Below are positions 1 through 64,000 of a stretch of DNA of 64,000 nucleotides, in pieces (the stretch's first letter is position 1; every line of letters starts with the position of its first letter). The stretch lies in NCBI GenBank assembly GCA_951406725.2, contig OX597831.1:56482001-56546000 (forward strand). Direction: 5' to 3'. The notes beneath the pieces are model-generated. The model did not search any database. It was given only the letters and a program-made list of their open reading frames with translations, and was not told where the DNA came from. The DNA comes from Octopus vulgaris. Taxonomy: Eukaryota. A program made the position numbers and the translations under genes.

Positions 1-165
1 ACACACATGTAAACTATTTCTCACATTTGCCACATGCAACAGTTTGATATATATTGAATTGAAAACTGAGATAATCTTCTAATTGCAAGGATTATCTCAG
101 TTTTCAATTCAATATATATCAAACTGTTGCATGTGGCAAATGTGAGAAATAGTTTACATGTGTGT
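1..165. repeat. Perfect inverted repeat (76-bp arms, 13-nt spacer; left arm may extend beyond the window)
   Basis: 1-76 is the exact reverse complement of 90-165. Confidence 0.95.
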
Positions 166-338
166 GTGTGTGTCATTTTATGAGCAGAGCAACAATAGAT
201 TTGGATATTTCAATTTAATTTCAGACTTTCACATGAAATTTCCTTTAAACTTTTCAACCAAATATTGGTACCACTTTCTATATTCTAGGGTATGGATACT
301 AGATGAATTGTAGTGCACCTGAGCAAGATCTACCCCTT

Positions 339-607
339 ACTTTAAAAGCAAGATCTACCCTTTCCTGCATTGTCTTTATCTTAAAAAAAAAAAAAAAAGA
401 TTGGTTCAGATGATATTATTCAAGTTACCTCCTTTATTTGCTATTTTTAGACTTCATGCGCTCTCACATAGAACGTTCTATGTGAGAGCGCATAAAATCT
501 AAAAATAGCAACTAAAGGAGGTAACTTGAATAATATCATCTGAACCAATCTTTTTTTTTTTTTAAGATAAAGACAATGCAGGAAGGGGTGGATCTTGCCT
601 TTAAAGT
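339..607. repeat. Near-perfect spacer-less palindrome (about 135-bp arms)
   Basis: Centred on GAAC|GTTC (474/475); 6 substitutions and an A16/T13 length difference between the arms. Confidence 0.95.
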
Positions 608-1314
608 TAACTTTTCTTAATCAGTGTCACTGTTTTAATGATTATTAGATAAGGTTTGTAGCATTTTATTTAAATCTTTTTCCAATTTATTTTATTTGGT
701 TAATCCATTTATGTACTGTTTCAATGACACCAACTTTGAAAGATTTTATATTTATTTATTTAGACAAATAAATAATTATAATATTCAAATACTATTATGC
801 CTGGAGATGGTAATATTTTGTCAAGTAAATACACACTATCTATGGTCTACACTTCAGCTTTATTATTATTATTTTAATTCCTTTGCCAAAGCTCTTTTGA
901 CACACATCCTGTGACCTCTTCACCGACTCTTTATCCCGCTTGTCTCATCTTGTTCTGTTTGTTTCATTTTGTCTTTCTCTGAGAAAGACAAATGGAATAA
1001 GCAGAACAAGAAACACATGGGATAAGCAGTTCTTGAAGAGGTCACAAAATGTGTGACAAAAGAACTTTGACAAAGAAACTAAAATATTAATAATAAAGCC
1101 GAAGTGAAGACCAAACATATATAGTGTGTGTTTAATAGACAAAATATGACTGTCCCCAAAAATAACAATGTCTGTTTCAACACACAATTTCACATAAAGA
1201 ATCTTGCAAATTCAAATGTTCTATCATAAACAGTGTTTGATGCAGTTCACAAGTGTCTGAATTTATATATTTTTAAATACAAACAACAAGCCATTAGTAG
1301 CAGAATATATTTAC

Positions 1315-1432
1315 CACTCTTCACTGAAGACAAGTCTTTTGAAGGTATAGCTGAAGCAACTGGCTGCTCTTCTGAAAAGTTTTCATTTAATATTGCCATA
1401 ATTACAGCATAATCATACTGGCTAAGGCAAAG
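1315..1432 (-). CDS. VPS13: VPS13 exon LCLSQYDYAVIMAILNENFSEEQPVASAIPSKDLSSVKS
   Basis: 118 nt, CAG/GTAAA, phase 0-1. Confidence 0.93.
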
Positions 1433-1781
1433 CTGAAATAATAGAGATATAAAAAAATGAATAATTAGAGAAATAATTAAACCCTATGTGAAATATATTG
1501 CTTTGACACAAAAATTCATTAAAAACAATTGTGAGTGGTGCATGGGTTTATTTAATTTAATTTTTTTATTATTCAGAGGAGAAAAGGAGTCAAAAGAAAG
1601 AGGGAAAATTATCATTAGACTGGAGATATAACTAAATAGTTACAAGAAAATGGACCCTGCTAAAGACATCCAGTGAGGTTTTGCTGTAGTTATGGAAGTA
1701 CATTCACCACAACCTTCATTTCTTCACTTGTTACTCCCTCCCTCTAGGCAATACTGGCAATACAATATAAGTAACACTATT

Positions 1782-1993
1782 AAGGCAACGAGCTGGCAGA
1801 AATGTTAGCATGCTGGGCGAAATGCTTAGTGGTATTTCATCTCTTTATGTTCTGAGTTCAAATTCCGCCGAGGTCGACCTTGCCTTTCATCCTTTTGGGG
1901 TCAATAAATTAAGTACCAGCAGCATAATGAGGTCGATCTAATCGACTGGCTCCCTCCCCCAAAATTTCAGGCCTTGTGCTAAGAGGAGAAAAG
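1782..1993 (+). mobile_element. tRNA-derived SINE, family A (head GAGCTGGCAGAA...GAGTTCAAATTCC)
   Basis: B-box-like GAGTTCAAATTCC; body GAGGTCGAC.TTGCCTTTCATCC; 18-bp TSD AATATAAGTAACACTATT (1764-1781 / 1994-2011). Other copies at about 2075-2150, 2755-2925, 3340-3480, 9610-9815, 16065-16195, 29075-29290, 30050-30262, 56910-57125. Confidence 0.9.
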
Positions 1994-2295
1994 AATATAA
2001 GTAACACTATTGCAGCAATGAAGACTGGGTCTTTGGATATGTTTGTATCACATTCCAGGCAATAATATCTTTGAACTCAGAACGTAAAGACAGATGAAAT
2101 GCTGCTTAGCATTTTGCTTGGCGTGCTAAAGATTCTACCACCTTGTTGCCTTAGGTCTTCCTTTAATATTGCAGTTAAGTCTTGTAGGGCAAAGTTCTAC
2201 TTTAATGCCAGAAGTGGCAGTGACCAACAGTTTCAATTGATCATTAAAGAAAAGAAAAAAAAAAAGATAGCAAAGACGTTTTGAAATTTACTTAC

Positions 2296-2446
2296 AGCTA
2301 AGGCATATTGTTTGCCATCAATACTCATATCTGGTTCCCCATGGTACCAGCCAGCAGACAAGTTCCTGTTAACATTTATACTTAATGTAGCTGGCTCTAG
2401 TAAAAGATATTCTGTGCATATTTTCTTTTCTTCATTCAACATGGCT
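2296..2446 (-). CDS. VPS13: VPS13 exon AMLNEEKKICTEYLLLEPATLSINVNRNLSAGWYHGEPDMSIDGKQYALA
   Basis: 151 nt, CAG/GTAAG, phase 2-0; ORF 2233..2442. Confidence 0.94.
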
Positions 2447-3816
2447 CTGAAAAAGTAAAAGCAAATATATCATTATAGATGACAAAACAATTTCAAATGA
2501 ATAAGAGAATCATGATGTTGTCTATCAAACTGTTGGAAACAAGAAGCCAAACCGCACCTTAACAAAAATAAAAGACACATTGAATGATATAGCCCTGAGA
2601 TATAAAAAGATGGGAAGGTTATGACTGGATGCCCTTTCAAACACTAATTGGTAATAATTAGGAACTAGAGTTGTTATACATTCAGTGTGTATATACAGTA
2701 GTCACAAGGAAAATATTGTTCAACGAAATTCTTGTGCACAACAACTAAAAACAAGGCAGTGAGCTGGCAGAATTGTTAGCACACTGAATGAAATGCTTAG
2801 AGGTATTTCGCCCATTGCTACACTCTGAGTTCAAATTCCTCCAGTCTCAGTGAAACACTGGGGTCAATGTAATCAACTAGTTCCTTCTCCCAAATTTCAG
2901 GCCTTGTGCTTTTAGTAGAAAGGATAATGACAACTAAAAATTAGAGGTAACATTTTCTACCAATAAAATTGGAAGTCAGTTATGTATCAAACATGACTAA
3001 ACTCTACTAAACTGCAGGCTTATTACACAGCCCATCAATTTATCTGTTACAAATACTGAATTAGGCGCTGCATTGGTCAATGCTGACCATACATTGGCAT
3101 ATGTATGTGAAGACCTGGGCAAAATTTCTTCTGAAAGACTGGTAGATGCCCCATGCTTGCAAGTTTCCCCTCTGCATTTTATGGATGCTTATCCAAAATA
3201 AAAGGGTGCAAACTTGGGCCAACACAGCTTGGCACCATATGATCCCAGCTGTTACTGTCAGAAAGCAAGGAGCTGGAATAGATACAGTAAGGTATCTCAC
3301 TAGACCCTCTGAAAATTCTGCCAATCCACTGCCTTTGATTGGTAATTTTTTTTTATTGACTTCAAAAGGATGAAATGCAAACTTGACTTTGGTAGGATTT
3401 GAACTAAGAATGCAGAGAGTCAGAACAAATACTGCAAAACATTCTATCAAATGCTTGAATAGTTCCATCAATTTGCCACCTTACAAATATTGGTATAAGA
3501 CTAACCCTTTTACTGAGGAAAACAGATATTTCCACTCAAGATTTCATTATCCTTAAATCTAGAAAGCAGTTTTATACACCAATCTATTTTTTTGTTGAGG
3601 AAAGTCATGTTTGAAACTATTTTCTGTTGAGATATGTCAAGTTTATTGAGGCAATGCGACTTGCAGAAAACACCACTTCTATCCATTATAAGATATTTAA
3701 ACATCATATTGAAATAACCATGAAATTTAATTTCACATAAACCAATGTTGAAAATGAAATACATATATTTACGCACACACACACAAATATATACATGTTG
3801 AAAAAGAAACACAAAC

Positions 3817-4124
3817 CTTGACACCTTCAGAGAAGTGAGTTGAATACTCATTTTGTCAATAACAGCAGGTTTACCATCTACTGATTTGGCCTCAGCTGAA
3901 TGGAAACTATTGTTGATGTCCAAGTTACCGAGATCGACCAATAAGATGTTGGGAGACTTTGAGTGTTGCGGAACAAGAATAAGAGGTGCTTTCATTTTGA
4001 TGCATAGACTAATTCGACTGGCAGTTTCTTGTAAGTTGGCCACAGTTTCTTTAGAATATTCAGCCATTTTCTCTCCAGCTTCAGAAATTTTTTCTTTAGC
4101 TGCTTGGAATTGGTTTAAGAAACC
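3817..4124 (-). CDS. VPS13: VPS13 exon GFLNQFQAAKEK...KAPLILVPQHSKSPNILLVDLGNL...LTSLKVS
   Basis: 308 nt, CAG/GTTTG, phase 0-2; ORF 3510..4205. Confidence 0.95.
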
Positions 4125-4239
4125 CTGGACATTGATGAAATACAGATTCATTGAAACTTTAAAATTATCAAATGAGTCAGAGAGAGAGACATTACATAAT
4201 AACATGCAAAATTATTGACTTTTAGCATTCTCTGAAAGA

Positions 4240-4400
4240 TATGTGGGTGGGCTGAAAAGTTCACAGGCTGACTATGAAGGAGTGATGCTACAGCTGTGAA
4301 ATACTACATGCATTAATTTCAATGCTTCTTATTAATAACTGCATTGTTTCTTTCAAGGTAAACTGTCATCGGACTTCGAAAGTAACTACCAGTGACTTCT
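4240..4400 (+). mobile_element. Mariner-type terminal fragment
   Basis: TATGTGGGTGGGCTGAAAAGTTC resembles a mariner TIR start; no coding sequence. Confidence 0.45.
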
Positions 4401-4507
4401 CTTACGTGTGCATGTGTGTGTGTGTTAGTGTGTGTATCATCAGTAAATCATAAATCTGAAAGAGAAGCATGCCCTAAGTTATAGAGCAGTAGAGTAATTA
4501 GATAAAT

Positions 4508-4679
4508 ATAGTTATGGCTAGTCTATGAGGTTACCCAGTGTTTCATGTCCATAAAGTGCTTAGTTTTTACAACATCTATTCAGACAACGGCTGGTGGCTA
4601 TTGCCTGAAGAGATGCTGTAAAGCTAAGTGCTTTATAGATGTGAAATCCTGGGTAACCCCATAGACTAGCCATAACTAT
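4508..4679. repeat. Diverged inverted repeat (about 70-bp arms)
   Basis: ATAGTTATGGCTAGTCTATG... / ...CATAGACTAGCCATAACTAT. Confidence 0.9.
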
Positions 4680-5077
4680 CTTTAACTGATTATATAAGAA
4701 ACTTGCTATAACCTAGGTCACAGCAGAAGATACATATGCAAGGTATCATACAGAGGGAGTGAACCTAAAACTGCATTATTGCGAAACAAACTTCTTAATC
4801 ACACAGCTGTGTCTTTGCTTATATATAAGTATATAAGATTACAATCAAGAAATTCTAGTTAAAACAGTAGAAAAACAAGAACTACATCATCAATAATGAG
4901 ATGGATAAAATTAAAATTTAATATGCTTTAATCAATAAATTAATTGCAACTGTTTTATTTCTTAATTTGAATTATCTATTTCTAAGGTCATTTATTTTCC
5001 ACAGCTTGCAGTAATTTGCTAACTCCTTTCTTATTATGTTAGAAAATATTTTTCTATTGGAAATGACCTGACAGAGT

Positions 5078-5490
5078 TTAATCCTTTTGCCTTCAGATTG
5101 CTGTGCCAAATGTAATGTTTATTTATTCACATTGTTTTTGATGATCAATCATACATTATCTTGCAGCTTCAAGATTTCAATGATATGACTGTCTATTTTT
5201 AGAATGATATTATAGGGTAGGTGTGAGAGACCAGATCTGGTTGGTTTGAAAATAAAACAAGTAGAATATTTGGGGCTGGGTATGGCTGGTTTAAATGCTA
5301 AAGAGTTAAGTAAATAAGTTAAACTATTGATAATATCCTCTACAATATTTGCATTAAAGTTTTGAGATTTCGATATGATATGATTATTTATTTTTAGAAT
5401 GACATTATAGGGTAGGTGTGAGAGGTCAGATCTGGCCAGTCTGAACACAAAATAGGTAGAATATTGGTTGGTTTAAATGCTAAATATTTA
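5078..5490. mobile_element. piggyBac-type (TTAA) MITE, one full copy plus a partial tandem copy
   Basis: Homologous to 10762-10989; ends TTTAAATGCTAAAGAGTTAA. Confidence 0.8.
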
Positions 5491-5617
5491 AAAAGTATAA
5501 TAAAATAAAAATTACACTGACTTTTGAAATGCCACTGCATTAACTTAATTGACAATTTATAAAAACCAGGATGGATATTAGAGATAAAAGGGAAAAAAAG
5601 AGCTTTTAGAAACTTAC

Positions 5618-5785
5618 CAATAGCTGATTAACATATTTGTTAAGGAAGACAAATTGCATACATCCTATAGTGACATCAATGCTAGTATCAACGCAAGACA
5701 TGTCAAAGAATTTGTCATCTTTTGTCCCTTCATTGTAAGCAACAATTCCACATTTCAGTACTTCAGAGCCTTTAATTGATAAAAT
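5618..5785 (-). CDS. VPS13: VPS13 exon ILSIKGSEVLKCGIVAYNEGTKDDKFFDMSCVDTSIDVTIGCMQFVFLNKYVNQLL
   Basis: 168 nt, CAG/GTAAG, phase 0-0. Confidence 0.94.
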
Positions 5786-5847
5786 CTGAAAAATTTAATT
5801 GAAATTTAGAAAAAAAACAATAAAACAAATAATTGAACAACTGAAAT

Positions 5848-6806
5848 TATTGGGTTAGCAAGAAAGTAATTTCGGCTTTTTACTGTGAAAGAAAAGGCAT
5901 TTTTTTTTTGATACAAAGAATGAACTTTAATCAGTTATATATTTTTCATTTTGTTCGATGACCCATTACCATCTTTCTGGCAACTTCATGATTCTGCACC
6001 CATAGAACTTCTGGTCCTTAGCCAAAAACTGAAGCAAGTGTGATTTCAGGTCATCATCATTATTGAAAGTTTTACCCTTCAAAGAATTTTGCAAACTTCG
6101 AAATAAATGGTAATCTGATGGTGCAAGGTCAAGGCTATATGGTGGATGTGACATCACTTCCCAACCAAGCACCAATAATTTTTCATGAGTTAGCAAAGAT
6201 GTGTGTGGTCTGGCGTTGTCATGGTGGAATACAATGCCTTTACAATTTGCCAATTCTGGCAGTTTTTCTTTGATTGTTTCCTCTAGTTTCATTAGTTATT
6301 GACAGTAAACATCTGAATTAATCGTTGGATTCCTTGGAAGTAGCTCAAAATACACAACATTTTTGTAATCCCATCAAATTGACAGCATGACCTTTTTTGA
6401 TGCAATTTAACTTTGATGTGGTTTGTGCTGGTTCATTATGCTTGGACCATGATCGTTTCCGATTGATCTTATAGGAGACAATCCATTTTCAATCACCAGT
6501 GAGGATTCACATAAAAAAAAAAAGTCGATTTCATTGTGTTTGAGATGCATATTGTAAATATTGATCTGTTGTGTTAAGTGAATCTCTTTCAATTTATGTG
6601 GAACCCAAATATCGAGCTTCTTAATGAGTCTAAGATATTTTAAGTAATTTTCAGTTGTTGTGTGTGATACATTTAACCTCTCTGCAACCTCTCGTAAATT
6701 TGACAATCAGATTCAATGATGGCTTTGATTTGGTTCATCATCGACTTCAGTAGGTCGACCAGAACATTGGTCATCTTTGAGTGAAAAATCTCCAGAACGG
6801 AATTTG
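5848..6806 (-). mobile_element. Mariner transposon relic (degenerate transposase, 5'-truncated)
   Basis: ORFs 5966..6292 and 6407..6706 carry FHHDNARPH, HPPYSLDLAPSDYHLF and WVPHKL; TIR-like TATTGGGTTAGCAAG at 5848. Confidence 0.93.
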
Positions 6807-7035
6807 TAGCATGCAAGAGAGAAGACTACATTGGTTTGGATATGTGTATGAATGAGGACAGCTGCATAAAGAAGTGATGATCACTGAAAGTGGATGGCAC
6901 TCACAGAAGATGGAGACCGAGGAAGATGTGGGATGAAGTGCTAAGGACCAATCTCAGGAAGTTGGACTTCATGAAGGAAATGACAATGGACTGAGATGTC
7001 TGGTAATAGGATATTCTTGAGAAGACCTGCCCACA
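6807..7035 (+). mobile_element. RTE-clade LINE 3' fragment
   Basis: Degenerate LHWFG...RPRKMWDEV C-terminal peptide. Confidence 0.7.
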
Positions 7036-7084
7036 TCAGCAAAACTAAATTCTAGAAGCACTGTATGTCCCATCCACACTTAAC

Positions 7085-7500
7085 AAGAAAACTTCTGACA
7101 CATTCTACCACAACAAACCAAACTATGTCTTTACATCTCTTCTCTTCCTCGCATTTCTGCTTCATGCACTATGCTTACTTCCCACTCCCCAATCCTGTCC
7201 TCTTGGCCCTGTGCTACTGCATCATTGCTCTCCGCTTGCCCCCGACCTGTGTGTTCTACTCAAATGCCCTGTGTCACTGTATTATTGCTATCTGCTGCTA
7301 GCCTCTGACCTGTGTGTCCTACCAACACATAAGAAAACTTTTCACTCACCATACCCCAACAAACCAATCTACATCTCCACATCTCTTTCTCACAGTTCCT
7401 CCTTCATACACTCTGCTTAGCTCTCACTTCCCATTCCTGTCCTCACGGACCTGTTCCTCTGCATCATTGCTATCTGGTAGCCCTCCCGACTCTCTATATA
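7085..7500. repeat. Diverged local tandem duplication (about 245-bp unit, pyrimidine-rich)
   Basis: AAGAAAACTT...CAACAAACCAA...ACATCTCTT recurs at about 7085 and 7331. Confidence 0.65.
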
Positions 7501-7878
7501 CCCAGGTTTTTTTGCCATATATACTCAGATTTTTCCGGTGCAGGTTTCTGCCTGGCTGGTTCTTGTGAAACCATCCCAGCCATGCTAGCATGGAAGGCGG
7601 ATGTTAAACGAAGATGATGATGATGAGTAACTTTTTTTTATGTATCAGTTTATTGTGTTGGTGTTAACCAAAAAAAAATCTCTTGATATGATTAATACTT
7701 TAATGATATTTTAACAATGATTTCAATTTACATATAAACAATTTAGAATAAGTGGTCATAAACAAGTTGGTATTAAAAGGGTTAATGACTAAAAATTTGG
7801 CGTATATTATGTAAGCATTAAGATATGTGACAGAAAGCCTTTTTCTTCTTATGTATATAAATAAAAGGTCAAACATAC

Positions 7879-7982
7879 TTCAGGATAATAGCAGTGAGCA
7901 TCTGAGTTTAAGATAACAAGATCCTTCAGTTCAGCTCCGATGGTTGTTTTGTCAATTTGAAGACTGACATCAGCATTTATAC
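7879..7982 (-). CDS. VPS13: VPS13 exon INADVSLQIDKTTIGAELKDLVILNSDAHCYYPE
   Basis: 104 nt, TAG/GTATG, phase 1-0; ORF 7849..8112. Confidence 0.92.
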
Positions 7983-9313
7983 CTATTGTAAAACAGAGGT
8001 TAGAAATCTTGACATCTTTAAAAACAGTGTAACAATACATATAAACCAAATATCCAAAATACCTTAAGGTTACAGCAAAACTGAAAGATAAACAAGTTTG
8101 TTTTGCAACCACATGATCTTGGGTTCAATTCCACTCTGTGGTACCATCAGCCTCAGTTTGACTCAAATCTTGTGAGTGAAAATAGGTAGATAGAAACAGC
8201 ACAAACATCTGTCATATGGACTGTAGACATAACTTAAAGGTCAAGCCTTGTCATACTGCATCACACTGATGCAAACTAATTAAAACAAGACATGAAGTGT
8301 GATTCCACTGAAGAATTGTATATTACGAGATGTGTCTGTGGAATATTCAATGGTACAGATGTAATTTCAATGAGCAGATTGCTTAGTTTGTCAAACAACT
8401 GAATACCCATTGTTGAAAACCAACAGAGATTTGTTTTATATATGAACCCAATATCTAAATATTGTAGTGCTGCATATGAGCCAAGTATGTAAAATACTAT
8501 AGTGATAAGCATCATGTGAGATGTTTACTACAGCAACAACATATCTTTAGAATTACATATCCGTAGAATTACACTTATAAAACCCACCACAACATCCAGT
8601 CTACATTGCAATGTGGTGTCTTGTATGCCTCAATGACCTTGAGAGTTATTCCAGTGAAGTGCAAGCTCCTGGTTGGGTCTCTCATACTGAACGGGTCAAA
8701 GGATAAAGGCCAGTCTATTATGGACCACCTCTTCCAAGAGATAAAATGGGTTTGCATAAGGCCAACATCTCCAGCTACAATAAAGCAAAAGTTACAGAAG
8801 CATCAGCGGCAATTCAGAACCAACAAAGCCTGAGAGAGGAAGGCTTAGGGAAACATGACAGGCCACACCTTGAGACAGTCCAGAGTCAAGAACAGTGGAG
8901 AAAAGTTAATGATATACATGAATTTTTACAAGGAAAAGGTTGACAGTGACTTTAAAGTTTTGACTTACTAGCTGTCACCAACTTGTAGTTTAGTTTGGTT
9001 TTTAAGTCTTATATATAGTACTTTTGGTAGGGTACTCCTTTGCTGGTTAGAACAATGTATATGAAAATTAGATGTGGTACAAGTGAGTTTGTAGGCATAA
9101 AAAGAGAAGGGATTGTGTATGAAGTGTGATAGAAGAGAGAAGGAGGTTAGTATATGTTTGTAGGGAGTGGGTGGAGACTACTTCCAATCAATGAAAATAA
9201 ACAGTAGGATCCGCAGAAACTAATAATGGTCATTGTTAGTTTATTATTGTATGCTGAACAGACTAAATAACTGATGAATAAATAATTCTTAGTAAAATAA
9301 TGAGATTACATAC

Positions 9314-9430
9314 CTTTCACCTTGATCTTAGTGATAATTTGAGTTGGTGAGGAAATACCAACAGTAATTGTATCAAGTTGAGCTGTAACTTTGATGTCGA
9401 TGATTTCTTTGTCTCGTAATTTTCCCTTTT
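9314..9430 (-). CDS. VPS13: VPS13 exon KGKLRDKEIIDIKVTAQLDTITVGISSPTQIITKIKVK
   Basis: 117 nt, CAG/GTATG, phase 1-1. Confidence 0.92.
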
Positions 9431-10761
9431 CTGCAAGGTGGGAGAAGAAAAATGTATATATAAAATTGTATATACAAAGTATGACTTGTTTTCATTTTAT
9501 ATACAAAGTATGACTTGTTTTCATAGAATACAAGGTTAATTTTTAGAGGGGTGAGTCAATGTTGTTTAAACTGGCCCCAGTGGACTGCTTGGTATTTATT
9601 TTCAATATTTACATCTACAGAATTGTTAGCAAGCCAGGCAAAATGCCAAATGGCATTTTGTCTGTCTTTATGTTCTGAGTTCAAATTCTACCGAAGTCCA
9701 CTCTCCTTTCTTCCTTTTGAGATTGATAAAAACAGTACCATTTGAGCACTGGGGTCAATGTACTCAATTTAACTCTTCCCTCCAAATTGCTGGCCTTGTG
9801 CCAAATTTTGAAACCAATTTTTATATCTACATCACAGTTTAATTGTTAGGTGCTTTATTCCTTGATATATACATAATGTCAGACTAGATTCAAAGTAGGG
9901 GGCTTTATTTTTAAACTATCCCCTACACTGCCAACTTGTGAATAAATGAGTTTAAAAATAAAGATTTCAAGTTTTAATTCAGTCTGGTACTATGTACATA
10001 ATGAATATTAAGACACCAGATGACAATCAGGGATCAGGCATCCAGCTGTAGAAACTCTGCCAGATCAGATTGGAGTCTGGTGTAGCCATCTGGTTCACCA
10101 GACCTCAGTCAAATCGTCCAACCCATACTAGCATGGAAAGCGGACGTTAAACGATGATGATGATGACATAAAACAGTATGTATTAGAAAACCTGAAATAA
10201 ATCTAAAGTAGTTAACCTACAGTTTTGAGCTGTGGAACTTTAAAACAAATATGAACACATCTTCATATACTGAAATATAAAGATTGTTCTGATGTGATAA
10301 AGGTGCATGGCCTAGTGGTTAGAGTGTTGCACTCAAGATTACAAGATTATGGTTTCAAATCTCGGTCCAGGAATTGAAACCACAATCTTACAGTCATTGT
10401 GTTCCTCAGTAAAATGCATCATTTCAAGTAGCTCCAACCCTTTTAGCTATAAATGAGTTACCTTGACATCCTGTTCAGTGGGGAATGCTATGTCAGTCAC
10501 TTATACACTCTGGATACCATATAAATCAGCTTTATCAGCCTTAGGACTCAAAACAATACATCAGTGATATGTTACATTGTTACATGGCTCATTGACTACT
10601 TATCAGAGGACAAGTGCCCACTGAATTCTTCTGCCCATTGTGTATACATAAACAATGTAAAAAGTTTTCATTTCTAAGTGTAGTTAGTTGCTTGAAAAAC
10701 TATAATGTTATTCTCATCAGCTTAACTCACATATTTGAACACTAGATGTACAATAGAGGCT

Positions 10762-10989
10762 TTAACCCTTTAGCATTCAGATTACTCTATCAAATGCAAT
10801 GTTTATTCATTCACATTGGCTTGAATTCATCTTGCATTATCTTGTAACTTCAAGATTTCAAAACTGTGACTGTTCAGTTTCAGAATGACATTGCAGGGTA
10901 GGTGTGAGAGGACAGAACCAGTCAGCTTGAACATAAAACAGATAGAATATCTGGGTCAGAAAAGGCCGGTTTAAATGTGAAAGGGTTAA
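10762..10989. mobile_element. piggyBac-type (TTAA) MITE, about 228 bp
   Basis: TTAACCCTTTAGCATT ... AATGTGAAAGGGTTAA; TTAA flanks with CCC/GGG termini. Confidence 0.88.
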
Positions 10990-11321
10990 AAAGATTAGTT
11001 TTTGGCTGTCATAAAATTTTGAATGACTAACTTCACTGCCTATTTTCTTAGGGCATTCACTAAAAAAAAAATGCTTTAACCAGAAAGAGCCTTACAAACC
11101 ATAATTGTAGAATGATATTTAAACATGTCCGTAATTTCGTTTTCTTACATATCAACTCCTAAACTTTTAGAGTAACATAAGAATTCTAACAGTCCTGTGT
11201 AGGAATTAGTAACACTTTCAAGTGCAGTTATACTGGTACATCAAAAGATCATATTAAACTTTGAATTAACTGTTAATATATTCCTTAAAAGCCAGTTAAT
11301 AATTAATTTAATCATTAATAA

Positions 11322-11725
11322 TACTCTTTACTCTTTTACTTGTTTCAGTCATTTGACTGCGCCCATGCTGGAGTACCGCCTTTAGTCGAGAAAATCGACC
11401 CCAGGACTTATTCTTTGGAAGCCTAGTACTTATTCTATCGGTCTCTTTTGCTGAACTGCTAAGTTACGGGGACGTGAACACACCAGCATCGGTTGTCAAG
11501 CAATGTTGGGGGGATAAATAGACACACAAACATATACACACACACACACACACATATATATATGATGGGCTTCTTTCAGTTTCTGTCTACCAAATCCACT
11601 CACAAGGCTTTGGTTGGCCCGAGGCTATAGTAGAAGACACTTGCCCAAGGTGCCATGCAGTGGGAATGAACCTGGAACCATGCGGTTGGTAAGCAAGCTA
11701 CTTACCACACAGCCACTCCTGCACC
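11322..11725 (-). mobile_element. tRNA-derived SINE, family B (internal microsatellite, AGAGTA-type tail)
   Basis: Minus-strand head GGAGTGGCTGTGTGGTAAG...GGTTCA(G/T)TCCC. Other copies at about 27325-27500, 35262-35336, 40145-40403, 40618-40948, 41205-41452, 50480-50836, 50987-51387, 55360-55683. Confidence 0.9.
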
Positions 11726-12231
11726 TAATGTTAATTAGAAATTAGTAATATTTATTAACAAGAAATAAAGGACATAATATCACTCAGACAAAGTTCCCCA
11801 CCCCACTCTCATTCACGAAGTGATGGTGTAACTATATGAATGTAAGATTGGATATATTTTTCAAATGGCTTCCTTATTGATGAAATTTTAGGTTTTGACA
11901 AGGAAAGGACGAAGCTTCTTAGCACAAATTGTAAGTTTTATCTCTTTCAATACAAAACTGCCCAAGACTGCCCATGGATCTAAGATACAAACTTTCTATT
12001 TTAAATTAACCTAAATTAAATCTTTCCACAGAAATATCATATTAATTTATGTTCCAAACACCGTTTAATAATGATAAAGTTATTTTACTAACTTCTTCAT
12101 TATTACCAAAATTATAACAAAGGCAGTGTATTTTAACAGGAATTTGTTAATAAAAGGGTTAAATAAAAAAGGTAAATAAATAAACACAATTAAAAACAAA
12201 TGTATGTGTATTCATGACAGTAAAATCTTAC

Positions 12232-12526
12232 TCTTGGCAACAGGCTTCTTTTCAGGTTCTTTTTTAGCTTCTTTTGCTTTTTTATCACTTTGAGAAACAA
12301 CAGATTGCGAAGCTGTAGCAGATTTTTCTGTAATCACAGATTGCGAAAGCCCAGGAGATTTTTCTACAGAGTCACTGGGTTCAGGTGGTGCTAGTTGCTG
12401 AGCAAATTGCATGAGGTCAATTATTGCAGTTTGGTCAAGTAGTAGTTCTAGCATGGAGAAAGAGACTGATATTGATTGTTCAGTGTTCTTGTAAACTATT
12501 TTGAAGTCAGGAGCATCAAGGTTAGC
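12232..12526 (-). CDS. VPS13: VPS13 exon ANLDAPDFKIVYKNTEQSISVSFSMLELLLDQTA...KKPVAK
   Basis: 295 nt, CAG/GTAAG, phase 0-1; ORF 12212..12454. Confidence 0.93.
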
Positions 12527-12708
12527 CTGTAAAATAAATAATAGCTTACAATGCTCAAAGGTAACAAAATAAAAAGGAGAGTTTGAATTTAACTTTTTTA
12601 ATATCTTTTATAAAGGTTTCTTTTAGGTATTTTTAAAAAATTGGATTAATATTTTGAGAATTTGAGACAATTTCAGTTCAGTTTACGAAATATTTCTAAC
12701 AGATCTCA

Positions 12709-12712
<4 letters not shown>

Positions 12713-12772
<60 letters not shown>
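12713..12772. repeat. (CA)n microsatellite
   Basis: Direct inspection. Confidence 0.95.
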
Positions 12773-12775
<3 letters not shown>

Positions 12776-12805
12776 TGCATGCAGAGACATTGTAAAAAGT
12801 CATAC

Positions 12806-12894
12806 CTTGAGATACTCTAATATTAACAACTTGTTCTCTGTATCATCAGAGTTTGGAGTGTGAATTAGATTGACAACTTTTCCATTTGGATCAG
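12806..12894 (-). CDS. VPS13: VPS13 exon DPNGKVVNLIHTPNSDDTENKLLILEYLK
   Basis: 89 nt, CAG/GTATG, phase 1-0. Confidence 0.92.
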
Positions 12895-12944
12895 CTGAAA
12901 AAAAAAAGTAAAATCAAGAGAAATGATCAATGAACAAGAATTAA

Positions 12945-14219
12945 TACAGACTCCATGCCATTCTTGGATATACTAATTAAAAAAATTAACCTTAAAATAG
13001 AAACAGACATTTTTTACAAAGCCACAGACGCCAAACAATACCTACTTTTTGATTCATGCCACCCAAGACACACTAAAACAAACATCCCCTTCAACCTTGC
13101 AAGAAGGATATGCACAATAGTGTCAGAACAAAATACCAGGAACTTTAGACTGCAAGAACTCAAAAACACCCTAATTGACAGACATTACCCAGCTCAACTC
13201 ATAGAGGATGGGATCAGACGTGCAACAGAAATCAACATAGAAACTTTGAGAAAAGTTCAACACAACAACACACCTTCCCCGAAAATACTACCTTACATAT
13301 CCACATACAACCCCAGAAACAAAGAAGCCTTCACCATCATCACCCAGAATTTACCAATACTTCATAAGGACCCCAAATTAAAGGAAATTCTAAACATACA
13401 CCAAATCATTAAAAGCTACAAACAACCTAAATCACTTAAAAAGATTCTCACAAAGGCAAAATTGTTTTCTGAAATTACGGATGCAAAAGTAAAAAAATGT
13501 GGTAGACTGTGCAACATGTCCAAACCTGCTAGAAGGATCAGAATTCCTCTTCAAAGAGGGACAGAAATTCAAGATCAAATCTAATTATACTCGTGCCTCT
13601 GAAAACAATTTATGTCATAAAATGCTCGGGCTGCCACCAAAACTATGTGGGGTCCACGGGACTATCACTCAGACGTAGATGCACACTGCATCGACAACAG
13701 ATTGCATTCCCAGAATACAGAATGATACCCTTTAGTGAGCACATTGAGAAATGCGCAAAGCAACTACTACCACAATTTTTAATCTTTCCATTTTATCAAT
13801 GTGCTATCGGAACACCAACACAAATTAGACTAAACAAGGAAACATTCTTCATTGAAAAATACAAGCCCAAACTTAACCATTCCAACATACTTATACAGAG
13901 AAACTCACCCCCCAAAAAGGCAAGAAATATTAAGCGATTATCTCCCTTACACCGGAAGAAATCACTTATTACCTCCCCTTATCTGGAACTCTTCTTTACA
14001 CTTCTCAACGAAAACATAACGATGTAAGAAATTTGAAAAGCTGAACGCGAAACCGGTCATTTCTTCAAAAACTATGTCATTGTATGAAAAAAATTTATAA
14101 CATTCTTCTGACATAATGACTCAAATATATATTTTTTAACCTTTTAAAACAAGCCTTCTGTAGTTTTTTCACTTTTTACTATATATTCAACCACGTGCTT
14201 TCATACACCAACTTTCTCA

Positions 14220-14220
<1 letters not shown>
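12945..14220 (+). mobile_element. Penelope-like retroelement, 5'-truncated (RT C-terminus, GIY-YIG endonuclease, pLTR)
   Basis: ORF 12955..13584 has PFLDILI, TDIFYKATD, SCHPRHTK and IPFNLARRI; ORF 13593..14027 has IYVIKC..C..NYVGST (GIY-YIG); frameshifted; followed by a (TA)n tract. Confidence 0.93.
14026..14065 (+). ncRNA. Minimal type I hammerhead-ribozyme-like motif (U3/A8 core variant) in the Penelope pLTR
   Basis: AAGAAAT-TTGAAAA-GC(TGAAC)GC-GAAA-CCG-GTC-ATTTCTT: 7-bp stem I, 2-bp stem II, palindromic ACCGGT, GUC triplet. Confidence 0.7.
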
Positions 14221-14257
<37 letters not shown>

Positions 14258-14332
14258 TGAACAAACAAAAGAAGGGCACTCAACATGTTTATTGGGAGTT
14301 ACATGTATGGATCAGAACAGTTTGATTCAAAT

Positions 14333-14382
14333 TCGTTGGTACTCTGAGAGTTTCAAGCGTGATGCTAATCTTCAGCGAACAA
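14333..14382 (-). ncRNA. Type I hammerhead-ribozyme-like motif
   Basis: TTGTTCG-CTGAAGA-TT AGC(ATCAC)GCT T-GAAA-CTC(TCA)GAG-TA-CCAACGA. Confidence 0.6.
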
Positions 14383-14585
14383 CACGAGTGATACTAGTCT
14401 ACTGACAGAAAAGAATAGACAATACTAAGAATATGTAGCTACAACACTAACTTATTCCGAAAAAATATATATCTGGCTTTTCCAAAGAGATAGAGAGAAT
14501 AAACAAGAGGAAAAAATTCTGGGATTTTGCATGATTTTCTATCCACAGATATCTTACTTAAATAGAAAGAAGTTAATGTACTTAC

Positions 14586-14742
14586 AGGAGAAATCCTGAT
14601 GCTGAAGGTAAATCCCACCTAGGTATGCACCGACTGACATGTCAAATGTTCTCAGAACAACATTAGTACCAAGAGTTAAGACAAAGAAGTCTAAAAGAGG
14701 AAGTTCTTTGCCCTTTATTGTCTGTGCAATCTTTAGTCGGAC
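14586..14742 (-). CDS. VPS13: VPS13 exon VRLKIAQTIKGKELPLLDFFVLTLGTNVVLRTFDMSVGAYLGGIYLQHQDFS
   Basis: 157 nt, CAG/GTAAG, phase 0-1; RTFDM motif. Confidence 0.93.
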
Positions 14743-14839
14743 CTGATAGAAACAAAAGACAATTTAAGTAAGTAGAAAGAACCACCATGATTGGCATTAA
14801 TGGATTATGGATTGGCATTAAGGAGTTCAAGTTATTTAC

Positions 14840-14932
14840 CTCTTTGATTTCAAATTTCAGTTCCATATCAGTAAGGTTGATATAGTCTGCAGAGGATCTT
14901 GAAACTAGAGGCTTTTTAGCTTCTGGTTGTGT
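14840..14932 (-). CDS. VPS13: VPS13 exon TQPEAKKPLVSRSSADYINLTDMELKFEIKE
   Basis: 93 nt, TAG/GTAAA, phase 0-0. Confidence 0.9.
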
Positions 14933-14974
14933 CTAGACAAACATAAAACATGAAGGTTTTTAGTTACATGTTAT

Positions 14975-15492
14975 TTAACCTTTTATTATTCAGATTATTA
15001 TGTCAAATGTAATGTTTATTTATTCACATTCTTTTTGATTAATCATGCATTATTTTGTAGCTTCAAAATTTTAATGATGTGGCTGTTTATTTTTAGAACG
15101 ACATTACAGGGTAGGTATGACAGACCAGATCTGGTTGGTTTAAAAATAAAACAAGCAGAATATTTCATCACCTGGCACAAGGTCACTGCCTCCAATGCCC
15201 ATACCCCCTCCCCTCTCACTGGGTCTTTGTCTGGTAACTCTGCCATTGCTGGTGTCACTTAGAAGACATCCAGTCCACACTGTGAAGTGGCTGGCATTTG
15301 ACCTCACCTGTACTGGTGCTACATAAAAAGCATTCAGTCCAAATCCAGCCAAAACAGACACTGAAGCCTGGTGCAGTCTTCTGCCCAGCCAGCTCCTCTC
15401 AAACTGTCCCAACCCATGCCAGCATGGAAAGCAGATGTTAAATGATGATGATGATGATGATGATATGACTGGTTTAAATGCTAAAGGGTTAA
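14975..15492. mobile_element. TTAA MITE interrupted by a family C retroposon
   Basis: MITE 14975-15165 resumes at about 15463 and ends AATGCTAAAGGGTTAA; the insert ends in (GAT)n. Confidence 0.82.
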
Positions 15493-16396
15493 AGAAATAA
15501 GTCAATCTATTGACAATATCTTCTTCAATATTTATTATGAACAACCAGCTACAAGCTGTTGTTGTGGTTGCTGCAATAGAAATTCTGTTACGATTCAAGT
15601 TGAATTGGCAGAAATCTTCAAGTTGAATTGAATTACGATTTAAAACTGCTGAGGGAGAACTTGGTTATAAAGACTGTGCCTTGGGCAAGTTTGTTAGAGT
15701 AGCTTGCATTCTCTTTAGAAGATGGATCCACACTGTAAGTGCTGTTCCAATGGAACCAGGTTACAAGCTCAAACTCTGCTACAACTGTTAAGATGTTTGT
15801 AGGCAAAGCTTACCAGGTTACATTTCATAAATATGACAGTGGTAAGGACATCCAACAGTAAAAACTGGTTTCTCCAACAGTAAAAACATAAGCTCAGCCC
15901 TTACTCATATATATAGAATTTCCAAAAACTAAGCTCCTAGTATAGTCAAAATGATGAGGGGAAAATAAAGTGAAAAAAATTTTTTTTCTTTCAATATCAG
16001 ATAGGATACTAATGTTTAAAATATACTTTTGAATGAAAGTTTTAATACTGTACACATGGATTTCGAATTCCACTGAGGTCAACTTTGCCTTTCATCCTTT
16101 TGGGGTTGGTGAAATAAGTACCAGTTGAACACTGGGGTTGATATAATCGCCTTGCCCCCTCCCCTGAAATTGCTGGCCTTGAGTCAAAATTTGAAGCTAA
16201 TATAATACATATGAGTTTATAGTAAGATCCTTCAGTACAATAAATATATCATATATTACAGTCTTTTAAATAATAATTTTTCACTTCATAAAGCTTCTAA
16301 TATCCAATATCAATTTTAGGCTTTAAGAATTCTATTTTAAATTTGAAAACTCAAGAATATTACTGAGAATAAGAAATATAAATCCATATAACTCAC

Positions 16397-16450
16397 TTGT
16401 AAATTTGCTGTCGAAATGCTTGCACTTACAGATGGTAGTTGACTGGGGCC
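16397..16450 (-). CDS. VPS13: VPS13 linker exon GPSQLPSVSASISTANLQ
   Basis: 54 nt, strong pyrimidine tract + CAG / GTGAGT, phase 0-0; low-complexity peptide, so no motif support. Confidence 0.72.
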
Positions 16451-17380
16451 CTGAAAAAAGATAAAGGAGAAAAACACAAAAAATTGTTTTAATACCTTTA
16501 GTCACTAGCTGTAGCCATTAGAAAGAAGGTACATTATTTCATTGTGATTTCTAGTTGTAACATTTAATATCATTCATGTAAAGAAAAAGAAGAAAAAATG
16601 AAATACACACACATACACACATTGAAAAATATGGCAAAGAATGGCAGATTTTCTTGTTGTTTCCTGCATCAGATGAAGGAACCAATAACTGCAACAAGTA
16701 GCAAAGTACTGAACTGGAACAAACCCACATTAATATGTGAAAATAGATGTAAAATGTAAAATAATAACAATATATTGCTAATCTATTGTTTTTGTATAAT
16801 TTTGAAAATTTATAACAATTCAATAATTTATTTTCTAAACTGACAAAAAATATCTATTTAATTCAGTTTTATTCTGTTTTCAGTAAAATAAAGCTAGAGA
16901 TAAAACAATTGTTAATAAGAATAAAAATCAACAAAACCCAATCTTTTTCATTTCCTTTTTTTAATATGGATTTATATCATTGCATCAATTCTACCAAGTT
17001 CTCTGGTCTTCAGAGTGTCACCTTTCCTTTTTTGGCAAAGTCTTTTAGTGTAAGCACATCTATGTAACACAAGGAACTGTTGTTTTCTAGTCTCAGGTTG
17101 GCTCTGATTGTGCAGGCTTATACTCAGACACTTCAAACCTGCCTATATATTCCTTCATTCAGATGTATTGCATCTAGGACTACTATATTGTGTTTTCCAA
17201 GACAACAGGGTGTGATTTGGTTGCTATTTCTAACAAGTCAAATGACTACACAGAAGCTCTTTCATTGGTTCATAGAACATATGAAAGTTAGTCTCTAGGG
17301 TATATAATGTTATTGCAGCCATATTAGAGGCAGTCATTGAAGAAGGAATTTAAAAGTAAGCTGTTGTAGGCAGTAGTCGT

Positions 17381-17594
17381 TACTCTCTCTCTCTCTTTTA
17401 CTTGTTTTCAGTCATTTGACTGCGGCCATGCTGGAGCACCGCCTTTAGTTGAGCAAATCGACCCCGGGACTTATTCTTTGTAAGCCCAGTACTTATTCTA
17501 TCGGCCTCTTTTGACGTACCGCTAAGTGATGGGGACGTAAACACACCAGCACCGGTTGTCAAGCAATGCTAGGGGGACAAACACAGACACACAA

Positions 17595-17645
<51 letters not shown>

Positions 17646-17810
17646 TACGACAGGCTTCTTTCAGTTTCCATCTACCAAATCCACTCACAAGGCATTGGTT
17701 GGCCCGGGGCTATAGCAGAAGACACTTGCCCAAGATGCCACGCAGTGGGACTGAACAAGGAACCATGTGGTTGGTTAGCAAGCTACTTACCACACAGCCA
17801 CTCCTGCGCC
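17381..17810 (-). mobile_element. tRNA-derived SINE, family B
   Basis: Near full-length homolog of 11322-11725; head lies about 57 nt from the exon donor at 17867. Confidence 0.9.
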
Positions 17811-17867
17811 TATGTTGTTCATAATCATTTCCATCACTGCATATTTTTTCTTCATTGTATTACTCAC

Positions 17868-18003
17868 CTTAAAAATGTCTTCTTCTGGTGGTGGAGGTTC
17901 AGATTCAGGAAAAGGAATACTCTGAAGGAGTTGAAGAATTGCTTGTAGTTTGCGGTCAGAGATACTCAGACTCAGCAATGGCAGCTCTCCAAAGGCTTTC
18001 ATT
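17868..18003 (-). CDS. VPS13: VPS13 exon MKAFGELPLLSLSISDRKLQAILQLLQSIPFPESEPPPPEEDIFK
   Basis: 136 nt, TAG/GTGAG, phase 2-0; ORF 17787..18011. Confidence 0.94.
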
Positions 18004-18611
18004 CTAATCAAATAGATATGAATTATTAGTCATTTATTCATAAAACTGGAAAAGGGAATGAAGATTTTACTCCAACTTGTGTAATACTTGAAATTATTCC
18101 AAGATTGTAATTACATTATAGGAAGTTTTTTTGGGGGATGGGGGAATTCAAACATATATGCTATCTTCCACCAAAAAAAACCCCCCAAAAAAACAAACAT
18201 ACCAAAGATAATCAGAAAATTGCACAAGAAATTCCTTCTCTAAAAGAGAATTGTTACTGAGTTATAGATACTAAACAAGACTTTCAATACAGTTCACAAC
18301 TGAAAAGGAAAAGGACGATAAATTGGCCTTTTTGAATGTGCTAATAAGTCATTCAGAGTGTGGGCTCATAGTGTCTGTATATCACAAGTTCACTTTTACC
18401 AGACAATACTTGAACTTTGATTCCCACCATCCATGCAGTATCAAGGGATCACCTGTGGCTTACAGCATCAAGCATAACTCATAAGTGCCTCTCCAACATA
18501 CACTAAAAAAGTGATGGTCAAGATAAAGAAGACCCTTCAGGGTAACAACTACTCTGCAAGTATAGCATCAGCTTCCAAGAACAGGAACATAAAGGTAGAG
18601 AATCATCATCT

Positions 18612-19150
18612 ATTTCTTTATTACCCACAGGGGGTTAAACATAGAGGAGACAAACAAGGACAAAGGGATTAAGTCGATTATATAGACCCCAGTGCATAAC
18701 TGGTACTTATTTAATCGACCCCAAAAGGATGAAAGGCAAAGTTGACCTCAGTGGAATTTGAACTCAGAACGTAGCATTAGATGAAGTACCGCTAGGCATT
18801 TTGCCCGGTATGCTAACGTTTCTGCCAGTTCGCCACCTTATCATCATCTCCCTGTAGAGAATTATCATCATCATTTAACGTCCATCTTCCATGCATGCAT
18901 GGGTAAGACGGTTGACAAGAGCTGGCCAGGTAGAAGACTACCCTAAGCTCTGTGTCTGTTTTGGTAGGGTTTTTACAGCTGGATGCCCTTCCTAGCATCA
19001 ACCACTCTGCAAAGTGGACTCAGGGCTTTTTACGTGGCACTAGCACAGGAAAAGTCAGTTTTGGCATGATTTTTATAGCTGGATGCCCTTCCAAATGCCA
19101 ACCACTTTACAGTGGGGACTAGATGCTTTTTACATGGTGCCAGCACCAAC
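18612..19150 (-). mobile_element. Family A SINE (about 18612-18840) adjacent to a family C retroposon (about 18866-19150)
   Basis: Homology to the other copies in this window. Confidence 0.8.
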
Positions 19151-19455
19151 AAGGGTACCAACTAACTTGCGAGACAAGGAATTTTGAGAATGTGAATCAA
19201 AATCTGTCACAATCTGTCTACCTTTCATTAGAAGCATATCAGGAAAAGTTCCCAAGATCTGTCAATCATGCAAAGTATTCAAATGCTTTGGTGACATCTC
19301 TCCTTTTAGAAGAGACAATGTTCCATATTCCTTTCCTAGAGTGATGCAAAACTGATCAGGGGAGACAACTATAAAAATAAAACACCTTTTATTTTTATTT
19401 CAATAAATAAATAGATAAAAAGGTTAATTGGAGCAAAGAAAATGTCTTCACTTAC

Positions 19456-19573
19456 TTAGCAAGTTGTACTTGATTATCAAACATACATTTTTGAAATAGC
19501 AAGTTGATAGAAATAGGTTCCAAGATGTGCATTTTTGACTTTCCTTCTTTTCTGGCAGATTGCCAATCCTCTC
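19456..19573 (-). CDS. VPS13: VPS13 exon EDWQSARKEGKSKMHILEPISINLLFQKCMFDNQVQLA
   Basis: 118 nt, AAG/GTAAG, phase 1-2; ORF 19452..19721. Confidence 0.92.
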
Positions 19574-19714
19574 CTTTATGATACAACAAAATAGAGAAAA
19601 TAAATAACAATTTATTATTATAATGATAATTATAGGAAATAATCGCAAACATAAGCATAAGGCCACACATTTTTGGAGTGGAAAGAGTTGATAATAATGA
19701 CCTTAGTATTTGAA

Positions 19715-20503
19715 TGCACATGCATGAAAATTTTTGTGTCAGTAATCTGCATCAGTTCCCAGCTGATATGCCTAGAGTACAGACATGCAGTGCGTACTTA
19801 CTGGATTTTCATTTTCATGCAACATGACTGAACGCATCGAGCAGAGACCATAAATTCAGGTTTCATGACCAGTGATGATCGTCTTCACAAAGTTTGGGTC
19901 ATAGTGTGTACAGTCAAGCATACCCTGAGTGATTTCCATGTGGAGCTGCTTCCCCACTTTGGGGACAAATTTTACTGACATTCCTTGCATACACATATAC
20001 TCTGTTAAAATGGATCCTGTGCATATTTCCACTTCGTGAGTAACTTCCTGGATTGTAACATGATGGTCTTCCACAACTATTTGCCAAACCTTCTCAATCA
20101 GCTCCTCGTTTCAGCTTGTGGAAGCCTACTTGAGTGTACCTTGCTCCCCATTAGGTATAGCTCTGTTTGGAGCAGTTGTACTGCTCCTTGATTTGAGTTT
20201 TGTCCTTGGCATCATTGCCAAAAGCTTGCTGAGTGTTCTGGAGGGTTTGAGCTCGAGTATCACCAAGATTTTGGCAGAACTTATAGCAATGTCTCTGCTC
20301 AGTATGTTCGGAGAAAACAAAATCTGCCGAGTACACACTGCACTAGTACTCTAGGCAGCTGGGAACTGACATGGCCTACCAGTGCAAAAATTTTCCTGCA
20401 TGTGCAAGAAGGGTGGTGTACCCTCCCACCCAAAGGATTTTATCCATGCACCATTAGTCTTGGCAGGAAAAGTAAAGTTGGATACTTTTTAAATACACCT
20501 TGT
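19715..20503 (-). mobile_element. Mariner relic, 5' half, with an inverted duplicate of its 5' region
   Basis: EQRHCYKFCQNLG and KFVPK...IITGHET peptides; 19715-19855 is an inverted homolog of about 20290-20406. Confidence 0.82.
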
Positions 20504-20669
20504 GTGTGTGTACTGTTTTTTTAATGATGAAAATTAATTTTATTCAAATTACAAGGAGAAATTTGAGGTTAGATGGTAAATTTTACATACTGCAATACTT
20601 CATATATGTATATAGACTAAAAACAAAAATGAAGGTTGGACAATACTGAATATAATGTAAAAGTTCTAC

Positions 20670-20754
20670 CTGGGTTAACAAGTAACATTTGAATATTGTC
20701 AAGTTGAATATTGAACTTGTCGTAGGCTGACTGGAGCAATTCTTCAACTGTTGA
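20670..20754 (-). CDS. VPS13: VPS13 exon STVEELLQSAYDKFNIQLDNIQMLLVNP
   Basis: 85 nt, TAG/GTAGA, phase 0-1. Confidence 0.93.
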
Positions 20755-21208
20755 CTAGAAAATAAAAAAAAAAGTTTTAAGAAGTTTAGATATTATTCTA
20801 AACAAAAAGAAAAAAAGAATTAAGGATTTAGAGGTCTTGCCTCCTGGGTGTTCCATTCTTCAATGTGCTCTTAGATCACATGAGTAAGATAACCAAAAAA
20901 TGTCTATGCATCTGCATAAGCTGTTTTCATTATCTGCCAACAAAGAGATTTTTTCCCCCTTCTAAACATGAAAATTAAATTTTGTGGGAAATTAATTAAA
21001 AAAGATTTTTAAAAAGTATTTTCCTTTTTCTTTGACAGTCTCTAAACAAGGTTTTTGTTTTCTTTCTCCAGCTAAGAGGTAAATTTCAGTTCACTGAGGA
21101 TATTTTTTTTGCTTATATTATCCAGTACATCATCATCGACTTGAATTACCTAAATTCATGCCAATGGTCCACTTGAGTTATTTCTCTTAGCTAACTTTTA
21201 ACAAAAAC

Positions 21209-22123
21209 TACTAAGTGGTATCAAAACGTTTCCGGACTAATTCTGTAGTGCACCAATAGATGGCAGTACATGATTGCATGGACAGTGAAAGTTAACAGTG
21301 TCTTTATGATGCGGTATGCCAAGTGACATTATCGCTGTGTTTACTTTGCAAGTTGTGAAATTTGTGTTTTTCTGATCATGTGTATGCTGTAGACTGCGAT
21401 TTTGTCATGGACAGGAATAAAGAGCCAATGTAAAATTTTGCATTAAACTTGGGAAATCTGCTACAGGGACAGCGAGCATGCTTTGGCAAGCTTATGACGA
21501 TGAGGCAATGGGTCGTATGCAATGTTTTGAGTGGCACAGGCATTTCAAAAGCAGAAGAATGTCCCTGGAAGATGATGAGCAATCTGGAAGATCTGCCATG
21601 AGCATCATCTCTGGAAATGTGGTATTATGCATTGAGAATTCATCCTCCAGGACCAGACCATCAATCAAGAGTTCTACTGTGATGTTTTGAAGCATTTGAA
21701 GGAGAACATTCATCAAAAGTGACCAGATCTGTGGAGCACGAAAAATTGGATTCTCCATGAATGCAATGCACCTTGCCACTGAGTTCTCCTCACTTGTGAG
21801 TTTCTCACCAAAAGCAACACAGTATTGCCTCTGCACCTGTCCTATTCACCAGATTTAGCAGCTGCAGACTTCCATCTCTTCCTCAAGATGAAAATGCAGC
21901 TCAAAGGTTGCTATTTTAACACCATTGTCAAGAATCATAGAAGGTCCTCGAATGCTTACAGAAAACAACTTCCCGGCCAGATCCTAAAAGTGGCAGAAAT
22001 GCTGGGACTGGTGTATTGCTGTGCAAGGAGCCTATTTTGAAGGAGATGATATTAGAACTTAGGTAAATAAGTTATTTTTTATAAAACATAACTAGTCCAG
22101 GAGCCCTCTGATCCCAATTTGTA
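21209..22123 (+). mobile_element. Mariner relic, internally deleted
   Basis: MLWQAYDDEAMGRMQCFEWHRHFK and YSPDLAAADFHLF peptides; degenerate TA-flanked TIRs. Confidence 0.9.
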
Positions 22124-23716
22124 TACAGTTGACCTGTCAATGTAAACAGTCACAGCTTTAGCAAACAACTTCTTTACAAATGAAAAGATATATCATGTGC
22201 AAATTCAAAATATAGTTTGTTGCTGATGTTGTACAGGCTAATGTCATCTCTGATGAAATAGATGATCAAAGACATTCCAGCCATGACCATCCCTCCTTAT
22301 TCCTAGGCATTACATCTAGGACGACAGTAGGCAACATGTATATTTTAAAGAGATCAGGTTCATTTGAAAAATATTGCTACATTGAGCCTCACTTGACTTT
22401 GATTTTACAGTGTAAAAGTGTATGGTGTCAGAACAGAGATCCCACCTGCAAAGAAAGGATGTAATTAATAATTGTAGAGTCAAAAGGAAGTTAACAACTG
22501 AAGTAGTAACACACAGACAAGACATCATCACTTTATGCCTGATTTCCATACTGGCATGAATAGAATGAGTTATCACAGTCTGAGTCAATTTTTATTTTGA
22601 GTTACTGTCTTCTAGATGGATCAGCAGAACATGCCTTATATCCAAATGTTTCATTTTCAATAGAATTTTTGTGACTGGATGTCCTTTCTGCCAACAGCCA
22701 TTTTACAGAGTGTACTGCGAACATTTTCTTGTAGCACCAGAACTAGCGAGGTTGTCATGTCCCCAACAAGACTAAAAGGTTCTCTCAACTCCAAATTATG
22801 TCTGCTTGTTCACCATCAAAAGGTACTGAATGTATTTTATTGTGGCACCAGCATTAGTGAGGTTGCCTTGTACACAGTTAGTAAATAAGTTTTCTATAGA
22901 GATGGATGAAGTAAGATGAGAGGATGTAAGTATAATGGAAAAAAAAAGCAAAAGGAAGAGGTTTCAATAGCAGATTAACATCTGAATGTTGAGAAGGGAC
23001 ACTTTCAGTGAAACTAGTGGCTTTTTGCCTGAATGTAATGCATGATGCCATTAATAAAAAATACTTTCCCATCTCAAACATCAAAGTAGTACTCCATGAA
23101 AAATAATGTTTGAAACATGTACAAAGAGAACAATTGCTTAGTAACAAAGTACTTAGTATCAAAAAAAAAAAAAAAGAGAAAGGCTTCCTACTGTAGCTAT
23201 GACAGTGTTGATATAGAATATTTGTGAGTGGTCACAGAAGACAAGTTAAGCACATAATTAATAGACCAGATTATTTGAAGTTATTCATAATTTGAATGAG
23301 TACACACACACACACAGCACCATCTAAAAGAGTTAGATGTGCTGAATATGAAATATATACACAGCTGTTAAACCATACTAAATATTGATTCCTTTTTGAT
23401 AAGTATAAGACCAAATATTTTTTGCAAGAGAACTGATTAAACCCAGTGCATTACTGATATTTATCTGCTTTTTAATCATTCTTGAGGTGATTTATTCAAG
23501 GCAACAAGATTGAATTCAAACTGTAAAAGCTAAAAACTAATTACTTTAAAGGTAATTTAGTACATTATTACAATTTCTGTCTACTTACTTGCTGTTTTAA
23601 ATATTATGGAATATTATATTAGACCTGTGTCAAAGTATTTTCAAATATAATATTAAACACAAATTAGTGGTTTGTTTGTGAAAACTGTGCAATGCTGTGA
23701 AATATATAATAATTAC

Positions 23717-23798
23717 CTGTGTTTCACTGATATCTGAGGTGTTCTTTTCACTGTTTACTTTCAAGTTACCAAGGTCTAGGATAAGTCGACGAGCATTT
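23717..23798 (-). CDS. VPS13: VPS13 exon NARRLILDLGNLKVNSEKNTSDISETQ
   Basis: 82 nt, TAG/GTAAT, phase 2-0. Confidence 0.93.
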
Positions 23799-24179
23799 CT
23801 AGATGAAAAAAGGAGATTACATTAGGGAGTTGAAACTGTACTCATGCATTTTTCTTTTTACTGAAAAAATAAATAATAAGCAGATATTCCACTTGCTGGG
23901 ATGTATCAAAGATTTATTGAAGATTATCTCAGTTTTCAAGTGCTTTGGAAAACATTTCTCTCTTTGGAACACCATCACAGATTTTGATCATAAGAAAATT
24001 TGAAGAGAGCACTCATTGTTAAGGTAATGAAACATTTGTCGATTATACCATGCACATAGCCATGAAATATACCTCAATGGTAACTCTTTATAACTAAGTG
24101 GGCTAAGCCATAAAAAAAAAATGAAGAAACCTGACCCTAGATACAAAACAGTACTGATAAAAAAGAAATGCTAATGATA

Positions 24180-24855
24180 ATGGTTTCAAATTTTTCTACA
24201 AAGGCAGCAATTTGGGGGGAGGGGATGAATAAATTACATCGACCCCAGTGTTCAACAGGTACTTATTTTATTGACCCCAGAAGGATAACAAGCAAAGTCG
24301 ACCTTGGTGGAATTTGAACTCAGAATGTAAAGATGGACGAAACGCCGCCAAGCATTTTTCCTGGTGTAGTAACGATTCTGCCAGCTCACCATCTTAATAA
24401 TAATAATAATAATAATTATGATAAAAACTTTCAAGTATAGGCACAAGGCCTGAAAATTGGGAGAAGAAGAATAATTGATTACATCAATGCCAGTGTTCAA
24501 CTGGTACTTATTTCATTGACCCCAAAAGGATGAAAGGCAAAGGTGGCAGTTGAACTCAGAATATAAAGACAGAAGAAATGATACTAAATACTTTGTCCAT
24601 TGTGCTAATGATTCTGCTAGCTTGCCACCATAATGATTAATAATAATAATAATGGCTTCAAATTTTGGCATAAGGCCAGCAAGTTTGGGGGAAGGGGTAA
24701 ATCAATTACATCAACCCCTATACATAACTGGTACTTATTTTATTGACCCCGAAAGGACGAAAGCTAAAGTCAACTTTGGCGGAATTTGAACTCAGAATGC
24801 AAAAACAGAAGAAATGCTGCTAAGCATTTTGCCCAGCATGCTAATGATTCTGCAA
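24180..24855 (-). mobile_element. Three head-to-tail family A SINE copies separated by (TAA)n
   Basis: Units at about 24180-24395, 24425-24630 and 24652-24855. Confidence 0.85.
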
Positions 24856-24960
24856 GGTGGTCATTGTTGCTGCTCTCCTCCTTCACCTCAGCATTCAGAC
24901 CACACAGAAGCAAAAGCAACATACTAACACACTTTTAGTACTTACAATTTTTATGTGTCC

Positions 24961-25210
24961 GTGGCACATAAAAAAAACACCATCCGAGCATGGCCGTTCG
25001 CCAGCCTCGTCTGGCACCTGTGTCGGTGGCACATAAAAAGCACCCACTACACTCACGGAGTGGTTGGCATTAAGAAGGGCATCCAGCTGTAGAAACACTG
25101 CCAGATCTGACTGGCCTGGTGCAGCCTTCGGGCTTCTCAGACCCCAGTTGAACCGTCCAACCCATGCTAGCATGGAAAGCGGACGTTAAACGATGATGAT
25201 GATGATGATG
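24961..25210 (+). mobile_element. Family C retroposon (RTE-type 3' tail AAGGGCATCCAGCTGTAGAAAC...(GAT)n)
   Basis: Other copies at about 7500-7625, 10035-10166, 22525-22740, 36010-36320 (-), 42425-42797 (-). Confidence 0.85.
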
Positions 25211-25456
25211 ACAATTTGTGTATTTGACTAACAGAAAATGTCAACAAACAATATATTAAATCCATTATTGACTACACCAGTCCTGTGAGCTTGAATTTCT
25301 TCACAAACCACAGAGAACAAAAAACAGCACATTGTACACCACATCCACAGATCACTGACACTATAAAACAAAAGCTCTTTCTAGACAAATTTATGTTGTT
25401 CTTACATATGTTTTAAAATAAATTGCCTAATTATAAAAGAAGGAATAGATAATTAC

Positions 25457-25609
25457 TTGCGATTGAAGCCACTTTCAGGAACGATTACATAAGAAGACTT
25501 CAAATAAACACAAATATCAGTGAATTTGTGTTGCTCAATTGCATGTTTTAGTCCAGTGGTAGATAGCTGTTTCACCTCATTAAATTTAGCCATTGCTGCT
25601 TGTGACAAC
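25457..25609 (-). CDS. VPS13: VPS13 exon LSQAAMAKFNEVKQLSTTGLKHAIEQHK...SYVIVPESGFNR
   Basis: 153 nt, CAG/GTAAT, phase 2-2; ORF 25453..25665. Confidence 0.94.
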
Positions 25610-26302
25610 CTGTAGTGAAGTGAAAAAAGAAAAGAAAAGTTATGAGGTCCTTTTGCAATCGACAAAGCGGAAAATATTTTTCATTAATACAAAGATTTTG
25701 ACTTACTTGAGTTATTTAAGTTACTCCCCTTATAGGTTAAACAAATCGTATGGAAGACTTATTCAGAGAACACCTTCTTGATAATGTCCTAAAATCTTGG
25801 GCCCTAGTAAACTCATCACACACATTTTCATTTCTATAGGCCACTCCCATCATCACCTTTCTGCCTTTGGTTTATTCCAGTACCATGATCCCTTTCCTAC
25901 ATGCTACTCCACGAACACAAACTGATTTTCCAACTGGGAGCATTCTCTCCTTTTGGTATCAACAACCAATTATCTTTGCTACTTCTTCCACACCTACACC
26001 CCTCAATAGATATAAATGCACAAACTCACACAATCAGCTCACCAACACATGTGCTCACTGCTGCTACTAATTTCTTTTTTTGCACATATCCAACATTTTT
26101 ACTTAATATCCATCTTCACTACTCCAGAAAAAATAGATCTGCCAAAGCCATTTTCTTCATCAGTACTTACTGTGGCTAAAATATTTAATAAATCTCTTAA
26201 TTTCTTTTTAAAAATCTGAATAATTGAGACATTTTCTACTAACTATGTGATTTTTTTTTATCACACAAAAAAATTTAATGAAAGTAAGTAATTCACACTA
26301 AC

Positions 26303-26361
26303 TGTTTCAAATAGACTGATTCGGGTGGTTTGAAAAATACAGCCAAGGCATTGACAGTTAC
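26303..26361 (-). CDS. VPS13: VPS13 exon VTVNALAVFFKPPESVYLK
   Basis: 59 nt, TAG/GTTAG, phase 0-2. Confidence 0.93.
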
Positions 26362-26519
26362 CTAGAAAAAATAATAACAATGTGAATGAAATGTTCTGTT
26401 TTAAATATGAAAATGACAAAAACAATACATTATAGAAAATGATTTCAAAATATATTTCAGTTTTAATAGATACAAATATCTGGTCCCAAAGAGAAAGAAT
26501 ATATAAGAGAAAGAATATA

Positions 26520-26882
26520 TATATAATAATAATATATATGTATATATTGTTATATATAACAATATATACATATATGTATATATTGTTATATATAACAAAA
26601 TATACATATATATATTGTTATATATAACAATATATACATATATATATTGTATATATAACAATATATATGTATATATTGTTATATATAACAATATATATAT
26701 GTATATATTGTTATATATAACAATGTATATATGTGTATATATTGTTATATATAACAATGTATATATGTGTATATATTGTTATATATAACAATGTATATAT
26801 GTATATATTGTTATATATAATGTATATATATGTATATATTGTTATATATTACAATATATACATATATATATTGTTATATATA
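26520..26882. repeat. AT-rich minisatellite, about 29-33-bp unit (ATATTGTTATATATAACAATAT core)
   Basis: About 11 units, each with a palindromic core. Confidence 0.9.
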
Positions 26883-27506
26883 GAATGAAGTTACAGAGAG
26901 AACTGTATAAGATTAAATATGATTAATACTATTGAACAACAGTTTGAACTGTTGTCAATTAGTGGTGAAAGAGCGAAGAAATTTGTTGAATCTTCCTTCT
27001 TTATTTCTCAAAGATTTAGTACAAGATATGAAGTTGAGTGGGTGGCAAGAGTGTGAAGGAAGAAAGAAGTCTGACTAAATTTAAAGAAAGATAGTATAGA
27101 GTAAATAAATATAGTAAAAGATGAAGACAAATAGCCTGAGGGAAAGATTTATCTAGCAGAACATTGTTATCAAACAACTAACTTTTTTAACATGTTTATT
27201 GTTTTAGGAAGATGAATCTTTTCTTTAGTATCCTGATTATATTTTTTCCGTAAATAAAATTACATTTTAATCAATACATTCTGGTTCTTCTTTTTCAAGT
27301 GCCATTTTTTAGTCTGTCTTTTATGTGTTACTCATTTTAGTCATTGGGTTGTGGTCATGCTGGGGCACTGCCTTGAAGGGTTTAGTAAAACAAATCAACC
27401 TGAATACTTATCTTTTAAAGTCTGGTACTTATTCTATTGGTCTCTTGCTGAACTGCTAAGTCATGGGGATATACACAAACCAACACCGGTTGTCAAGTCT
27501 GTGTCA

Positions 27507-28032
27507 TTAACCCTTTAATATTCAGATTACTCTGCCAAATGTAATGCTTATATATTCATATTCTTTTGAATAAATCATAGTTTATCTCATAGCTTCAAGA
27601 TTTAAATGATGTGAGGTGCAGGTGACACATAAAAGGCACTGTACTGGTGACATGTAAAAGACACCCATGCCAGTGATATGTAAAAGATACCTGTGCCAGT
27701 GACACATAAAAGGTACCCATGCCACTGACATGTAACAGGTACTCATGCCAGTGATATGTAAAAGTCACCCAGTACACTCTATGGTGTGGTTGGCTGTAGG
27801 TAGGGCATGCAGTCATAGAAACCAAGCCAAAACAAACTGGAGCCTGGTGCAGCTCTCTGGCTTACCAGCTCCAGTAAAAACATCTTGCCATGCCAGCATG
27901 GAAAACGAATGTTAAATGATGATGATTATTATTTATTTTTAGAATGACATTGTAGGATAGGTGTGAAAGGCCAGATCCAGTCAGTTTGAACATAAAACAA
28001 GTAGAATATTTGGGACAGATATGGCTGGTTAA
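27507..28032. mobile_element. TTAA MITE interrupted by a family C retroposon (about 27616-27926)
   Basis: Starts TTAACCCTTTAATATTCAGA; MITE sequence resumes after the (GAT)n tail. Confidence 0.8.
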
Positions 28033-28676
28033 AACTTTCCAAAAATCCTTCATTCTGACCTTTAGAAACTACCCAGTCCTTTCTTTGTAAGACTTTTCAC
28101 ATATGTGTGGAATGTTATAAGAACTGAATTGTGTGCCTGCCACCTTGGTGAAAAAAAAATATGTAAAATGTGGTGTTACTTTTGAACATCTCTCTGATGT
28201 TCTGATGTTTTGTAAATTTTGAAATTTCCTAGCCAGTCTTCTTCAGTGAGGTGAAGTCACAGTAGATTTTGTTTTAGCTTTTTGTATGTTATTGAAGGCT
28301 TTACATGATGAACTAGGGATTTGTTTTTTTAGATTACTTATTTGTTTTCTTTACTGAAAAACCAACCATCACAGAACTGTGGGATGCTTCGAACATCAGG
28401 AAAAAAATATGTACCCATAAATCAGTACAAGTACAATATGCTAACAACTATTTCTTGTTTTGTTTTGGAGAACTATTTTGTAGTTTATTGAATTAAAATC
28501 ATTAAATAAACTGTCAATTTATTTTATTAACACCAGAATATAAAAGGTAAAGCCGATTCTAGTTATCATACAGCATTTATAGTAAGGCAGTATACTATCT
28601 TAGCAACCTCTAATGTTCTCTTGTGGTTAAAAATATTGAATCCTTTAATTTACAATACATCTAATAAGTACATATC

Positions 28677-28712
<36 letters not shown>

Positions 28713-28798
28713 GGAGGGAGAAAGAGGAAGGAGAGAGAGAGATGAACATATAATTAATTAAATTTCTAATAACAAATAAGATTTAAAAGATAACTTAC

Positions 28799-28997
28799 AG
28801 CATCATAGATTATCTGTAGAGGCTCAGCATTCACACTAACTCTAGTATCACAGCTATCATCAAGAGGATTGGTTTCAAATTTGACAGACAACAGAGGAGA
28901 TGAATCTCCTTCAGTCATCTTTGAGTTCATCATTTTTGGGACGAGTTTGTTTTGTGGTGACCCAAATATCGTCAGTTGCTTCATAGAAGTATTGACT
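28799..28997 (-). CDS. VPS13: VPS13 exon VNTSMKQLTIFG...LLSVKFETNPLDDSCDTRVSVNAEPLQIIYDA
   Basis: 199 nt, CAG/GTAAG, phase 2-0; ORF 28766..29029. Confidence 0.95.
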
Positions 28998-30966
28998 CTG
29001 AGAATAAAAGTCAAAGAGAGATTAAACATTAACAGCCTCTTAGACTAAATTATCAGTAAGTGTATGACTAATATAACGGTTTCAATTCTGGCACAAGGCC
29101 AGCTATTTTGGGGAAGGGGGCTACTTGATTACATTGACCCCAGTGTTCAACTTGTACTCATTTTATTGACCCCAGAAGGATGAAAGGCAATGTCGATCTC
29201 AGCAGAATTTGAACTCAGAATGTAAAAATGGGTAAAATGCTGCTAAACAGTTTTCCTAGTATGCTAAGAATTCTGTTTGCTCGCCATCTTAGTATAACTG
29301 ATATAATACAAATATTTAATCAAATTTTACTTGCTCCATGATAAGGTTTGCTACCTACAGGTCAAGCTAACAATAAAAAATGCCTCACAACGTAGTTATT
29401 TTGATCCCGAGTGATATCGCATTAGCATTAACATAGTTGGAGTTTTGTAATCTCTTGCTTTTGTACAGCTCTATATGTTAGTGTTACATTTACAACAGAA
29501 AGTGGGGCAAATTGCTGGAGAGGAAGCTAAAACTTTCCCTTAAACTAGTCAAATTCCTAATGCATTGCCATCATTTCATGTAATGTTTTGGTGAACAGAC
29601 ATATCAGTATAGTGTTATAATGAGATGAATATGCAACTAAATGGTAATTTCAAAATCAATTCTGAAAGGGTTATTGAAAAGTTAGAGTAGAAATGAAGTA
29701 TCTTGCTCAAGGACATAACATACTGCCAGGAATTGAATTCATGACCTTATGACCATGAGCCAAAAGCCCTAACCACTAAGCCACACATGTTCACAACATG
29801 CAAGTGGCCAAGAGCTCCACAGACATGTGGAGTTCTCTTAGTTCTCAGGGAGATTCAGCATGATACAGAAAATGACAATGCTGGCCTTTGAAATAAGGGT
29901 ACTGCACATTTTTTCCAGCTGAGTGGATTGGAGCAACATGGAATAAAGGGTCTTTTTTTTTTTTTTTTTTTCTAGTTTCAGCTCAGAGCTGCGGCCATGC
30001 TGATGCACCGCCGTTAAAAGGAAAATAAACTACCCATATGACAATATTCGTTTCTACTCTAGACACAAGGTCCAAAATTTTGGGGGAGGGGACCACTCGA
30101 TTAGATTGACTCAGTACGCAACTGGTACTTAATATATTCCCCCCCCCCAAAAAAAAGGATTAAAGGCAAAGTCGACCTCAGCGAAATTTGAACTCAGAAC
30201 ATAGAGACAGACGAAATACCGCTAAGCATAGCGCAGGACGCGCTAATGTTTCTGCCAGCTCGGTCTTGTTCAAGTATACAATGTGCCACCAATAATGAAC
30301 TCACAACCTTATGATTGATAGTCAAAAACTCTAACCACCAAGCCACATGCCTTCATTGGACACATGCTATGTGTATGAAAATTACAGTTAGGTAATTAAG
30401 TGTCAAGTGATCTGAGTGGATGGCACCCACAGAAGGAGGAGGATATGAATGACACGAGAAATGGTGAAGGCTGTGTTCAAGAGTCATAACATCACAAAGG
30501 AAATGACAAGGGACCATAATATGTGACAAAATATTGTACTGGAAAAGACCTAACAAAGCCATGCAAATATGGAAAATATATGTAAAAGGATGATGATTAG
30601 CTAATAAAGGTTTTATAAAATATTTAACACTCCTTTTACAGTACATGAAAAAGCCAATTCTAAATGAACTTTTAGAAAATAAAATAATTTCATGTAAATA
30701 ATCAACTATTTCAAAAACATAGATTAGAATATAAACATTTTAGAAGACCAATTTGTTAAATTATCAATTGTGATAATCATAAATATTTAGTGACTGGCAT
30801 GAATACCATGCTTTAGTATATTATGTTATACTGTTGTCTGGTTTGGATTACAAATGAAATCTAAATTGAATTTCATTCCCAGGAATGATTCTAGAATTAT
30901 TTCTAAACTACTACAAATAGTCAAGTTAAATAATGGACATTAAAATAAAAAATGCAAAATACTTAC

Positions 30967-31044
30967 AAAATGGCATTAGCAGATGGCCTCTGGGATACAG
31001 ACGAAAACACTTCATTCAGCTGCAGCTTCATAATATCAAAGTGA
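30967..31044 (-). CDS. VPS13: VPS13 exon HFDIMKLQLNEVFSSVSQRPSANAI
   Basis: 78 nt, CAG/GTAAG, phase 2-2; QRPSA motif. Confidence 0.92.
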
Positions 31045-31221
31045 CTGTTAAAAAGGTAAAAAAAAAAAAATTACAATAATATTAACTGCACAGTGTAGAC
31101 AACTCTGTATTGGCATTTAAATCAATTTCATTGAAATAAGTTGAAGATATTGAGAAAAGCATATCACAAATCTTCAAGCAAAATTGCATGAAAAGATTGA
31201 AGGGAAAAAATGGTTTCTTAC

Positions 31222-31289
31222 TTTTTGTCATCATCTTTGATAACAACAGCTAGACAGTTCAACTTGGTGACCAATTGGACAGCAATGTA
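31222..31289 (-). CDS. VPS13: VPS13 exon YIAVQLVTKLNCLAVVIKDDDK
   Basis: 68 nt, CAG/GTAAG, phase 0-2. Confidence 0.9.
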
Positions 31290-31777
31290 CTGAAGTTTAA
31301 TATTGAAATGATACTTTAATGGAAATATTCAAAGTGGTTCTGAACAAAACTTTTTTTTTTTTGCATTAGTTATTGCTCTCCCACCCCCTCTCTCTCACAC
31401 ACACTCATCTTTAAAAAAATAGTATTTTTAAGAATGGACTTCTTTAAACAATCCATTTAAACACCCAACTGAGTTTAGCAAATTTAGATATTATTTACAT
31501 CAAATAAATGTAGTTTCTTTCATGCACTGCTCTTCAATCATTAGCCAGTATTGATTTTTGAATGCTTGTGAAGATATCTTGTAACAGATATGTTAATCAA
31601 AATTGATTAGGTCCATCAAACTGCATATACATCTATACAAGCATACACTTACATGATCATTCAATGCAGATTAGGAGTTAGAGCAAAAATATAGCTAACA
31701 AGATTGGATCAAGAGAAACACTTTTCTTTTCGTGTCCCCCTAAAACAAACGCTAATGCAATAAATTGAAAACATTAC

Positions 31778-31878
31778 CTCTTTTGGGAAAATGCCTTCAT
31801 TCACATTTTCTTCATAACCAATGGCATTGTAGAGACGGGCCTTTTCTTCAGGTGTGTACAATTCATAGAACTGATCCT
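31778..31878 (-). CDS. VPS13: VPS13 exon DQFYELYTPEEKARLYNAIGYEENVNEGIFPKE
   Basis: 101 nt, TAG/GTAAT, phase 1-0. Confidence 0.94.
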
Positions 31879-32716
31879 CTACAAAGAACAGAACATGTCA
31901 AAGACATCAGTGTTATCGCTGCCAAATGTTTTAAAATCAATAGAATAACATTTTTGGCTGTTGAACAAGTTTTCAACAGTTTGGTCTGCATTTGCCAACA
32001 GGGCACATATTTGTTATGTTGTTGTTTAACTCTAAGTTGGACCTGACTGGCCAAACCCATGATCAAAAGCAATTGATCCATGAACACCACATGTTTCTGA
32101 TATATCTAGACTAAATTCTTGAAAGGATTCTTCCTTTTAAGTGATTTTGAGTGAGATTTGGTTGCTATTTCTAACAGGTCGAGCAACCACATTGTAATCT
32201 ATCCCATTGACTTAATAAATTTTATGTTTTTGTACATGTGTTCAAACTGGGACTGGATTCACAAACCAGTTTGCACATGATTCCAATGGACTGCTTCCAC
32301 ACAGGGGTTTAATCCCATATAATAAAGCATGCTCTAAAGCAATTGGTTCTCAAACTGAGAAATATCAACTCCACCTCAACAAAAGGAAATTTATGAATGA
32401 ATCTTCAATCCAATGTCCACTCCATCACTATTAATATGGGGTCTAAGTACAGTCTCTGCATGCATTTAATTCTTTTTAGTTCACCATGCCTTTGAAAAGT
32501 TTAAAAAGTCAAAATCCATAGTAATTTTATAAAACAAAGCAATTTGTTGATCCACCTTTCAATCCCTCAGCCCCCCCCTACTCATCTCTTTTGAGCAACA
32601 CTGGTCTACTACATGAAATGAAACCTTGTGCATTCAATTTCAGTTTGAACATATTTACATAAAGGTAAAGTCTGACAAAAATATACCAAACTGTTCAAAA
32701 TAATATTTTACAAAAT

Positions 32717-33093
32717 GGAAGCACCCGTCGGTTACGACGACGAGGGTTCCGGTTGATCCGATCAACGGAACAGCCTGCTCGTGAAATTAACGTGTAAGTG
32801 GCTGAGCCACAGACACGTGTACCCTTAACGTAGTTCTCGGGGATATTCAGCGTGACACAGAGAGTGACAAGGCCGGCCCTTTGAAATACGGGTACAATAG
32901 AAACAGGAAGTAAGAGTGAGAGAAAGTTGTGGTGAAAGAGTACAGCAGGGATCACCACCATCCCTGCTGGAGCCTCGTGGAGCTTTAGGTGTTTTCGCTC
33001 AATAAACACTCACAACGCCCGGTCTGGGAATCGAAACCGCGATCCTACGACCGCGAGTCCGCTGCCCTAACCACTGGGCCATTGCGCCTCCAC
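32717..33093 (-). mobile_element. Young tRNA-derived SINE, family E
   Basis: Head GTGGAGGCGCAATGGCCCAGTGGTTAGGGC...GGTTTCGATTCCC; CpG-rich; 12-bp TSD ATTTTACAAAAT (32705-32716 / 33094-33105). Confidence 0.92.
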
Positions 33094-34122
33094 ATTTTAC
33101 AAAATAGATGAAGTCTAAAAGAAAATCATTCCAGCAGTATTATTTCTATTTAAATATTTTTACATATGTTATTTTGTATAAGTTGATGGTTGTGCATATT
33201 CAAATATTTACATGTTGGCTCAGGATTACTTTTCCTGAGAGGAACCAAGCAAGTTTTCAATTGATTAACTAAAACAAACTGAATAATATCTGAATGAAGG
33301 TACTTGGAAAGATTAATAATTTTATGGTAAACAAAATTTAGTAGAAGCAAGCTCCTGGTTAGAATTGTTTTGAAGAAATCATGAACTGTACATAGTTTTT
33401 ATGTTGTTCCTCAATGTATCTAAAGCCCTAAGCCTATGTGACAGATGTTTTTAAGGATTTTAAAATCTTCATCTGTCTCATAGGTTCAATAAAGCTGAAA
33501 CAAATATTTTTCCCCTAGAAAATAAGGGAGGAAAACTGGGAGGAAAATTAAGAATGAGATGGTTGGATGGTATCGATAGTCTTTGTTGGTCATTCTTGGG
33601 AATCCAGCTGGAAAGCGTAATGACAGTTGCTTCTGATAGGACCTTATGGAGGAGGTGCCTGAAGGTTTTACTCTCATGACACTTCCAAGAATAATGGGCA
33701 AAAAAGATGGATGGATGGACATGATATGATTTGTCTTATACTAGTAGTTCACTGACCAATGTTCCATTGACCAAAATACTTACAAATTCAGACAATTATT
33801 AAGAGAACAACTGCTGTAATCTATTAGCTTCATTAAATGTTTACCTTTCCTTTATTTTCTAATGTATAGAAAATAGATATATATTAATTTGAATATTATC
33901 TGATCATGTTTTCTTTTGGTAACTTTAACTTTTACAGCCTTCTATTCCAACATTTGCTTTGATGCTCTTATGGAATATATTTTTCAGGTTTACTTATCGT
34001 AGGGCTGAAACCTACATGTTTAGTGAATGAAGGTAAAGTCTCAGTCAGCTCTTCACACAAATCAGTAGCAAATTCTCATTTAGAGAATGGTTAAAAATTT
34101 AAATGCGCTATCGCAAAATGTA

Positions 34123-34445
34123 TGGACGCGCAATGGCCCAGTGGTTAAGGCAGCAGACTTGCTGTCGGAGGATTGCGGTTTCGATTCCCAGACTGGGCGT
34201 TGTGTATGTTTATTGAGCGAAAACACCTAAAAGCTCCACGAGGCTCTGGCAGGGGGTGGTGGCGACCCCTGTTGTACTCTTTCATCACAACTTTCTCTCA
34301 CTCTCTCATCCTGTTTCTTGAGTAATGCTGCGAAGGACTGGTGTCCCGTCCAGCTAGGGGGAACACGTATGCCACAGAAACCTGGAAACCGGGCCCATGA
34401 ACCTGGCTAGGCTCGAAAAGGACAACATTTATCGTTTATCGTTTT
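34123..34445 (+). mobile_element. tRNA-derived SINE with the family E head and a different 3' half
   Basis: 14-bp TSD TATCGCAAAATGTA (34109-34122 / 34446-34459). Confidence 0.9.
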
Positions 34446-34552
34446 TATCGCAAAATGTAAAGCAACATTTGCAGGGTGATACAACACTTGACATACAATA
34501 CTTGAGACACTATTGAAAAAGAAAAGGAATTAAAAATAAAATAAAAGCTTAC

Positions 34553-34661
34553 GTATTCCTTTGCTCTCATGTCTTTGTGGACTTGATGCTTCAGAGCTAA
34601 ACCAGCCTCCAAACCACCCTTTACTCTTCTGGTTGGCTTTGACAATTTCTAGTTTGGCAGC
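34553..34661 (-). CDS. VPS13: VPS13 exon AAKLEIVKANQKSKGWFGGWFSSEASSPQRHESKGI
   Basis: 109 nt, AAG/GTAAG, phase 0-1; GWFGGW motif. Confidence 0.92.
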
Positions 34662-34771
34662 CTTTAAAAGAAAGTTTTCTCCAGTTAATGAAGTCTTGCA
34701 GGCTTTAAAAAAGGTGTAATTTGAAAAGAAACCTTAATTCTTCACATTATGGTTACATCAAGGAAACTACT

Positions 34772-34993
34772 GAACCCTTTTGCATTCACATTTTTCTGTC
34801 AGAAGTAATGCTTATTTATTCTCAGTTTTATATTAATCCTGCATTATGTTGTGGCATTGAGATTTTGAAGGGATAACTTAATTTTTAGAATGATACTGAA
34901 GGGTTGGTGTGAGAGGCCAGATCTGGCCAGTTTGATCATAGAACAGGTAGTATATTTCGGCTGAGTGTAGCTGCTTTAAATGCTAGAGGGTTA
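34772..34993. mobile_element. TTAA MITE, diverged
   Basis: Homology to 10762-10989. Confidence 0.75.
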
Positions 34994-35482
34994 GACCTTC
35001 CATGAACACGAAGAAAATATGCTTAAAGGTTTTCTCCACAATAATGAAGATTAAAATCAGTCCTAAAACAAGATGTTTTCTAAATTCCTTTTTTGCATTT
35101 TATTGTCTCTTCCACAAATCCATTAAGCAACAAATAAAAGGTATAGAATGAAAAATGAAAATTCTAACATTGAAAATATTTTGCAGTAAAACAGAAGCTG
35201 TTACTCATATATTAAAACAGTGCGCAGTAGAAATAACTATTAAGAGAGTTTAGTCTGTCTCTACTCTTTTACTTGTTTCAGTCGTTTGACTGTGGCCATA
35301 CTGGAGCACCGCCTTTAGTCAAGCAAATTGACCCTAGATAACATATTAGCACATAATCAATCAAAAAACCTTAGTATTTTGTCCTCTCTTTTCAATTTGA
35401 TCTTTTGTAGAGAGTAAAACTAAATTATCAAGATTGCTTAAAATATTTTATTTTACTTGTACATAAATATCTAGTGGAGATA

Positions 35483-36614
35483 GGAATTTCATAAAAAGGC
35501 AAAAAAAAAAAAAGGAGTGGATAAACAATCGACAAACATCAGCCTGTAAACATTCAATTATATCTAAGTTTTACCTATTTTTTCTTTCATTGATGTACAT
35601 ACATACTGAATTTCCCCAAACAGGTTCACATTAAGTTAACTTTGCCAATTCCTTTTATGATGCTCTATTAAATAGCAGTTAGCCACTAACTTCTAATCCC
35701 TGTGATATGGACCATTCCATTAAACTCACTCCACAACGTCTTACCCTTGTTATTTCCCCAGTAAAATTGAAATACGATGTAACTCTCATAACCTGCGGAA
35801 ATTACTCCTAGAAGTGACTTTCTTTACCATAAGATGTAATCCCATGGATTATGATATCACCTTAGAATTGATGTTCTTACCATTCCTTACTATTTATATT
35901 ATGTTATTTTATTTTTATTATTTTACCCTACTTCTTCACATGTTAGATTCATCTCTCTGATGGAGCGTTTGGGCTCAATCATTGTCTAACCCTTGTCCAA
36001 TGTTTGTTCATCATCATCGTTTAACGTCTGTTTTCCGCGCTAGCATGGGCTGGACGGTTCGACCGGGGTCTGGGAAGCCAGGGGCTGCACCAGGCTCCAG
36101 TCTGATCTGGCAGTGTTTCTACAGCTGGATGCCCTTCCTAACACCAACCACTCCGCAAGTGTAGTGGGTGCTTTTTACGTACCACCGGCACAGGTGCCAG
36201 GGGAGTCAGGCATCAGCCACGATTGGTTGGTGCTTTTAATGTGCCACCGGCACGGAAGCCAGTCAAGGCGGCGCTGGCATCGGCCACGTTCGGATGGTGC
36301 TTTTTATGTGCCACCGACACAACCTTTGTAAAATCCCTGGATATCACTTGCATGATGTGGAAAACTTGGCAGAGTCGGAAACCCCATGGTAGAAACAGCT
36401 GTAAGAGTTTAGTATTTGTTTACTCATTTATTCTTATTCGTTTATCTTTATTCATCTATTTGTTTACTTATTTACTTGCTTATTTCATTCATTTATTTGG
36501 ATCACTTATACACATGATTGTAATCAATTAATAAATTAGATATAATCGAATGTTTACAGGCTGATGTTTGTCGATTGTTTACCTTCTCCATTTTCTTATT
36601 TGCCTTATAAATCC
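35483..36614. repeat. Inverted repeat pair about 1 kb apart, enclosing a family C retroposon
   Basis: 35522-35567 versus 36536-36581: 46 bp, 1 mismatch; weaker similarity extends outward. Confidence 0.85.
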
Positions 36615-37769
36615 TGGGTAAATTTCTGTTTTACCCCCACCTATATCTAGTATTCAATTGCGATATTATCCTGCAATAGTAAGCACTTGGATATAAATAC
36701 GTAGGTATACATCCAGTAGTATATTGAATATTTACTATCCCTTAGATGGTTACTTAACCTCTAACTCATACAGACATAAATTTCCTAAAAATATATTTTT
36801 TGAGAAGAAATGTATTAGAGAATTAGAAGAAAAAGTAGCAAAAGACAAGATGATAAATATTACGAAACTAATTTTGATAATATTGATTTCTTGATCTCTG
36901 ATGTTAATTCATCAAAACTTAGAAGGCTTGATGAATTAAAAAAAGTTTTCCATAGTCAGGGAGTAGGATTTTTCAACATGAATATGATGAGGAAAGCAAA
37001 TGGATGTTCATTTTGATCTTGCATCAACAGTAATTTGCCATCATTAAACATTACTTATACACTTATTTACCTAATGCTGAAATCAGAATTACTGATAAAA
37101 ATCTAAGATTCCAAGTGAAATCAGAATGAGACAAAGTTAGAGACAAATGGAAGGCCATACATAATCTACAAGTGAAATAAGAGAGTAGGTCTTGGGAATA
37201 TGTAAGTTTCTAATAAAAAGACAAGGAATGAAGAAATAAATGTAAGATATATATAAGTTATATGAAATGAAATGTCTAATGTTAAGAAGGGTCACCAATA
37301 AAAGTTATCAAGTCATAATCCATAAGTAGGAGGATTAACAGAAAGTTCTTGAATTTTATTTGCTAAATTGAATTGAAGTTTTACAATTAGTTCAACAACT
37401 TTAGGCCTGAAACGTTTTTAGGATAATCTGCATTGGCAGCTTTGAAAGTCGCCATTTCATTAAGCTCTATATCAGTGACATCAATAAATACTGCAAGAGA
37501 AGGACTGCTGCTGACTATATTACACAAAAGCAATACTAATATTGATCTTGTGTTATGTAGCCTTCTTTAGGTGACTGAAAAAAAATAATAATTTGGCAAC
37601 AGAATTAATTAGATGTTAGAAGAACAAGAGAGAAAAATATATTTCTAAAGAGGAATCAATATTAATTTGAAGGCAATGTAGGTGTCTTACATTATTCTTT
37701 GGCATTCCTTACAATCTTGTGATTATGTTTAAAAGAAAGAAACTTCTAGGTCAGAAGGGTGAAACTTAC

Positions 37770-37832
37770 CTCTACTTCTGCTTTTTGTCTCATCAGAAGG
37801 ATACAAAAGATATCCAGATATTTTTCTGATTC
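37770..37832 (-). CDS. VPS13: VPS13 exon ESEKYLDIFCILLMRQKAEVE
   Basis: 63 nt, CAG/GTAAG, phase 0-0. Confidence 0.93.
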
Positions 37833-38249
37833 CTGAAATGAAATTAATAATAATTGATTATTAAGAAAGAAAAGAAACAGCATTAAGATAATAAAATACT
37901 ATTCTAGCTTTAGATAAGGAATCATATTGTGTATACTGATTTTAGAATTGGTATACTGAACCCTTTCATCACAAGAGGCAACTAAAAGGATTGGCAACAG
38001 AAAGGACATCTGCCTGTAAACAATTACCTAAAAAAGGAAGCCAAGAGGAGCATTAAGATGGTCACGAGGCCATCAAGGCTAACCCCATCCTTTGTTGCTG
38101 GTTGTTATTCTTTATAAATACACAATCCAATTTTATAACAAATATGTACATCACATAAAATTCCTTTTTGTCAATGAAGTTGATAATCATTAGAAGACAG
38201 ATGCAGAGAAACTAATATTTCTTTCCTATATAGTGAATATAATATCTAA

Positions 38250-39068
38250 TGGAAAGACACATTACGGTTGGCTCTTCAGTGCATTCCATTTTAATGGAGG
38301 ATTTGTACATGCAGAGAATGTTGGCGAAATTCTTCCCCAAGGTGCTGGCAGAGCAGCAGAAGCAACTCTGCATGGAAATTGCTCAGGACATGTTGGACTG
38401 TGCAAACCATAACCTAGACTTCATGAAGAATATCATCACTGGTGATGAAACAAGGGTTTATAGTTATGACCCAGAAACCAAGTTCCAGTCCTCCCAATGA
38501 AAGCATCCATCATCAACAAGGCCCATAAAAGCCTGACAGGTTCACAGCAATGTGAAGGTACTGTTGACCTGTTTTTTTTTTAATCTGTTGGTATTGTGCA
38601 TCATGAATATGCAACATAATGCAAATAATCAATAAGGAATACAGCCTGGAAGTTATATGTTGCCTTTGTGATGCCATGTGTTGAAAGTAGCCGGACATGT
38701 GAGTGGTGAAGAATTAGAAACTTCATCACAACAATGTGTCTGCTCGTTCCACCCACATAATCCAAGCTTTCCTGGTCAAGGACAACACACCACTTGTTTG
38801 ACAGGTTTCCTACTCTCTCAACTTGGCACTGTGTAACTTCAGGCTCTTCCCCCAAACTGAAATCCACACTGGAAGGGAACTGATTCGAGTCACAAGAAAT
38901 TATGAGAAAAGTAACAGTAGAGCTTCATATCATTCCAGAGAAGGCTTCCTCTAGATGTTACCAGCAGTGGCAAAACTACACAGAAGTGTGTGAACTCCCA
39001 AGGCAGGTATTTTGAATGCCCAAAGGTTTTCATGCCCAAAGGTTGGACACTTTTTGAGTGCACTTTGT
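38250..39068 (+). mobile_element. Mariner relic, 3' part (same family as 19715-20503)
   Basis: IITGDETRVYSYDPETKFQSSQ; terminal GTTGGACACTTTTTGAGTGCACTTTGTA resembles the 20477-20503 end. Confidence 0.88.
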
Positions 39069-39750
39069 AAAAAGTCCAAAACTTATTTCAAAACAGAGTT
39101 TTATCCCACAGCCATAAGGTCAATTACTAATCGAATGTGGGAATATTTAATTTCATTTCTGTAATAGCAACCATAATATGTTGATGTTGGTATTAGGTTT
39201 AAAAAAATAGAGCTCTCATTTAACAAGGGATACATCTATATGTAAGAAAAGGATGCGTAAAGATGATTGAGTAATACACCAAGTGAAATTCACTGTAGAA
39301 AATAGAATTGTATGATCTTAAACTCTAGCAGTAATTCATCTAAAAAAATAAATTAAAGATGTACAGTAATTGCTCTTAAAAAACGATTTAGCTTATGCTT
39401 CAATAATTCATAAAAGTGTACAAAATATATAGAACAAATCAATCTTCATTATATTTAAAAAAAAAAAAAGGAAAACCCAACAAAACAATGATAATGTCAC
39501 AAATTAGAGCAGATTTATAGTTGTGTTAGAAAAAAATATCAACCCTTTTGATATCAATCCACCTGAAACTACCCCTGAACTTACAGCACAAACTCCGTTT
39601 TAAAATCTTCATTCAAAATTTCAGGTTAATTTATGTTCTAAACACTAGTTCTATAATAACAAAGTTATTAAAACAAATTCTTCATTATTATATATGTTAG
39701 TTATCATGACCAAATAAGACACTTGCTATTGATTAATATACATATCTAAC

Positions 39751-39922
39751 CTCAATAGTTTTTGAAACGCTTGATGCAACTGATTTCTGAGAGAGTTTCT
39801 TAACGTAAGCTTCCTTGTATTGTTTCATTATAGTTCTGTGATTTATTATGTGAGTCCAGGAAAACATCTTTCTTCGACGTCGAACAGTTTCCTCCAAAAT
39901 GCATTCATAAGCATATCTCCAC
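39751..39922 (-). CDS. VPS13: VPS13 exon WRYAYECILEETVRRRRKMFSWTHI...KTIE
   Basis: 172 nt, CAG/GTTAG, phase 2-0. Confidence 0.94.
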
Positions 39923-41045
39923 CTGTAAGAATAAAGAAAGTTTTTTTTTTACTATATTTGCCATTGTATAATAAGATGCACTCTCACACAAGATGCACCC
40001 CTATTTTATAGGTATATTTTGTGAGAAAAAGAATTTAATATGCTTCATCACACACTTGGTAACTCTTCCATAATATATTTGCATTAGGCACATAACAATT
40101 TTTGGTTAACTTTAAGAATATAAAAAAGGAAATCATGTGCCAGCATCTTTTATCTTTTACTGGTTTCAGTTATTAGATTGTGGCCATGCTGGGGCACTGC
40201 CTTGAAGAATTTTTAGCTGAATGAATTAAGCCCTGTACATTATTTTTTAAGCCTGATACTTATTCTATTGATATTGTTTGCCGAACTGCTAAGTTACGGG
40301 GATGTAAATACACCAACACCGGTTGTCAAGTAGTGATGGGGAGACTAACACAGACACAAAGACACACACACAAGCTTCTTACCACATAGCCATACCTGCA
40401 CCTAGTATATATAGTAATATATACCCTAGTGCTCTCCAGGCAACATTAGTAACTTAGTTCACGTTAATTATCAATTTAATTGCTTTTTCTAAGTGTTCCG
40501 AGTAATAGGTTTAAGAAACAATTCCTACCTGATTGGTTCCTATTAACTATAAAAGACAGTTTATAAGACGCAAATTAATTTTAAGAGGCCAGTTGTCTTT
40601 TAGCTTTTATCATATACCTTTTACTTGCTTCAGTTATTGGACTGTGGCCATGCTGGGACACCACATTGAAGGGTTTAGTTGATCAGCTCTACCCCAGTAA
40701 TTATTCTACTGGTTTCTGTTACTGAACTGCTAGGTTATGGGGTCATAAACAAACCAATACTGGTGGGAGCCAAACACACACACACACACCAACAATGGGC
40801 ATTCATCAATTTCTGTCTACCAACTTTTGACTTCGGTCAACTCAAGGCTTATACAAAAAGACATTTGCACAAGGTGCCACAGAATGGGACTGAACCCAAA
40901 TCACATGTCAGGGAAGCAAGTTTCTTACCACACAGCCACACCAGCACCTAAAAACCTTGTTTCCATGTAGAATTTTTGACCCTTCATTTATTATTGTGAA
41001 TTCAGGGCGATTTAGAACATGAAAGGAATATTTATGAGAACTTAC

Positions 41046-41152
41046 CATCTGGAGTAATTAGACTGCAGGGGAACATCTGGTCGATATTTGCGATACAACG
41101 CAGAAATTGACATTCGTTCAAATGATTCCAGGAGTTCCAGGATATCATCATA
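41046..41152 (-). CDS. VPS13: VPS13 exon YDDILELLESFERMSISALYRKYRPDVPLQSNYSR
   Basis: 107 nt, CAG/GTAAG, phase 0-2; within ORF 41042..41245. Confidence 0.94.
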
Positions 41153-41677
41153 CTGAAATGCAGAAACAAAATTTATTTCAAATGACAATACTGCTTCTCT
41201 TAAACCTTTTGTTTCAGTCATTGGACTACAGTAATGCTGGGACACTGCCCTGAAGCATTTTGTTGAATAAAATGACCTTAATACTTTTATTTTTAAGTCT
41301 GGTATGTATTCTATCAGCTAAGGTACAGGGATGTAAACAAACCAACAAACAAGAGAAGGACAAAAACAAACACAAAGACACTCCCAACCCACAAAGCATC
41401 TTTCAGTTTCTGTCAACTAAATCCACTCAGGATTTGTTGGCCCGGGCTATAGCATTATGTATATATTATTTATTTCCACTTAAATGTGGATGTTCTATTA
41501 GAACAAACTATGCTGCAGTAGGTTATCATGAGAGAAATTCAGATATTGGCTTTTGGTGCAAAAGCCAGTATGAGAGTTCTTCTCATCCTAACTGCTGTAG
41601 TATAGTTTGTTCAAACAAAACATTTACATTTAACTGGGGATAAATATTACTGCTTAGTATTAATACTGCCTCTGTCA

Positions 41678-41679
<2 letters not shown>

Positions 41680-41717
<38 letters not shown>

Positions 41718-42424
41718 TACAACATATAGATACACACACACACATATATACATACATACATATACATACATATATATTTATACATACACATATATACACA
41801 CACACATATACATACACACATATATACACACATATACATATGCACATATATACACACTATAACATATATATCATCATCATCAATACATATGCACATATAC
41901 ATACACACACACACACATATATATACATATATATATACATATATATACATATGTATATATACATACATATATACATATACATACATACATATATACATAC
42001 ATATATACATACATACATATATATATATACATATATATACATACATACATATATACATACATACATATATACATACATATATACATATACATACATACAT
42101 ATACATACATACATATATACATATACATACATATATACATATACATACATATATACATATACATACATATATACATATACATACATATATACATATACAT
42201 ACATATATATATATACATACACATATATATATATACCTACATATATATATATACCTATATATATATATACATACATATATATATACATACATATATATAT
42301 ATATACATACATATATATATATATACATACATATATATATATACATACATATATATACATATACATACATATATATACATATACATACATATATATACAT
42401 ATACATACATATATATACATATAC
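41680..42424. repeat. Compound (TA)/(TACA)/(CA) microsatellite
   Basis: Direct inspection. Confidence 0.97.
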
Positions 42425-43029
42425 ATCATCATCGTTTAGCGTCCGTTTTCCATGCTAGCATGGGTTGGACGGTTCAACTGGGGTCTGTGAAGCCAGAAGG
42501 CTGCATCAGGCTCCAGTCTGATCTGGCAGTGTTTCTACGGCTGGATGCCCTTCCTAACGCCAATGACTCCGTGAGTGTAGTGGGTGCTTTTTACGTGCCA
42601 CCTGCACAGGAGCCAGACGGAGCTGGCAAACGGCCATGAACGGATGGTGCTTTTACATGCCACCGGCACGGGGCCAGGCGAGGCTGGCAATGGACACGAA
42701 CGGATGGTGCTTTTACGTGCCACCGGCACGGAGGCCAGTCGGGGCGGCGCTGGCAACGGCCACGAACGGATGGTGCTTTTTACGTGTCACCGGCACCTAT
42801 AAGTATTTCCTGCATAACACAATAGCATATTAAGAACAGAAACATTGAAGTAATTTTAAAAACGGTAATGAATTCACTGCCCACATAAAAAAGAGAAAAG
42901 TATTTTAATCAAACTAATCCAAGCCTTTACTATTACAAAAAAGTGGAGGCGCAATGGCCCAGTGGTTAGGGCAGCATACATACATATATATATAAAGTTA
43001 ATCCAAACAAGAAAACACAAAAAGAACAC

Positions 43030-43212
43030 AAAAAAACACAACAATGCGAGGACGTGGAACAAATATAGTATTATTGGACGCTCAGGAGAGAAGGAAAGAA
43101 GGAGGGTTTAATGTTTCGAGCGGAGCTCTTCATTGGAAACGTAGGAGAAGGAAAGATCCAGAGAAGGGAAGACAGAGGAAAAAAAATCGCCAACAGTACA
43201 CACGAGGTCACA
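43030..43212 (-). mobile_element. Short non-coding repeat carrying a decayed hammerhead-like motif (homolog at about 55110-55282)
   Basis: Both copies share GACGCTC.G, TTTAATG..TT.GAGC...GCTCTTCAT..GAAA and CAGAGAAGG...CAACAG.ACAC. Confidence 0.65.
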
Positions 43213-43861
43213 TACATATATATACATATACATACACATATATACATATACATACATACATACCTATATATGCATATACATACATACCTATATATGCATA
43301 TACATACATACCTATATATGCATATACATACATACCTATATATGCATATACATACATACCTATATATACATATACATACATACCTATATATACATATACA
43401 TACATACCTATATATACATATACATACATACCTATATATACATATACATACATACCTATATATACATATACATACATACCTATATATACATATACATACA
43501 TACCTATATATACATATACATACATACCTATATATACATATATATACATACATACATACATATATATACATACATACATATACATACATACACATACATA
43601 CATATACATACATATATATACATACATACATATATATGCATATACATACATACATATATATATACATACATACATATACATGCATATACATACATATATA
43701 TACATACATATACATACATACATATATACATATACATACACACATATACATACATATACATACACACATCTATATATACATACACACATATATATATATA
43801 CACACACATATATACACACAAACACACATATATACACACACACATATATATACATATACAT

Positions 43862-43894
<33 letters not shown>

Positions 43895-43952
43895 CATACA
43901 TATACATACACACACACACATATATATATATATACATACATACATATATATA
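43213..43952. repeat. Compound microsatellite including a 24-bp ATACATACATACCTATATATRCAT minisatellite
   Basis: Direct inspection. Confidence 0.97.
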
Positions 43953-44597
43953 TGCGTTTTTGGGGGGATATGTAAATATTATTTTACGATTGTATCATTA
44001 AAATTAAAACCATGTCTTTCTTGTTTTGTTTAATGTTTGCAGAGAATGCTTAATCCTTACAACAGCTTCAATATAAACAAGTTTTTATTTGCACTGTCTC
44101 TGAAGTCATTGGATTGTCAAGAACATTACTATAATCTACTTTTGCATGTAAAGCCAATAACTGAGGTTGTGCAGGTTCATTCAATCTGCTAAAAATAGCA
44201 GCCAAATCTCTACAAGTCACGCACTACTATTCAAGATATGAAGGACACGGTATATGTAGTTCAACAGTCAGATACACTTCCTGTCATCAACTCACACCTG
44301 TTTCCAAGCAAGGTAATATTTCTCCATGGCCAGACATGTTTTTCACAGAAGACTGGAAACGAACAACTTCATGTGTATGAAGATGCTCTTTTTACAACCA
44401 TCACATGATGTCTAGACAAGCATACACACACACACACACAAATATGCATACACACACACACATACACAAATATGCATACACACACACACATACACAAATA
44501 TGCATACACACACACACACACAAATATGCATACACACACACACAAATATGCATACACACACACACAAATATGCATACACACACACACAAATATGCAT

Positions 44598-44630
<33 letters not shown>

Positions 44631-45004
44631 CTAGCAGTATCGCCCGGCGTTGCTCGGGTTTGTAAGGGAAATAACTATAAAGCATTTTTAGAGAGTTATA
44701 GCCAAAAAATAGCAAAAAAAAAATGGAAAAAAAATGATGGTAAATTTTTTTTAGTTAAAAAGGTCGAGTTGCGTCCCCTAGACAGTCTGTGGTTTGTGTT
44801 TCTGATTCTCGACCCCATGTCGAATTTATCGATTTTTTTCAGAACTGGGGGAACTTTTCAAAATTTTTGCTGCGTTAGTTTTGAATTATGACATTGGGCT
44901 ATGTGTGTGTCAAGTTTCATCAGAATCGGTTGAAAGCCGTGGTCAGGGTGAGGGTACAACCTGACAGACACACAGACAGACAAACTGCTGTTTATATATA
45001 GAGA
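44631..45004 (-). mobile_element. Complete non-autonomous Helitron (374 bp)
   Basis: Minus strand reads A|TCTCTATATATAAA...CCCGAGCAACGCCGGG (hairpin) CGATACTG CTAG|T: 5' TC, 3' hairpin + CTAG, A/T target, no TSD. Confidence 0.85.
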
Positions 45005-45465
45005 TATATATATATATGCATACAATGTGCTTCTTTCAGTTTCCACCTACCAAGTCCACCCACAAGGCTTTGGTTGACTTGGGGCTACAACATATAAGGT
45101 TTTAAAAAAAAAAAAGATGTTTGATGCTTTTGATCAGCAGTCAGGCTGATCAGCACTGACCTGTGGTTGAACAACCATATTCTGATGTAGTGTGTCAATA
45201 GCAATTCATCTGAGATAAATATCTTTCTTCAGGGCCATGCTCATAGACATGAAGAGAGCAGTTTTACAATGCAAGAAAAATATACAGAAACTTAAACATA
45301 CTTCTGTAACCAAGTTATGGATTTAGATCACTGAAAGCCTACTTCCATTTGACATAAGCAACCTGTTCAAGTACTGAAAAAAATTTATTATTATTTGTTT
45401 TCAAATACATAAGAACTAAGTTATAGCTAGTTTCAATTCAGTTACTTTAACAATTCTATGCTGGT

Positions 45466-45667
45466 ATACTCTTACTCTTTTTACTTGTTTCAGTCATGTG
45501 ACTGTGGCCATGCTGGAGCACCACCTTTAGTCGAGTAAATCGACCCCAGGACTTATTCTTTGGAAGCCTAGTACTTATTCTATCGGTCTCTTTTGCCGAA
45601 CCGTTAAGTTACGGGGATGTAAACACACCAGCATTGGTTGTCAAGCGATGTTGGGGGGCAAACACAG

Positions 45668-45710
<43 letters not shown>

Positions 45711-45845
45711 TACATATATACGACGGGCTTCTTTTCAGTTTCCGTCTACCAAATCCACTCACAAGGCTTTGGTCGGCCCAAGGCTATAGTAGAAGACACT
45801 TGCCCAAGGTGCCATGCAGTGGGACTGAACCTGGAACCATGTGGT
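45466..45845 (-). mobile_element. tRNA-derived SINE, family B (head truncated)
   Basis: Homolog of 11322-11725. Confidence 0.9.
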
Positions 45846-46244
45846 ATATTGTGTTTTTCAAGTTTTTGTAACTGTAATTAAGTGTAATTTTATACTCATC
45901 TAAACCTGTTCTTTTCTCCAGATGGATAAAATTTAATGAAATCAAAACTTCCTCTATTACTGATAAAGGTAGAGCTACATAATATTTAAGCACTTTTCAA
46001 GTTATCAAGGACACTCATATGTGGTTTTTTTTTTGGCCTGCAAGAAATAGCAGCCAAAACTCACTGAACTTCACCATGATCCTAAACACAATGTACATGA
46101 AAAATAGACAGGATAGTCATGATTGGACTGATTCTGATCATAGGTCTGCTAAGTAAGGGCTGACTTGAAGAAGAACATTTTTAAAGCATTTCAATGATGA
46201 TTTAGGCAGTGCTAAAGAGAAATTTAAATTAGAACTAAATTTAC

Positions 46245-46375
46245 CTGATGTTTAGATAAAGAGAGCACAATATTATCAAATATTACAGTGAGAAAGATTT
46301 TGGGTATCTGGAAGTAGTCTTCTTCTGGTTTTGTGTGTAATCTCAGGTGCGCTACAGAACATATAGGCTTGATCA
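46245..46375 (-). CDS. VPS13: VPS13 exon IKPICSVAHLRLHTKPEEDYFQIPKIFLTVIFDNIVLSLSKHQ
   Basis: 131 nt, TAG/GTAAA, phase 1-0. Confidence 0.92.
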
Positions 46376-46964
46376 CTAGATGAAAAAAAAAAACAGAAAA
46401 AAAAATGATTATTATTATTTCTGGAAAAGATAGATTGTAGTGAATAGCTTAAGTTAACTACATTCATGGTACCTCAGTGACTCAAGCAAAAATTCACAAA
46501 TTGGTAGTTCATTTTTATCAACAACCAACACCAGACAAGTTAATATCAACAGATGGGCTTATATCACCCTCCTTAAGCTCAATTAACTGATACAATAGCC
46601 TGATCAGTCAACCATATGCACAGGTGTTGACAGGCATACTTATGCTATCACCTTTTGGACCAATCAACAAACAAAATGGTCCATTCTGTCTGTACAGACA
46701 CACTGATGTCAACAGATATGCCTATGTTATCCCAACTGGGACCAACAGGCAACTTAGACTGACATTATATTAACAGGAACCTCTGGTCACATGAGAGAAA
46801 AGCTTTAACAGGCAAACTAACCTTACTAGCTAATTATCAAATCTTCCTTTAAAGAAATTGTAAAAGTAAAGACAAGGTTTGTAAATTTGCTCATGTTAGA
46901 TTCTTGGAAAGAGTTTAAATTACTTTAAACTTTTCAAACTGTACAATGAAATGAATGCAGATGA

Positions 46965-47405
46965 TGTAGATCTCACAAGCTTCTAAGGTGGTCATCCTAT
47001 CATTCTATCAGAATTCTCCATTCCCTAAGAAGCAGCCAATGAGAGGAAGAGAGCAAACAATGCTGAACTGGTGGAAGAATGCCAAAGCAATGGGTGGTAA
47101 GAAAAATGCAAGCTCAATGAAGTGAAATGAAGGTTTGCAAGACAACCTCTGCAAATTCTACAAAATGTTAGGCATTGCAAAGTTCAACAGGTAAAGAGCA
47201 ATCAAGCTGACCACCAAAGTAGTAGAAGATGATTCATGTGGCTGAGAATCAGAAAAGAAAAGCTAACGGTAGGTGTAATGCTGTCTGGACAGAAGTCAAG
47301 GCTTGTTCATACTCAGCTGGGTCACCTGGATGAGGTTGTCCAATTGTTCAAACACTCAAAACATCCAACAGTTTCAGTTAATATCACTAATAACATATTC
47401 AGGTG
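46965..47405 (+). mobile_element. 3' fragment of a restriction-like-endonuclease non-LTR retrotransposon (HERO-like)
   Basis: Degenerate EAANERKRANNAELVEECQSNGW...WLRIRK peptide plus a 3' UTR-like GCTGGGTCACCTGG; clade assignment from memory. Confidence 0.65.
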
Positions 47406-48170
47406 CAATCACAAGATCATATATGTCTAAGTAGTTTTCAAAAATATTTTATGAAACCTTTTTAATATGAAGAAGACAGAGTAAGAGGTGTTGAAAGCCA
47501 GATGATAAAGAGACTCATATTTACAATGTCATCAAAAAACTATTGAAAAAGAAATCAATAGCTCAGTACTAGTTGTAGTATAAACTATATAATATACATT
47601 GTTTGCTTGATTACAATTTTGAATTGATATTTTGCTTAGGTAAACATAAAAAGCCTTGGAGGTCTGGAAAGATAAATATATGGTATCTCTAGTAACAATT
47701 TACTTCTGCACTCTAAACCTGTTTATCTGCAGTAGAACTGTGTCAGTGACTTGGTCACAATTGTGTGAAGACAATTTTGAAAACTCAAAAAATAAATGAA
47801 AATCAAATTTAACCATATTTGTGTGTTTTAAATAGCTGAGAAGTCTCTTCTACAATGAAACTGATTCAAATTCAGCACATGGTCTCAGATTAACTCTGAA
47901 AGAAGCTTATTTCATATTCATTATTATAATTCAAATATAAACAAACAGGTAGATCTTAGATGTTCTTTTTTTGTTTTTAAATAGCTGCACACCATTTCAA
48001 TGGTTAGTTAACATAACGTAGAATAATCTCTTTTTTTTCTATCTTGAGGAAGATAAAATAATGTCCCTAACTTCATTACAAGTTCAACACCATAATTTCT
48101 TTGTTGCAAAATTGTACCTATGATTTGCTATAGTGTATTTTTAATGGCATGTATATATTTATAAACTCAC

Positions 48171-48225
48171 TGTATGTATAGTCTGTTGTAGTTTTTGAAC
48201 TAGCAATATTTTCTTTCAACAGTTT
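48171..48225 (-). CDS. VPS13: VPS13 exon KLLKENIASSKTTTDYTY
   Basis: 55 nt, CAG/GTGAG, phase 0-1. Confidence 0.88.
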
Positions 48226-48627
48226 CTGGAAAGAAAAAGGAAAAAAAAAACAATATATAAATATATAAGCAAATAAATACACAAAAAAATGTCAGTATGG
48301 AAAACTGACAAATCATTAAAATGATGAGGATTATGTCATCAATGGTAAGTTTAAACTTAAAAACAAATTACTATGGGGTAAGCATGTGATTAATGATCTG
48401 TGACTAGTCCAAACATATCCTAACATTAAATGTAATCACAATTTATTTAATTATTTAAAAATAAATAAATAAAACTGTCCTTCTTTTCACTTGGTTCATT
48501 ACATTTACTTTGTTTTTAATAAATTTTATGTAACTGAAAGCAACTAAAACAAAAAAATGGAAACTCAGAAGTTAACTATGCTTCAAAAAGTTATGTAATT
48601 AAGATCAGTAAAAGCAAATGGACTTAC

Positions 48628-48708
48628 CAGGGAATTTTCTCGAGGCAATGTGTCGTATAACTCAGTCCTGCTATTCCAGTATAAAGAGAGGGAATCAAGC
48701 CGTATAAG
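48628..48708 (-). CDS. VPS13: VPS13 exon LIRLDSLSLYWNSRTELYDTLPRENSL
   Basis: 81 nt, TAG/GTAAG, phase 0-0. Confidence 0.93.
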
Positions 48709-51700
48709 CTATAAAAACATATCAAAAAGCAAAAAAAAGGGTAAAAATTGATAAGAAACAATTGAAAACAGGGAAAGAGGGAATAAATTAAAATTATAAG
48801 AAAATAGCTGGAAATGATCTGTATAACAAAGAGTGAAGTATTTGCTGTTCATAATTAATCTTAACTTAATTATTACACTAAGAGCAAAAGGTAGAGTTTA
48901 TATATATAGAGAAAGAAAAAAATAAGCTGGTGTGTTGAATGCAGCAAAATCTGCCTTTGAAGGGGATTGGAAAAAAAAAGGAAGATGATTTAATAACAAC
49001 ATGATAAATCTTAGTTATTGTACTTGTAAACCTAGAGTTTTAATTATACAAAGCTTTCTCTGAATTTAAAAATATTTTTACACAACATATTTCAGATTTT
49101 CAAATAGCAACACAGATCACAATAAATGAATAAACTTATATTTGTTTGTTTGCAATATGGTACAGCAAAATTTAGGACAAATTATTATTTTTTTTTAGCT
49201 GTTTGTCTGTGAGCCAGATGTATCAAGTTGGTGGTTTAATATTTGTCAGTTAGTCACAGTGCCTTGTTCTGGAGGCTTGTGTGCATGTGTAGTAGCAGTA
49301 CCATCCCCAGATTTGTAGAGAGCTGAAGATTCTTTTTATCATAGAAGATGAAGGCTAGTCTTCAGGACAATTGTTCAGCTGTGTTATGCATGTAGGGTGA
49401 TTAGGAAAGATAATCAAAGACTAACATTTATAGAAACTGGAATGGCAGATATGATGACAGATTAACTGTAACATTGGCAAAAATTCAGTTACTTTTCAAT
49501 TATAGACTAGTGACATTGAAAGCAATTAATAAAAAAATATATCTCTTTCTACCCTCCCTTTCTCTCTCTGTGAGGCACACACACACACCCACACACACAC
49601 ACATGAGTAGGGCGAAAGGTTGAAAAATTACTATGGAAAACAGGTTGAATGAAGAGTATATTAGATATTTATGCACTGTGAAAAGTGACAGAGCAGAGTC
49701 AAGTAGGCTTTATGCATTGAAAATTAGAGTCAACAGCTAGCATGGAATTAAAAACAATATTTGTGGTTTTTTCCTCACATTTGTGAAAGCAAACATGATA
49801 CAAAACATAAACTGGTTGGTTTTTCAAGAATGTGTTATTGCATAAAGGATTTATTCTTAAACCAGTTGTCAAAGATTTACAGGGGTTGTTTTTCCATTTG
49901 CTTTAATACAAATATCAAATTTACAATGAATAAGTTATAATAAAAAATATATGATGACTGAAAACAAAAAGTGTATATGGTGATCGTGTTAAGGCTTCTA
50001 TGCTATGACATGAATACGAAAAAAAAAAAAAATTGTGCATAGTCGATACATAGATCACAGATGTTAACATGCAGACATGTGACTTTCAACAAGGTTTTAG
50101 CATGAATGAATAATAACTGAAAATCAAAATTAGGAGATGTATTTTATAAATAAAGAATATAGAAAAATGACTGAAAAAAATTATACAGATGATTCCGAAA
50201 ATTAACTAAATATACATGACTTTTTTTTAAAATTCAAACCAAAGAAAAAAAAAAAGGTAAAATAAAACTGGTACCTAAGAAATTCCAAAATTCAACAAAA
50301 TATCCAGGACCTCAAAAAATACTAAGATGAAATGAATATGACACAGAGACAGCCTGAGACAAAGAACAAGCATTTACAGGGTAAAAGTGATCCAAACAAG
50401 ACAGACTCAAACTTAAAAAAAGAGACGGGGGGGAAAAAACCCCTCTTGTTTTGATGAAGAATCTAATAATTACATCTGTTTATCTTTTACTTGTTTCAAT
50501 TAGTGGACTGTGGCCATGCTGGGTCACTTTTTTGAAGTGGTATTTATTAGAACTTATTCTGTCAATCTCTTTGCTGAACCACTAAATTAGGTAGGGGGGG
50601 GATGTAAACAAACCAGCACCATTTGTCGAATGATGGTGGGGAACTAATACAAAGACATACGTATATGTATAAATAAATACATATATAGGATGGGTTTCCA
50701 CACAGTTTCCATCTATCAGATTCATTCTCAAGGAATTGGTCAGTAGGCAGCTATAGCAGCTATGGTACTTTGCAGTGGGACTGAACCCAAATCATGTGGA
50801 TGAAAAGTTTCTTAACCACATGACAATACCTGTGCCAATAGATATAAAGTCAATGACAAAGTAGACATCCCACCCACTCTCTTAATGGAGGATTCACAGA
50901 ATGAATTAAAAACAAAACAAAACAATACTCATCTAACTAAACCAACATTAGTAATTTAATAAACTAATATAGAATTATCTTTTGTGTTTTACTCGTTTTA
51001 GACATTAGACTGCAGCCATACTGAGGTACCTCCTTGAAGAATTTCAGTTGAACAGTTGACCCCAGAACTTATTTTTTTAAAGCCTGGTACTTTTTCTATC
51101 AATCACTTTTACTGAACTGCTAAGTTACAGGGATATAAATACACTAACACCAGTAGTGTTAGTAGTAGTGAGGGACAAACACAGACACAGAGATAGACAA
51201 ACAGAAACACACAGTCACACACATACAACAGGCTTCTTTCAGTTTCTGTCTACTAAATCCACTCACGAGGCTTTGGTCACCCCAAGGCTAGAGTAGAAGA
51301 CGCTTGCCCAAGGTGACATGCAGTGGGATTGAATTCAGAACCATGTGGTTGGAAAGCAAACTTCTTATCATACAGCCACACCTGTGCTTATATTTGGGAA
51401 CCATATTTTTTTAATTATCATATAAAAGTACCCAACAATAATTCATATGCTTTTTAAACTGCAATGTAATGTAACACAGAAGTACTAACATTTCATTATA
51501 GTTTTCCCATTTGCTTTTCTTTGATGACATGGACTCAACAGGTCTGTAATACTCAATCATTCCATATATCTTGATCTTTTATTATCGCATCTATGAAACA
51601 TTGTTCTCGTGACTGAATAAGACCGTGTCTTAAACTCAGTAAGTCCATGTAAACATTTTGAGAGTTCAAGAATTTCCTGTGTGTGAATTTGCTTTGAGTG

Positions 51701-52610
51701 GATAGAGTGTTTCGCAGCATTGAATTCACTTTTTAGTGTAATCAACTATAAAAAAAAAATGGCACAACAAAAGTTGAAATGACCAGAAACTAACTGCACT
51801 TCAGATTTTTTTTATACAAGTTTACTTTCTCCTAGAAGGAAGTTCTAATGAGAACTAGGAGTCTTTCACTCCCAGTGGTTCCCTCATTATTTAACCCATA
51901 GCTAAGACCTTAACAGATGCTATAACTCTGGGTCAGAGTACACATGATAAAAATAGAGGTTAAGAGGTGGTTCCACACTCCCAAAATATATACATGCATA
52001 TATATGCATGCATGCTTACATATATACATTACATACATAGTTGTTACTCTGTCTAAAAACATTACATATGTATTATAATTTATGTGCTGAAAATATGATA
52101 GGGATTAGGAAAAGAGCCCGGTGAAAAAAAATCACCAAAACAAACTGAATAAGCCAGACATTCTTAAGAGTTTCATAAAAATTTAATGAGAGAATAATTA
52201 TGTTATCAACCAATTAATTTAGTATCTATTATAGCAGTTATAGAAAGTTGGCAACACCTTGCAAGATATTTGATTTGAATCTATATTAACAAGCATTACA
52301 TATTTTTGTTCAACAGCTGAATGATCTACTTAGGCTGATTCAACTGTGACATGGAAATATTATGTTAAGTAGATCCAGTATAATTACAAAAGGATGTAAG
52401 TAGAAATCTGTGAAAAGTTATCGTTTACTGTCACGTATCATAACCATCTACTAAGCATGGCATTTTTCTAACACATTTCTAATATTCATTAGGTAAGAAT
52501 TATAGCTGACAAAATTTAATACAACCCAGCCAAAAAATCAGAAGGCCAACAATCTATAACAACTCACTAGTGCTGGTTCTACTATGTTAAAATACTTAGA
52601 TTTTAATGAC

Positions 52611-52849
52611 TTAACCCTTTAGTGTTTAAACTGGCCATATCTGGCTCAAATATTCTACATGTTTTATATTCAAACTGGTGATATCTAGCCTTACACACCT
52701 ACCCTACATTGACACTCTAAAAATAAACAATCACAACATTGAAACCTCAAAAGCTATAAGATAATGCATGATTAATTCAAGTTGATAATGATGAATTTGA
52801 ATGAAGAAGTATTACATTTAACAGAATAATTTAAACACTAAAGGGTTAA
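52611..52849. mobile_element. TTAA MITE (opposite orientation); another copy at about 53426-53644
   Basis: Perfect 20-bp inverted ends TTAACCCTTTAGTGTTTAAA / TTTAAACACTAAAGGGTTAA. Confidence 0.88.
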
Positions 52850-53845
52850 ACCAATCCATTATGAGAGAGAGAGAGGAGGGAGGGAGGGACAGAGAGAGAG
52901 ATGAGGTAAGAGAGGGAAGGAAGGTGGGATTAGGTCATCATTATAAGCAGCAATGACAAGTTGTTTTCAGACTTGTAGCTCTGATGTCAAATCCTCCCAA
53001 GATCCAGAAGAAAAAGGAGAGAGAAGAAAGAAAGAAAGAAAAGAAAAAAAAAAAGATAACTATTTCAGTGTATTTAATCATGAATCACTAATGAAGCTAA
53101 AAACCCTTAGTTGTACCCAACTCACATTCAACTAATGGGTTCCTCCTCTCAAAACTCCAGTAGGTTGTGTGTTTTTTTTTTGTTTTTTAGAGAGTTGGGA
53201 GTGGATGCTGTCAGATATTTCAGATCCCCTCCGTGGCCCTTCAGCCCTGGATTGATGTATTGGCTGACCCCAACTTTCATCCTTTATAGAGTTTAGCTAC
53301 AGAGCATTACTTTATTCATTAGATAGGTCACTTCTCATTGCAGATATATATCTTAGAATGATTATAAATGCCACAACTACAGTAGAGGTTTCACAGTGAT
53401 ACTAGGCCTAGTTCAACTTCAACCTTTAACACTTATACTGACCATATCTGGCCAAAGTACTCTGCCTCTTTTCTGTTTGAACTGGCCAGATCCAATATCT
53501 CACACTTACTCTAAAATGTCATTCTAAAAATAAACAATTACATCATTGAAATCTTAAGCCATGAAATAATGCATAATTAATTTAAAACAATGTGAATAAA
53601 TAAACCATACATTTGACAGAGTAGTCTGAATGTTAAAGAATTAACCTATGTGTTGACCCATATGAACGCTTTTATAAAGGCAGTCTCAGATGAGTTGGTA
53701 TGAAAAGGGTCAATTAAATTGATTTTGTATAGTATAGCTATTTGTACTAATTGATATAATTAAACAATTTTCATTTACTTTCATATATCTGCAGCCACAA
53801 GGTACAGAAAATGCTAATGAGTGTGACAATATACTTATTTGTGAA

Positions 53846-54348
53846 AGGCGGTGAGCTGGCAGAAATGTTAGCATGCTGGGTGAAATGCTTAGCGGTATTT
53901 CGTCTGCCGTTACGTTTTGAGTTCAGGCAGAAATGTTAGCATGCTGGGTGAAATGCTTAGCGGTATTTCGTCTGCCGTTACGTTTTGAGTTCAAATTCGG
54001 CTGAGGTCGACTTTGCCTTTCATCCTTTCGGGGTCGATAAATTAAGTACCAGTTATGCACTGGGGTTGATGTAATCGACTTAATCCCCTTGTCTGTCCTT
54101 GTTTGTTCCCCCTATGTTTAGCCTCTTGTGGGCAATAAAGAAATAAGAAATAAGAAATGTTAGCATGCCGGGCAAAATGCTTAGCGGTATTTCGTCTGTC
54201 TTTACATTCTGAGTTCAAACACCGCTGAGGTCGACTTTGCCTTTCACCCTTTCGGAGTCGATAAATTAAGTACCAGTTACGTACTGGGGTCGATCTAATT
54301 GATCGCCCCCTCCCCCCAAAATTTAAAGCTTTGTGCCTACAGTAGAAG
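53846..54348 (+). mobile_element. Dimeric family A SINE with an internal 68-bp duplication
   Basis: Two monomers inside one 18-bp TSD AATATAYTTATTTGTGAA (53828-53845 / 54349-54366). Confidence 0.85.
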
Positions 54349-54430
54349 AATATATTTATTTGTGAAGATTTAACAATGTCTAAAAGAATATGTCATGATA
54401 CATTGAATTTTGTAATAAATTTTTTTTAGT

Positions 54431-54670
54431 ATTCTTTTACTCTTTTACTCGTTTCAGTCATTTGACTGTGGTCATGCTGGAGCACCGCCTTTAGCCGAGT
54501 AAATCGACCCCCCAGAACTTATTCTTTGGAAGCCTAGTACTTATTCTATCGGTCTCTTTTGCCGAACCGCTAAGTTATGGGGATGTAAACATACCAGCAT
54601 CGGTTGTCAAGTGATGTTGGGGGGACAAACACAGATACACAAACATATACACACACACACATACATACAT

Positions 54671-54703
<33 letters not shown>

Positions 54704-54864
54704 TACAGGCTTCTTTCAGTTTCCATCTACCAAATCCACTCACAAGACTTTGGTTGGCCCGAGGCTATAGTAGAAGACACTTGCCCAAGGTGCCATGTAG
54801 TGGGACTGAACCCAGAACCATGTGGTTCGTAAGCAAGTTACTTATCACACAGCCGCTCCTATGC
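54431..54864 (-). mobile_element. tRNA-derived SINE, family B
   Basis: Full-length homolog of 11322-11725. Confidence 0.9.
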
Positions 54865-57800
54865 CTATTCTATTGATGCTAACGACATTTATTAATGGAC
54901 TTATGAGGTACAAGTATGGCTCTGTGGTGACTAACTTCATATCTATGGATTAGTTTTAAGTTCTAACACACTGTGTGGCATTATGGGAAGTGTCTTCTAT
55001 AATAGTTTTAGACCAATGTCTTGTGATGAAATTAGGTAAACGGAAACAGTATGGAAGCCAACCATTCATATGTAGTTAAAATTGAATAATTGAACATTAA
55101 AAATAACAATAACAAAACAAGAGGATGTGCACATGGAATGTATAAGTTTGACGCTCGGTAAAGGTGGAAAAAAAGAGAAGGATTTTAATGCTTTGAGCAT
55201 AGCTCTTCATCAGAAAGGAAAATGGAAAAGCACAGAGAAGGAAAAATATCATCAACAGCACACATGTGTGTTTATTTCACATGTCTTTACTGTGACATTA
55301 ATTGAGCAACAATTTATTTCTCCCCTAAACAATATGCCTAGAAGCTCAGCAGCTGATCTTTCACTTGTTTCAGGTATTGAGGCACTGCCTTGAAGGGTTT
55401 AGTTGCACAGATAGTTCCCAGTACTTGTTTTTTTTTAAAGCATGGTACTTATTCTACCAGTCTCTTTTAGCTGAACTGCTAAGTTATGGGGATGTAAACA
55501 GACTAACACCAGTTACCAAGGAATTGTAGGGGACAAACACAAAGAAACACACACACATACACAATAGGTTTCTCTCTGTTTCCTTTTACCAAATCCACTC
55601 ACAAGGTCTGGGGCTATAGTAGAAAACACTTGCTGAAGGTACCATATAGTGGGACTGAACCTGGAACTTCTTACCACACAGTTATGTTGATTTTGTGTGA
55701 ATAACATGGCAATAAAAATATCTTACTTAACAAAACAAGTAATAAGTGGCACCAGGAAAGGTATCTGACTACAGAATAAGGCCTCAATAAGTCTTGACCA
55801 ACCAATGTCAGCACAGAAAAGCAGATGCGATGAAGATGATGCTAATTTATACTCACAAAAGTACTATCTGGTAATTATCAAGTGAATGAGAAGATAAACA
55901 TAATTATCACCACTGAATTCATAACCACAGGATTATGAGTTCCAATCTAACTACGATTACTGTACTGTGTACCTCTGAACCAGGTTCATAAACCCTACTT
56001 ATCTTGGTTTGCTCAACTGAAAGCAAGTTCTGCTCTTTACAACTGAATGATCATCAGTAGGAAGAGTGTTCAACTAGAAAAAACAAATGCTTAAAAAATA
56101 AAACGGGCAAATACCAAGTAAACAAACTTGTATTTTATTTTTAAAAAAAAGGGGGAAAACACAGCTAACAGGCAAAACACAAACAAAAATAATCTGATAA
56201 TCTGGTAGCTAAATATTTTCTTGAGAGATGTAATTAAAATTATGATAGCATGAAGATATATTTGGAAATTTGGTGATAACAAGCAAAGGAAATTTCTGTT
56301 TTGGCTGAATGTTATTAGAAATTTATTTTCCTGGACTCCATAGTTTTTTTCAGATAGTTAATTTCATTTAGTTTTATACTTTATTTCAGGTCCTATTTTT
56401 CCATAGGTAATCAAATACCAGATGAACATAAATGCTAATACTACAGTTTTAGATGTTCTAGCAATTGGTATCTCTATGTTAGGTAATTAAACTGGTTAGT
56501 ACATAGTTTTATTTTGCTTGATCCAGGTAGAGAGCAGACATGATATAACTCACAGAAGACCACATTTTCAATAAATGTTTTCTTTTATTAGATTACATAA
56601 ATGTATGTATGTCAGCACATGTATGCATGAACACATATATATGGGTATTCATGGTATTCATATATTAGACAAAACATAGCTGAATGACAGAATGTCATCT
56701 CAAAATATCTTGGGCACAATCCCAAAGTATTGCACCATGGATTACCCCTATAATCTAAAGATCCAATCTTGTCCCATACTATCAGGACATGTTATCTTTT
56801 ACGAAAGGAATTTTTTCAATATATATTTTCAGTAGGATGGTTTCTAAGATATATCAAAGCTAACTGGTTCAATATGGTTGACTCAATTGAATTTAAAGTT
56901 AAATAAATACTGGTTTCAAATTTTGGCACAAGGCCAGCAATTTTAGGGGAGGAATAAATTGATGATATCGACCCCAAGCCACAACTGATACATATTTTAT
57001 GGACCCTGAAAGGATGAAAAGCAAGTCAACCTCAGTGGAATTTGAATTCAAAACATTAAGACGGATGAGATACCACAAAGTATTTTGCCCTGCATGCTAA
57101 TGATTCCATCAGCTTGCTGCCTTTAGAGTTAAATAAACATTGAAAATGATTCATACACAGTTCATGAAGTTCTATATTTTATATACATCATATTTTCTTT
57201 TTGAACTTCATAAATAAGAATCACTTAAGATTACTTGAATTCTAAAGAGTAAAACTGTAACAACTTCTAGTTTTATCAAAAATTTCTTATTGCTAAATAC
57301 ATATCCAAAAAAGGGAGGAAAAAAAAAAAAAGAAACCCAATTTTTCTCTAGTTTTCAAATAAATATGAAAGTCATACTTTTCAAACACCTTTCAAATAGA
57401 TATTTTCTCTTATTAGAATTAGCAATCAGTAAATTATAGTAAGTCATCCAAATCTTCATGTAACAATCAGATGATATAAAGTGCTCGGTAAGCAAAGCAA
57501 GTTTCTCTTGTTATGGAAGTAAGCTTCTAGAGTAACAGAGTGTGATATCACAATATCTAGGCAAGTTCATTTATTTAAGTATAATTTTCTTTCATTGGCT
57601 TCTAACATAGTGACAAGGCCACAGATTTGGAGAAATTATATTTCACCTTAATGTTTGACTGCTTATATTATCAACCTCAGATTTAAACTCAGAATGTAAA
57701 AAGGAAGTAACTAAATACCCCAAAGGATCTTGTTCATCATGACCCATTCTGCCCACTCACTACCTTTTTCTTTAACTTAAAAGTTGACAAGTTCCAAAAA

Positions 57801-58308
57801 TGATTACGCTTGATCATTTCCCCCATTAACTGCACATTTTCTAATAATGCAAACAAAGAACATTAAACATATTTAATTCAAACCCAGACAATAAATCAGG
57901 GAACACTAAATTTTATAATTAAAATAAAACTTACCTAAGAGATCTGAAATTTAAATTTAATTAAAAAAAAATCCTGAATTGAAATAAATTTTATTCTTGA
58001 CAACACAAGTACATTTGGTAAGAACTGTATGCAATACCTTCAGTTATATCAACTATTGAAGTCAATAGATGATTTTTTCCCCACCTCTTTTTAGTTAAAA
58101 TATATGAATAAGTTAAAAAACAAAAAATACTTATTCATAAAATTTAAAATAAAAAAAAACTATTCACTGATATCTTTGAAAAACCAGAAGTTAAAATTGG
58201 AGTTGAAGATAAAATTGTGTGCATATTGATACACACACATATGCATATATAATTTCTTATTAGTGGAATCAACAAAAAAAAAAAGGTACTCTATTCAGTG
58301 AGAGATAA

Positions 58309-59193
58309 ATATCATTTAATATATACAGTATTTAAATTTGAGCTACTATTATTTTCATGCTGTGAAAACAGTAAACTGACAAGTTTTTATGGCATGGCTT
58401 ATGTTTCTAAGCAATCTTATACAATCCTTTGTGAGCTACTCTCCGGCTATCTATCTGCAGCTTTATATAGCTATGGTGCGACCTCACCTGGAATTTGCAT
58501 CACCAGTCTGGAACCCCTATCTTGCCCAGGATATTAATCGTCTGGAAGCCGTTCAGCGACGTGCAACCAAGAGAATACCCTTCATCAGGCATTTGCCATA
58601 TTCTGAACGCCTTATTTCCCTGGGCATGGATACATTGAAACTCCGACTTCTGGCAGCTGACTTGGTAGACACCAATAAAATTATTAACCATCTTACAAAT
58701 AATAACTCTGAGCACCTTTTCAAACTCCATCTGTCTAACACTTGTGGACGTGTTTACCAAGTCAGAAAACAGCACAGCTCCCATGACTTTCGGGAACATT
58801 TTTTCACGCTAAGAGTTGCTGAAGCATGGAACAAACTGCCGGCATCAGTTGTTGGAGCACTGCATCCTTTAAAACTTCCAGGCTTCCTGAGATTTGCTAA
58901 CAGTACACCTGATTTTCTCCTCTCCATACACATGCAAGCATGTATCTGACTCATGCATTGTTCACTTTCCAGACATTTGTACATTACTGCATATTCATTA
59001 TATGCACTTTTGATAAGTTGTGGTGCACCTGAGCACTGTATACAATAATTTCATTATTATAATGTGCTTGGTTGTTTTTGAAAAATTATTTAGAAACACG
59101 AGTTATACTATACAAACCTGTCAATTTACTGTGTTTTCACAGCATGAAATTAATAGCATCTTAAATTTAAATACTGTTTATATTAAATAATAT
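58309..59193. repeat. Inverted repeat (about 110-bp arms) flanking the CR1 fragment
   Basis: 58309-58418 versus about 59080-59193 (ACAGTATTTAAATTT...TTTCATGCTGTGAAAACA). Confidence 0.85.
58420..59060 (+). mobile_element. CR1/L2-group LINE 3' fragment
   Basis: ORF 58389..58949 has LYIAMVRPHLEFASPVWNPY, LEAVQRRATK and FFTLRVAEAWNKLP; (ATT)n-like tail. Confidence 0.92.
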
Positions 59194-62100
59194 AAGAAAA
59201 GAAATGACGAAGGAATAGACGATTATCTTGAGAAATTCATTAGCTTACAGCTGTTTCCAGCATAGAATAATTCTTTATTCCTTTATAATTTCTTTTCTTA
59301 TAATCACTTTGTATTCAGCTAACATTCCATTCAGAGGCATATGCATATTGAATTCTACACACACACACACACACATACATACAGACACAATGATATCTAT
59401 ATAACCTAATTAAATATTTTATGAATATTTATAATAATATGAGAGATATATTACAACTTGATTCTCCTCTCATAAACAAGAGATGAATGTGACAATTTAT
59501 ACACAAACAAGTATAAATTTCACTTTAGAGAAGAATCCAGCAGATATTCATCAGAAACTAAGAGAAGTCCAATTTCATATTAGAGTGTTTCAAAAATAAA
59601 ATTACATGATTTGTTTTGGTATGACTAGTGATATTTTCATCTTATATAAACATTACTTCGAATAACAGTCAACATAAAATTAATACTAATCAAGAGGAAA
59701 CACTAATTCTCATTTATTTTAATACCTGACAAAATTAAACTAAGAATCCAGTATCAGAGAAATAACCTGGAGAAATGCCCATAATATACTTTGCAAGATG
59801 AGAAGGACAGTATCACAGTATCAGTGCAAATGACCAGAAAGGAAAGGAACCAATAAGTTCTATGCTAGAGACAAAGATTGTAAACAGAAAAATGAATTTA
59901 AAAAAAATCTCACAATCAAATATACTTAACAGAATCCTACTGAAACTATTATAGTATTCACAATGTTTCAGAATAGAACAAGAAATAAAAGACTAAATCC
60001 ACTGAGCTGGATCATTCCAAGACAATAATAGTAAAGTGGAGGAATCCTTTAATTGATTGAAAAACAGAAGTCTAGTGCAGTGAACATGTGTGAATGGATG
60101 ATAAAACAGTAAAAGTCTTCAAGATAATTTAATTATCAAAATAAAGTTAGACTATCAAATAAAACTTGAAAAAAAAAAGAAAAAAAAGGAAAAACATCAG
60201 GGAACATAAAAAAACTGTAAACCACAAAAATATGCCTCAGCTATGACCTGTAAAAGGTATTTAGCTTATCCTCAACAAAAACAAAAACTTATTAGGAAGA
60301 GAAATTTAGAGATACAGCAGGTTATAAAGGGATACATCTTATGACTTGCTAATAGCAGAAGCAGAACAAATATATAGTTGTTTAATTCTTAGATAATTTC
60401 TGGTCACAAGAAGGCAGAGAAAGAGCAACCGTCAGACAAATCTAATTTGTTATATAGTACATGAAAGCTAAGAGATAAAAATGTTTTATTATTAAAAATA
60501 GATAACAATTAAGTTAAGCTTGTTTTAACAACTCCAGCACGCAATCTAAATGTGAATATAGATGCCTAGGAACAAAACAAAAGAAATGAGTATTCAATTT
60601 TTTATCTTTGCATGTTTTACAAATTTTATTTTCTGCAATATTTGTATCTCCTATTTCAATTTGATAGGTGTTAATATATACATTTATTGATAAACAATCA
60701 TTAAAGACTGATTTGGCTTCCATACAGAACAAAAACAATCAGTAATTATTAAGAGATCTCAGTCATTTTATAAGTTCCTTAAAATCTTTAAAGATACATT
60801 TATGAAGGGAGTTATTGTTAGATTCTAATGAAGAAGTGAAAGGTAAGAGATTTACTCATTTCCTTTCATTCTGATCACTATGTTTGGTCTGTGCAGTCCT
60901 TAACTGAAGAGGATCTGCAATGAATGTAAGTGCATTTAGGTCAGGAAATGTGTAGCAAATCTCTTTGCATCACTGCATTTATCTTAAAAAGATCTTTTTA
61001 AGCAGAGGAGCTAGTGATTTTGAGCCCTTTTTTTTATTATATGCACCTTTACTGCATAAAACTGTATGCTGTTTCATTGAATTTTTTATAAAACCAATTT
61101 TCTTTATATTTTCTTAAATGAAATGAATAACCTAAATATTTACTAAGTTTCTTTTTAAGTACATTTAAAATGGTATTAATGATGGAAAGAACATGAAAAT
61201 TCCAATTGGTATATTTTAGAAACATTTTCTATCTATTTTTCTAAATCAGTATGAATTGAGTAAGTGGACAGATTCACATATTTATGTGAATTGTAGGCAC
61301 AAGTCTTATAGCTGGATGACTTTTCCAATACTGGTTAGTATAACCCATTAACATCTGAAGCAAAATTTAAACTTTTGACCACCCACTAAATTGGAATCCA
61401 CTTCAACACCCAATAAATCTATACTAAATCAAAATATTTTTTCCACATATAATCCAGCCAAAACAGTCAATATTCTTCACTTGTCTTCTGAAAGAAATTG
61501 TCGTTACATTTGAATAATGAGACAATATATTAAGACACACACATACGACATCTAAATTGTCTAAATAAAATTAAAAAAAAACAAAAAAGAAAGAGGCACG
61601 AGTGAAACCACTACCACAAATAGAAACAAGCTAACTACTAATCATGTCGAAAAAAAATATAATGCTCTAAGAGATCTGACGTGCTTACCTTTTCTACGAA
61701 AAACGAGGGGTCAATGGGACACTAAAATACATGAAATTTTGAGAGAGATTTCTTTTAGACTTTTAAAAACTGGAACTAATTTGAACAGATGAAAATAAAT
61801 AGATAAATAAAAGGGATTCTTGATGGGTGTCATACAGGAACTAAGTCTTGTGATTAAAAAAAAGTAGCAAAAGAGGGAAAGGGTATATCTTAATTTAGAA
61901 GGGGAAAGAAACTTTTTTTAAAGTTGTATACTAAATCTACAGAAAAAGGGTGAGAAATAACAGAAACAGAATCTGAAGGGAACAAAATGAGTAAACTGTA
62001 GAAAACTTAAACAGAACTGAAATCCCAAATCAGTTTGGGGTGCAGAAACTAACAGAAGAAAATCTAACACAATAAAGAAAATAAATATCCAGTTTTGTTT

Positions 62101-64000
62101 CTATAAATGGAAAGTAAAAAATATTTTTTTTAAATGTTAATTCAAAACATTACATGAGAAGTAACAATTGAGTGTCAAATTAAGTACCAAAATAGGATAC
62201 AGCCAAGGATAAAGTAATTTCTTCATTCAATAATATTCATAAGTAATTTGAGAAAATGTACAAACATTTCAGCTTTAATTTCTTACATTATATTCATTTT
62301 CCTCATTAGCAAGAAAAATAAAATCAAATAAAATAAAAATGAAGTTGTAAGTGGTTGTGATGAAACCCATGTTAAAACATTATTTTCTATGATGACTTAA
62401 AAGATCATTAAATATGGGAAAATTCTATTTAGAGTTACAATAACCTTTTATGAAAGGAAGATACAATGAAAAATAATACACCCTAAACAATGCATTAAGG
62501 TGTCAAAATATTGACAAAATAGGTTTATAATTACTTTATCTAGCCACACTTAGGAGATTAGTAGACTTCTGTTAGATAGTGATCTTACATGCAAACCATC
62601 ATAAGGTTTATGATAAACTTAAAACCCTAATATATAACTCAGAGATTTCAATATATTTTAATTCTTTGGGGATTTTTTTTAATCATGGCATATTGAAATG
62701 CCTTTAGTAATATGTCTAGATTGAAGTTTACATATTACTATACATAACTCTGAATTTCTTTTTTAATTTACACAAACATTTTGGTTAATTTCAAGTAACA
62801 TTTTAATGTCAAAAACTCTGTAATATGGAGATGTGTTTATACAAATTTATAACAACTATTACTTAAGAATTAACAGTAACTCAGTAGTTACACCATCATA
62901 CAATTTGATACTTTATTTTCTTTTTTAAAATCTCAGACATAGAGAAGTTATGACAAAACAAAAGCTTTTATAATGAAAACAGAGTGGTTTTGATAAATGA
63001 TTTCTAACAGACTAAATTTGTTTTTTAGAACAAATACTCTGAGAGTTGGTTTGCTATGAAGATTAAGATTAAGACATGAAACTTTAATTTTTCTTCATTT
63101 TTTTTTTCATGTTGCAACAAGGGAATTAGACTCCAGAGAAGAAGTGTACAAAATGTCTGAATAGTAATGTTCTCATGTGGTACGAAAATAGTTTGACTTT
63201 GTAGCCAATTGTATGGGAAATAGAAAATGGGAAGATGAATGACAACTTTTGATGGAGAAATACTTTGAAGAATAAACATGAAGGAAATATGATTTGGTAG
63301 TTTGAATTAATCAGCGATTCGTCTCAGCTTAAACAGAGTTGAAGAAGAAGAACCATGAGAGCCACAAATACTCAGTTCTCTAAGTAGATTTTGAAAATGC
63401 TAAGCAGAGCTGTCAAGAATTGAAGAAATAATTCCACACTGTCATTTGAAACAACTTTTGGAAATATACACCAATTCAACTATATTTCAATATCATATTA
63501 AAAAAAAAAGAGAGAAGAAAAAGAAAGAGTCTGTTTTTTAAAATGTCACTCACTTCAAAACTTAGTAACTAAAAAGATTTCTTTTCTTTGCAGCAAACTT
63601 ATAGAAATTCAAGGAAAATCAGTAACATCTAGCCTAACATTTCTTATCTATTCCATTCCTATAAAACCATATCAGTTCTTACATCCTTGGTCTCTGAAAC
63701 AATTTCATAGGGAAAAACGATGGTATGATACCAAAGTTTATTTACATAAATTAACCTAGACATCCTCACAAGTTCTTAGAGTATACTACAATCCAACATT
63801 CTTCCAGGTAATGCTTCAGTAAAGCACCATTTTCAAAAGGTATAATATTGTAGCCAATTAATCATAATTTTTTTATCGTTAAAAGGATCCACATTTAATG
63901 TCTCCATATATTATTGTATATACTCATATACAAGTCATAGTCCCTTTGTGTTTATAATATTTTAATTTCAGCCTTATTTGTTTTAGTTGTACATAAGACA

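What the first reader, a model, noticed from the sequence alone, without database searches (positions are those of the whole stretch)
14026..14065. Penelope-borne minimal hammerhead with an apparently compensatory U3:A8 core
Seen: just downstream of the GIY-YIG ORF the + strand folds as a type I hammerhead. It has a perfect stem I (AAGAAAU/AUUUCUU), a 2-bp stem II, GAAA, a self-complementary ACCGGU in place of helix III, and a GUC cleavage triplet. The core reads UUGAAAA instead of CUGANGA. Established: Penelope-like pLTRs carry minimal hammerheads with palindromic helix-III regions that can act as dimers, C3 and G8 form a tertiary base pair, and the U3:A8 swap retains activity. Inference: the only two core changes fall exactly on that pair, which suggests a functional covariant ribozyme lineage that CUGANGA pattern searches would miss, rather than random decay.
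Basis: partly seen in the sequence, partly recalled or inferred. Interest (0 to 1): 0.72.

Follow-up and report, generated by a model that had tools for sequence, protein, structure and literature searches.

The report
Penelope hammerhead with U-A core pair
A broken copy of an abundant jumping gene carries a tiny hammerhead RNA motif, predicted to cut itself, whose usual C-G core pair is U-A throughout its family; that swap is already published, and other families in the same genome use A-U, G-C or C-G there, which likely means the pairing is kept by selection, although cutting has not been tested.

Summary
The motif is real and sits at the stated coordinates: a type I hammerhead fold in the end repeat (pLTR) of a 5'-truncated, frameshifted Penelope-like element, antisense inside a VPS13-like gene. 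U3:A8 is the family state, not decay: 98 of 100 listed copies of the subfamily have it and none has C3 or G8. Genome-wide, one descriptor gives 5,180 U3:A8, 1,449 purine-3 (86 of 100 listed A3:U8, 5 G3:C8), 227 U3·G8, 104 C3:G8 and 96 pyrimidine-3 mismatches. Stem I, which was not in the descriptor, covaries across families. Two copies fold best as a double hammerhead. But U3-A8 hammerheads in Penelope pLTRs were published in 2014 (PMC4209133), and this scan noted them before, here and in other genomes. Copy ends do not map to the predicted cut (0 of 30), and a U3·G8 sub-lineage spread, so cleavage is probably slow and not needed for insertion. Cutting was not tested. Verdict: new member of a known kind; the four-way covariation is the one point of added value.

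The parts
14026..14032 (+). Hammerhead stem I, 5' strand (AAGAAAU)
   Evidence: Sequence; pairs 7/7 with 14059-14065; stem I covaries across 13 flank-defined clusters, 59 of 65 cells paired against 27.3 +/- 4.6 when 3' strands are permuted
14033..14039 (+). Core U3-U4-G5-A6-A7-A8-A9, with U3 (14033) and A8 (14038) in place of C3 and G8
   Evidence: family state; no substitution listed at 14033 or 14038 at the 1% level in contigs of four public runs from four coded organisms (contigs only)
14040..14048 (+). Stem II (2 bp, G10.1-C11.1 and C10.2-G11.2) with 5-nt loop 2; no extra nucleotide between A9 and G10.1
   Evidence: a sister subfamily has U10.2-A11.2, others keep only G10.1-C11.1; loop 2 varies freely
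14049..14051 (+). Core G12-A13-A14
14052..14057 (+). Palindrome ACCGGU (A15.1 to U16.1); predicted to form a 6-bp helix III only between two copies
   Evidence: Closing it within one molecule costs energy (+3.5 against -2.3 kcal/mol); the cofold MFE of two 40-mers is the double hammerhead, -13.3 kcal/mol
14058..14058 (+). C17; predicted cleavage 3' of this base (GUC triplet)
   Evidence: Hammerhead numbering; N17 is C, A or U in the recurring subfamilies, G in 1 of 146 motifs; cleavage not shown
14059..14065 (+). Hammerhead stem I, 3' strand (AUUUCUU)
12958..14221 (+). 5'-truncated copy of a Penelope-like element (RT thumb, Cys linker, GIY-YIG, pLTR with the hammerhead); single hammerhead, no tandem or inverted partner at this locus
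   Evidence: Homology with other copies starts at 12958 and ends at about 14221; only one descriptor hit in the window
12958..13925 (+). Remnant of the ORF (end of RT, linker, GIY-YIG endonuclease), broken by two frameshifts near 13505 and 13606
   Evidence: tblastn against the open frame of L076: three frames, 88-94% identity; Pfam GIY-YIG E=0.0016, below the curated cut-off
14066..14221 (+). Rest of the pLTR; in full-length units it continues to the ORF start; copies end at one of two internal TATATA sites
   Evidence: in L128 the ATG is 210 nt after the predicted cut
14222..14254 (.). (TA)n microsatellite into which the 3' end runs (likely the insertion target)
   Evidence: most family copies printed end in (TA)n or (TC)n(TA)n

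Best explanation
This is the type I hammerhead motif of the end repeat of a high-copy Penelope-like retrotransposon, in which U3:A8 replaces C3:G8 throughout the lineage; it likely cleaves slowly after C14058 and only when two copies pair through the ACCGGU palindrome, likely with help from the element's protein. Shown: the motif, its fixation in the family, its place once per 4.0-kb unit about 210 nt upstream of the ORF start, and Watson-Crick covariation at 3:8 and in stems I and II across families. Inferred: because the 3:8 pair belongs to the catalytically competent fold, its covariation points to selection on that fold in master elements. Inferred: cleavage acts on tandem transcripts (limiting or processing them) but does not set the ends of inserted copies, which are made mostly from RNA that is intact at this site. 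This particular copy is a dead passenger: truncated, frameshifted, single, and antisense to the host gene.
For: Family fixation: 98 of 100 listed; 86 of 100 listed U3:A8; the only recurrent core change is A8>G in 10; positions 4-6 unchanged in all 100; loop 2 has many recurring forms. Four Watson-Crick states at family level: U:A 5,180, C:G 104, and among 100 listed of 1,449 purine-3 matches 86 A:U and 5 G:C (counted by eye); pyrimidine-pyrimidine only 42, scattered. Stem I, absent from the search patterns, pairs in 59 of 65 cells over 13 clusters, 0 of 20,000 permutations reach this. Full-length units with a hammerhead in both pLTRs 3,977 and 3,996 nt apart. Double-hammerhead cofold is the MFE for the 40-mer and for 13990-14110. 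Literature: U3-A8 active in vitro as cited by Perreault 2011 (passage); min-HHRs cleave weakly and only as dimers or trimers; a PLE hammerhead cleaves only with the element's protein, depends on the 3:8 pair, and is not needed for insertion in vitro (Frangieh 2024, passages); the C3-G8 pair is seen in the active-state structure, not in minimal ground-state structures (passage).
Against: No cleavage data for this motif. Stem II is only 2 bp (1 bp in some subfamilies) with no extra nucleotide after A9 and no recognised loop-loop contact; ensemble pair probabilities in the dimer are only 0.38-0.48, and with flanks 14010-14085 the MFE dimer loses stem I. A sub-lineage with U3·G8 and a one-base loss at stem I position 1.1 spread to about three quarters of 227 matches, and a retrozyme subfamily with a C3·A8 mismatch makes about 30 of 54 matches. 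Of 30 copies that include the ORF start, 22 run through the intact upstream hammerhead, 8 stop 39-166 nt after it and none stops within 10 nt of the cut; among 94 5' ends within -400 to +100 (duplicates included) 2 lie within 5 nt of the cut, as a uniform spread predicts. Copies are not independent events; the number of independent 3:8 changes is small and the protein tree across families is poorly resolved.
Confidence: 0.57

Rival explanations
1. The fold is kept by selection as a structure (dimerisation signal or binding site for the RT-endonuclease near the site where reverse transcription starts), and cleavage is negligible.
For: Copy ends ignore the cut site; sub-lineages with U3·G8, a shortened stem I or a 1-bp stem II amplified; hammerhead mutants did not affect insertion in vitro for another PLE; Naiad PLEs were reported to spread without detectable hammerheads.
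Against: The 3:8 pair, G5, A6, G12, A13, A14 and H17 are catalytic-core features and are kept across families whose stems differ entirely; a binding site would not need Watson-Crick swaps at 3:8 in four states.
Confidence: 0.2
2. The two hammerheads of a tandem transcript cut out one 4.0-kb unit, which is ligated into a circle; reverse transcription starts at an internal TATATA site and runs round the circle, giving the longer-than-unit copies (model proposed by Cervera and de la Pena 2014).
For: One hammerhead per unit; copies end 125-190 nt 3' of the cut yet 22 of 30 long copies run through the upstream hammerhead by 50 to over 1,300 nt, which a circle explains; 3:8 covariation shows the active fold is kept.
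Against: An uncleaved read-through transcript from a tandem master explains the same ends; no circle or junction evidence was obtainable (contigs only); Frangieh 2024 found unprocessed RNA to be the dominant substrate and no RNA-seq reads ending at the cut in Anolis.
Confidence: 0.17
3. The motif is a non-functional relic: two AT-biased transitions hit a once canonical hammerhead and the result was carried along by an element that no longer needs it.
For: Both changes are G/C-to-A/T transitions in a 33% GC region; the monomer is not unusually stable; no Rfam match.
Against: A3:U8 and G3:C8 families need transversions on both sides; other G and C core positions are kept; stem I and II covary; U3:A8 is shared by families at 50-60% protein identity whose flanks have diverged.
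Confidence: 0.06

Closest known systems
U3-A8 minimal hammerheads in pLTRs of Schistosoma mansoni Cercyon Penelope-like elements (Cervera and de la Pena 2014, PMC4209133; read parts 1-2 of 4 of the text and searched one of two supplementary files)
   Same: Type I hammerhead in the pLTR of an endonuclease-bearing PLE; U3-A8 instead of C3-G8; over a thousand genomic copies, mostly single or in inverted pairs; palindromic helix III region implying dimers; G10.1-C11.1 kept.
   Different: There it is a minority (about 1,300 against about 2,000 canonical); here U3:A8 outnumbers C3:G8 about 50 to 1 for this palindrome, and A3:U8 and G3:C8 families also exist. Stem II is 2 bp rather than 7-8 bp, stem I 7 bp rather than 4-5 bp, and the extra nucleotide between 9 and 10.1 is absent.
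Natural U3-A8 core covariants of hammerheads (Perreault et al. 2011, PMC3088659; passages read)
   Same: Same covariation, stated to occur in several natural examples and to be active in vitro; stem II as short as 2 bp is described as common; repeat-type dimers through palindromic stem III.
   Different: Those examples were not tied to a PLE family census in the passages seen.
Hammerhead of the Anolis Poseidon element PAc (Frangieh et al. 2024, PMC11167929; passages read)
   Same: pLTR hammerhead near the ORF start; internal start of reverse transcription downstream of it; activity depends on the 3:8 pair.
   Different: PAc has C3:G8 and overlaps the start codon, and initiates at RNA not homologous to the target; here the motif is about 210 nt upstream of the ATG and copy ends fall at internal TATATA sites fused to (TA)n.
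Neptune/Nematis-type EN+ PLEs (Craig et al. 2021, bioRxiv 10.1101/2021.04.23.441226; passages read)
   Same: [quoted passage not shown]
   Different: Clade (Neptune or Nematis) was not resolved; no reference tree was built.

Membership tests
Type I hammerhead ribozyme | Core N3-U4-G5-A6-N7-N8-A9 / G12-A13-A14 / A15.1-U16.1 / H17 with a 3:8 Watson-Crick pair | tested here: met
   all positions present, 3:8 = U:A; covariation
Type I hammerhead ribozyme | Stems I and II around the core, stem I open | tested here: met
   Stem I 7 bp, stem II 2 bp; stem I covariation across clusters; U-A for C-G at 10.2:11.2 in a sister subfamily
Type I hammerhead ribozyme | Helix III | tested here: inconclusive
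   Not formed in the monomer; 6 bp predicted between two copies, pair probability 0.38-0.48
Type I hammerhead ribozyme | Site-specific self-cleavage 3' of H17 | not testable with these tools
   Only contigs were available; genomic copy ends do not mark the site
Rfam hammerhead families | Match to a curated covariance model | tested here: not met
   No hammerhead family among 17 matches at E <= 5; not filed under any Rfam family
[quoted passage not shown] | Located in both pLTRs flanking an RT-GIY-YIG ORF | tested here: met
   L128 and L129, sister subfamilies of the window's lineage, carry it in both repeats 3,996 and 3,977 nt apart; the window copy keeps only the 3' one
[quoted passage not shown] | Palindromic 15.2-16.2 and loop 3; G10.1-C11.1 pair | tested here: met
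   ACCGGU and G14040-C14048
Strict min-HHR consensus of that paper (CUGANGAH, long helix II) | [quoted passage not shown] | tested here: not met
   A9 is followed directly by G10.1; consensus line seen; so filed under the wider group of PLE pLTR hammerheads, not the strict consensus
EN+ Penelope-like element with Zn-finger linker (Neptune/Nematis type) | RT with DKG motif, CX2-5CxxC linker, C-terminal GIY-YIG | tested here: met
   L076 ORF: Pfam RVT_1 E=4.8e-06 and GIY-YIG E=0.006, both below curated cut-offs; DKG and CGRPNCATC found
EN+ Penelope-like element with Zn-finger linker (Neptune/Nematis type) | Placement in the Neptune or Nematis clade on an RT tree with reference elements | not tested

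The most novel reading that the evidence does not exclude
In this genome the 3:8 pair of Penelope hammerheads has been swapped through all four Watson-Crick states (U:A dominant, A:U, G:C, C:G), with wobble and mismatch subfamilies caught as short-lived intermediates. Since this pair marks the catalytically active fold, the census would be direct evolutionary evidence that pLTR hammerheads of endonuclease-bearing PLEs are selected to cleave, and that the canonical CUGANGA core is the minority state, so published surveys have missed most hammerheads in such genomes.
Probability: 0.45. Interest if true: 0.55.

Novelty: new member of a known kind. Interest (0 to 1): 0.33.

Why it matters
The role of hammerheads in endonuclease-bearing Penelope elements is stated to be unclear, and one in vitro study found cleavage dispensable for insertion. 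The U3:A8 swap itself is in print, so this motif alone is ordinary. What adds value is the natural series in one genome: paired, wobble and mismatched 3:8 states on closely related scaffolds, with copy numbers as a rough measure of success. That series makes a clean bench test of whether cleavage rate tracks element spread, and shows that descriptor searches for CUGANGA would recover about 2% of the motifs with this palindrome (331 with G8 after a pyrimidine, 104 strictly canonical, of 7,056).

Tried and rejected
Rfam scan: no hammerhead match. Monomer folding: no excess stability. Decay of this copy alone: rejected. A C3:G8 sister subfamily of the window's lineage: none among 100 of 104 listed C3:G8 matches, which are nearly all a 360-bp tandem retrozyme, with a looser pattern, gave 130 matches (control 9) including other possible canonical families that I did not follow. 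Cleavage-defined 5' ends in genomic copies: not found; a cluster of 6 ends at +39 to +68 among the 30 was seen but not explained. Expression and RNA ends: no RNA holder on record was listed; runs laid were contigs, which cannot show ends, strand or level; no conclusion drawn. Protein tree across families to count independent 3:8 changes: poorly resolved, 7 of 17 rows under half filled. Flank clustering merged the window's lineage with A3:U8 families by single linkage, so 13 is a lower bound on families and the link is not evidence of close kinship. Effect on the host gene: the motif is antisense to the VPS13-like transcript, so it would not cut it. Papers not held and so not seen: Przybilski and Hammann 2007, Nelson and Uhlenbeck 2008, Martick and Scott 2006; activity of U3:A8 is taken second-hand, and I found no rate data for U3·G8 or C3·A8 on such scaffolds. 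Searches for natural A3-U8 or G3-C8 in print and for octopus hammerheads found no report, but the library lacks most subscription papers; supplementary file 1 of PMC4209133 could not be searched and may bear on this.

Full report
Observation. The motif is present exactly as described: stem I 14026-14032 with 14059-14065, core UUGAAAA at 14033-14039, a 2-bp stem II with a 5-nt loop, GAA at 14049-14051, the palindrome ACCGGU at 14052-14057 and C17 at 14058. A descriptor of these features hits the window once and 0 times in 300 Markov resamples. The single strand is not unusually stable (z +0.75) and Rfam has no hammerhead match here, as expected for a motif lacking an intramolecular helix III.

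Context. The motif lies in a repeat. A 201-nt query gave 1,780 candidates, of which 40 were scored, at 97-100% identity, in a 2.8-Gb animal genome (earlier notes call it octopus-like; I did not test this). The window copy spans 12958 to about 14221, is 5'-truncated, has two frameshifts and ends in (TA)n. [quoted passage not shown] Two full-length units of sister subfamilies carry the motif in both pLTRs, 3,977 and 3,996 nt apart; the ATG follows 210 nt after the predicted cut. Inverted 5'-truncated partners are common. The window copy sits on the + strand between minus-strand frames that match VPS13C (E 6e-13 and 2e-4), so it is antisense in what is likely an intron.

Is U3:A8 decay? No. With positions 3 and 8 free, 317 exact matches were found (control 0); of the 100 listed, 98 are U3:A8, 2 are G3:A8 and none has C3 or G8. 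With the whole 7-nt core free, 2,035 matches (control 0); of the 100 listed 86 are UUGAAAA, 10 are UUGAAGA and 4 are single variants; positions 4-6 never change, while loop 2 has many recurring forms (counted by eye). Contigs of four public runs from four coded organisms list substitutions only in loop 2, at N17 (C to A) and outside the motif (contigs drop rare variants).

Covariation. One skeleton (N3-UGA-N-N8-AG, 5-13 nt, CGAAACCGGUH) was run for all 3:8 classes: U3:A8 5,180 (control 0), U3·G8 227 (1), C3·A8 54 (1), C3:G8 104 (0), purine at 3 1,449 (9), pyrimidine at both 42 (3). Of the 100 listed purine-3 matches, 86 are A3:U8, 5 G3:C8, 1 G3·U8 and 8 mismatched (counted by eye). So all four Watson-Crick states exist as recurring motifs, and mismatches are mostly scattered single variants. 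U3:A8 is shared by at least three PLE families at about 50-60% protein identity with unrelated stems. Stem I was not in the patterns, yet pairs in 59 of 65 cells over 13 flank-defined clusters, against 27.3 +/- 4.6 in 20,000 permutations, none reaching the observed value (one overlapping alternative parse was dropped from 146 motifs; loci were chosen by 3:8 class, so they are not a random sample). Copies are not independent events, and the tree across families is too weak to count changes.

Signs of tolerance. Within the window's lineage a U3·G8 clade is nested among U3:A8 copies (3 of 45 rows, support 100/99) and makes about three quarters of the 100 listed U3·G8 matches; it also lacks base 1.1 of stem I. 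Some subfamilies keep only one stem II pair. A retrozyme subfamily carries C3·A8 in about 30 of 54 matches. The constraint is therefore real but soft.

Mechanism. Helix III cannot form in one molecule, but the lowest-energy fold of two 40-mers is the double hammerhead (-13.3 against -6.0 kcal/mol for two monomers); the same holds with flanks 13990-14110 but not 14010-14085, and pair probabilities are 0.38-0.48. Published min-HHRs cleave weakly and only as dimers or trimers; the Anolis PLE hammerhead cleaves only with protein, needs the 3:8 pair, and is dispensable for insertion in vitro. The C3-G8 pair is a feature of the active-state structure, so its covariation points to selection on the cleaving fold (inference). 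Genomic copies, however, are not bounded by the cut: 3' ends lie 125-190 nt beyond it at internal TATATA sites, and of 30 copies that include the ORF start (mostly a sister subfamily; 30 of 40 scored), 22 run through the upstream motif, 8 stop 39-166 nt after the cut and none within 10 nt. Among 94 5' ends near the motif, duplicates included, 2 fall within 5 nt, as expected by chance. The template is thus intact at this site, either uncleaved or re-ligated. I commit to slow, dimer-dependent, likely protein-assisted cleavage that processes or limits tandem transcripts without setting copy ends (0.57); rivals are a structural role without cleavage (0.20), a circular template (0.17) and a relic (0.06).

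Comparison with what is known. Cervera and de la Pena 2014 describe U3-A8 instead of C3-G8 in Schistosoma PLE pLTR hammerheads, about 1,300 hits, and Perreault 2011 describe the natural covariation and cite its activity. The motif meets the core, stem and location features of PLE pLTR hammerheads, lacks the extra nucleotide of the strict min-HHR consensus, matches no Rfam model, and its cleavage is untested. Searches for natural A3-U8 or G3-C8 and for octopus hammerheads found no report in the held library. This scan noted the same variant in other genomes (e1-7786987, e1-8836956) and the A3:U8 sister families in this genome (e1-8802259); those notes are leads, not support.

Verdict. Observation confirmed; interpretation supported but already in print. 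New member of a known kind, interest 0.33. The boldest reading not excluded is that the four-state covariation shows selection for catalysis in PLE hammerheads (probability 0.45, interest 0.55).

Noticed in passing
L062-L072, L119, L124-L127, L137, L097, L103, L134 (G000, e.g. C1:20002278-20004542, C4:80857199-80857949): A 360-bp tandem repeat (non-LTR retrozyme-like) with a 4-bp stem II hammerhead and the same ACCGGU palindrome occurs in C3:G8, C3·A8 and U3:A8 forms. On a flank tree (midpoint root only) the dispersed U3:A8 copies fall outside a clade of C3:G8 and C3·A8 copies, which may record a U:A to C·A to C:G path, or decay from C:G.
   Followed up: partly
L078, L089-L091, L098-L102, L107, L131 (G000): A second large U3:A8 PLE family, about 55% protein identity to the window's family, with a 4-bp stem II, GUA triplet and its hammerhead 670-780 nt after the endonuclease region; it makes roughly half of the 100 listed matches.
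   Followed up: partly
L138-L149, L045:689 region (G000): PLE families with A3:U8 and a few with G3:C8 cores, all with the ACCGGU palindrome; a shared palindrome would allow mixed dimers between families (untested).
   Followed up: partly
L108-L117, L129 (G000): A U3·G8 sub-lineage that also lost base 1.1 of stem I, including a full-length tandem unit in L129 inserted just after another family's hammerhead.
   Followed up: partly
L168, L173, L176, L177, L180, L182: Six of 30 long copies have their 5' end 39-68 nt after the predicted cut; could be a transcription start, a template-switch hot spot in an AT-rich near-palindrome, or chance.
   Followed up: no
window 14182-14221 and family copies: Copies end at one of two internal TATATA sites about 40 nt apart and run into (TA)n, suggesting priming by homology with the microsatellite target, unlike the non-homologous initiation reported for PAc.
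   Followed up: partly
window 12215-12607 and 17790-18029, minus strand: Frames matching VPS13A/VPS13C: the host gene around the insertion.
   Followed up: partly
L075 (G000:C27:15929379-15937500), upstream of the PLE copy: A 1,014-codon open frame that looks like an LTR-retrotransposon pol (RT, RNase H, integrase by eye).
   Followed up: no
window 11343-11727 and 17406-17812; 9705-9818 and 16088-16201; 10761-10950 and 14974-15163: Pairs of dispersed repeats at 75-86% identity, probably SINE-like families.
   Followed up: no
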